A stretch of DNA of 64,000 bases from Eremomyces bilateralis CBS 781.70. Lineage: Eukaryota. A program made the position numbers and the translations under genes. Shown piece after piece: positions 1-64,000 of the stretch (position 1 is its first letter; every line of letters begins with the position of its first letter). The stretch lies in NCBI GenBank assembly GCA_010015585.1, contig ML975163.1; one strand, given 5' to 3'. The notes under the pieces are model-generated. The model made no database searches. It was given only the letters and a program-made list of their open reading frames with translations, and was not told where the DNA came from.

Positions 1-732
1 ACTCCGTTGCGGGTGTTGGGTCGTGGGTGGTCCGCCTGCTGGGGACGCGTCGGGGACGCGTCTTTGGCCTGCGGGCCTTTCCCCCTCATGCGCCCTCCAA
101 CCATTATTTGAGAGGGCTGCAATAGTTGATTATAATTGAATGAAGTGTGAAGAATCGATTACGATCATAATCTCAGCTAATTTTCAAGTTGTGGGCTGTT
201 TTGCAGAAAAATGTTCCCGCAGTTTGATATTTAAAAGCTATAGGACGGTTTAACAAACCCTTATCTATATTTCATCAACTTTTGGAGCCCACTCAACTTC
301 TCCATATGATGTTATTCGAATATCTCGTCAATTCTAGCAATTCTCATCACGTCGACTCCACAGGAAATTCGCAACAGTTTCTCAGACGTTACACAAGACA
401 GTTGCACTCACGTGACTAGTTTTAACGCTAAACATGGGTTTAATCTGGTTACGGTTTAGCTTAACTAGGGTCATGGCTTGAGTAGCTAACGTCTGAGCCC
501 AAGCTGAGATAAGCACGATGATATGTTGTAACCCCCGCAGCATCTCCGCTGAAGAGTAGCGCCCACCTTAGAATATAGCCCGTTGTCTTCCTCGACAGCT
601 GTGTCCTCTATACTTATTCACCACCCTTTGTCAATAGTCATCTCCAAGAGCAGCATCTCCCTTCTTCTATAACCATTCTTCAGGTTTTGCGAGCTATTGT
701 TCGCCAACTCTTAAGGCCGAAACCCGGAACTC

Positions 733-1695
733 ATGGATCCTCTTAGTATTACAGCTAGCACTCTAGGCATCACGCAATTTGCCATCTCCAGCATCGTCCA
801 TCTCCATGATTTCCTTGATAATCTTGCTGAAGCTAAAGAAGTAGTACGAGATATTGCTTCCAACTTAGAGGGCGTACAACGCTCTTTGACTGCCCTGGAG
901 GAACTCACTATATCCGACCGAGCGACTTATTCCGCAGCCAAAGTGGATCTGGAGAAGACTGGCGTCGTCGAAGCCGTAAACAACTGCGGCCAGGCATGTG
1001 CCAAATTTACGGACAACTTGAAGCGATGGACGAAACATTCCGGCGCCACACAACTCTCCCTTAGAGATCGCTTTTCAGTCGGCGTGTGGAATAGAGAAAA
1101 AATCCGGACATTCAGAATGCAGGTCCAGTCTTGCCAGGCTACGGTCCATTTCGCCGCCACAAGTACCCAATTGTAGGACAGCTATCTTATATCACTTCCG
1201 CGGATGTATGCTGACGCTCTAGAAAGAATCGTTCAACTCCGCTCCGAACAGACGTCAGAGACTGATCGTGAGAAACTAAAGGGACAATTACAGGCTCTCG
1301 AGGCAAAGATCCAAGAGCATATGTATCTTACCAAGAAGCAGCAGGGTGACGCACAAAGCCGTGTGCAAGGGCTGCAGGAGGAGCCAGACGACGAAGAAGA
1401 TGGCGGTGCACAGCGAACCCTAGCCATTCAGGAAGTTGAAGAGCAGACACGCCGCCTCGAGGCTGATCAGGTCTCTTCTGCTGTAATTTTCTCACAAGTG
1501 CGCTCCAAACGGACAGGCCAGGATATTGTGAACATCATAACTTCCGACGATTCAAGAGCTTTGGTAGGATTACCTGAGGGCGTTGTCGGAAAGGTCAACC
1601 AGCGGATCAGGGATGTAACAACACAAAGAAACTCTGCTGCAGCTGTGGGAGTGTTCGACAAAGACGTTGACATTAAGGATTTTTTCAAGCAATAG
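733..1695 (+). CDS. HeLo-like (HELL / Helo_like_N) domain protein with C-terminal two-repeat HET-s-related amyloid motif (HRAM); putative regulated-cell-death effector
   Basis: Exons 733-1172 and 1227-1695; the intron 1173-1226 (GTAGGA..CTGAC..AAG) joins the two ORFs in frame (TT+A=Leu). The N-terminus MDPLSITASTLGITQFAISSIVHL is typical of HeLo-like/fungal STAND N-terminal domains. The C-terminus holds pseudo-repeats QDIVNIITSDDSRALVG and QRIRDVTTQRNSAAAVG plus an aromatic tail (DFF). Confidence 0.8.
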
Positions 1696-2334
1696 TTACT
1701 ATCAGGGCTTCTAGGTGAAGGTTAGTTGCTTGTTGCTTGGGAATGGATACAAGCCTTGATATTTGTTTTGATCGTCGCGAAGCTTCCAGGGTGATTATCC
1801 CGTACTCTAGTGACCAACATCATGTATGTGCCTTCGAGCCGTTAAATGACTACAAAAAAGGATAAGTCAGAAGTTAAGTCACTAGCTCTGATATGGCTAT
1901 GTACACTGTTAACACTATTGTGCCGGAGGTCGTGTCATTGGCGTCGGCCCATCCCGTCGTTAGTCCCGATTGCACCGTCGCCGATGCGGCAGCATTGGTA
2001 AATCGTGAAATCTGACCCTGAGGAACCAAATCTCGGGGCTGGCGAGGAACGCCAATGAAATTTCTCGAAGGGGTGTGATGGGTTCTCACGAACAGCACTA
2101 CCCCCATTATCGCCTAGCGCCTTGGCACCGAGGAGCCATTTCAGGACGCCTAAATTTGGCAGTTCCACGGGTACCTGAAACTGGGCCAACTGCTCGCTGC
2201 ATTTTCACCACCATGCCGATCATTTCCATGGCATTCGTCGAGAGCAATGACGGACGGCGGATTCTGGTGCATTGCTATTGCTATCTTTCCGGGCTAACCC
2301 CGTGGTATTGTACTACCATCCGACTGGGATAACC

Positions 2335-3726
2335 ATGGACGATCCTTTCCACCTTCTGTCATACAACGGTTGGGAACCAATCGATTTCCTACGCACGCAG
2401 GACGCAGATGTCGTCTATGAAGTCGCAACGCCTCCAGTACCCGCTCCCGTCGAGGCCCATAGCACGTCCGATACGGTCCATCGAGAAGAGACATGCAGCG
2501 TAGAACAACAGCAGCAGCAGCCAGAGAAGCTTGCTTTGGTTCAGCGAGCGGACTGGGACACAGAGATGACATACGATAAGGACCCGCCAAGTTTCATCCA
2601 TTATTCGATCGAGTGGAAGGTGTCTGTGAACAACAAAGTAATCTCGAAGGATACTGAGCAGAATCTGGTGCTGGCACCAGCTGCATTCTGGGAGCTCTTC
2701 CTGCAACCCAAACTGGAGAAGCTCTTGCGTAGAAAGGTACCCCACAACAGGTGTGTGAAGCCGGATGATACCAATATCGTCGTCTCAGTGACAGAACGAT
2801 CCGAGCGTGACTTAACGAAGCGCTTTGACGACACTGATATAGACTGGTCGATTATTGAAAAGCAGCTTGTAAATTGGGGTGAGCTGTTCCGCGCTGGTAA
2901 GAAACTCAGGGTAGACATTATATTCAGCAATATAGAGACTGGCCAAGAGCTGGCTGGTTCCTTGAAGAAGAAAGGTAATCGAGGCCGCTCTTCAGCGACA
3001 CAGGCAATGCTCACAGAACGGGCCGACTTTCTCGATGCCGATGATGAATCTCCCGGACAGCCCTCAGTCTGGCGAGATGTATACAATCTTATGCGATGTC
3101 CAGGGCCGCCATGTCATCTCGGACCTCACTGCTGGCGCGATCCTGTGGGCAAGAAGCACTATAAGCTAAAGACACACCACTTCAGGAGACTTATCCAATA
3201 TGCTCAGCAGGGCCACCCCCTTAGGACCCATGATGATGTTCCGGAAGACATCCGCGATCTCTTATATGCAGAAGAGCAGGAAAGACTTGAGAGAAGGCAG
3301 GCGACGTCAGCCAAATCCATATCTGGCATGGCTCCCATTAACATTACCAATGTGCTGCCGGGAAACTCACCACAAGCCTCTATTCCTGTTTCATACGCCA
3401 GAACACCAACCTCGGTACAGCCTTCGGACTCCTTGCCGGCCGACCATCTCAACATTCCTGGTCTTCGCGATACTGCCGTTCGAGAATACAGCGAGTGGCA
3501 GCAGTCAAACGTTGGCGATAAAAGTCTGAAGGATGAGTTTCAAAAGGCCTGTGACGCGGTATTGATGGAAGGGTTTGACCTCGAGCAGGTTCACGAGGAT
3601 CAGGACCCGGAATTTCTGGTCAAGAATGGGGTGAAACGAGGCATTGCTCGACGCTTTGTGAGTGATATTGACCACTGGGCGAAGAGATACAAGCCGGACA
3701 CTGAGGACTCTGAGAGCGTTGTATAA
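2335..3726 (+). CDS. Uncharacterised intronless protein, probably transposon-associated; Cys/His motif CPGPPCHLGPHC and SAM-like C-terminus
   Basis: Open 463-aa frame from the ATG at 2335 (ACCATGG context). It ends 42 bp from the transposase stop, tail to tail. No catalytic family recognised. Confidence 0.7.
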   Translation: MDDPFHLLSYNGWEPIDFLRTQDADVVYEVATPPVPAPVEAHSTSDTVHREETCSVEQQQQQPEKLALVQRADWDTEMTYDKDPPSFIHYSIEWKVSVNNKVISKDTEQNLVLAPAAFWELFLQPKLEKLLRRKVPHNRCVKPDDTNIVVSVTERSERDLTKRFDDTDIDWSIIEKQLVNWGELFRAGKKLRVDIIFSNIETGQELAGSLKKKGNRGRSSATQAMLTERADFLDADDESPGQPSVWRDVYNLMRCPGPPCHLGPHCWRDPVGKKHYKLKTHHFRRLIQYAQQGHPLRTHDDVPEDIRDLLYAEEQERLERRQATSAKSISGMAPINITNVLPGNSPQASIPVSYARTPTSVQPSDSLPADHLNIPGLRDTAVREYSEWQQSNVGDKSLKDEFQKACDAVLMEGFDLEQVHEDQDPEFLVKNGVKRGIARRFVSDIDHWAKRYKPDTEDSESVV

Positions 3727-3768
3727 ATCTTTAATCATTTATTACCATGGGCATTATAGCCAAGTCAT

Positions 3769-4770
3769 TCAGGAATATCCATCACCGTATAACTTTTGTT
3801 CTTCAACAGTAATCCCCGCCTGTCGAAAATGACCTTTGGCGCTGTCGTCCCTGGCTCCGACTATATCAATGCACCATTCCAGAAACGCATCAAAACCCTG
3901 TGCGGGATTCTCCTGATACTCTTTCCAATTCCGCTTAATGAATGCCTTCAGCTCAGCAAAGAACTCTTCTATTGGATTGAGATCTGGGGAGTACGGTGGC
4001 AGATACAGAAGCTTAACCCCCGCATCACGGCAAAGCTGCTCCACCCGTTCTGTGTGATGGAAGGATGCATTGTCCATTATAATAACCGATTTAGGTTCCG
4101 GATATCTGCCGCAGTGAGGAAGGAGCTGCTCAATAAAATCCTCAAAGACTGTGGCATCCGTCGTTCCCTGGAACACTTGTGCAAACACAATACCATCCTG
4201 GCCATAAGCTGGTAGAATCTGATATCTCTGGTCACGGTGAAACTGGGCGATCTGTACAGGAGTTACTCCATCGGGCGACCAGCCTGTTCTTCTGAATCCG
4301 ATCCGTTTGTCACATCCGGACTCGTCTACATAGACCAGCTGATACGACCGGAAGGACGATAGGTTATAGAGGTAGAAGTCTCGCAGGTCCACGTTTCGTT
4401 CCTTTGCAACTCGCTGAGCGGCTTTCTTCGACCAGCCAACGGAGGCCAGCGCTCTGCCGATGCTGTAGACCGTTACCTGGGCTTCAAACTCATCCCATAG
4501 AAAGACGGCCATCTCATCTTGAAATAGCTCTGGCTTCTCGATCAAGTGTTCGCAGAGCGCTTGTAGCATGGGAGGGGTGATGCTTCGCGGTTGGCCGAGT
4601 CCGTTGAAGGGAGCTCTAGTAGTGCTAAAACAGCGTAAGTTAGAGCGGATGTGTCAGACCGATCGCTCGCTGCAGTGAGCAGCGTCGGCTATTTAGGCAG
4701 TTGTTAGCAAGCTACACAGAGTCATATCACAGATAAGATCTCGGTCAGACGCAGCGAGATTCAGTGCCAT
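3769..4770 (-). pseudogene. Tc1/mariner (IS630-like, DD34E) transposase, with two nonsense codons in the N-terminal HTH region
   Basis: Motifs VYVDESG, VIIMDNASFH and PPYSPDLNPIEE, with 34 residues between the second D and the E. The frame extends 67 codons upstream of the listed ORF to an ATG at 4770 (MALNLAASDRDLICDM...GQPRSITPPMLQAL) but has TAA at 4693-4695 and TGA at 4654-4656. Confidence 0.9.
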
Positions 4771-6689
4771 TTTGACGGCTCTACGGCCAGAAAATTGGGA
4801 GATGCAGTTGAGATGGAGACAAGTGTGTCAACGAATGGTCTTGGCGTTCTCTCGTCATCTGCAGCTGACAGCTGTCGCAAGATGCCCCTGTTGGTTTCTA
4901 CTGCCCTAACTTTCCTTTTCACTGCCCATTACCCCTAGGCTAGGCATATTTCGGACAGCTTAGTGTTTTCCCTTGTGTCCCAGATAACATCACACGAAAG
5001 ATGAAGAAGAAAAGAGAAAGGAAAACAAACAGAAGGGAAACAATATATACAGGTACTGGCATAGTAATGCTCTTATATGATAATCTCCTATTGACACGGT
5101 CTGGATGCGCAAGGTCTGCGATTACCAAGTTCCATTGATCTAAACTACAGAAAGAGGAAAAGAGAGGAAATCTCCTAGCACCTTTGTGCGCGAGATATAG
5201 GCCTCCATTTGTCGAGTCCTAAAGTCCTAACACAACAATTTGCACATGACTCCTGGATATTCACCAGCCACACCCAAGGGCCCAGGCCACAGGCTTGGGA
5301 CCATAACACCTATCACCAACACGTCGTGAGGCATAAGGCAACGGAAATATGAACCGTGACAATCATCCCCTTAGGACAGTTACAGTCTTCGAGTATATTA
5401 ACAGCGGCGTGCTGGTTCTCCCAGTTAGATTTCCGTCTATTAGTAAGCTATTAAGAAAGTCAGGTATTACTAATAAATTCCATTATTTCCTGTACGATAT
5501 GACCTGGAACGCGACAAGAATACAAGCACGACGATACAGCGCTAGCTCCTCGGCGGTAGACACGGGGGTATCCAACTGTGGCGTCAACAAAGTGGACAGA
5601 GGGTAGTTTGCCCGATTCTGCATTGACAGGAGATGCAAGTCCCGATTTCCCGCCTTGTGATTGTTGCCCAAGAAGCACGAGTCCGTTGAGAGTGGTTGCA
5701 TTCAGAAGCCGGGGCAGATGCACAAACGACGCCTCGCAATATCTCGTTTGATCTCGCGTGATCATCCATCGGACACCGGTCGCAAAGGGTGTATAGAAGA
5801 TGGCTCGGTCGGGTCTAGCTTGAGGCTCGGCATTATGGAATAATGCAGATAATATTGACGATTCTCAGCCTCGAAAGGAAACCTTTATATAAATCGGCTG
5901 TGCCGTAGGGTTTGATTGTCTTAGGTAATAAGGTGAGAAAGATCATCCGGAATAGGAACGGTCCAAGGGGGTTCAAGGGTCAGTCAGCTGTGGAGAGGGA
6001 AGCGGTGCGGAGATTCCTGTCCAAAATCTCTAGATAAATACGATATTTTCGGACACGCCCTCTCCCTCACATCCAACAACACACACATTTCAAGTTTTCA
6101 TCTCTCTTGGCTTATGTACCACCCAATACAGCTCGTATTGTTGGCCAATCGAGAAGAGGCGGGCGATACTCCGTATTGTGGTTTCTTATGTGGTATTTGA
6201 CTTGGAGTAAGGCTTTGCTTCTAATTTTATCACGATAGTCTTTGCTCTGCTATAAGTCTCACTTGCGGAAACCGTCTAGTCCCATTGCGGAGTCACTTGA
6301 TTGCTTCTCATTGAATGCTTACGGACGTTGCCGCTGCATGAGCTGAACGTTGGCATGCATCGTGACCGTTCGCTGGGCGTTGGATCTCGTCTGGGGTCGA
6401 CTTCGACGGGATGCATACGGATATAGACGGAGCGCCATCCTAGACCATGAGCCCAGTTGGCGGGGAGGTAGATGTAACGTCCATCTGATGTCCGTTTTTG
6501 GGCGAAGCTGAACAACTTGGAGGCATGGCTCATGGTATCAGGCGACATGGTAACGAATATATAAAGCTGTCTATCGCGTTCGTTTACTTTCAATGCTATC
6601 ATCACCCCGCTCTATTAAGCTATTATCCAATATCATTATCTCCTATTCCGAGTAATCAGTTGCTACCCTGCACCTATCAGCATCACAGC

Positions 6690-7259
6690 ATGTATCTGTC
6701 AGCTGTTGCCTTTCTCTTCACTGCCTCTGCCCTCCTGGCATCTGCGGCACCCACTCCTACAGAGAATCTCCAGCCTCGCGCCTGCACCACCATCTACCCC
6801 GACATCGCTCGGGTTGAAGAGGCTCGGCCAGTGGAATCCTACCTCCCCGGCTTCATCGCCTCCCAGAGCGAAGGCAACACGAACAATAAAGATGCCTTCG
6901 CCGAATTCACTGTCCCGGACGGCCATTGGGGGTGCACTCTCCAAGCATATTGGCCTCAGAACTACCCCATTCAACGGACCGGCAACGATCTGGTCTACGT
7001 CTACTCCGTTCAGGCGCCCTTGAGCCGCAGCCCCAGGGGCATCGATATTTCGTGGGCGTACAGCCCTGTGCCAGGAGCTCATATTGGGACAGTTCGGTTT
7101 CAAAGCGCATCGTGGGGACCGAGCACGCAATGGATCAATAGCGTCACTTGTGCTCCAAAGCTGGCATTCCGGTTTGCCATTGGGGAGACGGGGGCTGGAA
7201 GCATTGAGTTTAATCAACAAGCTGGGGTTGCTGGCCTGAGGCTGACTTATGACTGTTAA
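6690..7259 (+). CDS. Small secreted protein, But2 C-terminal domain-like
   Basis: Signal peptide MYLSAVAFLFTASALLASA, propeptide ending LQPR, four Cys (ACT, WGCTL, VTC, terminal YDC). FTVPDGHWGCTL resembles the But2 family. 189 aa, intronless. Confidence 0.7.
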   Translation: MYLSAVAFLFTASALLASAAPTPTENLQPRACTTIYPDIARVEEARPVESYLPGFIASQSEGNTNNKDAFAEFTVPDGHWGCTLQAYWPQNYPIQRTGNDLVYVYSVQAPLSRSPRGIDISWAYSPVPGAHIGTVRFQSASWGPSTQWINSVTCAPKLAFRFAIGETGAGSIEFNQQAGVAGLRLTYDC

Positions 7260-8170
7260 ATGAGTGAAAGTCAATGATGAAATGATGTGAGAACCTTTGC
7301 GTTCTAATACCTGTAACTATTTTAATGGAATGTCCGTACCGTACCACCTTTATTATTGCCTCTTTCTCGTCAAGTCATATCCTATGTGAGCTATCGATTG
7401 TGTCGGTGGTTGTGTCAAGGTGTCTACCCCGACACGGCGAGATTTCCTGGGTATAAAATCTGCAGCACAGCACACATGCAGTCAGATTCTAATTCCGTAT
7501 TCCTCTGCTTCATCTTCCAAACCTTCCAATCTGAAAATTACCCGGCTAGAGCTTCGTCCAACCAAATGATGGCATCTAAAGTTAATAGAAATTCGCTTCA
7601 TTTGGCAACAGAAGAACTCGCCGCTTCGCCGAAACAAACGATTGGATGCCGATGACAGTTCAATCCACATCTGATATAACGGCAATCTTGACAGGCAAGG
7701 ATATACATTTATATTCTCATTCATATCGAACATATGGCACTCTACCAGGCTTTTTAAAGTATCGGGAGTAAGTATGGGCAAAAATCCAGGAATTATCATA
7801 TCTGGAGAGCAAAGCTCGGCCTGGTTTATGGTTCAAATATTCTCTTTGCCTCTTCTTTCCGTCCAGTCAATGCTCACATCGTGAACTGTTGTCTGTGCGG
7901 CTATCGTGAACGCCTGGTATCTATGGCCGATCATATGCGAACAGTGAAGAATTGAGTCAGTTTATGCATTTCAAGTCAAAGTATTTATGAGCGCTCATTT
8001 TCCCTATCGGCATAACCGTTACACCGAAGGTCGATCCTACGATGAAACACAAGTCCTAGAGCACAATCCTTAGGCTGCAGTAAGGACTGTGAAACGACTT
8101 TTCGATCTGTCCAACTCCAAATATCAGATCTCCAGCCTCGCATCCAGCAGCCACGCTAACTCAAGTCGCC

Positions 8171-9562
8171 ATGCACATCTTCAAATTCTCCGCGTTCGTC
8201 TTTACGCTGCTTCCCGCACTCTCATCCTGCGCCAACCTCTTCGTTTCCTCATATTTGGGCAACGTCACAACCATTGCTCTTCCCGACCCTCTTGAGGGCG
8301 ACATATCGAACCATACATCGTTTGTGAACAACGGTTGTGGTCTGAATCCCTCATGGTTGACCTGGAATGCGCTAAACCGCACTCTGTTCTGCTTGGATGA
8401 GGGATGGACGACAGGAAACGGATCACTCGTATCGTTCCTGGCCCTCGATACTGGTAGGTTGGTCCGGGTCAAGGGCAGGACTATAGGAGCAGGGCCGGTT
8501 AGTGCAGTGCTGGGTGGACCGGCCGATAGTCGAGCGGTGGTCATTGCAGACTAGTAAGTTGCACTTGATATCATGATCATTCCAACTTCCCAGCCCTTTG
8601 GCCTTCATTAGCTCGGGAATTTAGGACCAACCCGCTGACTGCAAATAGCGCTGGAGGGGCTGTTGAGTCATTCACCACAGGCGCTTTGGGCCTCACGACA
8701 AAAGGGACCTACATCCAGCTCAGCCTTCCTTCTCCTGACCCGCGCGGCGGCAAACAAGATCCCGAGCGGCAATCGGCGCCCCATCCTCACCAGGCAATCC
8801 TAGACCCAACAGGCGAATTCATTGTGGTGCCCGATCTCGGCAGCGACCAGCTCCGAGTCTTCAGACTGGGCGCGAATGCTCTTCTGGAGGAAACTGTAGT
8901 TGGGATCAATGAACCCGAAAATACTGCCCCGGCTGTGGACATGAGACCGGGCCTAGGGCCACGACATGCAGCATTCGTCACCTTTGATGACCCGTACCCA
9001 CTGACACTTCTGTATGTCGTGGGAGAATTGAGCAACACGATGACAATGTACAATGTCTACTACGAGGAGGGGATTATGGTGTTTATCCATTGGGGAGAGC
9101 AACCCATATTTGGGCTCTATCCTGCCCCGGGAGGCGCATCAGTCGGGGAGATATTGATTTCGGTGAGTAGAGCTTCCTCCCTGCATTCTCGGCGCCGTCG
9201 CTCATCGGGATTCTCAGCCGGACAAGAAAAATATCTTCGTCTCCAACCGCAATGACCAGCTCTTCAAGCGCAGAGATGGCGATGGCAGCCCCGTCGACTC
9301 CTTCGAAACCTTCTCCGACTCCATCACCACGTTCAGTTTGAATTCGGTTGGCGACGCGGTGTGGAAGGGGCTCAGCCCTTCCGGTGGAGTCTCCCCACGA
9401 CATATGGCATTCAACAAGGACGGAACGATATTGGCGGTTGCGAATCAGAAGAGCGGGCGGGTTATGTTCTGGAATAGAAATTTGGAGACGGGAGATTTAG
9501 TACAAGTGATCGCTTGGGCATCGGTGCCAGGAGAGCTCAGTTCCGTCGTATGGGATGAGTGA
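8171..9562 (+). CDS. Secreted 7-bladed beta-propeller lactonase (6-phosphogluconolactonase / carboxymuconate cyclase family)
   Basis: Exons 8171-8553, 8649-9162 and 9218-9562 (GT-AG introns, in-frame joins). Signal peptide. Motifs RQSAPHPHQAILDPTGEFIVVPDLGSD, GPRH, FVSNR, PRHMAFNKDG and VANQKSG. Confidence 0.88.
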
Positions 9563-11036
9563 CTGAGCAACTCCCTGCATGCAGATCGGCATAGTGCTGG
9601 ACTATTACTATATGGAACTTGTCCGCAAAACAACCGAGGACCGGGGATGAAGGAAATAAGAAGGCCCTAGGAACCTTCGCAGAACATAGCAGCCATATTT
9701 CGGCAATAATTTAAATGGAGGTTTCGTTGATATGAGACACTCCGATCTCTGTGATGCTGTCGGAGCTCGCGTGACATATTGCAGAATGGGGTACTCGTTC
9801 GACGTAAGTCAAACTCAGGGGAGATCGATTACGGTAACTAGGGGATGTTCGGGCAATTGCTTGCCGGTTGGAGGTTCGACACGACACGCGTCCAAAGCGG
9901 GAAGTGGGCCATACTAAACAAGCCACGGCCCACCATATCCGTCAGTGTTTCAGCGGTTAATCCAACCTGACGATGACGAATCGACGACAGATGGATTTTG
10001 CAAAGGAGCTTTCTGGACCCGTGGCGAAGTACTTCCCAAAGGATATAAAGGTCGGGTGGAATGGCGAGGTAAGCATACTGGAGATTGTTCCCGTCGAGTG
10101 AGAGTCGGAGAAGTTGCTGATCTTGCTATCACGGGCCACGGCACTCCACGTCTCCATGATGGCATCCCAGTAGGGAATACGTCACCCTGCGATAGCCGTA
10201 ACTGACTAAATCCGACTAAATGCTCAAGCGTTCGAATATAAGCGGATTCGGCGGTACCCCGACGAACTGGCAAAAATCTGGACTCGGAATTTCAGATTGG
10301 CCAGCCTGGATACAACACTAGACTCGGTGACACGGTAGGTTTTCCTTAACTGGGGAGTTGGAACTGGTATAGAGGATTTCAAGTCTCAGATAAGGCCAGA
10401 TCCAAAAGTCGCTTTCAGGGTCTAGCGGCAACCGTTTTTTTCGTCGTTTAACGCGGTTTTGCCCTCTCCTAAGGTCTACCGGTTCGACCCACCAGAATGA
10501 ACCGGCTGTAACCTTTCCAAACGATCTTTTAAGTGATAGTTGACTGGTGAGATATTGGGCATAAAAAGCCATTCCTATGAGTCTAGACGTCGTCGAAATA
10601 AGAAACCGCATGACAACGACCCCGTGGACAATGAACAATCAGATGTCATACGCCGTAACGCCGCAGCCCGCAGAGCAGCAGCCTGCGACAACTTCCCCGC
10701 TGAATCGGACCCACCGTAAGACCCTTTTAGATATTTCTCTCTATCTGATTATCCGTGTAGTTCCGTGCCGTCGTTACTTGGTAGTTGGGGGTGTTAGCTT
10801 TAAGCCATGGCGATCCAAGTGGAGTCCCGTCTCAGGTTCATCCGTCATATTAGTACCAGTTCGGAAACCTGGAAACCTTGGACAAGCGTAACCGGTTCCG
10901 AATATATTTGAACAAAAGTCTCGGGATTCACTCTAAAGTTCACAGTGAAGTTCCGCAGGTATCTTGATCATCGCGCCGTTGGTTATTTTCATTCGTTCCA
11001 GGCATGAGAAGCTCCATGAGATGAATAGATACCTTC

Positions 11037-12247
11037 ATGCTCGCTCAGCCCGTCCTCGCAGCAAATCCTTTGCGCGTAGTGTCGATGTACAAGGTCTTCT
11101 TGGTGATACTAGCGACTGGTATCTTCACGATTGGCATCATCTGCCTTCGATTCACGATCTTCCCGGTGAGCTTGGGCTTATCGATCGCGAAGCAACAACA
11201 CACCGATGGAACGTCCAATGTGAATGGGGGGACACAGAGCACGAAATACTTCAGTGAGTTGCCAGCTCCTAAACAACTAAGACATGACTTCTGATAGACG
11301 CAGGTGAGCCAAAGTAAGGATTTTCATGCACCGCAAGACAGTATCATACCGCCGAATTATGAATTAATGACTCGGATAGCGGAGATTGGCACTATGATGC
11401 TCGATATTACAAAGGACCCCTCTCGAACGAGATGAGGCAGGATGCTTTATATCACCTTATAAGGTCGTACTTGGACTTCTTCGCACAAAATACCCTCGAG
11501 ACATGGCTGGCACATGGTACGCTGTTGGGTTGGTGGTGGAACAAAAAGGTCCGCGAACGCGATACAAGCCCGTAATGCGCCGCCAGTGACATGACTGACG
11601 TGGACCAGATGCTTCCTTGGGATACGGACATCGACACACAAGTATCTGTACAGACACTGGAACGTCTCGGCTCGGAGTATAATCAGACCTTGCATCGGTA
11701 CGACGACTCGGTCTCGACGTCACGGTGGATGCGGAGGGCCGTTCAACGGGACTATTTCCTCGACGTGAACAGCTGGATCGGGGAACGGACATATGGAGAC
11801 GGCCAGAACGTCATCGACGCGAGGTGGATCGACGTCCGCAACGGCCTCTTCATCGACATCACCGGCCTGACTGAAACCGCGCCGGAGCGGAACCCTGGTA
11901 TGGTGCAATGCAAGAACAACCATTTCTATCGGGTCGAGGATCTGTTTCCGTTGACGGAGACCACATTCGAAGGCGTGACGGCGCTGGTACCGAACAACTC
12001 GGCTCGCGCTTTGACGGAGGAGTATGGAGAGCAAAGCTTGGTCTTGGAGCAGTTCAACGGGTGAGTGGTTCCGGAGTGAGGGTACACGATGGGGTCGATC
12101 TGACGAACTTGCAGCCATATCTGGAATGCGACTCTCCAGGAGTGGGTATTGCCCGGGACCGGGAGCAGCGGACCTCCGCACTTCTCCCAATTTGGGTCAT
12201 TAGCGGCGTTAACAGCGGCTTTGGATAAGGCACGAAATGGCACATGA
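11037..12247 (+). CDS. LicD-family nucleotidyltransferase (Mnn4-like mannosylphosphate transfer protein), type II membrane
   Basis: Exons 11037-11253, 11304-11313 (10-nt micro-exon), 11380-11548, 11609-12060 and 12115-12247. Motifs KYFSEP, HYDARY, TWLAHGTLLGWWWN, LPWDTDID, NVIDARWID and GLFIDITGL; N-terminal TM helix. The start could be the downstream Met (MYKVFLV). Confidence 0.85.
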
Positions 12248-12730
12248 TTGGAATAGTGCGCATGGATAGGATACCTGTGATCTCGGTGATTATGATGTGG
12301 AGGGTAGGCGAATGGGATCGTGTTTAGGAGCGAGTAGAGGATCTGACAACGGTTAATACTACGGGACGATAAATGGATGGATTTATGAATGCATCATGAT
12401 CTAATAGACCAGATAACCAGATACCAGTCGATTTGGTGATGGCTGTTTTCATGTTTTGAGCTGGAATGGATTCCGGTCCCCCGTAGGAAGTTGTGATAGA
12501 GTTGCGTTTATGGCACGCGTCGCTCGCTTTAGCAACGAAGTAATTATGACGCCACATCCCTTGGGAGCATCGAGCCCTGACTAAACTCCACAATTCTATA
12601 TCCGTGATGACCGAATGTCGAGGGGTGGCAAGTAGACATTTGGAATTGTCTCCAACAATGCCGAATCCTTCTATTGATTCTTCTTTTAATCCTCCTGGTT
12701 TCAATTGGTTCGACCTTCTCGACACCGTTC

Positions 12731-14814
12731 ATGCTATCTCGCTCTCTCCCACGACTCGGAGCCTCCGGAACTCTCAAAACGGCTTCTCGAACATTTAGCT
12801 CTCAGGCAATACGCCTCCAGAAAATGGCCGCGCACCTGAATTCAGGCAGCGGTGATGCTGCTGCTGCTGCTGCTGCTGCTCAGGATGGAGTCCCAAATTC
12901 CCCAGCCGGATATACGCTCCGCGACCTACCGAAATCGTCCGTCTTCACCTCCGCCCTCCCTGCCGACCCAGATTTCCCCACCCCGCAATCCTCGCATTCC
13001 GCACCGCGCTCCAACCTGGGCCCCCGTCTCGTCAAGGGGGCTTTCTACACATTCGTCCGGCCCGAAGGTGTCGAGTCGCCCGAGCTGCTCGGCGTGAGCA
13101 AGGCGGCGCTCCGAGACATTGGAATTGCGGAATCGGAGGTGGACAATCCCGAGTTCCAAGAGGCGGTGGCGGGGAATAAGACGTTGACGTGGGATGAAGA
13201 GAAGCAGGAAGGCATATATCCGTGGGCGCAATGCTATGGTGGATATCAGTTTGGGCAGTGGGCGGGCCAGCTCGGTGATGGGCGGGCGATTTCGCTGTTC
13301 GAGTCGACGAATCCGCAGACCGGGAAACGGTACGAAATACAGCTAAAAGGCGCGGGGAGGACGCCGTATTCCCGGTTTGCAGATGGCAAAGCCGTGCTAC
13401 GGTCGTCGATTCGGGAGTACGTCATCAGCGAGTATTTGAACGCCATCGGCATCCGCACAACGAGGGCGCTGTCGCTTACCTTGGCACCGAATTCCAAGGT
13501 CCTCAGAGAAAGGCTCGAGCCTGGAGCGATTGTATGCCGGTTTGCCGAGAGTTGGGTGCGCATCGGGACGTTCGATCTGCAAAGAGCCAGAGGCGACCGA
13601 GACATGGTGAGAAAACTGGCGGATTACGTCGCGGAGAATAATTTTGGAGGATGGGATAAGCTGCCGGGAACCGTGGCGGGGACCACCAAAGCCGAAGATT
13701 TCGAAACACCCAGGACGGGATTGGGGAAAGACGAGATCGAAGGGGAAGGCGTGAAGGCACAGAATCGGTATGTTCGGCTCTACCGGCAAATTGCGCGAGC
13801 CAATGCCCGTTCGGTGGCGGCATGGCAGGCATATGGATTTATGAACGGCGTGCTGAACACCGATAATACGAGCATTATTGGTTTATCGATGGATTACGGA
13901 CCGTTCGCGTTCTTGGATAGCTTCGATCCCTCATATACCCCGAATCACGACGATTACATGCTTCGATACAGCTACAAGAACCAGCCCACGATCATTTGGT
14001 GGAACCTTCTTCGTCTCGGAGAATCGCTTGGCGAGCTGTTGGGTGCGGGTGCGAACGTCGATCACACGGAGTTCGTCGAAGCCGGCGTGCGCAAGGAGGA
14101 CGCGGATGAACTCATCAAGCGAGCGGAAGAGGCCATCGAGAAAACCGGCGAGGAGTACAAGACGCTGTTCATCGAGGAGTACAAGCGCCTCATGGCTGCC
14201 AGATTTGGGTTGAAGCAATTGAACGGGACGTTGAGCCCGGAGGCGGGCAAATCCGAAGGAGGCGATTTCGATTCCATCGTCAGCGAGGCGCTCGATACCA
14301 TGGAAGCCCATGAGCTCGATTTCAACCACTTCTTCCGGCGTCTTTCCGACCTCAAGACGACGGAGCTCGAGACTGAAGAGCAGAGGAAAGATATTGCCGG
14401 GCGGTTCTTTTCCAGCAACGGGATTGGTGGAGATGAAAGCGAGGCGCGTCAACGGTTATCGAACTGGTTGGACAAGTGGAGGGCGAGGGTGGTGGAAGAC
14501 TGGGCAGATCTAGCCGACTCGGACCGGATTCGCGCCATGAAGTCGGCAAACCCAAATGTAAGACTTACCTAACCCATTGTACGCCCGTCGATACGCCACT
14601 GACATTGTCGCAGTTCGTTCCACGGTCATGGATCCTCGACGAAATCATCGAGCGGGTTGAGAAGAAGGGCGACCGAGATATTCTCCCGGGAGTCATGGAG
14701 CTTGTACTCAACCCCTTTGCCGACACCTGGAACTGGAACGAGAAAGACGAAGGCAGATTCGTGGGCGATGTTCCAAAGTACAAGTCGATGCTCCAGTGTA
14801 GTTGCAGCTCCTGA
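12731..14814 (+). CDS. FMP40: Protein adenylyltransferase SelO, mitochondrial (Cys homologue of selenoprotein O)
   Basis: Motifs YGGYQFGQWAGQLGDGRA, QLKGAGRTPYSRFADGKAVLRSSIRE, GFMNGVLNTDN and DYGPF; C-terminal CSCSS. Intron 14558-14613. Presequence-like N-terminus. Confidence 0.93.
12855..12880 (+). repeat. (GCT)n microsatellite encoding poly-Ala
   Basis: Run of GCT triplets encoding DAAAAAAAAQ near the SelO N-terminus. Confidence 0.9.
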
Positions 14815-15491
14815 GTTAATTTGGAGGAGATGGGGATCGTCGCCATACATGTTGGGGAAACGGAAGATGGACTCTAGATGGGCTCTTTCCCTGACTTACA
14901 TATCATATGATACCATGTACTCAATCATGATCTACTCACTGCAACCGATTTCACTCATACAATTTGGACCTTAGGAGAATCAGCACGTGATGTCCTTTGG
15001 CCGTATCGTGTGTAGGTACTGGCGTACATGTGTTTCGTTCTTCCCAGCGGGTTTCTTACGAGTGGTATTGAGGTGATTCAGTTCCATCCCAAGGCCTTGA
15101 GATTTGAAGACTCGTAAGCTGTAGTATCGGATTGATATTGAATTCCGGAATACCAAATGTAGAGGGTCGCTGTCGGTTGTCCCATCAACAGGAGAATGAA
15201 AATTTCATTACAGACGCTGGGTTCGTGCATGACTCAGCTGAAACTTAATAACTGGTTATTTGAGTGGTCAGCCCAGGCGCCCAGCGCCCCAGCCACGGCC
15301 GCAGATGACTAATCTACGCGTGACAGCAGCGGTATCACACACTTGCAGCGTGAGACTTCACTTCGCGTTGGTACAAACGAGTAACGATATCTCGTCTTCC
15401 TTAGTTTATTCCTTTTTTCTTTCACTCTTTATCCTTCTCCTTCAGGACCGACCATCTCTTACCAACCAAGTCCTAGGTTCACCCATGCGTC

Positions 15492-18400
15492 ATGAGTGAC
15501 ATCCAGGATTTGCTCACAAGGCTTCAGAGCCAAGATCAAGCTCGGAGATCTCATCCAACTGCCACCGCGCCCGATTATCAGGAACCCGCCGTTTCTTCCC
15601 CCATCTATTCTCCAGATCCCCATGGGCCTGAACCCCATCACCCTTCTGCGATCATGAGTCCCAATATTCCATCCGCGGCCAACACGCCAGACCCACAATC
15701 GACAAGTCGCACTGCGAGCCTCTTGAGCCTCCTTCGGTTCAACCCAGCAACCACCGGCCAGGCTCCCGCAGCACCAGCACGACAACAACAGTTCTCGCCA
15801 GAAGAGCAAATGGCGCAGAGCGTGCAGAATATCTATCCGCGAGCTGCGGAACCGTCGAAGGAGAACCGGGCAGTCTCGGCCTCGGACTTGGTGGCATCTT
15901 TTTCTAGGATGCCGACAATGCCTCAGCCGGCACAAACATCTCGCACGACCTCTTATCCAACCGATGTTAAGCCTTCAGCGTCTTCTGGATCCTTCCAAGC
16001 TCAGGATTATCTCCTCAAACTACTAAACCAAACCGCGAAGCAATCGACTCGGCCGACTCCCCCGGAGACTCAGACACCGAATGACCAGGTGCTAGATACC
16101 TCCGAAGATCAATCGACTGGAGAAGATCGCAGCATGGTTGGACATAGTGGAATCGAAGATCTCACCCAAAGTGTGGCGGACTTGAATACGACCGAAGGGA
16201 CACCGGGCAAAACACCCCACATCTTCGGAGCACAGGAGTCTCCGGCGACAGCGTTCGATATTGAACAACAGCAGAAAGCGCGTGGTAGCCCTTTCACTTA
16301 CGTCAATCCTTTCGAGCAGCTTTCCGCCCACCCCAAACCGGCCTCCAGAAATGGAACCCCACAATCGCTGTCACGCGCGGATCGAGAACCTTCTGCTTCC
16401 CGACAACGTCCACGTGAAAATGGCGATCGGGCAGAAACAGTTTCACAAGCTGTGAGTGAAGTAGGGGAAGCGGTCAAAAAGGAAATCGAATCTGCACTTG
16501 ACATTACTGCAATCGATACCGTTTATCAGAAAGACGTCGAGGAGACTCAACAAGCTATTAAAGAAGCCGCTCAAGAAGTTGAGCAGGACATCGACGAGAG
16601 TGGTGGTAAAGAGGTACTTATGGACGACGGCATGCCCGAACCGATGGCGGAAGCTTTCGACAGCACGATCCGTGACTTTGCTCACCCTCCTCAGGGAGCT
16701 GCTAGTCGATCGAGTTCCTCTGTCGAGGAACCACCGAAACAGGCTTCCTACGACGTTATCACCTACAACTTCCCTATGAAGCCCTTCGTCTCGATCACCA
16801 TCAAAGGATCTACCAAGCCTGCCGTGGAAATTCGGCCGGGCTCGGTGCTGGAGATCGCCCGCTTGAAGAAGGAATTCGATCAAGTGGACCGCAGTCTGAT
16901 CGCCGCATCGCAGAAGTTCATAATTTACGCCATTCCGAAGAACAATGGGATCCGTGTCATTCAGCAAGACTCTGGCAGCACTCAGCATCTCTTCCAAGAA
17001 GTGAAGTCGAGGGTGTTCAACATCGGCCTCTGCGTGTCTAAACACGGTAGCGCTTTGTTGGAGAACGAGACGATTCTTGCCACATCGATCGATGGCAATA
17101 CACTCTGGGCACAGCTCGCCAACCATAACAGTCCCGAGGGTCGTGCCGATCTCAGTGCCACGCGCTTGGTCTTCCCACCCTTCGGGGTTCAGGATGACCA
17201 TGCCAGCGCCGGCCAAATCAAGACTCGGGCGAAGCCGAGTTCTCGACACCCCGAGTATTTCGCGATCGCTCGCGGAAAACTTATCCATCTCTTCAAGCCT
17301 CATATTGGAGAGGGCTACGTGGTGAAGCAAAGCACCCGGGTTGTTGCTGTCGACGACTGGATCAAGGATCAACCCCGAGCGATCCACATCGGCAAAGCTG
17401 GGAAGGATTTCATCTTCTCCGAGGATGATTCGGTCATTGCGTCTTTGGACAAGCAAGGGATTGTGAAATTCTGGGATATCCGCAAGGCGACGTCGGACCG
17501 TGATTTCCAAGAAGTCAAGGAGCCGATCACTCAATTTGCTACGACTCGACCGTTCGAGAAAGCATGGCCTACTTCGGTTCTCTTCATTGACAAAGAACGG
17601 CCTTACGTTCGAGGCATCGCTCAGCGATACCTCGTCGTCGGCATGAAGCAGAATCACACCCTGCAGCTTTGGGATCTGGCTCTTTTGAAGCCAATCCAGG
17701 AGATCAACCTTCCACACAAGTCGGAGAGCGACCCGATCTGCAAAATTGCTTATCACCCCAAATCCAGCACGATTGTCGTGGGGCATCCGACAAGGAACTC
17801 CATTTATCTCATCAGTGTCTCCGCACCGAGATACAATATTTCCGCCATGTCCCAAGCCAAGTATCTTGCTCTCATTGCGGCCAATAGCGGCGAGATCCAT
17901 ATCCCGGAATCGACTGCTATTATGAATAGTATCAGGGAGATTTCATTGGGTACCAAGGGCCAGCTTCGAAGCTTCGAGATCCTGAATGAACCGGTTACCG
18001 GTTCTCCCGTTGGGACTTTGGAAGGGGAATCCTTGTTTGAACTCTATGTTCTTCATTCCAAGGGCATCACAGCAATTGGCGTCCGCCAGGATGATATGGG
18101 CTTGGATGATGATGGAAAGGCGAAGCACACCATTGACGCGGCTTCGGCCGATATCATCGCTATTGAAAATCTCAAAGAAATCCCGCAACGTGGGTCGCAG
18201 TCTGAATCCGCTCCCGAGGAACCAACTCGAGGACCTTCTTCATCGGTGAGATCCTCCCGAGAGTCGCGGACCAACCAAGACCAAACGCCGTCTCGAGCTC
18301 AACGGAGCGCACCGGCTGGAACGCCATCTGCGGTTGCGTCGACGCTGGCACGCGTGGAAAACAAACAGGATGCGGCGCGGGCTGCAATCATCAATGGAGA

Positions 18401-19875
18401 CAAGGGCGAAAAGGAGAAGGGCGGCGATCGAAGCGAGAGAAGGAAAAAGAAGGCCGCCAAACGTGAAGACGCACAAGTCGAAAATGGCGCGTCGAAAATT
18501 GCAATCGCCAACACAACTGCCGACACGGGGGCACCTTCACCTTCACCCTCCGCCTACGCTCTTGCTGCCAAAGCAAAGCAACCACCGACCTCCGCAACGC
18601 CTGAGAACATGTCGTCCTACGAACGTTCCATGACGGAATACATCGTTGGCGGGATGAATTCCGCCGTCGATGAAAAGTTGAATCAGCTTTACAAGAACTT
18701 CAACAACGAGAGTCGTGTTCAGAATGCATCCAATGCCGCTCGGCACGAGGCGGTCCTTAAGATGGTCGGATCCACTGTGGCAGAAACCACCGAACAGCTT
18801 CTTTCCAAGGTCATACAGGAACAAGTCCACAAGGATATCCTTCCACGCCTAGAGAGCGCAGCCCAGACTGCCGTCGAGCGAAGCACAGCGGACCTCTTCG
18901 CGAAAGAGCTCAGCAAAGTCACTGCATCGATCCCGAATCACGTTCGTTCTTCCATCGCCAACGCCCTCAATGACCTTGACAAACGCGTCGCGAAGAGCAT
19001 GTCCGGTCACATCGAAGCGAATCTCACCAAATCGATCCGCGACGCCATGACGCCAGCCTTCGCGAATATGGCCACTGGGACCGCACAGCAGGTTGCAGGC
19101 GAGGTCGATCGACGTGTTGGAGAGCATCTGAAGCACTTGGATGCGCGTCACCAGCACGATGCACTCCAACTCGACCAGCTCGTCGGGCTCGTCCGCAACC
19201 TTTCGGAGTCACTCATCTCCCTGACGAAGCAGCAGTCGGAGATGCATGCGGAGATGTACGGGGAGATAACTAAGCTGCAACAGAAGCTGGCTACGCTTCC
19301 CGAGGGTTCCGTGGTGTCCAGCGGAGCGGCGATGGAACCGCAGGAACTAACGGTGAAGGAGCCGGAAGACCCGGAGATCGAGATGATCACGGCGGAGCTG
19401 GGCCAGGGCAAATTCACCGACGCTGCTATAATGGTAAGTATTCTTCGTCTGCCCGCGACGCGATTGTTCGATCTGTGAGCGTGTTCTAACCTTTTCGTTC
19501 TAGTGGCTCCAATCCGACAACCAATCCGAGCTCTTCGACCGCGTTTTCATCCGCTTCGGCCCCGAGTTCATCGGGCAGCTCTCCCCGCTCGTCGCCCTCT
19601 CCATCTCCGCCGCCATCACCGGCGACCTCGACAACAACCGCAAGGACCGGCTCGACTGGCTCGAGGTGATACTCGCGCACATGAACCCGAACTCAAAGGA
19701 GATCGTGCAGTTGCTGCCGAAGATCATGGACGTGCTGGCGAGTCGGCTGCAAGGAGTGTATATGCAGTTGAACGAGGAGAGCCCGACGGATCCGACGCTA
19801 AGGAGGCTGAGTGCGTTGGTGAAGAATAGTCGGGAGTTGAAGCAGCACGCTGTGTATATGGGTGGGCAGGAATAA
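15492..19875 (+). CDS. EDC4: EDC4/Pdc1-like mRNA-decapping scaffold (WD40 propeller, coiled coil, short helical leucine-rich motifs)
   Basis: Long exon 15492-19433, intron 19434-19503, last exon 19504-19875. Motifs FTYVNPFEQL, YNFPMKPFVSI and IARLKKEFDQVDR; WD-like VKFWDI and LQLWDL; N-terminal LLSLL and YLLKLLN motifs. Confidence 0.75.
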
Positions 19876-20582
19876 ATCAGCGATGATACTGCTCGGAAGG
19901 AATGCTCGCGAAGTGTGCTTCGGCAGAAACATGCAAAATAGGTGGATAACAACGTGGCTGGATTTCGGTTTTGTTTTTCATTGTCGGGCGACACAATCAT
20001 GACCGGAAAATGTCTGATACCTCAGTGCGTTTTTCTCGCTTCATACTATGGCGATACATGGTGATCCTTCATCGAGTGGAAACGCCAATGGAATGGATCC
20101 ATGGTCGCCGTTTCGGTCTGTCCTTTAAATTTTCGCGCGGCGGCGGATGGGATTAATTTATCAGCAACTCATGAGAGGCCATCCCTACGAAACAGCTTTA
20201 TGGTGGCCTTCTCGAGGGAACTCGACAAGGTCGCCCCAAGCTTTAGATGGACAGCCTTCACGGTATAAAAGTTCTGGTCAACAGCGGTATTGTATTATCA
20301 TAGCGAAACAGGATGGCTTTCGGATAATGCAAATAATATGGGATTGCGTAAATTTTACTGCGTGATCAGTTTCGCCTCTCGTTCCGCAACTATTCGATAA
20401 TGATTCTATACTAGAGTATTCCTCAGTAAGACTGTTTCAGTATCGGCAGGAGACCAGAATGAGACCAGAACGTCTCCACGCTCATCGGTATCCGTCAAAT
20501 GCTTACGCTCACATCACGGAACGGTAGAACGGTGTCTCATTGTACCATGCGCCCTCAGTTTCTCTTACGACTTCAGTTTCCC

Positions 20583-22315
20583 TTACGACTTGAAGATCTT
20601 CTCGAGTAAATCAAACATGATATCCGCTGCGATCGATTAGCGTCCATTCCACACGAACTCTAGGTATACCACTCACCATGATGCTTCTGGAAGATCAACA
20701 TCGGCCTTAGCCGCACCGCCGACTCCCCGCTCCCCCCAATGTTCAACCCCACCGTCTTCCCCTTCATCAGCACCTCGTCCCGCCTTGGGCTGTCGAACGC
20801 GATGAACGTCCCCTGCCCCTGTCCGCGCAGATTCACGATCTCGCCCGGATACTTCTGGGCGAGCGCCGCAAGCCCGTTGTAGACGTAGTCGCCGACCACC
20901 CGCGTGTTCTCTACGAGGTTCAAGCGCTCGATCTCCTCGATGATGGCGCGGAACAGGATCGCACGCGCTGGGTCGCCCATCCAGGTGTTGAACTGGCGGT
21001 AGGGGAGGTTCGGGCGCAGGTCGTCGCGGCCGTAGTAGTATCCGGCGGTCTGGGCCTTCTTGCTGAAGGTCACCATGTCGGGGTGCATACCCTCGGGCAG
21101 GTTCCAGTGGTCGTGGGCCCAGAACTTGCCGGTGGCGCCGACGCCGGTCTGCACCTCGTCGACGATCAGCAAGATTTCGTTGTCCTTGGTGATCTGGCGC
21201 AGGCGCTGGAAGAAGTACGGGGTGGCATGGTTGTCGCCGCCCTCAGACTGGATGGGCTCGATGATCACGGCGGCCACGGGGGACGGGTTGTTCTTCAGGA
21301 CCTCTTCGACCTCGGCGAGGCAGCGGTCTTCCTCGGTACGATTGAACTCGACGTTCTCGGCCAGCGGGTACTTCAGCGCTGGGAACGGCGCCTGCGGCCA
21401 CGGGAACGCGGGGATGTCGAGTTTGTGGATCGCCTTGCTGCGGGTTGTGCTCAGGCTCCCGAACAAGCGACCGTGGAAGGCCTTCTTGAACGACAGGATG
21501 CTCATGTCAGGGCTACCGGGGCTCTTGTTGTCCATGCAGCTGGACTTCTCCTGCTCCGTGAAATCGACGTGCGGGCCTCCACGCCGCTGGAGGGCCTTCC
21601 ACATGAACGCAGCCTTGAAGGCGAGCTCGTTGGCATCGGAGCCGGTTGTCCCCGTGAAGACTTGGTGGAGGCCTTTCGGGGCGACGCGGAGGATTCCGCT
21701 GTGGAGGATCTCCGCCCAGTCGTGCTGCGGGAAGTTGCCGAGCGCGGGACGGTTGACGAGGGCGGAGGCCATTTCGGGAGAGGTGGCCGCTTTGAGGAGG
21801 TTGGGGTTGTTGTAACCAACCGGAATAGAGGCGATTTGGGCGTATCTGAAAGGAACGCATCAGCATTGTACCACGATCGAGAGGTGATGCATCGATAGGG
21901 TTGTCACTTACACGTCCAGCAAGACATTCCCATCCAGATCCGCGATGCTTCAATTGGTCAGTCAAACTTCCTTTTCTCGATTCCTTGGAGTGCCATACTA
22001 ATTGCCAAAGCTCTTCGAAAAATCGGTTATCATGTTCAAGCTCCGTGTATCAAACACCTTGTGCAACTCCTCCGCGGCCGCTTTGCTCTTCGGGCCTGGG
22101 ATTTCCGTTGTCTTCACAGGGCCCGTAGGCTCGCCCGGCAAGTAAGAAATCTCCGACATGTTTTTGGGTGTCGTAGCGAAGCGTCTGTAATTTGGCACCG
22201 ATATCGAGGTTATAGGAGAGCTCACGCAGCGGGCGGTATGTCGAGAGAGCTTCGTACCAACGCCCCTCGAGACGATTGGGCGGGCATGGGAGATATAACG
22301 GAGGATGGACGACAT
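20583..22315 (-). CDS. UGA1: 4-aminobutyrate (GABA) aminotransferase
   Basis: Class III PLP aminotransferase motifs GSDANE, AFHGRLFGSLSTT, EPIQSEGGD, DEVQTGVGATG, TFSKK and FNTWMGDP. Four exons (about 22315-21999, 21947-21911, 21845-20677, 20626-20583). Mitochondrial-type leader. Confidence 0.95.
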
Positions 22316-23293
22316 GGTCAAGGGTTCCCGCACGAGAATCAGACGTCTACTTCGGAGAGCAGCCCAGCAATTCGTATATGCAGGACGGGGGTATGCATGA
22401 AAGAAATAGATGAAGAGTGCATGTATCGCGACTTCGCGAGGTATGAGAGGAGGAGCTCCCCCGGCGTATGCGGAGTGATAGATTGCCAGGACAAGGTTAT
22501 GCCGTCAATAGGCGAGAAGGCGAGATGGGTGTTGGTGGGGTCAATGGACGATAGCGGGGGAATGTAGCGTCTCCTCAGTCCTCACGCTCCTTTCTTAGCT
22601 CTCTATCATCACTAGAAGCTGTTAGTAAAGGTGGTTACCATGCATCTGCCTTGCACACTGCAAAGCTTATCCGCTTATCACCATCTCATCAATAGTCATC
22701 ACACCAATGAACTAGCCACCCGGTTTCGTCTCCCGCTCCCGGTCGCATCCACTTACCGTACACGGTATCGCGTGCCGGTAAAGGCGTCCTGACCCTGTAA
22801 CGCGGTCGACATCGGGGACTTCGGGCGGGGATCCATGCGTTGTCGGAATGAATTCCTTGGACAGCGGGCCGTTCATCGGACCCGGGATGTCAGCTTTCGT
22901 TGGGATAGGACCGCCTCCACCGAGCCCGTGACCTGAGGACGGGTAAAAGAACCACTCGGATCAGAGGGAGGACTCGATTTTAGGAATACACGGACGGTTT
23001 GGATGGTTAGAGAAGAAGGACACATTACTTTGTCGTACTCTGTAGGTACTAAGGTGAAAAGGTAGACGAGACTTGAGACTGCTTGCTGTCCTTTCAGCAT
23101 GGGTATACCGGAATGCCTGTCGGCGTCGGAACGGTCCCTTTCCCCAGAAACCCCATCGGATGCATCTCAATTCCCACGCAACGCCCCCTGAAATTATATC
23201 CCTCTCCATCGCTATGGAAACGTAAATCAAGCGGTTTCCGTGCCCCCGAATACATCCGAAAAGGAACCCCAACTGTTCCGTGATCTGCTCGCA

Positions 23294-26200
23294 TCACTGC
23301 TTCAACCCAAGCATCCTCAGCCGCTCCTCGCTCATGCCCTCGAAGTGCTGGCGTCCCCGATCGTCGCTCTCCCGCTCACAGCTGCCATTCGTGCTCGGCG
23401 TCGCCAGCTGCACGGGGCTGGGGCCGCGAATCATGCCTTCCTTGCCTGGTGGTATCCCATTATGTTCGCTGGCTCCGTTCCGCTCCTCGTGTTCAACCGT
23501 TCCATTTCCGTCCTCGTGTGCGGGGCGCGGCAGATCGTCTCCGCCGACCATTCCGGCCATCTCGGCATCCTTGTCCGCTTCATCTGCAGGAGTCAGCACG
23601 TCCTCCTCTGCAGGTGGAGGAGGCGGAGGTGGAGGAGGAGGAGTGTCCATTTTCTGTCGTTTGCCCTCCGATGTGCCTCTCTCCACGTCTTCTGGGCTTG
23701 CTCCCGCCGTGGCTTCGCCTTCATCATCTCGTTTCCGCTTCCGATCCGGTGACGATGGCGTCTCTTCTGGCTCACCATCGTCCTCGTCGTCGGAAATGTC
23801 GTTGAGCATGTCATTCTCGTCGTCGAGATCGGCATCTTGTGGGGTTCCGTTCCCTGCCGTCGACTTCATCGCACGGCCAGCTACGAAAGCGAGAAGGCTC
23901 TCGGGAACGGGATCGGTGGGTGTTGTGGAACCATCCTGCTTCTTGGGTTCCTTATTTTCCTTGGCCTTCTTTTCGGCCTTGCGCTTATCATGATCGCGTT
24001 TCTTCGCTACGGCCTTGTCGAAGAAGTCTTTGACGAATTTCTTGATGTGGGACTCTTGCTTCTCGGTAAGCTTGGTGGGGTCGGTGATACGGTTGTTCTT
24101 GTAGTCAGAGGCGACGATTTTCTTGTTGATCTGCATGGGTCAGCTGACAGTATCGAAGCACCTCACTTCTCCCTTAAACTCACCTCTTTCGCAAAGCGCT
24201 TCAAGTCATCCGATGGCAGCTTCTTGGCATATCGTTTCATGGCGTCTTTAATGACCGACTTGAAGATGGTGTTCTCATAGAGCTTCATCTGCTTGTCCTT
24301 GCTGTAGCTCTTCCACTTCTCCGACTTCCGTTTGGCGCGTTCCCGTTCCTTGTCAAGCTTCGCCTCGTCTTTCCTCCGCTGTTCCTCCTCCCGCTCCTTA
24401 TCCGCGGTGCTTGGCGTGGTCGTTTCCTTGCTCTGCACAATGCCTTGAATGATCGCTTGTAGTTTCTGGGTATCGGTGACGGCTTTGTTCGGGGGCGGAG
24501 GTGGTGGTTGTGGAACGCCTGCAGGCTGCGTGGGAAAGGTCCAGGTCGTCTCGCCAGTGCCACTGTAATAGTACGTTCGGCCGTTGGCTTGCGCGACAAA
24601 CCAACCCGGCGGAAGTTGATTTCGGGGAGGAGGTGGTCGATGTGGAGGACGATAAGAGCCCGTCCGTTGCGACATGCTGCCTCGAGGCCCGGTTGGTGCA
24701 GACGGCCCTCGCGGGGGTGAACGAGAGCGTGATCGAGATCTTGACCGTGATCGAGCCCGTACATTTCGGCGATCGTCGGCGAAGGACTTGTTTGGGGTGG
24801 GGGTAGAAGCAGCAGCGTTGGGATCGCGTTTGATGCGAGGGATGCGGTAGCCGACTTGCAGTTGTGACCAGAGCCCAAGGATCTCTGTCGCTTGCTTTTC
24901 CACCCGCTCATCTCCACATGTTTTCAGCTTCTCCACGGTTTCCTCGATCTTCGAGTCCTGAACCTTGTTTCGGGTGATTCGAGGTAGACGGAACAGGATA
25001 TCGAGGACTTGGAGACACACATTGTGATCGTCGATCCACATGGCCAGGGTGGTCTTGAGGATCCGGTATCCGTGCATTTTGACGACGCGGTTCGTGACTT
25101 TCTCATCTTCGCATCGCTGGACGCGGCCGAGCAGCTTGACAGCGATCCATTTCTCCTTGCACTGCATGAGGGTCGCCATAACCTTGGTAACACCGCCCTC
25201 ATCGAGAGATCGGGGCTGCAGGCTATCCACGTAGTCCTCATCGTCTTCAGCCACCTTCTTCTTCCTGGGCTTCTTAGGAGCTGCAAAGTCCCAGCCATCC
25301 TCCTCATCGATACCAAGCGCCTCAATAGTCGCATGCGACAATTTCGTGCCTGCGTCGGTTTGCGTCTTGCCACCAATGAAACCGGTGCAGTTCGGTTCGG
25401 CACAATAGCAAGGTTGAGGGTCAGCACCATAACGGTCGACGTTGTAGTTGAAGACGAGCTCTTCACCCGCTTTGATGTTGCGCTCCGCGAAGATGCCCAT
25501 GCGGAGCTTATCGCCCACCACCCACTTGTCCACGTAACAATTCGGGTTGCAAGAATGATTGCAAAATCGTCCAAGGTTGCCTCGCTTCGTAGCATCGACG
25601 AATTCGCCTTTGCTCAGCGACATGAAATAGAAATGCTTGATGCCCGCTTCATCATATTGGATCATGCGGCGTCGGAAAGCGCCTTCCTGGATCACCTCGC
25701 CAATATACTCGAAGATGAACTCCTGTTCCTTCAGATCTGTATTCGCTCGTAGACCAAAGCCTTTCTTTTCCGTTTTGATGACTGAGACATCGGCGAATTG
25801 TCGTTTTTGGAACCGGAGGTTTTGGCAGTCGATCCCGCACCCGCAGTCACCGGTGCACTCCATCTTGGTGGCGCGATTAATGCAATCCGAATCTTCACCA
25901 CAGGCATGATTAACTCTGGTGATGGGGTCTGGAGCCAGTGTCAGTGAGTCCTTTGAAGAATATCATCAATAATTATCTTGGGGGAGTGACTTACCCCACT
26001 CTTCAGCGCAGTCGCACTCTAGCGCCGGCTCGGTATAGCCCAAATACTTCGCAGAATACTGGCAATCATTGATCACCTCAAAATGAGTGCATGCCTCATC
26101 CGTGGAGTCAGGTAAATGGTCGAATAATGGCGGTGGTCTCGCCACGACCTTCTTCGATGATGTTCGCGATAATCTTGGTGCCTTTCCTGGCTCCATCTTG

Positions 26201-26538
26201 AGTGCGATGTCGCCACCGATGGTTTGTTCGGTGTCGGATTCAGGATGTTCGAGAGGAGTAGATGATGGGCTTTCGCCCTTCGGGGGAGGGGATCGTGATG
26301 AACCAGATTGTGATGGAGCGCGCGAGCCGTTTTCACTTTTCACTTCCGGCTTGAATAGAGGGGCGCCATTGATGTGCGGAGTGGAAGAGCTTTCCCGGCT
26401 GACGGGTGGCTCGCCATTCACTGTGTCAGTCTCAGGCACATGGTCGGCGTTCGGGCCATCTTCCTCCTTGATATTCATCTCTCGGACCTCCAGCTCCAAT
26501 TCCTTCTCCAATTCCCTTTCCTCCTTGTGGTCCGACAT
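23294..26538 (-). CDS. SET2: Histone H3K36 methyltransferase Set2 (AWS-SET-postSET, WW, SRI)
   Basis: Motifs [24 protein letters not shown] and [12 protein letters not shown] domain LPPGW..YYY..TTWTFP; SRI-like C-terminus. Exons 26538-25995, 25928-24184 and 24130-23294. Confidence 0.95.
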
Positions 26539-27527
26539 GGTGGATGAAGCGATCGAAAGGGGCTGGATGAATAAGGTGCGCGGTTGTGTAGTGGTAGATC
26601 CGATCGATCAGCGGGTAGAAGAGAAGGTAGGTAGTGTTGCGAACAGGATTTATCGTGGATTGGTGAACCAAGGGGAAGGGACAACGGCGGGAGAAAACCA
26701 GATCTTGGACGGCCGGAATCGAGATCCCAACCCAAATTTCATGCGTCCCGCACAGCAGCTATCCTCATTAAATCCCCCAGTGATCCTCTGCAATCCTCTA
26801 TGATCCTGTTCTGCCTCATGCGCTCGTGGTATGACCGCGCCTGGGGGGAATGTGTCGACGTGGTGACAGGACAATGGGCTGCGAAGGTAGGAACTGCTGC
26901 AGCAACTCCAACCGGTTCAACCGCCGTATGGTCTCTCAGGACTCTTATCCCCGTTCAATACCCAATCCGAATAGTAATACTGGTGAAATCTCTTATAATG
27001 AGCGACCGCATTCAACAGCGCTGACCGGGTAAAGTGTGTAGGAGCCGTGGTTTTGTGAGCGCGGCGTAAGCACCATCTCAGTCTGTTGTCATTGTTCGGA
27101 TAACGGTCGGTATCCTTCGCGGGATAGTGGATGCAATCGATTGTCGGCCTTCTGATACACGGTCTCAGATTCCTCCGCGATTCTCACGAGGAAGCGTGGT
27201 GCTGGATTGTCAAAAGAAGGGTTCGACACATTCGAAGGGAAGATGGCGAATGGCTTTCCACTTTCCAGGGCTTAACCCGAATACGGCAAAGCTCGGATTT
27301 TACACCAGACGCCAGACATCAACCATCGCCCCCTCAAATCATTCCTGAGCGTGCAATTCTACCCTTCTACACAAGAATTTGGCTGATAAAACAGGTTCTC
27401 CTATTGTCTCTGTATAATCAATGTGCCCTACAGACCAAATTATTCCCTCGTGATGCTCGTGTTCCCCCATAACCCGCTATGCAGTACCGACCCTCGCCTC
27501 CAGCCGTTCCCCTCAGCCCTTGGACCC

Positions 27528-30500
27528 TTACCGTTTCGGAGCTGGAAACTCGTCCTCCAGCACCAAGCTCGCCTTCACATTCATACTCAGCAGCTCCTGA
27601 ATCAGCAACTTCGCGGCATATGGCAACGTCATCCGCACCATGCCTTTGGAGCTCTCGCACGTCTGACACCAGCCTTTATACCCCATCATCCCGCACACTT
27701 CGCAGATATCGCACTCGTGGGCATCGCTGCTGATCATCAGCCGCTCTAGCAACAGTTGGCTCGCTCCATACGCAATCAAACAATCGCGCTCCATCTCTCC
27801 CAGCCGCAGCCCACCATCCCTTGATCGACCTTCTGTGGGCTGTCGCGTCAGGATGGCACGAGGACCTCGGGCTCGCGCGTGCATCTTGTCTTGGACCATG
27901 TGCTTGAGCTTCTGATAGTAGATCGGCCCGGTAAAGACATAGGCAGGTAGACATTCGCCGGTGATCCCGCTGGTCAGCCCGTCCTTCCCCGCGTAACTAA
28001 ACCCGTGCTGGACGAGGATGTCCGCCATGTCCTCGATCTTACTGCCGCCAAACGCCGTGCCGTATCCGAAATCGCCAGACATCACGCCCGCTTTTCCGGC
28101 GACGAGCTCGAGCATCTTGCCGACCGTCATGCGCGATGGGAAACCGTGTGGGTTCATGATGACGTCCGGGACGACGCCTTTGTCCGAGAACGGCATGTCG
28201 GCTTGCTCGGCGATGAGGCCGACGACGCCCTTTTGCCCGTGGCGGGAGGAGAACTTGTCACCGAGTTCGGGGATCCGGGTCTGTCGGGTTTGGATCTTGA
28301 TAATGGTCGCGTCGCTTTCGTTGAGGGTGAACATGACTTTGTCAATATAGCAGGGGTCCGGGAGCTTGTACGATAAGAAGGTGTTACGGTACTCGGTGTT
28401 TCGTGAGTTGGAGACCACGCTCAAACCCGCGGTGGTGTTCACGGGCGTTTGTTTGAGGAGGATGAAGTGGTCTTTTTCGACCTTCTCTCCAACTTCGACG
28501 CACCCGTCTCTTCCGATTTTCTCGAACCGTCGTTCTCCTTCTACTCGTGACTGCTCATTGATCCGTTCCATGCTTCCGCTGTGGTATTTCTTGAGAGGCG
28601 TGCTGACCTTTCGGAAGACTTGACATCTGCCAAACCCTCGGTCGCATGATGCCTTGTTCAAGACGAGAGCGTCCTCGATGTCGTAGCCTGAGTAGGACAT
28701 AACCGCAACGGTAGCATTCTGTCCGGCTGGCAGCTTGTCGTATTTGATCAACTCGATCGTTCGAGTCTTGCACATTGGTTTCTGAGGGTATACCATGAGG
28801 TACAATAATGTATCGATTCGGTTGAACTGATTATATGCAATGGCACCGATGGCTTGCTTGCCCATTGCACATTGGTAGGTATTTCGGGGTGATTGATTGT
28901 GGTGAGGGTAAGGGATGAGACCTGCAACGGCACCGAGAAGGGTGAACGGTTCAATCTCAAGATGAGTGGTTGTAGCGTCAATATCTGGTTCGTAGATGGC
29001 AATGTTCGAGTCGTTCTCTTCGTTGACATCGAGGTACTCGACTACTCCGCAGGACAAGAAGTCATCGAAAGCCATGGTGCCTTTCCGTAGCGCGTCGAGG
29101 TGTTTCGCTGTGACTCGCGACTTCGAATTCTCCACCACGATGAGAGGTCTGCAAATACGTCCTTCATCCGTGGCAATGTGAACCGCGTTATAATGGTGGT
29201 TGATATGAATGCTCACGAATTCGGAAATCTTCCCCATCCTCCGGAATTTCCGAAATGCGTTGAGATACCGCTTCGGTTGCTGAGTAAGGGCGAGGGGGGT
29301 CCCGTTGATGAAGACGATATAGGATCCATCCTTGTACATCTCCTCCCCGCTCGCGGTAGTAACATCTTCAGCTCCAAGGATGAAGACAAGCTTTCGTACG
29401 GGTTCTTCGTCATCTTCGGTGGTGATGTGGGTCATCAGCGCCAGATTCTTGACCAGACCGCAGGCTTCTCCTTCCGGAGTATCGGCCGGACATAACATCC
29501 CGAATTGAGATGGCTGGAGAGCACGAGGACCGCTGACTTTTCGTGTCTTTTCGAACTGACTGGATATTCTCGTCATCATTCCAAGCGCGCTTATATAACT
29601 CAGACGGCTGAGGACGTGAGTAACTCCTGCTCGCTCCATCTTGAACCGCTTGAGACTCCAATTTCCCGTAGAAATGGCCCTTTCCATTCCCTGTGTGATG
29701 CTTCCCACATGAAGACTGAGGAAATCTCCTGCATCAAACGAAGCGCCTCGATTCGTTTTCCCGAGGACTTTGTCGACCCTTAGCTTGAATTCGTGATTGA
29801 ATCTCTTGAAATGGTCCTCGAACAGCAGCGAGAGCATCTGTCCGGCAAGTTCGAGCCTCTTATTTCCGACATAGTCACGATCGTCGATAAGTGTGGGATC
29901 GTGCATAGTCATCAGAACTCTTCGGACCATAAATGCAATGTAGATGGCCTTCGGTTTGAAGTTCATCCCTAAAACCGGTACATGCGTAATGATGATGGAA
30001 GCGAGCGCCTCCATAGCTTCGTGTTGGTGGTTTCGTTTTTGGGACGTTCCCACAGGTTTTCTCATGATCCTGACTCGGCTGCCAATATATTCCAAGGCCT
30101 GGACTTGGGTGAAGACCTCTTCTCGTACGGCATCTTCGAAGTTGATGGCGAAGAAGTCTTGGTAGATGACATCTGCTCCTGCGACTAGACCCATGATTTC
30201 TTGATCAGACTGTATTCCCATCGCTTTCAGAATAATGACGATTGGGACATCCTCTTGGAGAATGTTGTGCTTGAGGAATATATGGCCCTTCTTCAGCAGC
30301 ACATAGGTCTTGGACTTCCTCTCGTGTGTTGAGCTGGTGACCGACGCCTGGATTATGCCTTTCATCGCTTCCACGATAACTCGGTTTTTGCTGAGTTGCT
30401 CCTGCACGAGAATAACTTTCTCTTGACCACGAACAATGAAGTATCCGCCGGGGTCAATTGAGCATTCGTTAAGGCCGGCAAGCTCGGCATCCGTACGGTC

Positions 30501-31276
30501 ACTCAGAGTGCAAATTTTGCTTCGCAACATGACCGGCAATCTTGCAACGCGGACATTTCTCCGTCTGACAGCATGTTTGTCCCGCTTGTATACAATGTCG
30601 ACTACCACAGGAGCCGAGTATGTCATGTCTCGAAGTCGGCATTCGTTCGGGGTGACGCTGGATTTGCCAGCGAATCGCTCGTTGTTGTCTTCCTCGACAC
30701 GATTTGGCGCAAGCACTCGGATATCCTCATATCTATCGTACCGGGTTAGCCAGTCTTCGTGTGTATTGCCTCTCCGTATTATCTTACTTGAGGAACCACC
30801 TGCTGTCCACATCGCTTCGCACATATTGGTTGGCTTTGACAATGTTCTTCAGCTCAACGTCGACGAAGTAATTGAAGCTGTCGATGTGCTGCTTCACGAG
30901 CCCTTTGACCTGGAGGAAGGCCGGCAGTAGATTCCACTTATCCCGTGCGGTGTCGATGGGGTCTGTCAAATGCTTGCCGTCGTAGAAAGGTTTCAGAAGC
31001 TCGTCGAATTCCACCTGCCGTTTTGGCCCCGGCGCTGAAGTTGCAGCAGAATGAGTCGGTTGTGGTCCGTTTTGTGATGCTTCGAACATTGCTCCACCTT
31101 GGTCCGCCTTCGGTTTCGCCCGTGGTGCCCGTTTCTTCGCTGTTTTCTGCTCCGCCTACGTCTTGTGAGTAGATTGACAAAGTGAGGCAATTGGGAAAGA
31201 ATCGTACCTGGGCAGAACTCTCTGGAGCCTCTGCAGGAATTTCGGCCGCAGCCGCCTTCCGCGCCTTCGGAGGCAT
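27528..31276 (-). CDS. RET1: DNA-directed RNA polymerase III second-largest subunit (RPC2/C128)
   Basis: Motifs [41 protein letters not shown] and [12 protein letters not shown]; Pol III-type [10 protein letters not shown] and [14 protein letters not shown]. Two 5' introns (31207-31156 and about 30788-30733). Confidence 0.95.
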
Positions 31277-33793
31277 CTTAGACGGTGATCGTAAACCTCC
31301 CCTCGTGCTCAGGATCGAAAGTCAATTTCATCAGCCCTATGACTTCGGAAAGAAAATCGAGCTCGGTGGTATTATAAATGGTGAGCCAGAATCTTTGATG
31401 GCACTAATACTGTATGGCAGGGATTGTCGTTCGTGGTGGGGTTGAGGGATGGATTTGATTGGCTCCCTGAATCTTGTTCTATTCCTATGATCGCGATCTG
31501 ATATTTGGAGTCTCAGAGTCAAATCCGAATGCCATTCACTTCCGCCCTGATAATTCAGACTGGGTCCCGTGACCGCTTTATGTCGCTCTAGAGAGAGCTA
31601 GATCATGAAGTAATATTGAGTACGCCCGCGTAGGAACATAGTTACCTCCGATTCGCTCTAGGCTGCTCCCTCGGCGTCATCCAGTCATTCAACCGTGAAT
31701 ATCAATTTCTCCAGAGTGTACGGAGTACAACTTTCCTCAAAGCATCACTGTACTCATTTTACAAGGATCTCTGGGACAGAGAGTTGATGGTGCACCCAAC
31801 TATTTAGATGTCGAGCACGCGCTTTACTTGGTCCAGATTAGGATCTGCGTTGCGAACAGCCAACCGCAGTCAAGCACATATTCAAGTTGGCTAATTAGTG
31901 ATGCATTGGAATTTGGAAGTCTGGAATTGTATGGTTCCTTACAAAATGAATTTCAACAATGGTGGTATATTCGGAAATGTTAGTCAAGTCATCGACCCAA
32001 TAACCGTTCCAGGATTTGGTCCGGACAACCATTTGATGCATTGGCTGGATTGAGATATGCAGTCCTTTTGTGTCTCCTCCGATAGTAAATCATTATTAAT
32101 ATTAATAATGGTCGAAATCGGTCTACATTTCACCTTGAACTTTCCATCCAGGAACTCCTCCTCTGTGTCGTGCTGACACCTCCACTGTACTGTCCTTGTC
32201 GTGCAGCCACCAATGATGCTCCGGACTTTGAGACATGCAACTGAGCCTTCATCCGAACCAAGTCGAGTACATTATTACGATCCAGCCGTTACAAAGCTTT
32301 TTCTCCATCACCTTTTTTACATCCTAGAGACGAACGGAACAAACACGATCGAGATCAAAGGCCCCAGCTGACGAAGGTCCGATACCCCGTCGTTGCTCTT
32401 CTAGCAGAGCTCTCGAACACGGTATGGCGGACGCCAATCGGATATCCAGTCACCAGTGACCGGAGTAATAGTCTACTGTTGCGTACTATATGAACAAAAT
32501 ATTGAAATGTGGGGAGAGTGCGTCTTCGGCTCATGACTGCGTGTTCCCCGAATCCATGTAGCACCAGCAACCATGTCATGCACTGCCTGTGCGACGGCCA
32601 TTTCTCTGGCTCCCTGGTGGTGGCGGCGTATCTACTGCATGCACGTCGTTACGTGCTGGCAACTATCCGTGGAGCGCGATCGGAACCAGCGTCGCCTCGC
32701 CAAATTCCGAACGGACTCGAAGCCCACTGGGCTTTGTCGGGAGCGTGCTGCTGCGACCTTATGGTCAGCGTCCGTATGGATAGGTTCACCGGCGGCAGCG
32801 CCCGTGAATGGAGGATTCGATATCGGCGCCCTCGTTGCCCCTCTCCGACAAGCACCTGCATTGCAAATGGATAGGCATAACCTAGTAGCAATTCCCCAGA
32901 CGATGGTCGCTTGGGGGTTGGGCGCAGGTTGGCGGTGGCGTGCGCTTAGCAACCCAGTATTAGCTCAGGTCCCGCCAGGGTTAAGGTCTGGCAACCACTC
33001 GCAGTCAACTCTGCTGCAGCTTGTTGGCTTGCTCTCAGAAACACTCTTGAGGCTTGAAGTGCTCCAGGGGTGGGGGAGTGGTCTTCCGCAATCCGCACCC
33101 GCTCGGCCCAGGCGTCGCTGTGCTGTCTTGTACCTCCGTACTCTGGTTGAAGTCTGTAGATGAATTGTCCAACAAAGAGTCCAATCCCATGATCATTGCA
33201 CACAAGTCGCCCGTTCCACTATATCGTGAATTGATCGGCCTGCCGTACCTCGTCCTACTGCTGACCTCGCTGTGCGGAAACGCGACCACCTTGGCCTGAC
33301 AGCTCCCCCTGGGGATTTCTGATTTCTTCCTGCCTCCGAGTGGAAAATAGTAACAGCGAAATCAGAGGGCATTCAACGACGCTGGGCGACTGAGCGACTG
33401 AGCAGTTGAGCAGTGCGCGCCTCGCCTCCCCACATTCGCTTTGATCCACCTGTGCTCCTCGGCCGCCAAGAAGTCATTGCGGGAATGGCTCGTTGACCCA
33501 CGGTCATCCCAACCACACCTACGACTTCATTCATCCAACAATATTTCGGGAAAAAAGGCCGTTTAGAAGACAGACGAGTTTCTCTTGTGAGTGCTCCTCT
33601 CAAATTTCTGGTGTGGCAGCGCGTCGGTGGTTTCGGACGCCTTGGAACCTCCACGCTCCGCGGGCTCTGCATCTCCTCCGAGTCCACTCCTGAATCGACG
33701 TAACCCTTCACCGCCCGGACCCGCCTCTCCAGCATGAAGTCGACTTCCGCAACCACATCGCTTACAATTTGATCCCAGAGGCAGGAACTCGCC

Positions 33794-36700
33794 ATGGCTT
33801 TCTCGAGCGGCCTAGGCGACGGCGCCGACAACATGCGTTACCCTCCCCAATCGCCCGATCGCGATTCGTCCTTCTCCACCTATACCTCCTCCAACCTTCG
33901 TGGCATTGGGACCCAGATGCATACGCAAACCTCCCAGCCTTCGACCATGGCCGATCCACGAGCGAGCCTCCACCGAAGGTTTACCACCAACACCATCACG
34001 ACGCTACCTACGCTGTCGTCACTTTCATTGAGCCCTTTGTCGCCAATTGGGCAGCAGCGCAGACAGGCGGCCGAGCATATTGATGTACTTTCATCGGTGA
34101 GTGGGATATTCCTATTGTCTGTTATTATGGTTGTCCGAGTCGCTATACATGGTGAAGTACGTCTGCCTGGATGGACTGTATCCTCGAGGGTGTGCCTATT
34201 GTCACTTGCGACTCACTTTCCTCCCCTCAATGGCACATGCAATTAACTATTGTGTCTATTGTGTCGTGGGCATACCCAACAATACCCAAATCCTCTTCAC
34301 CCTTCAATCTATTCCCTCTCCTCCTATACAATCTCAACTCTCTTCTTTTTTATATCTCCCACCCCTCTTCTTTCCTCCATCTCTCACCCTTTCTATCTTC
34401 CCTCTACTTTAATCAAGTTCTCATCTTCCATCCTCTACTTGTACCTCTTTCTTACTTATCTTCCACTCCCTTCCTCCATCTCACTCATCTCTTCCTCTCT
34501 CTTCATTCGGGACCAATCTATCTATCACAAAGCTACTTCCTCTTTTTCATAACCGCTAACATGGATTGGGCCCAGGCATTCAATACCAAAATCCAAGCAG
34601 TAAGTTGCCCATTCCTTTCTGATTTGCCTTTGTTCGCCTGTTTTGATCCTTTGGAACATTTCGTCCGTGTGAATATTTTCACTTTGCCCTACCCAAGCGC
34701 ATGCTGTGGTTCGTTCAGGCGGAAGGCAAGCTCCTATGACTGTTTTGGAAAGTTATGGACCCTAGACGGGACGGACCGCTGGGAATCTGTCTGCACGCAC
34801 TCGTTTCTGTCTTGTGGATATGCCCTCCCATGATGTCTTCTATTATGCGTTATCTTCATGTCTTCCCCACGAGAGTTTTTCTGTTGTTGCAAGTAATCAC
34901 CACTTTGTAACTCAGAAAGCTGCTCTTGTGATGGCCGTCACCTGTACTAGGAACATTCATTTGTCCCTTGCGACCCATGATTAGCCTAGGCTGGCAGCGT
35001 CCTCGCGTTACTGCTGCGATTGTCTTCTTTCATTGATTGTTGCTCGCGGCGTTGTTTCAGTATGTGCGGTTTGCGCTCAGCTTATATTCTTGAGATGGTC
35101 TTCTTTCCCGAGAGGGGCATTGATTAGTCGTTCTTGGCGCTTTTCCTTAGCAGAGGCAAGCTATCAGATGCTTCACTGTGTTACTGTAATGGTTTCTTTC
35201 TCGTGATAGGACTTCATTTGTCGTGCATGGCCATTGTATGCACCCAGCCATGCTGTGGCTGCGGCTGTGATGGCCGTTCCCCTTGCGTTCATTTGTTGTT
35301 CTCGACACTTTCCACTCGGCATGCCGCTTGAGATGTTGTGCCTTGCACTGTCAGCCTGATTCCACTTCACAACAAGAACCGTGATGTTTACTTCACCTCT
35401 TGCTCTTTATCTATTCCCTTTTACCTTGCGCTGCCTAACGTGTTTCTCTCCATTTCGCTACTTATTTTTTCCGTGTCAGCCAGCTTATTGGCGTGCGTCG
35501 ATTGTGCGCTCCCCGAAGGACAACGCGAACCTCGCGTGCCCGCCTGCAATGTTGGTTCTGCTACGAGTTACAAATGCTATTTTGTCAACCAAGACCCAAG
35601 TTTCTTCACTCACTAACATATTTTCAGTTTGACAAGAAGAAGGCTGAACAAGCGTTCCTTCGCGAGCAGCGACGAAGATTCCAGTCTGAAATGGACTTCT
35701 TCGATCGCCAGTCAGGACAAGACGATGACATGTTCCGTCAGCAAGACTCGGAGTTTGGGACCCTCCTAGGTCCGCAGAGTGAACCCACCACTCCTCCCGA
35801 GTTGAGAGAGAGCAATGGCTTCGCCTCCTACTCGCGTGGAACGCGGTATTCTCTGTCCGGGTCCAGCATGAGTTCCGCCTTAGGATTCGGAACACCGTTC
35901 TCGTCCATGGCCACACGCTCGGGATCCCAAGCTTTCATCCCTCCGCAGACTCAGTCGATGATGTCGCATAATCCGTCCAAATCGGTTCCCGGATCGCGAC
36001 GTAACTCGGAAGAGGAGGATGAGGTTGAGCATGAACTCCCAATGTTAAACGCCCATTCTGGAACCAAAACGTGAGTCGAGCTTTGCTGACAGTTGCTGAT
36101 TTATTCTCAGAGTCGTTTTGCTTTTGCATTGCAGTCGTTTTTGCGGAAATCACCTGATACAGTCACGTTGCGGCCTTGGAGCGTTGCATGTGTGAATTGT
36201 GTGTGTGTTTTGATTTCGCACATCAAAGTGAATTTCGTCCGCTCTTCGCATCTTTTCTTCTCACTTAGCCACGTCTCACCTCGCATATCACATCACTCAA
36301 CCATTTTCATTTTTGCTTCTCCAAAACAGCTGTACTTCATCTTCCCGACTGAGTTCTTATTGCCAAAAGACCTTTGTCGATTATTCGTTGTTCAATCAAG
36401 CTACCTCCTTGCGTCATTTTGTTATATCAGGAACATTCAATCGCGCTCCTCACCTGTGACGCGACTGACAGAAGTCAAGTTTCAACCGGAATTCCCTGCC
36501 AGCTGGTGCGATCGGAAACCTTCCAAACATCGGGGCCGCTTTCGAGCACGTCGATACTCACTCGTCACTCCTTGACGACGACGAGGATCCGCTTGCTCTC
36601 ACGTCGAGATCTAACCGCAACTCCGTGCATCGGAATTCTCTCACCTTAGAACGGAAGAAGTACTATTCCATCAACGACGACGGCATGCCAGTCCTTCGCA

Positions 36701-39194
36701 CTCGCGACATGGACGGAAACTCCATGATGCCGACCACCAATATGGACGTCTTAGGAACTCGCCCTGGCAACCTTGAAATGGCCACCAACGGCATTGGAAC
36801 CCATCAGCGACATCGCCACGGCCAGCAGAGCCTTCCTGTCAACAACCTGCGCCCTCTGGGTGAGAATGGTTTCCAATTCTCTTCGGTCAATGGGTCCGGC
36901 GATACGACGCCAACCAAGACGGGTGCTATCAACCGGCACTCACTAGATGCGGCCAAGTACACATCTGAGGCAAAACGTCGCAACAGTCTTCTCAACTATC
37001 AGCCTTCTCCGCAGTCTATGATGCAGTCTACTACTCAGGCAACTCCCGGGACTGCACATGTAATGCCAAAGATTCCATCTTCGTTCTCGACCAACGATGT
37101 CCCGACTTTGAACTCGTTCAAGAAGATGAACGGATTTACTCAGCATGCAACTTCGTCCGCCTCCCAGGGTCCTGCATTCGCTCCATCTCGCCTAGAGAAA
37201 ACGATCCACCCAACATCGTCACGTGCCCTGGTCACTTTGGCTGAGAACAACATTGACAACAATATTGATTTGGTCGCCAGCTTCAATGGCATGAACCTGG
37301 ATGAAGGACGATCTGTTGCCTCACATACTTCCAGCCTGCAAGCAAGCGCTGCGCCATTTGGACCTTCGGTTTCCAAGACTATGACAGGCCCTTCAGAGCT
37401 TCCGCCTTTCCCATCTCCTCCTGAGGAGAGATGGGGGGAGCCTGAATTGTTCAACCCCCCGGATCCTACCGATCCACGACTTCGACGCCTCGACTTCAAT
37501 CGTCCGGCAAATGTGACCTGGCCTGCACCAGCAACAAGCCGCACCTCCTTGGCTCAGCCACCGTTCAATTATCAGCCACCCTTTAGCCATACTGCTCCCA
37601 ATCAATTTCACGATAGCCAAGCCCAAGTCATCGCATTGAGGCGCGCACAGAACAGTGAAGGTACGCACATCCCTGTCATGTTTGTTTCTTTACATTGAAG
37701 CTCAAGATTGTTGTGCGCTGCTTTGTTACCTTGCTTTCCACGCTAACATTGTTTCCCGCTACAGACAACGCTCGCTGGAATGATGTGGCACTCACCGACC
37801 TCATCGGCCAAATCTGGGAGATCTCAAGGGATCAGCATGGCTGTCGCTTCCTTCAACGCCGGATTGAAGAAGGTGACGCTGATGAAATTGCGATTATCTT
37901 CGGAGAAGTCAAGGATCACATCTTCGAGTTGATGACCGACCAGTTCGGCAACTATCTTTGCCAGCGCTTGTTGGAGAATGGCACTGAGGACCAGCGCACC
38001 GAGCTCATTCGCAACGTTTCTCCTCAGATGATCCAAGTGGGATATAACCAGCATGGGACTCGCGCGTTGCAGAAGATGATCGAATTCGTCGACACTCCCG
38101 AACAGGTTCATCTCATCACTGAAGCTCTTCGCGACCATGTTTGCAAGCTCATACAGGACATCAACGGCAATCATGTCGTCCAGAAATGCTTGAATCATAT
38201 GAGCCACGAGAATTCCGACTTCATCTACGAGGCCATTGGCAATGACATGCACGTTGTTGGGACTCACCGTCATGGTTGCTGTGTCATTCAACGCTGCCTT
38301 GATCACGCGAGCACCATTCAGAAGAATCGCCTCGTGAAGCAGATCAGCGAGGCCGCATACACCTTGGTCCAGGATCCATTCGGCAACTACGTCCTCCAAT
38401 ACGTCCTCGACATTGGTGAGGTTGTTTACACCGATTACCTTTGCCGAGTCTTCGTTCCGCAGCTTCCTGTACTGTCTCGTCAGAAGTTCTCGTCGAATGT
38501 CATCGAGAAATGTATCCGTTGCTCCAGCCGCGAGGCTCGGAACGATATGATTGAAGTGCTGTTGAACCCACGAGAACTCGAGTCGCTGATCAAGGACAAC
38601 TATGGCAACTACGTGATCCAGACAGCTGTGAGTTATTTCATCCCTCTCTTGTTTTGATTCTGGCTGACATATGACTTTCAGATGGAGCATAGCGAAAGCG
38701 AGACGCGCACTCGTCTGTACGATGCCGTCCGACCCATGGTCAGCAGCATCCGAGGAACTCCCCACGGCCGCCGTATCATCCAAAAGCTCACGGCTTATGA
38801 TAATCGGAACCAGAACAGCCGCCAGCTTCCTTTTACCACTGGCGCAATGGCTCCAACCATCTCTCCGTCCACCTATAGTGTGCCTGCCCAAGCGCAAACC
38901 GCTCCTCACCCCCCGCCTGTTGCCCAACATCCTAGCAGCAACTTTGCGAGCGGTTACCCGCTCTATTCATCCGCTCCGCCGCAGTATTACACTGCAGCTC
39001 CAGCGATGCAAGGGCAGCCTGTCTTCGGGCTTCCAGTTGCCGTGCCGTCCGCTCAGCCGCCGACCTACGGGCAGGGGATGCCAATCGCGCCTCAGCAGCC
39101 TTATGGCTTTGCGCAATACCAGCAGCCTTATCAAGGATTTCAATACCGTGGTGTCAATCAGCAACGCAACCAAAACTCGCATTGGCGCCATTAA
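33794..39194 (+). CDS. PUF4: Pumilio-family (PUF) RNA-binding protein, Puf4/Puf5 clade
   Basis: Exons 33794-34096, 34576-34599, 35628-36070, 36480-37660, 37765-38627 and 38682-39194. Eight PUF repeats with recognition triplets CRQ, NYQ, TRQ, NHQ, CCQ, NYQ, SNE, NYQ, which is the Puf4-type code. Confidence 0.88.
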
Positions 39195-42100
39195 ACGCAC
39201 CGTACATGATGATACGATCCTGGACATACTCCGCGAACATGCCTCCAGGAATTTCTGCGATGATATGATGGCCTTCACGACGAGCGGCACTTGATGGCAA
39301 ACAAAAGTGCTTTTACGACACTGCTTCTATTTCTACGATCGACTTTGGGCGGCTTCGTTTCGGGTTTGACATTCGTGGACATTGCGATTCCTATCACTGA
39401 TGGTCCTCATTGCTTCGGTTTGGGCGGGTGTTGCCTTACCCTCACTGTTGCGATGGTTCATCTTGGGTTTTCCAGTCACCCAGCCAACTGGTGCCTGTGG
39501 CATGTTACCAGGCAAATCGATCAGCAATCGCCGTCCACACCCTGGAGTTTCTATTGAGTTTACAGCACCGGTCACTGTATATTTACCCGCGCACCGACAA
39601 AAGTTCCGCCTCCTGCTTTTTTTATCAGCTCGACAACGCGATAGCTCTACCACTGTGATCATCGGTGCCGTGGCAACTGCATACCACCGCGGTGTACCGG
39701 AGCGTGCAATGACGCATCATGGGCTCGACTCGCTCGCAATACATATTGCATGGAAGAGAAGATTGTTGGCCTCGCGGCTTACATCGGTCTTGTGGACTTC
39801 GGAACACAGATCCAGTCTCTTACTGTGCACCACCTTCATGGTTGAAATCATTTCCTTTTCCTTTCCTTTTATCTGCTTTCCACGTCCTGCTTTCCTCGCT
39901 TTTTCCACTGTACCTTCTAGCATCATGTTAACCCAAACTTTTCCTCCCTTCTTCATCCTTTTCTTGTTTGCTTCTTTCGAGGCGACGAGAAAAAATATTG
40001 CACAGACACCACCAATAGATTGCACAGTGTTGCATTCACGAACGGAGACGAAACTCAATACCCTTTTCTTTCTGGCAGACAATCGGGCTCTTGTTGTCGC
40101 ACTCGTGCTTCGACAATCCCACGACAAGGATACCTCTGGTTTTTCAGCATAGCGTATCACCTTCAGCATTGCCTTGGCGGATGATTGGCGTGATTTCAAC
40201 AGCACGATGACTTTTTGCGATGACATCCCCCACAGCGATTCCGTTGCCTCTTCTTGACGTGGAATCCTGGTCCTTTGGTGGCCCTGGATGAAGCAATCTT
40301 GAGTTGGATCGGTGGAGGATCGGGTTCCTATTGGAACTGGTGGCATTGCATCACATTTTGGTGCTCACCACTGCAGCTTTTCGATTTTTCATGTTTTCAT
40401 GGCTTACATCGCCGTTTGAGGATGATTTCAACTATTCCTTCCTCTCTTCCTTGCACGCCGAATATCACCTGGACATTCAAGGACCTCTTCACTGAGGACC
40501 AGGTGGACAGCTCTTAGGATCATGGAAGGAGAGGATTTTCTTTATTTTCATGCATGCATTCCCCCCATTTCGCGACACACCACACAGCACGGCTTTTCGA
40601 AGCATATCATCCACGCTCAAAATTTCCAAAAAAATCCCCTTCGCAAACACCCCCTTTCACTTCGCACTGCCCCTCTTCAACACTCCATAATTCCCCTTTG
40701 ATTTTTTGTTAATAGAAGACATGAATTAAAAAAGTATAAAAACTTGGCTGCCACTGCATGTGTGACTCGTGATGCCTCTTGTTTGGACAGCTAATATGGA
40801 GACCCATCCGGAGCCTCTTAATTGATGCCCCGAAGCACACCTTCAGGACTCTGAAAGCCTGCAAATCCTTGTTGTCCTAATGTTGCACAATTCCGTCTTT
40901 CCCTTATAGATATCTTAACGAAGCATAGCTGAATTCGGCAAAACCTTCGCAGACTCGGTCAGGGTGATGCTGCCGACCACCCCTAGCTGAATTGTGGGGA
41001 GTCGTGTGGTACATCTGATAGTCACAGCTAAGCCATTTCCAACTCCCAGCATTCCAATATAAATAGTTCTCTACCCATAGAAATAGTTACAGCGGTTTGG
41101 CGAGCTGTCCTTTTTACTAATGAACCGCATGCCAATCGTTTCACGGCCAAAGCAGCACTGACGCAACTAGAATTGGCAACTGCCGATGACATATCAAATT
41201 GAGTTGAACTTCCTATATAATACGGAACGACAGCGCTTCAACTGACTAGACGCCAATACCGTCTGCCTAGAGTACGATGCAGGCAGCGAGGGTACATTCT
41301 CTCCCCCTGTAGACCTACCAACACAGAAGAACGTCATTCTATGAGTCATTACGAGCAAGTTCCCGCTGCTGGAAGATAACAAGGGGATGGTGGGCAGTAT
41401 TATGAACTGACGGTCCTGAAGCGTACCACTTCGCATCGAGCACTCTCAATCGTTGCCTGCTTTCGCCTCATTTCCATATATTAGAGTTCCTCTTTTATGT
41501 TCCATATCCATTAGGAAGTCGATACGATTCTCCGTTTCAATAGGCTGGAGGTGGACGTGGAAGGAGAAGGATCATCAATTCCTCCCGCACCAGGTGAAGG
41601 GCCTTGAGACATTCCTGGGTGAAGGAGTCGAACAGAATCAGTGCAAGCCCGCTGTGCAGGTAGTCATTTTGAAAGGAATTCCCATAGTTAAGAGGATATG
41701 GCGAAGAAATCACAGTTGGCGAGAGGAACTGCGGATGCACAATGGCCAGGGGACCTGTAAGTTAATGATTAATAGCAACCCTATTCCTATCTTTTGTATC
41801 CAGTTCTCCAGCCCGTGCGGACAAAAGCAATGGCCTTAATTACATCGTACCCTTGGGATTTCCAAAGCTCTTCTATGTCTTCCAACGTATAGTCTTAGGA
41901 TGACGGGCTGACATACGCAGTTTGGACCCACGTATCAAGCTCGGTGTCTCATGAATTATGATCGCTCTGGATGCTTCAAAATGAGTGAAGTATCTTAATA
42001 AGGACTCACTGTAATGTCGATGCGTTTTTCTTCCCGAAAGTCGGCATGTTGTAATAAATTAGGCAGGCGAGCCATGGGGTCCTTTGTCCCTTCCTTCAAC

Positions 42101-42264
42101 TTGAATCGTCCACTGTACTCAAAATCAACTAACATTAAATCACACCAGCCACCAATTCAAAACTTTCTCGTGTCCAACTTTAACATCATTCACCTTCCAT
42201 CTTCTGCCTCTTCAGGGTCCGTGTGTCAGCTCAACGTAAACCGTACGCCCAGATTCACTTCACT

Positions 42265-43062
42265 ATGAGGCCTACTTGGTACAGCATCGATCTCCCCCAC
42301 CCGGAAAACATCCGCGAACGATTTGGCGAAGGAGGAATCCCAATGTGCCATCAAGAGGTCACGGATCTCGCGAATCATGAGCGATTGATAACGGGCCGAC
42401 TAAGCATCGGAGGTCCCACTTCTGTGGCGATGAGTTGCTATGGTCGCTATCAGAAATACCTGGTAGATATCAATGATCCGGATCAGCCACCAGAGGTGGG
42501 ATACATTTCACTCATTCGAACAAGAGAGCATGCCACTGACAACACCAACCAGACACGCCCCAAGCGCCGCAATCGCCGAGACAAGCATCATACTCCCAGT
42601 TCACAGGCTGCTCAAGCTGAACCAGAGGAGGACCACAAGAACCCTATGGCGGAAATGGACCCGCAGGTCATGGCCGACAACCTCAAGAACCCAGCGGCCA
42701 AGCTTGCCCGAGTTATTGAAAGGATCGACAACGAAGAGGCAGCTAAGGCTAGTGGGGAGGCTTCCAAGGACAGCGCAGAGGTTCTCAACAGTGCGGAGAT
42801 TCTCAAGGACCTCGGTGCAGTGGTAGACAAGCAGGCTATGCCAGACAATGTGAAGAACCCAGCGGCAGAGCTTGCTCCAGTAATCGAACGGATTGACAGC
42901 AAAGAGGCTGCAAAGTCTAGCACAGATGCTCCCAAAGGTAGTGGAGAGGCTCCCAAGGACATCGGAATGCCGGGCGTGCAGGGTGGTGCGGACAAGGTGC
43001 AGCTCCCGACTATCAACGAAGAAGGCATCATGACTGGCAAGGAGAACGAGACGCCCAACTGA
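42265..43062 (+). CDS. Hypothetical (orphan) protein with an internal 56-aa-period duplication
   Basis: Open 265-aa frame with gene-like codon use. Repeats MADNLKNPAAKLARVIERIDNEEAAK (42670) and MPDNVKNPAAELAPVIERIDSKEAAK (42838). Confidence 0.55.
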   Translation: MRPTWYSIDLPHPENIRERFGEGGIPMCHQEVTDLANHERLITGRLSIGGPTSVAMSCYGRYQKYLVDINDPDQPPEVGYISLIRTREHATDNTNQTRPKRRNRRDKHHTPSSQAAQAEPEEDHKNPMAEMDPQVMADNLKNPAAKLARVIERIDNEEAAKASGEASKDSAEVLNSAEILKDLGAVVDKQAMPDNVKNPAAELAPVIERIDSKEAAKSSTDAPKGSGEAPKDIGMPGVQGGADKVQLPTINEEGIMTGKENETPN

Positions 43063-43734
43063 GGGTTGATGAGAACAGCAAGGATGCATGAAGGGGACAG
43101 AATAGGGAGCACGGATGGACGGTGTCTCTTTACACTCTGTCTGAGTCTCGTATAGGTGCGATTTCGTGATGGGCAGCAAACGTTGTAGGAGCAGATACTG
43201 GGTTATGAAAAATGCAATACATACCAACTTCCCCTTCCTATTCTTCAACAGCCACTAAGGTTGCCCATCATCTACTTTTGAACTTGAAGTCCTATGCCCT
43301 AGATGTTGGCCAGGCTGGGTGTCGATGATACAGCCTTCCTAGACATTTCTCGCTGCTCCATACTATCTTCACACTTTCTCTACAAGGTCTTCCAGCGATA
43401 CCTGTGTAAGCGGTCGGGAAAACCCTTTCCATATACTTGCATCCTACATCATATAGGAGAGAGAGCGTTGAACCCTAAGATCAGATATCTTGATTCAGTT
43501 GTAATTTAATGGTCGTCAGCCGTGTGAAATTGCCAATTGGTCATTGGAGGTCGAGCAGATCCACAACTTAAGCATTGCGCTAATATTGCACCCCTACAGC
43601 CCGAGAATGACCAGGGTCTACGATATCGTCCGAACTTTTCTGCGTCTTCAACTCTTCAAGTTGTGCTCAACCATCCTCCCGCCATTCGTTTTTGAATTCT
43701 TGGACTTGGTGTGCCTTTGTCACAGCATTTATCA

Positions 43735-46170
43735 ATGCTCGCAGCACGCCCATTCATTTGTCGGCGCTGCCAGAATGCTCTGCAGGCTTCAGGGCTGCGG
43801 CCAGCCCTGTTTGCGCCCCAAGGGGTGGCAAGCTCTCGAAATGACTTATCAAGATTGTCAAGCAGGCATATGACCTCCCTGCTGCGATGTAGAAGAGATT
43901 CTATCACTCTTCAGAGCCTCTCGAAACGAATGTTGACTAGTCAGTTGCCGACACATCCTCCGAACCGACGATTCCTACACTCCTCCGATCAACCGCCGGA
44001 TAAAAAGAGCGCACATCATCCCCAGGAAACAGCATCAGGGGAGACGCATAATCCAACCAACGAGGTCGACTTCTCAATCGATGCGTTCAAAGCCGTCTCT
44101 GACGAGATCCCACCCGAAGAGGTGGCAAAGGCGGCGCGGGAGGCATTTGGAGACGCGCTTCCGGATGATACCCTCAATGGCGAGCAGCTACGTGCATACG
44201 AGAGGCTATATGGCGCCGCTCCGGTTCTGAAGGTTCCGATTCATGAGGACCAGAGCGGGATCCAAACTCTGCTCCGAGACTCCGCCAAGGGAATGGAGGA
44301 AATCGGGGAGATGGAATACCCCACACGAAGCATGGGCCGGAACGAGAGATTTCATGAGCACGATGATTTTGAAAGGGAAAACATGAAGTCCTCGGCTGGT
44401 ACAAAGGCCCAAGATGACTCCGACCTAGTGTTCGACGAATTCTACGAAGATGAAGACGCGTCTGAGTTGTCCAGGGCCGAAATCCACGAGTCTCTCCCCG
44501 AAGAAGAATGGCCCGAGGACGATCAGGTCATCCGCGAACACCCCCTCACCACCGCCGGCAAGTCCGGAACCTTCCCATCCACGATCTTTATGCCGAAATC
44601 CATCACCGAGCAGATTTCCGGGTCGATGTCCGACATCCACCCCAAGCACCTCCGACAAGCGGCGGAAAAGACGTTCGGTGGCGTGGGGCTGCCGTATTCG
44701 CCCTCGACGCCGCGGGTTGCCATGTCGATGGAGCAACAACCGGTGGCGCTGAGCGTGAGGGACAAGACCATGTCCGACACGGAAGCCAACGTGTTTCTGG
44801 CCGGGCAATTCCCGCAAACTTACAGCGCGGTGACTAGCTCCCTGGTGGAGGTCCGGAAACGACTCGGCACCGAGTGGATACAAGGCCTCCTTGAGAAAAA
44901 AGGTGGTCCGAGGATTCTGGATGCGGGCGGGGCCGGAGCGGGAGTCATGGCGTGGCGAGAGATCTTGAAAGCGGAATGGGAGAGTATGCACCCGGACCAA
45001 GAACCGACCGCGATGCCTGAGGAGAAGCTCGGCCGAGGGTCGGTGATCTGCGCGTCCGACTCACTAAGGGCGCACGTCCGGAAATTCCTGAGCAACACGA
45101 GCTTCCTCCCGCGGATTCCCAACACCGACGTGGAGTCGAAAGGTGGAAAGACGTCGCAGGTATACGATGTCATCGTCGCTCCGTACGTGCTCTGGGGCCT
45201 TGAACGGAACGACATGCGTCGGTTCTACACCGAGAACTTCTGGCACCTACTAAACCCCAATGGCGGCGTCCTCGTCCTCCTCGAGAAGGGCACGCCCCGC
45301 GGCTTCGAGATCATCGCCGGGGCGCGCGACCTCCTCCTCGAACATCACATCTCCTCCCCCGGCGAGGAAGTCCGCGTGCCACGGCTCAGCAACGGGACTC
45401 TTGGCCCCGCCAAAGGGAAAGAAACCGGCATGATCATTGCCCCGTGCACGAACCACACGAAGTGCCCGCTATACCCCACGGCGGGCCGCTCGGCCCACCG
45501 CAAGGACAAGTGCTATTTCACGCAGCGGTACATCCGCCCGCCGTTCCTGCAAAAGCTCCTCGGCGCCACGATGCGCAACCACGACCACGTGGAGTTCAGC
45601 TATCTGGCCGTCATGCGCGGTCGCGATCACCGGTTGCCGGAGCACGATCCGCGGGGGTTGGGGTTCCAGCAGGGGGAGCGGGCGACGCACGCTGCGTGGT
45701 ATGGGCACCACCTCGGCGTCGATGCGCACAACCTCCCGGCCATCTCCTCCGACTCTTTACCGTCTGATTCTACCACGTCCTCCACCCCTCCCCTCCCACC
45801 CCACCCCCTCACCCTCCCCCGCCTCATCCTCCCCCCTCTCAAACCCAAAGGCCACATCATCCTCGACGTCTGCACGCCCTCGGGCACCGCAGAACGCTGG
45901 GTCGTCGCACGCTCGATGGCGCGCAGCCGCATCGGGGCGGACGCGGAGGTCGAGGAACGGGCGGCGGGGCGGCAGGCGCAGCGGGACGCGCGGAAGGCTG
46001 GATGGGGGGATCTGTGGGCGCTGGGGGCGAAGTCGAGGGTGGAGAAGAATTTGAAGTTAGGGGCAGTGGTGGAGGGGGGAAGGGGGGGGAAGGGGGCGAG
46101 AAGGGAGAAGCAGAAGAGGAAGAAGGAAGGGAGGAGGTGGAGTGTGAAGGGGTTGGGGGAGGAGGGTTAG
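43735..46170 (+). CDS. RSM22: Mitochondrial small ribosomal subunit assembly protein Rsm22 (SAM-methyltransferase fold)
   Basis: Presequence MLAARPFICRRC; ILDAGGAGAG; VLVLLEKGTPRGFEIIAGAR; IIAPCTNHTKCP; CYFTQRYIRP; GHIILDVCTPSG; DARKAGWGDLW. Intronless. Confidence 0.92.
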   Translation: MLAARPFICRRCQNALQASGLRPALFAPQGVASSRNDLSRLSSRHMTSLLRCRRDSITLQSLSKRMLTSQLPTHPPNRRFLHSSDQPPDKKSAHHPQETASGETHNPTNEVDFSIDAFKAVSDEIPPEEVAKAAREAFGDALPDDTLNGEQLRAYERLYGAAPVLKVPIHEDQSGIQTLLRDSAKGMEEIGEMEYPTRSMGRNERFHEHDDFERENMKSSAGTKAQDDSDLVFDEFYEDEDASELSRAEIHESLPEEEWPEDDQVIREHPLTTAGKSGTFPSTIFMPKSITEQISGSMSDIHPKHLRQAAEKTFGGVGLPYSPSTPRVAMSMEQQPVALSVRDKTMSDTEANVFLAGQFPQTYSAVTSSLVEVRKRLGTEWIQGLLEKKGGPRILDAGGAGAGVMAWREILKAEWESMHPDQEPTAMPEEKLGRGSVICASDSLRAHVRKFLSNTSFLPRIPNTDVESKGGKTSQVYDVIVAPYVLWGLERNDMRRFYTENFWHLLNPNGGVLVLLEKGTPRGFEIIAGARDLLLEHHISSPGEEVRVPRLSNGTLGPAKGKETGMIIAPCTNHTKCPLYPTAGRSAHRKDKCYFTQRYIRPPFLQKLLGATMRNHDHVEFSYLAVMRGRDHRLPEHDPRGLGFQQGERATHAAWYGHHLGVDAHNLPAISSDSLPSDSTTSSTPPLPPHPLTLPRLILPPLKPKGHIILDVCTPSGTAERWVVARSMARSRIGADAEVEERAAGRQAQRDARKAGWGDLWALGAKSRVEKNLKLGAVVEGGRGGKGARREKQKRKKEGRRWSVKGLGEEG

Positions 46171-46208
46171 AGGCGGGATTGACGATAGGTGGGAGGGCCA
46201 TGTTCCCA

Positions 46209-46228
46209 TGTATAACAGATGTATAACA
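46209..46228 (+). promoter_or_regulatory. Two tandem TGTATAACA motifs, candidate PUF-binding elements in the RSM22 3' UTR
   Basis: TGTATAACA at 46209-46217 and 46220-46228, starting about 40 nt after the stop; each has the UGUA core required by PUF proteins. Confidence 0.5.
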
Positions 46229-49161
46229 GTGTAGATTTGAATAGAGTAATACCGAGAGCGGTAGTCAGTGAACGACACGGCGTGGTCACACATCTATATC
46301 ACCACCGCCAGAACCTTCCCCTGATCTCGACCTTCCGGCTCAGCAAACCAGGTGTGAGAGTTCTCCTGAGTCTGGCTTAGTCCATCGCATCTTCATCCAT
46401 GATGCTACAACCATTACCTTGGTACCCAGGCACACCCCTTGAACTCCAGGTCCGCTGTCCGCATACCCCTCAAATCCCACCACCCGGACGACCTCTCATG
46501 AATCATGACATACGTGGATATTCCCGTTCATGATGACAACTCTTGCTGCATGTATGTAGGAGGTAGGGCATACGTAGTAGTAGGTGGGCCGCGTAGTGAA
46601 GATCCCGCTTGCTTCTCGGTAAGAAGTTGAGTGGAGTTCGGGGAAGGCGTGGTCGATGGCTCCTTCCTCTTAAAGCCAGTATGATGATCCGTGAACACCT
46701 GTCACGGGCCGGACGGACCTCACTCGCGCTGACAGCACCATGTAGCTAAGGCAGGGCGCATGTTGACATGGACCTAGTATAAGGAGAGGGGAGAGTTCAA
46801 GTTGGATTTTGGAATACCAGACTTGAAAGCGTCACGACTTGGATAAATGTACAACTTAAGGCTAACCCTACGAAAACGTGCTAGACCTACCCTGACTCAA
46901 AGGAGTATGATAAATGTACAACAATTTTCGGCATCTAGGGTAATAAGGTGTGGTCAAATCAGTGCGAAGATCGAAGGGTTTTGAAGTCCTTGCTGCAAGT
47001 ATTTTGTTCTACCTTGTCTACGATACTTCGAGTCTATTAATCTCGTCGACTTGAGATTCTTCCATTTCCTCAATTCCTTGAAGGCAAGGCTGCGAGATGC
47101 GGCGCACGAATTCTTCATATCCGAACCAGCAACAAATATTTGCGTGGCTCAATTTGTTCCTCGGAATCTCTGGGATGGGGCGATCATTTGTCACTGTGGA
47201 AGTTACCGTAGTCCGTAAGCGCACGGCACCGCGATCCCAAGCATCTGGACCCGAGATCGACGGTCCAAGTTGCTAAAAACAACCTCACGGCTCGGTGCAT
47301 TCCACATGCCTAGAACTCCGTTGACAGCCTTGTCCATGTCCCGCGGTCGGGTCCCGATGCAGCGAGCGCCCTCGGTGAGAAGCGAGAACGCGGGTTGGAC
47401 AGGCCAACCCTTCTGGTCTGGATCGACTATCGAGAATGGCGGCAAGGCGTGTGGCGCGATTTGTCGAGACCGGCCGCTCGGTTGGGTTGCAGTTGGGCAT
47501 GGAGAGGCAGGGATTGGGGTATCGTGGGAGGGGTTTGATTGTTTGATTCGCAGGAGGGAAACGAGGGCAAGCGGAGCGATTGAGGAGTAGGCGTGGCGTT
47601 TGCGGCATTCACTTACCTATTCCGAGTTCCGATTCAAAGGATAGGTCAGCTAGCGAGCCAGCAGAATGGAAGCTCGTTCCCATGGGAGGTTCCTGTGGAA
47701 GTTCCGGCAATCGATCAATCAATCAATCAATCGGGTGGCTTATACATGGCATATTGGCATGGTTCAATAAAGGCAAATGGAAATCGAAGCTCGCTTCCCG
47801 GAGACATCGGGAGCCTATGTTAGGTTAAGTTAGGGATTGGCAATCAAACAACTGCAACTGGACCCTTTAGGCTGAACAGTGACGGAGACAAAACTGAAAA
47901 GGCGTGGGACAGGCATCAAAGACTCAAGCGGTGATAGGGCGCAAAATCGGGTCGGTCGGCGGGTGAAGGGCGTAGGAAGCAGGTCACCATTCGGCAGCAG
48001 GCAATGGGGGTGGCCTATCCGGGCATCCATCACCGTCCAGGTTTCGGATGATCATGAATAATACCGATCGTTGTAAGGACGAATGACAAAGAAATGGGCG
48101 GTGATTTGAATGGGAATCACGGATAGCGAACAGCAGGCGGTGAAACTCACCGACAAAGAATGGAGGAGTGGTAGTGGTGGTGATCATTTCGTGATGGCAT
48201 GACGGAGGAGGTGGAACATGAAATGAATTGATGATGATGGATGGATGATGGATCATCATGAGGCAGGAAGGGCCGAAGGGGGGAGGAGGAGGTTAGTCAG
48301 CCATGGAATAGAACGTGATACGGTGATAGTGCGCTGTCGTTATGTCCCGTATCCAAGCAGGGGCTAACCGTAGGGGCTAGAGGGCCAACTTCCCCGTCGG
48401 GTGGCTCATGCATCAATGCGGTCAGGTGGCTCAGGCCAATGGCCCAGTGCAGCCTCAGGTTGACACACACAGTGCAGTGAATGTCCCACACAAACTCCAC
48501 GAGACACTTGACACCCAAACGACCCTTTCCCTTTGAACTCTCTCTCTCTCTCACCTCTCTCACTTCCGACTTCTTCTTCGCTTTACTTCCTCACGCCATC
48601 CATTCTGCTATTTCCTTCTTTTCCCTAACCCATCCATCTTCGACAACAACGTCGGAAATCCCTTTTCTGCCGTATTTCGGATCCTCGGATTCTCATTAGG
48701 TGCCTTGCACACCGTCCTGTGTCGGTCGGTCCACCTCCAACGCGTCCAGCTATCTCCGGTCGGGTTGCAATCACAGCCTCATTCCCGCCCAAATCATCAC
48801 CGGAACCGTACGATAATTCCCTCCAATTTCCCTTCCCTTTCCCCTCCCCGATTTCCCTCAAATTCTCATCCTCGCCTCGTCTGACTCTTGTCGGAATTTT
48901 CTGGGCTTTCGATTTTCTGCTGCCGTCTGGTGTTGCTTCTGGAGGAGCCTCCGGATAACGTGCTACCCCTCTTCGCCCTACTGAACACACCGCCTCATTG
49001 GCAACACCTGAACTGACCGGTGCTTCCGCTTTTACTTAGATTACCTTCTTCCACGACTCCCACATCTCATGAGACTTTCCATCAACCTCACTTCAACCCG
49101 ATCCATCACACTCAAACACTGAGATTCCACGAGCAGTCGGTTGACTACATCATCTGCCAAC

Positions 49162-50683
49162 ATGGCAACCATGGTGCGTTGTCTACATCTGAGTGGTCCC
49201 TTCCGGACTTCTTGGCCTGTCACCCACACGCAACACTCGACTAACTTGCATAGGATCTTCGTGTCGGCAACAAGTACCGCATTGGCCGTAAGATTGGCAG
49301 CGGGAGCTTCGGTGATATCTACCTCGGTATGATCACTCGCATCTAGCTTCGACTTGTGCATGCTCATTCTCCATAGGAACCAACATCATTTCTGGTGAAG
49401 AGATCGCCATAAAACTCGAGAGCGTCAAGGCCAAGCACCCTCAGCTCGAATATGAAGCCCGTGTCTACAAGTCCCTCGCCGGCGGTGTCGGGATCCCCTT
49501 CGTCCGTTGGTTCGGAACCGAATGTGACTACAATGCCATGGTCCTGGACCTTCTCGGACCCAGCTTGGAGGATCTGTTCAACTTCTGCAACCGCAAGTTC
49601 TCCCTCAAGACGGTCCTCCTTCTGGCCGACCAGTTGATCTCCCGCATCGAGTACATCCATGCCAAGAGCTTCATCCACCGTGATATCAAGCCGGACAACT
49701 TCCTCATGGGCATCGGCAAGCGTGGAAACCAGGTCAACGTCATCGACTTTGGACTTGCGAAGAAGTACCGTGACCCCAAGACTCACTTCCATATCCCGTA
49801 CAGGGAGAACAAGAACTTGACCGGCACGGCCCGTTATGCCTCCATCAATACCCACTTGGGTGTCGGTATGTATCATCGTTCTCCGACGACTAATCTTTAT
49901 GCTAACGATCTCAGAACAATCCCGCCGTGACGATATGGAGTCCCTCGGCTATGTCATGCTCTACTTCTGCCGTGGATCCCTTCCCTGGCAAGGCCTGAAG
50001 GCTGCTACTAAGAAGCAGAAGTACGATCGCATCATGGAGAAGAAGATGACCACGCCCACCGAAGTCCTTTGCCGTGGCTTCCCCAACGAGTTTGCCATCT
50101 ACCTCAACTACACTCGATCGCTCCGCTTCGATGACAAGCCGGACTATTCCTACCTTCGCAAGATCTTCCGCGATCTCTTCGTCCGCGAGGGCTTCCAATA
50201 CGACTACGTCTTCGACTGGACTGTCTACAAGTACCAGAAGAACACCGAGAAGCTCCAGCCCAAGACGGCTGCCACTCCGGACGACTCCAAGGACGTCGAG
50301 CCGCCGACTAACACCACCAGGCGCACCAAGACTGGAGGAATGTGAGTGCGCACATGTAAAGATCCCTTTCTCACTGGAAAGGGGTCGAACATCTCTGAAG
50401 GTGCGTGACAGTGTGCTGATCGTTGTCTTTCGCATTTCAATAGGGAAAGTAGCAGCGACCCAAAGCGCAGCAGAGGGAATACCGGACTGTGAGTTCCATT
50501 GTACACGAGACACACCCGTCTTCCTCTCTGCCTCGGTGCTTGTCGAAGAAACTGCTCTTGCTTTCGAAGCGCTGTCGTGTGCATGGGAGACGTTGAATGA
50601 CCTGTGCTAACGCATTGGTTCACAGGGCAACGGAACCGCGAACCCGGGGGCAGCATAATCGATTACGGAACGAACTTCCCTGA
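49162..50683 (+). CDS. HRR25: Casein kinase I (delta/epsilon-type; Hrr25/Hhp1/CK-1a)
   Basis: [63 protein letters not shown] and SRRDDMES. Exons 49162-49173, 49254-49326, 49377-49865, 49915-50341, 50444-50488 and 50626-50683; the last two are less certain. Confidence 0.93.
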
Positions 50684-51791
50684 ACACAACGGATGAAGTT
50701 TGACTCTTCACTCGACACATCGGACCGGCATCTCCTCTTCGAACGGGTCATTTCTTCGGATCCAAAGATCATTATTCTGGGCTAGGGTTTCTGCGTTTTC
50801 GGAAAGCATACACACCTACATTCGGCGACGACTCGGTTGCGAATTCGACACGATCAACACCGAATGGGACTGGGAAATGCGGCCTCGCCGTCCTAAACGG
50901 TCTGGATGGCTGGTTCTCCATCTCCTTTCCACGGTCTGAGTCTTCTGGGTCTTTGGTTTCCTTTCACTGATTGATCCGCTGGGCCATGCGTCCGGTTGAT
51001 CTCCCTTGATTGGATCTCGGTGCGTACGATGGTCATTTCTTCGCGGTTGGCATGCCTCCTCTGGCACCTGTCTCTGCGGCCCATCCATCGCCCGATCCCA
51101 ATATTCCGCACCCAATTTGCCTTGTGTGTTGCTTATGCGATTCCCCCATATCCCCACTCATCCCCATCACCCAATCATCATTATCCCCCACTACTGTTTT
51201 TCATTTTCAAATTGACCATCCCGCATCATCACTACCGCCAAATTGCATCCGCCCCCGTCCGATTCGATCAACCAGTGCTTGTGCTCTTCCTGCGTCCGAT
51301 CTTGAGGGCGGCTACTGGGGAGGTTTATGAACAGAGCTCGCGACGAGGTGGAGGGCTCATCAGGGGACGAGGGGCACGTTTTCCAAATGGCTTCTGGGTT
51401 TATAACGCATCTTCCTGCTGCGCGCTGATGGTTTGCATTGAGTGGGATGACGCTCGAGAGAGGGGACGAGGTTTAAGGACACAAAAGAGTCGATTCTTTT
51501 GCTGTGGACCGAAAACGAAAAAATTAGAGGACGGAGACGGAGCGAAAAGCAGGGGAGGAAACCAAATTGTTAAAACATCGACAGTGCAACCGGAAGCAAG
51601 CAAGCAGCGTAATTAGCTCGGGAAATGGAATTCATATCATGGGATTTTGGTTTCTGGATGCGGAATGTGGTGTCGTAATTCGTCTGTCTATGAACATGAT
51701 CCCTCGCTGACAATCTCCAACCATATGATGTCACAGGACGCCTGACTACATAGTACTCCAAGCTCCCTCAACTCTTTCATCTCCAACATCC

Positions 51792-54153
51792 CTACATCAC
51801 CCCATCCTCCTTATCATCCCCATCCCCCCCCTCCTCCACCCTCCGCAACGCCTCCACACTCACCGGCGGCTCCCACCCCGGCCTCCCCCCCGGATCATCC
51901 CGCCACGCCATTTCTCTCTCCAAACACCGACTCATCCGCTCCAAAATCCACTCCGCCTCGCTCTTATTCCCCATCAGCGGGCTCCGCGTCCCCAACCAAC
52001 TCCACTTCAGCCGCTCGTGCTCCGTGTCCGCGCTCTCGTCTTCCTCTTCCCCTTTGCCGTTCGTGGTTGGGGGTGATGAGGGGTGGTGGGGACCCATGCC
52101 CCGCGCCGTCTTTATCACTTGTCTCCCCAACCCCGCTAACCGCCCCCCTGCCAACCCCACCTGCGGCACATCCCTCGGCAGCGGGCTCACCGGCGGCGCA
52201 CGATGCTGCGTCGGATCCCACTCATGCTGGCCCAGCAGATGCAGGTAGTACGTCCACTCGGGGTAGGTGTACTGGCGCGGCGGGGACGCGTCGACGTCGC
52301 GGAGGAGGAGGCGCAGCTCGGCAGCGAGGACGAAGTGGTAGAAGTGCAGATCACGGCGGGCGGGGGGGTCGTGAGTGGCGGAGTGGGTGGCGGCGTGGAG
52401 GGAAGAGTGGGAGAGGTGGGTGAGGAGNNNNNNNNNNNNNNNNNNNNNNNNNNNNNNNNNNNNNNNNNNNNNNNNNNNNNNNNNNNNNNNNNNNNNNNNN
52501 NNNNNNNNNNNNNNNNNNNNNNNNNNNNNNNNGTCGGTGGGCTCGTCGGGCTGGAACCAGTTCCTGCGTCGGAGTTTTTCGGCGGATAGTTGGAGGGAGT
52601 GGCGCGTGCCGGGCTCGTTGGGGAGTACGGTGATGGCGCCGAGCCAGATGGTGAAGTCGCTGACGCCCTTGACGACGGTGTCGCCCATGTTGGAGATGAG
52701 GATGGTGAGGGTGGGGACGGCGAGCAGAGTCCAGAAGACGAAGACGGGCTTCCCCGCGTTGGAGGCCGGGTAGAAGTCGCCGTAGCCGATGGTCAGGAGG
52801 CTGGTGTAGGCGAAGTATAGGGAGCCGAAGTACGTCCAACCCTGGTCGCGGTGCTCGGCCTGGTGGAAGACGGCAGCGCCGACGAACCACAGGAGCAGGG
52901 CGGCGGCGCTGGAGAAGGCGAGGGCGATCCATCGGCGGCGGAGCTGGGCGGACCGTTGGATCTTCCGCATGAGGTGGAATTCCTGCTCGCGGCGCTGGAG
53001 CTCAGTGAGGCCGACCTGGTCAAAGTGGTAGGTTTGGAAGAGGCCGAGGGAGATGGTGCGGCGGCCGCGGTCGACGTGGCGGACGGCTTGCTCGCGCGTC
53101 TTCTCGGTGATGCGGGCCTGCATCTTGTGCTTGCCGCGCTCGAGGAGCAGGCTGCGGATGCTGCCGACGACGAGGCCGACAGTGACGATGCCACCGATGG
53201 CGTAGGGGAAGAGGATGGAGCGGCCGGCGTGGGTTTTGGGGGAGAAGTCGGTGCCGAGGCCGACGGTGAGGAGGGTGAAGTCGGCCCAGTAGACGGCGTC
53301 GAGATAGAGCCATCCTTCGATTTTAGAAAAGATCAGCGCGCCGACGAGCAGGTACACCATGAACGCGATGGTTTGCAGCATGAGGGTGCGCTGGCTCATG
53401 GTCAGGCGGAACTCTTTCGGGTAGTGGTGTCGGATGGCGCCGAAGACGGTCAGGGTCATCAGCATGGAGATGATCATGTACTGGCCGGCCGCCATGATCG
53501 CGTAGTAGTATGCCTGGGTCAATGAATGTCGTTCAGGTGGGTCAAACCGGAACACGGAGGTGTTCGCGACCACCACGAGGGCAATGAGCAGGACTCCGGA
53601 GATCATCCAGCCGATGATGGTGATGGGTTGGGCGATCGGAAAGGGAAGTCGACGGGCCATGTTGAGGAGAAGGGAGATGTTCGCGATAAGGGCGAAAGCC
53701 AGAGATACGGCGTTGATGGCGATGAGCCTGGGAGCATTAGTCGGCCGTCATAGTTGTAGTCGTGTATCATCTGCTCACCATCTTGGATCTTCAATGCGCT
53801 CTGCCAAGTTCTCTGTTTTTCCTTCCGGTATGTAGCTCCTCCAGCTCTGTACCAGAGCACATATACTGAATGCGTTCGCTATCGGACCGAACGTGCCGGC
53901 AATGAGTGGGATCGCAGTCGATGCGAACCACCACCGACTGCCATATGATTGATATCAGCCGGCGCCCACCGAAAACACCCTCGTTCAAGCGTTCATCATC
54001 GGAGTGTTCTTCACGCAGTTCTCCAGATACACACCTGGGGTCCAGAAAGTCCTGCTCCTCCTTCTCCTTCTGCTTCTGCTCGGCAATATATGGGTCGTCC
54101 TCCAAATTGTCGGCGGCATTGGAGATAGGCTCATCTACGCCTGGGTCGTTCAT
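51792..54153 (-). CDS. TOK1: Outward-rectifier two-pore-domain potassium channel
   Basis: Two pore loops (FTLLTVGLG and YTSLLTIGYGDF), SQRTLMLQT and multiple TM helices. Two 5' introns; interrupted by an N gap. Confidence 0.9.
52428..52532. other. Assembly gap (105 N) inside the TOK1 coding sequence
   Basis: Run of n flanked by G-rich low-complexity sequence; the reading frame is the same on both sides. Confidence 0.99.
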
Positions 54154-56228
54154 GACTGTGGAGGCGCATCTGGTGCATAGGAAATGATCATGGCGTTGTA
54201 ATTTAAGAGGATAGAAGTTCTACGTTCTACCGTAGAATGGTATTTCGTTATTTCCAGGCCATACCAGACAATCTCCGCGACGATGAGGTTGGAGGTGTTG
54301 GCTCTCTCGGACGCCGCATCCCTGTAATCCATGACGTAGTGATGCAACCTTAACCACCTGGTCGGGTCTCGAATATCACAGACAGAGAGCAACGACATGC
54401 GTCTTTCAATCCCAACATCGATGCGAATGTCTCATTAATTGCGACCGGTATTCGCTGGCACCCTCTGATTCTCCAGTGCTTTTGCCATAGATGACAAGTT
54501 CGAAGCTGGTCCCCAGCCCTAATCTCCAGCCCCGAAATGAGGATCGCCGCACGGACGGAGTAAATGGCACTAGCACGATTGGAGCAAGGCGCCTTAGAAC
54601 CACCGCTAGTATCCTTTAAGTAAGGCGTTGTTTATGATCCTCTGATTATCAACTTCTTCCTTCGCTCTCCGAGTCGACTTCTTCAAAAACATTGATTTTC
54701 GTGACAATTTGCACTCTGGTAGAGGTTTCTTTTGCTAGAGATTAATGCACACCGAGATTTAGAGTTATATGTACCGTTTGGCCCTGCTTTGAATGCTTTG
54801 AATTTTAATGCTTTTCGTTCAATGACTTTAGGATCCCCTGCAGCAAGATGGCCGGACCGACAAGCCAGTTGGATGACATAGTGATATGACCCCGCGCAAG
54901 ACGCCTTGAAGGGGGCCAAAACGCATTGATTAATGAAAAGAGAAGAACATATGGTACTTGGAACACTAAGTCAGGACGCTTGTGCGGGTCTTCCAGATGA
55001 TGTTCTTGTCCTCCTTTCTAGAGGCTGCCTCCACCCGAATATTCTGTCTCAACAGCACGGAGAAGAGCAGAAAAAGCAACAAAGGACAGGAAGAAAAGTT
55101 CAGTATCTTGGAATTGACGCGTTTAGCCCAACTTAAGTCGTTGGGTTTCGTTGAAAGACGCGGGTGTTGTGACTGCGGATCATCGGATATATGCTTTACA
55201 CTTTGTGTGAGCATAGTCCTCGCGTCAATGAGCCGCACTCATGGATTTTGCAGCCTGATTCATACAGTTGCGAGATAAGACTAAAGGGTAAGGATAGAGT
55301 GCTTGTCTGACCGGTCGAATGGGACTTGATCAAGGAGATATTTTCTTAGGGTGTATCAGAGTATACATGGACTTAGACAGTGCAGGATGCCGGAACTGAA
55401 GCATCCCAGAGTATCAAGGAGCTGGATAGCCTTAGGCATGTTAGCGAGCGATGTCATCGTCGGCTCACATGACTAGAAGGGCCATATCACTGCTTAGACG
55501 GTTCTAGACCGACTGATTTGATCTACTATGCGTTGCTCTGTGGTTATCTTCCACTGGCAGCGGATCTAATAACACATTCTACGTAGCCCCCGGGTAACCA
55601 GCAGTAGAGCACATGTCTGTCGAGTTCTCTAAGTTATCAACACGCCGCTTCCTCTTTCCTCTCTTCTATCTTCCTCCACCTCCCACTTCTTTCCTTTTTC
55701 TTCTTCTTCTTCCTCCACCACCACCTCTCACTCGTTGCCTCCATCAGATTCCTCTTCCCATCCCCAGTTAGAACAGGAGTTCCTTCTCGGCAAAGTTCAC
55801 AGTTGATCGATCCAACTTTCAAGCATCTCGACCAACTCTGGGCCATCGTTATTTCCATCCCAAAGGTAGCAACGGATTGCCGCACTCTCGAACTCCAACG
55901 CGATTTCTCGCGGTCAACCAGAAAGGTAAGTACTTACTTGGTCAATATTCATCCTTTTGTCGCCATCGGTGCATTCCTCGCTTGGAAAACCTCGCCGCCT
56001 TGGTTCCATCAGTCATCGTTCGTTTGTAAACGCACCATCAATTCCACCTTTCACTTTCATTTTAAAACATCAGACCGCATAACCTGCCATCACTTACTCT
56101 TCGTTTGTAAATACCGCAACAACCCTCACCTCGTTCATCAACTATTTCTCAGCTTCTCACACGGGTACTAATATTCGCTTCATAGCCTAACATCGCAAGA
56201 TTCTAGGATTTCCTTGACTTCCTTCACC

Positions 56229-58438
56229 ATGTCGCAGCTTTCAGGCGATGCCCCCTCCGAGAAGACTGGCGAGAAGACCGAGGAGAAGGGGGAGAAGCTT
56301 TCTCTTCAAGACCTTGCTGTAGCATGGATGGAGGCCGCTGTTGCGGCCTTGGACAAGAAACAGGCCGAAGACAAGGCCAAGGCCGATGGTGAGGGCTCGG
56401 ATGATGGGGACTCGGTCTCAGCGGAGCCGGACGTTGGTGTCAAGGTTGACTTCGAGAAGCTCAATAAGGAAGCCGACGCATCCGATGACGACAATGGATG
56501 GCAAGACCCTACTGACTACGATTACGAGGCCTATAAGGAAGGTCGTGCTGCCCTTCTCAACCCCCTCGAGTCCGAGCAATCGGAGCGAGCCGAGCGTCGG
56601 TGGGCGTCCAGCGCCGTTCGCTACGAGTGGAGCGATGAGTTCGGAGACGTTGGCCCAGCCGATCCAGAAGTCGAGAAAGCGCTTTTCGATAAGCTGTTCA
56701 TGTTGGGGACCGGAATGAATTTCGACCAGTATTCCTACGAATGCGAAATCAAGGGTCCGTATAATCCGGGCCATATCTCGACTGTAAGTCTCCCTATCGT
56801 TGTTTACGGATATCGCCCCGCTAATGTTATCGTCTAGTGGGAAGATTCTGGTATTCACCCTCAAGTCCTTGAGAATGTTGCGCTTTGCAAGTTCAATAAA
56901 CCCACGCCTGTGCAATCATTCGTTATCCCCGCTGCACTTGCGGGACTCGACGTCGTGGCAATCTCGCAGACTGGTAAGTTTATTGACATAAATCTCCCCG
57001 CGCAGCTTGCTTACTTGCGATAGGCACTGGCAAGACGGGTGCATACCTCCTCCCTATCATTTCGCGCTTGATGGGGAAGGCGAAACAGCTCTGTGCGAGG
57101 CGAGCTCCCAGTCCAGAGATCAGAGTCAAAGCAGAGCCTCTCGTTCTTGTGATCTGCCCGACCCGTGAGCTTGCGATTCAAGTCTTCAGGGATGCCTGTC
57201 GCTTCGCCTATCGCTCCATGCTTCGTCCCTGCGTCGTTTATGGCGGCCAGGGCAATATGATGGATCAGATTCGGAACCTTCAGATGGGATGTGACATCCT
57301 CATCGGCACTCCTGGTCGTCTTCGGGACTTTTGCTCCCGCCCTACTCTGATCACTTTGCGCCGTGTGAAGTATGTTATCCGACCTTTCATAACCATCGTC
57401 TCACGCTTCGGGGAGAATGCCACTAACCCATCCTCAATCACATAGATACACTGTCGTTGATGAAGCCGATGAACTTCTGGAAGAAGACTGGAACGAGTCC
57501 ATCGATGACCTCATGCGTGGCGGCGATGTCAACGAAGATGCCGATCACGCTTACCTCATGTTCTCGGCAACATTCCCGCGCCCTGTCCGTCATCTTGCCG
57601 GCAAATACATGTCGAAGGATTTCGTTCGTGTCAAGTGTGGTCGGATTGGTAGCGCCACCAATAACGTCTGCCAGCGAATCATCTGGGTGGATAGGGAGAA
57701 GAAGGAGCAGTGCCTTCTCGACCTGCTCAACACGCTGCCGGCGACGCGCACCGTGATATTCGTCCGCTCGAAGCGTTCGGCTGACATGTTAGACGACTTC
57801 TTGTACCGCAACCAACTCCCTTGCACGTCTATTCACGGCAACAAGACCCAGGCTGAGCGTGAAGATGCGATGTGAGTGCCCGAACTAACTTGCAAGCCTC
57901 ACCATAACTAATGCTCATATGCAGGTTCAACTTCCGGAAGGCTCGTTGTCCCATTCTTGTTGCAACCGGCATTTCCGCTCGTGGCATCGATGTCGTCAAC
58001 GTGATGCATGTCATCAACTACGACCTTCCTGCCGCGGACCAAGGTGGTATCAAGGAGTATGTTCATCGCATCGGCCGCACCGCGCGCATGGGCAACATCG
58101 GCATGGCCACAAGCTTCTACAACGACAATGACGAGGGCCTCGCAAACGATCTTGTCAAAATCCTGATGGAGAATGGCCAGACGGTCCCGGAATTCCTCGA
58201 ACAGTACAAGCCTGAAGACGGCAATGTCAACTTTGACTCCGACGAAGAAGGCTCGGTAGATTCCTACAAGGACTTCCATGCGCGCAGCAGCGACAGCGAA
58301 TCCGGCGATGATTCCGACGCGTCGATGGCTGGATCCGCTAGCGATGGCTCTCGTGCTGGCTCTCCCCCCCCCGCTCCATTCGAGCCGGAGGAGGAGCCTG
58401 CTGGGTTCGTACCTGCTGGTGGAGACGACGACTGGTAA
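56229..58438 (+). CDS. DEAD-box RNA helicase, Ded1/Vasa-related paralogue
   Basis: Q motif KPTPVQ, SQTG|TGKT, PTRELA, GTPGRL, DEAD, SAT, SARGID and HRIGRTAR; acidic N- and C-termini ending GGDDDW. Four coding introns (about 56784-56837, 56974-57022, 57370-57446, 57872-57924) and a probable 5' UTR intron at 55926-56185. Confidence 0.9.
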
Positions 58439-59389
58439 ATCCTTCCTTCGTCACCATCACCGCGAGTAATCCCCAATCCACTGAAGACCTATCCTGACCT
58501 GTCTGCGCGACTACAATCGATGTCTCTGCTTCCCTCGATTACGATTTTCTTAGATTTGCGCTTCCTTAGCTGCCTACCCGTCTCAGACGTTCCATAGCTT
58601 GCACGCTTACCTTATTCGCAAGCTCGCCTCACGGCTCTCTCATCGTCATGTCCCCTCGGGTATGAATGATGGACTACAGTCACATTCTTGCTGCGAATTC
58701 ATCGAGCTTATAAATCGTTCATCCCGTTGTCGTGCCGTCAAGGGACGACTCATCAATGCTTCTCTCAGCGGATCCCAATCCTTTCCAGCTCTCCCCTCTG
58801 CCCGTTTTCGTTTTTCATTAGCACTAGCGATCCAGATCTAGCTTGTCACGTTGAAATGGATCGCAGTGCAAAAGCTCGTGCGGTTTCCAGCAGCCCTCAC
58901 GGCAATTCAGTCCTGGGGAGTGCATCTCATTACGAACGTTCAGCTTCACAATCGACACCGTTCTCGAGTCATCGGCTGGACGTTGTTGCGGACACTCATG
59001 TACTAGCTCATTGGAGTCCCTTATACCCAAAGAGTTCCTTTAAAAAAAAAATTAAAAAAAACAATCCAAAGGTGGTGGTGGAGGCTTCTTAGCAATTGGT
59101 TCAAATGGGACAACCTCACGGTTGATGGATGTTGGTTTTGGCCTGTCGGTTACTGGACATGGTCATACAAAGAGAGAAGGACGACAGAGCATCTTTATTC
59201 TTGTGTTAATAGGTTATGGTGTTGCAGACAGGCAGAATAGGCAATAAATCTTCAAATAATTGGGTGTGCGGCTGTGATGTTTGTGATTATCTATTCACTG
59301 AATTCAGTGTTATTTGACATGATAATATGCGTATCCGACTCTAACCTGGATTTGGCATTGATCATTTTCTTTGAAGGCCCGGACTCGCT

Positions 59390-60501
59390 TCATATCATTT
59401 CCTTTTTGCCATATTTCCTCAACAGCTTTTTCATTATCGAAACCGCACCGCTGCGGTACGATCCACCAAACAGCGCATTATGGTTGAGGTGATGGTACCT
59501 ATTTTCGATCAATCTCCGCGTCCTCGCAAACACTGGCAACACATCGCAAACTTACAGCTCATACAACTCCACCCGGTCCTCATACTCCTCCACCGGCTCC
59601 GTCTTCTCCACCACCGCCCAATACTCCTCCCAAAACCCCGCCCCAAACCCCCCAAACATCTTCATGATCCCATGATCGAACTCACCATGCGCATACGCCG
59701 CCGACGGATCATACGCCACCTCATGCACCTCCCCCTCCTCAAACTCTCCCTTTCCCCCCTCCCCCCTTTCAACCCGCCCCCTCCCCCAATTCCCACTCCA
59801 CAAATCCCCATGCACCACCACCGGCACTACCCCCTCCCCCCCATTCAAATGCCCATCCCCAATCAACCTCCCACATACCTCCCTCTGCGTCCGCTCCACT
59901 AGCGCCCTTAGTTCCGCGTCCGCACCATTGTTCTCCTCGCACGCGCGTAGGATGGCGCCGAGGCGCCGCTCGCGGAAGAACGACTCCCAGCTGGGGTCCC
60001 AGGCGTTGTCTTGCGCGGTATCGCCGCAGTAAGTGGGGCGGGAGAAGCCGAAGCGCGGGGGGTTGGGGGCTGGGGTGGAGTGCAGGCGGGCGAGCTTGGT
60101 GGCGAGGGAGGGGGTGGCAGGGGAGCGGGGGGCGGAGGAGAGGGTGAGGAAGGAGGTGAGGAGGAAGTGGGTGGTGGGGGAGGAGGAAAGAGTACCGAGG
60201 GCGTGGGGGCGGGGGACGAGGGTGGGAGAGGCGGTGGAGAGGGCGAGGAGGGAGGCGTGTTCGCCTTTGGGGGTTAGTGGATGGAGATATGAGAGATGGG
60301 GGTGAGCGGACCTTCGAGCATCGCGCGACCTTTCGAGCCTTGCGCGCTCTTCATGAACCAACTGCGTGTTCGGCCGTCGGAGAAGGTGGTCGTTATTTTA
60401 GCGTTGCTGGCGCTGCTGCACCCGCCACCCCCTGCACTACTGAGGGTGGTGTGGGCTGGGTCAACGCCTAGGCCTTCGGCGATGGCGGGGTCGAGCTTCA
60501 T
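59390..60501 (-). CDS. Fructosamine/ketosamine-3-kinase family protein
   Basis: MLE|GEHASL, LATKLARLHS, FGFSRPTYCGDTAQDN, VVHGDLWSGN, YDPS, RVELYEL|YHHLNH. Two introns. Confidence 0.92.
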
Positions 60502-61113
60502 TTTGGGCTGTGAGGAATGGGGATGGTGCAAATAGGTTTTGGTGAAGGGGTGTTTGAGGAATGATGGATTTTGTATCAAGAAGTATTATGATCAATCAAA
60601 CATCATCGGGCTTCAGTTGGGAATGCTTCCCCTCAGCTGCTGCATCTGATACAGCAGAGCGATGACGTAATGACCTCAGGGCAGCATGAAAATAAGGTGC
60701 CTTAATTTATAGGCCAGAATATCTTGTTGCCTGACGGACTATCCAATCACCCTCTGAGGGGGACGAAATTGAGTTACCTTTCTTGGCATTCCCCTATGCA
60801 CAGTTCCCACGATCTTAACCAGAACGCAGCGGAGAATTCGCCAAAACGGACCTCTAGTAGTTGCTTAGTTAGGAAAAGAGTATACTTTTTGGTATTATGC
60901 TGTTTTTGAGCGAATTGGGCCTGCCTGTGATGGTGGTGATGGTTGGGGAATGCCAAGAGACGTAACTCAATTTCGTCCCTCCCAGAGGCACAATCACTTG
61001 TCAAAACAACGTCTAGTGTGTCGAAGTTGGAGGTTCGTGATGAAACACTTTGTCGCAGGCGAAAGGATTAGATCTAGGAGCCTAAGGCTACAAACTGCAT
61101 TAATAATCTTGCC

Positions 61114-61968
61114 ATGAGTCTCGTATATCTGCAGGGCCAGGGAACCGGGCATTCACATAGAACACACAACTTACAGATAGAATCTGAGGACCTGCGAAAT
61201 TGCCGCCGAAAAGGGCGGTTTGTGACGCTGTTTTTGGCGGCATTTCCACACGACCTGGTCACGAAAATCTTTCCTTCTCCCCAAACACCCCTGGATAACA
61301 CAGACGTGGGCTCTTCGGACGGCGAGAACGAAGACCATGACTCGGACCCTCCGCCTCCCGAATACGTGTTTCAGGGGCGTGCACGTCTTGTAGATGCCTT
61401 CTACGGGCCGGACGCTGACACGCTTGATGGCGAACAGAGAATCGGCCGACGGATCCAGGTCACAAAGGACATGATAGCACTTTGGGGGCTTTGGGAGCCG
61501 AACCGCCGAGGGAAGAGGTTCGACTGGAACAAGGATACCGAAGACATCGTTGTCGACATTATTGAGAAAAAGCAGGAGCAGGGCTCCAGTCCATGTCTCA
61601 ACGAAATGAAATGTCCGACTGGTGTTTGCATCATATGCCCAAAATTGCATACTATGGTAGACGCAAGTTCCGGGGTATGGATTCGTTGAGACTTGAGACG
61701 TCACCTAATAAATCAACACCTGAGTCATCTGCCTGAAGGGGTTCCTCTCTCCTGCACATGGAACACGTGCGGAAGCAGTTCTGCCTTCATCGACATTGGA
61801 GCCTTCCTGATCCATATTGCCACGGTCCACGATTACGACGTAAAGATTGGACCCTATTACTTTGAGCGTTTCTATCGCACGCGGAGCCCCAGTATCCTGT
61901 CCATCAAGTCGAAATCTCAGCCGTCGACCGCGATCCTGGCATTCGATAAATCCGAATATCCCTCTTAA
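61114..61968 (+). pseudogene. Degenerate C-terminal fragment resembling a DUF3435 (Starship captain) protein with Cys/His zinc-finger-like tail
   Basis: PPPEYVF.GRARLVDAFYGP..RRIQVTKDMIAL..EPNRRG, then CIIC..(RKF..DSL)RRHL..H..C.W..C..FL.H...H, an arrangement I recall from DUF3435 C-termini. Two frameshifts and a TGA at 61687-61689; the N-terminal recombinase domain is absent. Confidence 0.6.
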
Positions 61969-62532
61969 ACTAAAAGAAATTCTCCCGTAGACCGCTTCTC
62001 CCAAAGAACAGAATGAGCTAGTTTACGAAATTGCTGCTAACACAACTCCCAATTCGTTATATCACTAGTCCAAAAGATGGGAAATGCTGTTTGAGTGATA
62101 AAATATTGAACGGATTCCATGGTCAAATTGGTTTTCTAAGTCTATACTATGGAGTGCTGGCCAACGACAAGCGTAAATCGTTTTACATCCTTCTTTACCC
62201 TGTGTTTATTAAGTTCTGTTTGCCAGATGTTTATAGATATCACAGGGGAACATGGAAGAAGCGGAGAAAATTCTACTAGTACCCCGAATCTGCCAAAGTC
62301 AACGCAAAATATAGTCTAGCGAACAAAGAATAATGTGTTCTTCGCGTTTCCTATGTGTATCTCGTCCTTTATCCTCGCAGGCATAAATACCTTTCTCCTT
62401 GGCCAGTCGAATCATGTCAACTTCTACATCGAAAATCTAAAATTGTCTTCTTCATCCAACTCTAACTAGGGCGTTAGCTACTACAAAGACACCAGTCTAG
62501 TCCAGCTTGAAGCACCGCCGTTTCCTGTCAGT

Positions 62533-64000
62533 ATGAGCTGCTCTCCGATACTAGTGTCCGAAGCCACATCTTCAGTCTTGAGTGAGAACCATAGTACGGA
62601 CGATGCTATTGTTGCTCCGCCATTGGATGAGCTTCAGAGCAAAGAACAAGGAGAGCTCATTGACCTTGTAGTCCGGCTCCGTCGCGCGGGTCTGAGCTCA
62701 GTGCTACAACTTCCGCAGATTGTGGTTTGCGGTGATCAGTCTTCTGGCAAAAGCTCAGTCCTTGAAGCGGTAACCGAGATACCATTTCCACGCAAAGAGA
62801 ATCTTTGTACTCGCTTTGCCACCGAGATCAGTATGAGGACTGATTCGAACTCAACGATATCTTGTAAAATCAATCCTCATGACGATGACCGCTCAGAGGA
62901 CGCGAAGGATAGACTACGAGCATTCGCACGGACCATCGTGAATATAGGTCAATTGCCGACAATCATCGATGAAGCTACCAAGTTGATGGGCCTAGACGAG
63001 CGACATGCGTTCTCCAGGGACGTACTTAAGATCGAAATCTGCGGTCCCACTCGTCCACAGTTGTAAGTATTCCTGCGTCCACCTTTGCTTCCACAGCTCC
63101 GACTTACAGACAGTCAGGACTCTAGTGGATCTCCCTGGTCTAATCCATTCCGCGAATAAGTCGCAATCCGATGAAGATGTCCAGCTCATCAAGAGCTTGG
63201 TTGATGAATTTATCTCAGAAGAACGCACGATCATTCTGGCCGTCATCTCGGCGAAGAACGACTACGCCAATCAAGTGATTCTCGATCGGTGCCAGAAAGT
63301 TGATCCTTCTGGAGCTCGCACCCTGGGTGTCATAACCAAACCGGACTTTCTGCGCCCCGGATCAGAAAACCAGAAGAAATGGCTCAATCTTGCCCAAAAT
63401 CAGGACATTTACTTCAAGTTGGGCTGGCATATGCTCCGGAATCGTGATGATGACCAGCACGCTTTCAGTGCCGATGAACGGGACATGCAGGAGACCATCT
63501 TCTTCGACGCGGGGAACTACCGCATGATCCCAACCCAAAACAAGGGCATTGTCTCCTTTCGTCAGAGGCTTAGTACCCTTCTCTATCAACACTTGCGGGA
63601 TCAGCTGCCAGGACTCAAACATGAGCTCGACGAGCTGGCAACGCAGACTTTGGAAAAGCTCGAATCCTTGGGCAAGAGTCGTAGTACCCTGCCAGATCGG
63701 AAATTCTACCTGATGGAGATGTTCACGAACGGCCGAAACCTTCTCGATATGGGCGTGCGAGGGATGTACGAGAGTACCTTTTTCGAAACGGCATCTCAAT
63801 CTCCCAGAACGAAGAAGGGAAAAAAAAGTCATGTCTGGAACGAGCGAAAGCTGAGGTCCATGGTTCAGAACACGAACATATATTTCGCGAAGAGCATGCA
63901 TGAGAACGGCCATAAGTTTCGAATCCTAGATGATGGTGCAGAAACTGATGGCGATGAGGCGAGCGGAGACATCAAAACTCATTCACAGGCGATTTCCTGG
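62533..64000 (+). CDS. Dynamin-family (Mx-like) GTPase, truncated by the window end
   Basis: LPQIVVCGDQSSGKSSVLEA (G1), LCTRFAT (G2), LTLVDLPG (G3), TKPD (G4) and LGWHMLRNR. Intron 63063-63117; the frame stays open to 64000. Confidence 0.92.

Follow-up and report, generated by a model that had tools for sequence, protein, structure and literature searches.

A HeLo-like protein with a two-repeat HRAM motif as a probable effector of NLR amyloid signalling in Eremomyces bilateralis

The stretch of DNA analysed here (the window) comprises 64,000 nt of contig ML975163.1 of Eremomyces bilateralis CBS 781.70. On its plus strand, at positions 733-1695, it contains a gene split by one intron whose 302-aa product probably carries out cell death in a fungal NLR amyloid-signalling system, in which it would be seeded in trans. 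The gene model, the N-terminal domain, the pattern and conservation of the C-terminal motif, the pairing with receptors in related loci and the occurrence of receptors with an r0 motif in the same species are established by the results described below.

The gene is represented on the plus strand by two ORFs, 733-1176 and 1204-1695, which share a common frame and have a single stop codon (1174-1176) in between. The first-pass annotation, made from the DNA letters alone, had fused them by splicing out 1173-1226, and this proposal held: the excision generates a 302-aa product that is 100% identical to a deposited protein of the same strain, hypothetical protein P152DRAFT_515351 (P0001). Exon 1 (733-1172) encodes the first 146 residues and two bases of codon 147 and covers the first part of a HeLo-like domain. 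It is followed by a 54-nt phase 2 intron (1173-1226; GTAGGA...CTGAC...AAG, with CTGAC at 1211-1215), and the start of exon 2 (1227-1392) codes for the remainder of this domain, which extends to residue 202. In an alignment with homologues (A1), the junction STQL/IVQLRSE was unbroken in 18 of 20 sequences, the exceptions being P0010, with a deletion, and P0020, with an insert of 18 aa. A GT..AG intron of 50-55 nt at the same codon was present in all five related loci in which both flanks were found (L001, L008, L010, L013, and L016); the search for the intron-position pattern failed in the remaining 18 related loci. The joined form was also seen in sequencing run X1, two contigs of which stop at 1172 with the loose end AATCGTTCAA, corresponding to 1227-1236; this support consists of 10 letters, and the RNA label of X1 is a guess, none of the listed data sets being recorded as RNA. 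An X1 contig over 589-1101 showed zero differences to the window, and nothing was inferred from the gap in X1 cover over 1238-1974. An alternative in-frame intron at 1163-1222 (GTACCC...TAG, 60 nt), leading to a protein of 300 aa, was rejected, since 1173-1226 is the intron that agrees with P0001, with the homologues and with the loose end in X1. This settles the gene model as 733-1172 plus 1227-1695.

The HeLo-like effector domain claimed for the N-terminal part was confirmed by profile searches. The HeLo-like (HELL) model PF17111 matched P0001 over residues 1-202 with 75.9 bits, against a cut-off of 27.2, the match spanning profile positions 1-200 of 209. Exon 1 alone scored 66.2 bits (E 3.5e-18), and the 20 homologues were all matched by the same model. 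Apart from PF17111, the only Pfam match of P0001 at E up to 1 was a chance one to NMD3; in particular, neither PF14479 (HeLo) nor PF11558 (HET-s prion domain) was matched at that threshold. No NCBIfam family was found for P0001, nor for the 484-aa ORF next to it. Residues 1-24 (MDPLSITASTLGITQFAISSIVHL; 733-804) constitute a hydrophobic segment, strongly conserved in A1, in which D2 is the sole charged residue, and by analogy with HET-S and HELLF they presumably form the helix with which the HeLo-like domain would insert into the membrane. AlphaFold2 predicted helices at 8-11 and 15-29 in this region. The domain is followed in A1 by an acidic helical linker (residues 203-242, ending in EEPDDEEDGGAQRTLAIQEVEEQTRRLEADQVSSAVIFSQVRSKR; 1393-1512), modelled by AlphaFold2 as a helix at 206-239, and the full-length model is all helix up to residue 239. 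This full-length model was compared with known folds to look for kinship with the HeLo domain of HET-S or the four-helix bundle of MLKL. Foldseek returned no match at E <=0.001, and VIA-align returned generic helical bundles whose best Z, 9.5, falls short of the level required for helical folds.

The current Pfam name of PF17111 is PigL_N, and the homologues appear in UniRef as 'Azaphilone pigments biosynthesis cluster protein L N-terminal domain-containing', as would suit a PigL-like accessory protein of a gene cluster for a pigment or another secondary metabolite. We consider such a role highly improbable. These names derive from the domain alone, and a 2022 paper on NLRs uses PF17111 as the HeLo-like domain. 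Moreover, no polyketide synthase or tailoring enzyme was found among the ten largest of the 35 window ORFs of at least 200 aa, which correspond to SelO, an EDC4-like protein, an aminotransferase, a SET protein, RPB2, Rsm22, an ion channel, a transposase and two unknowns. A role in pigment biosynthesis would also leave the conserved two-repeat tail and the paired receptors of relatives unaccounted for.

Downstream of the linker, the protein contains two pseudo-repeats. The first-pass annotation had placed them at 1519-1569 (R1) and 1600-1650 (R2), with their Q residues 27 residues apart and with an aromatic tail (DIKDFF) behind them, and the sequence is as it claimed, the tail reading ...DIKDFFKQ. 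Using the 21-residue numbering scheme of Daskalov et al. 2015, r1 (TGQDIVNIITSDDSRALVGLP) comprises residues 243-263 (1513-1575) and r2 (VNQRIRDVTTQRNSAAAVGVF) residues 270-290 (1594-1656), with scores of 41.9 and 46.4 bits, respectively, to the repeat HMM. They are connected by a loop of 6 residues, EGVVGK (1576-1593), and followed by the C-terminal tail DKDVDIKDFFKQ (1657-1695, including the stop codon at 1693-1695), which contains two aromatic residues. The best ungapped pair of 21-mers in the whole protein was R1/R2, one residue off the published register, and its score of 30 was reached by 214 of 1000 shuffles of the protein. An HMM made from r1 only gave 1.0 bit on r2, and one made from r2 only gave -0.5 bit on r1, both in register and not significant. 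In a comparison of two family profiles built from 20 homologues, one for each repeat, columns 3-19 of r1 aligned to columns 3-19 of r2 with a P of 3.4e-7. Judged by sequence, the similarity between the repeats is not beyond chance in the single protein, and it is significant at the level of the family.

The register of the repeats, whose loss in homologues would argue against an amyloid motif, was kept in 20 of 20. Neither repeat shows any variation at positions 5, 14, and 19, and at positions 3, 8, 10, 16, and 18 the residue type is constant in 18-20 of the 20 homologues. Specifically, I5, V/I8, V/I18 and G19 occur in all sequences; T10 in 19 (r1) and 20 (r2); A16 in 20 (r1) and 18 (r2, with V in the other two); and Q3 in 19 (r1) and 18 (r2). 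Position 15 is R or K in every r1; in r2, 18 of 20 copies have A, V, S or T there. Opposite charges in r1 and r2 were found at the outward position 4 in 18/20 sequences and at position 12 in 10/20, and pairs of the same sign occupied a single one of 420 cells; opposite outward charges are what in-register parallel stacking of the two repeats predicts.

These features correspond to those of the HRAM motifs, defined as two 21-residue pseudo-repeats located no more than 80 residues from the C-terminus of a protein shorter than 310 aa with a HeLo, HeLo-like or sesA domain (Daskalov et al. 2015, Sci Rep 5:12494). In that paper, the pattern is described as G19, a hydrophobic residue at each of positions 5, 8, 10, 16, and 18 (position 10 may also be T), a preference for R/K at 15, a loop of 6-18 residues and a short, frequently aromatic segment after r2; charge complementarity between r1 and r2 is reported at positions 4, 6, 7, 11, 12, and 13. 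The E. bilateralis protein carries r1 and r2 in the last 80 of its 302 residues, G19, the core positions, a 6-residue loop and an aromatic tail. It shows the charge complementarity at positions 4 and 12, and the preference for R/K15 is seen in r1 only (20 homologues). The two-repeat amyloid motif read from the DNA letters thus fits the sequence criteria of the published definition, with agreement at position 15 in one repeat. No Pfam family matched the tail at E up to 10, as is to be expected since just 38 of the 155 published HRAM proteins are reported to match the HET-s model PF11558 (Sci Rep 5:12494).

Close relatives of the protein are already catalogued. Homologues 58-83% identical to it over the tail are HRAM-listed, together with receptor r0 motifs, in the 2015 supplement. 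Supplement file 2 of that paper (Sci Rep 5:12494) contains six rows of this family: row 34, from Capronia epimyces, and rows 55, 78, 105, 131, and 156, which are five JGI proteins with the same r1, loop and r2. The loop is given for family members as [AE]SVVGK, of length 6, and five of these six rows give an r0 from an adjacent receptor. The Capronia entry corresponds to P0004, a protein with 77% identity to the E. bilateralis effector; its r1/r2 register is the same, its loop also has 6 residues (xSVVGK), and its tail is similar in kind. The effector from E. bilateralis is absent from the 2015 HRAM data set and, unlike five of the family rows, shows no adjacent receptor. In substance the first-pass annotation was right; the protein is a further member of a published family and not a new motif variant, the possibility raised there. 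Regarding the subfamily, the 2015 text describes HRAM2 by a Q at position 3 and no Q at 16 or 18 (Sci Rep 5:12494), and the effector has Q3 in both repeats, A at 16 and V/I at 18. By these criteria, taken from the text of the paper, it may belong to HRAM2; the supplement does not assign its rows to subfamilies. A literature search (outside the SI of the HELLF preprint) retrieved no paper on this protein and no experimental test of this HRAM subfamily, and the terms Eremomyces, P152DRAFT and Erebi were absent from 11 supplementary files of the 2022 NLR paper, files 9 and 10 being outside the search.

When the family profile was compared with solved structures, the top match was 6EKA, the HELLF amyloid, with an E of 0.12 and no gap over 57 residues. 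The HELLF/FNT1 system of Podospora anserina (PDB 6EKA) likewise combines a HeLo-like domain with a prion-forming domain downstream of it, made of two repeats at an offset of 27 residues, and HELLF shares with the effector tail the elements RTGQ, T..D.S.A..G and Q...T...S.A..G. According to the HELLF preprint, each repeat of HELLF opens with the sub-motif QxFG and closes with QG (bioRxiv 10.1101/2020.07.06.188508). Both hallmarks are absent from the effector, which has QDIV/QRIR and VG instead, and none of the 20 homologues has FG, or Q before G19. The effector is therefore not HELLF-type in the strict sense, and its HELLF likeness is a resemblance, consistent but weak. Of the earlier statement that the pattern is closest to Podospora HELLF, what stands is the gapless top match among solved structures and the shared 27-residue offset; the E is 0.12, and the QxFG/QG hallmarks are missing. 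The subfamily label of HELLF itself differs between sources, being HRAM4 in the 2015 table and text (Sci Rep 5:12494) and HRAM5 in 2020 (bioRxiv 10.1101/2020.07.06.188508).

There are also differences in the receptors, since FNT1 adjoins hellf whereas no receptor adjoins the E. bilateralis effector. The receptors of the effector's relatives are of the NACHT-ankyrin type and the E. bilateralis receptor P0058 is NACHT-WD40, whereas FNT1 is an NB-ARC/TPR receptor. The HET-S/NWD2 system of P. anserina (PDB 2RNM, 2LBU; PF14479, PF11558) follows the same logic and the same 21-residue register. The effector has in common with HET-S a polar ladder residue at position 3, the core positions 5, 8, 10, 16, and 18, and the glycine at 19. 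It differs in its N-terminal domain, which is HeLo-like (PF17111) and not HeLo (PF14479), in lacking a match to PF11558, and in having Q instead of N at position 3; its loop has 6 residues, and that of HET-s is longer, about 15 residues. Further parallels are HELLP/PNT1 and the mammalian RHIM/MLKL necroptosis pathway, in which a HeLo-like execution domain is under the control of a C-terminal amyloid motif common to the receptor, according to a 2021 review (PMC7889193). The PP motif of HELLP/PNT1 is single and pseudo-palindromic; it belongs to another family, and there is no sign of it in the effector.

Structure models of the tail pointed in the same direction as the profile comparison. AlphaFold2, run on the tail alone, predicted four strands (244-252, 257-263, 270-279, and 284-290; two per repeat) with a mean pLDDT of 79.8. 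A Foldseek search of this model gave no match at E <=0.001, and 2RNM came first at E 2.2. In a second comparison of the 22 Foldseek matches, 6EKA obtained a Z of 4.6 (rmsd 4.7, 51 aligned residues), 2LBU 2.8 and 2RNM 2.6, and only these HET-s/HELLF amyloid entries reached a Z of at least 2 among the 22. In an unbiased fold search over 48,161 chains, 6EKA also ranked first with a Z of 3.0, tied within 1 with unrelated dehydrogenases. The first-pass annotation had proposed to model the tail as a stacked beta-solenoid; the model of the tail alone gives four strands and 6EKA as the best structural match, with weak similarity (Z 4.6 and 3.0).

A different result was obtained with a single-sequence search of the 66-residue tail against solved structures by phmmer, in which designed and lamprey leucine-rich-repeat (LRR) proteins came first (5A5C, E 9.2e-5), the matching segments being LPEGVVGKV and VGVFDKDVDIKD against LPNGVFDKLTNL. 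On this basis the tail could be a short LRR-like or other folded interaction module instead of an amyloid switch, a reading to which we attach hardly any weight. The E-value is a sum over many repeats of repetitive targets, and none of the individual stretches is significant, the best scoring 11.6 bits (i-E 3.1, 5UFB), or 7.7 bits (i-E 53) in 5A5C itself. No Pfam LRR model was found in the tail at E up to 10, and the period is 27 residues with two copies only, compared with about 24 residues and several tandem copies taken as the test for LRRs. With the family profile, the LRR matches disappeared and 6EKA came first. Finally, the r0 copies in the receptors of relatives are explained by templating and not by an LRR module.

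If the protein is an amyloid-signalling effector, as we think, it would be expected to act with a receptor carrying a copy of the motif, and the first-pass annotation had taken it for the effector half of an NLR-amyloid pair. The partner was looked for in the window, in related loci and in the E. bilateralis proteins. In the 64-kb window, two regular expressions and three HMMs detected no r0 or third repeat copy outside the gene. The best scores outside the gene, 7.5 bits (48376-48296) and 8.0 bits (3730-3623), corresponded to chance fragments, and the two motif matches found by regular expression, at 10778 and 13722, lie inside unrelated frames. A tblastn search with three receptor sequences found no NACHT homologue in the window (best E 0.043), and no NACHT or NB-ARC domain was present among its ten largest ORFs (of 35 of at least 200 aa). 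No adjacent receptor was found in the 732 nt upstream or in the 62 kb downstream. Those 732 nt have no second copy in the window; the region 507-721 is weakly similar to promoter-proximal sequences of L001 and L005 (E 0.025 and 0.086), limited to about the last 200 nt before the ATG, and the site of the r0 exon in relatives, 260-500 nt upstream, has no counterpart in the E. bilateralis window.

The relatives were sampled as 23 metagenome loci, 17 of them with at least 600 nt of upstream sequence. In 10 of these 17 a divergent NACHT gene has its 5' end within about 700 nt of the effector ATG, and in the other seven there is none. The N-termini of these receptors carry one r0 copy, and those of L013 and L014 combine NACHT/NPHP3_N with ankyrin repeats, that of L001 showing a NACHT domain. 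When the NACHT part of the L001 receptor was used as query, at least four E. bilateralis proteins were found among the best 120 of 4815 matches. Three of them start with an r0 motif, as had been anticipated in proposing a search for NACHT genes with the motif at the N-terminus: P0058, which begins with MAGVTQDISSVLIDNHSGAAV (30.8 bits to the r0 HMM), P0085, with MSGSTQLISGVSANQNSQVVAG (11.4 bits), and P0112, with MSGNTQLISSVSANQNSLAFAG (16.4 bits). They are encoded on contigs of 430,866, 2,113,909, and 2,395,525 nt, and the effector is on a contig of 623,433 nt. A word-index search with the 66-residue tail for longer proteins found nothing above 304 aa, the motif being too short for this method. 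E. bilateralis has receptors of the right kind, and its effector is without the canonical linkage within the 732 nt upstream. The idea of a pair is thus supported by the receptors in 10/17 related loci and by the three in the species itself, and not by any receptor next to the gene. Such an arrangement has precedents: in the 2015 survey an adjacent receptor is given for 98 of 155 HRAM genes, clustering being common and not systematic (Sci Rep 5:12494), and the 2021 review mentions predictions, for other species, of receptors and effectors that are not linked (PMC7889193).

The missing linkage would also be explained if the gene were an orphan copy. E. bilateralis has two paralogues, 87% identical, and after the duplication this copy could have lost its cognate receptor or never had one, its product being inert, with the sequence drifting, or receptor-independent, for instance a het-s-like prion or an incompatibility factor. 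We regard this as unlikely. In its favour are the lack of an r0 or receptor upstream, at the canonical site, or elsewhere in the window; the 7/17 related loci that likewise have no adjacent receptor, in line with the figure of 98/155 in the 2015 paper; and the location of P0085 on a contig of 2,113,909 nt, the same size as that of the paralogue P0002. Since both contigs are equal in size, the pairing may belong to P0002. On the other hand, the reading frame is undamaged, every HRAM core position is conserved, both Q3 residues are retained, unlike in the paralogue (H and L), the spliced form was seen in run X1 (whose RNA label is guessed), three r0-bearing receptors exist in the species, and the review mentions unlinked sets predicted for other species (PMC7889193).

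The reading we prefer, an effector seeded in trans, involves a series of steps based on the analogy with HET-S/NWD2 and HELLF/FNT1, from which amyloid formation, templating and toxicity are inferred. In the soluble state, the hydrophobic N-terminus of the HELL domain (PF17111) would be held harmless. A NACHT receptor with a single N-terminal r0 would oligomerise once activated, and its r0 segments would form a beta-solenoid seed. This seed would template the in-register stacking of r1 and r2, each effector molecule contributing two rungs. Folding of the tail would then release the HELL domain, which would insert into the plasma membrane and cause cell death. In E. bilateralis, seeding would most likely take place in trans, by one of the three r0-bearing NACHT proteins encoded on other contigs. 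P0058, P0085, and P0112 are all candidates for this role, their r0 motifs having just 4-7 of 17 core positions in common with r1 and r2.

A more specific version is that E. bilateralis has a branched, unlinked HRAM network in which a seeding barrier at position 3 arose after the duplication and in which the effector described here is seeded in trans by P0058. The members of this network would be the three r0-bearing NACHT receptors and the two effector paralogues, distributed over four contigs. At position 3, the paralogue P0002 has H in r1 and L in r2, and the copy in the window has Q in both; r0, r1, and r2 of L018 and L004 are all without the glutamine at this position. We put this version forward tentatively, as possible and still rather doubtful.

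The gene illustrates how raw sequence can reveal an amyloid-signalling effector despite an intron that interrupts its gene. Gene callers of the prokaryote style yield the exon 2 piece alone, and 36 of the 44 matches in the search with the tail were fragments of 117-187 aa without a Pfam domain. Deposited names in the family can be misleading, as in 'azaphilone pigment...', 'cytochrome p450' and 'DNA gyrase'. The effector by itself opens no new question, because the HRAM catalogue already holds close relatives of it. What E. bilateralis offers is a small natural test set, made up of two paralogous effectors with different residues at position 3, which defines the subfamily, together with three candidate receptors. 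It could serve to ask which side chains are responsible for barriers to cross-seeding, a question addressed with engineered variants in the HELLF work (bioRxiv 10.1101/2020.07.06.188508).

The effector gene encodes P0001, a 302-aa protein with a HeLo-like domain and a tail carrying the repeats r1 and r2. Downstream of it are located an ORF of 484 aa without any Pfam or NCBIfam match (2272-3726, plus strand) and, on the minus strand (3769-4569), a transposase ORF with a DDE_3 (Tc1/mariner-type) and an HTH_33 domain. Further on, the stretch from 12674 to 53660 looks like ordinary housekeeping gene content: it contains genes for SelO, an EDC4-like beta-propeller protein, a class-III aminotransferase, a SET/Med26 protein, the RNA polymerase II second-largest subunit, Rsm22, and a two-pore-type ion channel. 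The ion-channel ORF (622 aa; 51792-53660, minus strand) spans a region that includes a run of 105 N (52428-52532).

Analysis of the contigs of X1, a sequencing run matching the window, revealed three 60-letter contigs at 1010-1100, where the HeLo-like domain is best conserved. Two of the three had a very high depth of about 3800-4000 and showed 2-3 differences, and the remaining one had a depth of 6; these contigs probably originated from other family members within the run. In addition, a 682-nt contig matched positions 300-513, differing by two substitutions and one deletion of 4 nt, before it diverged at 513. This suggests that a second, slightly different copy of this stretch exists elsewhere, perhaps at the locus of P0002, the second effector paralogue of E. 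bilateralis; no further copy was detected within the 64-kb window.

The tail of the protein (1561-1692; LPEGVVGKV...VGVFDKDVDIKD) is close to LPxGVFDKLxxL, the consensus for leucine-rich repeats of the lamprey type, and when it was used in a single-sequence search against solved structures, leucine-rich-repeat proteins ranked top. This likeness was judged to reflect chance or the convergence of two beta-solenoid-type repeats. In a word-index search with the 66-residue tail, 36 of the 44 matches were exon-2-only fragments lacking a Pfam domain. Several family members carry misleading deposited names: the UniRef label is "Azaphilone pigments biosynthesis cluster protein L...", P0015 from Stemphylium lycopersici is deposited as "cytochrome p450", and P0029 and P0035 (JGI) as "DNA gyrase/topoisomerase IV subunit A".

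HRAM subfamily numbers disagree from paper to paper: the Podospora HeLo-like HRAM protein is HRAM4, with Q at position 18, in Daskalov et al. (2015, Sci Rep 5:12494), and HELLF is HRAM5 in a 2020 preprint (bioRxiv 10.1101/2020.07.06.188508) and a 2021 review (PMC7889193). In Mollisia scopiformis, a NACHT protein bearing the single N-terminal motif copy r0 (P0064) and an effector homologue (P0008) are both on contigs of 951,970 nt, and in Cladophialophora immunda the contigs of the r0-bearing NACHT protein P0152 and the effector homologue P0006 are both 14,485 nt long. These equal contig sizes are consistent with linked receptor-effector pairs in the two species. As for repeat position 3, P0002 is 87% identical to P0001 (264/302) and has H and L where P0001 has two glutamines. 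Among the metagenome relatives encoded at L018/L019 and L004, the glutamine is absent from r1, r2, and the receptor r0 alike, being replaced by I, L, or V. Judging from these sequence comparisons, position 3, which defines the subfamily, appears to have undergone a concerted change.
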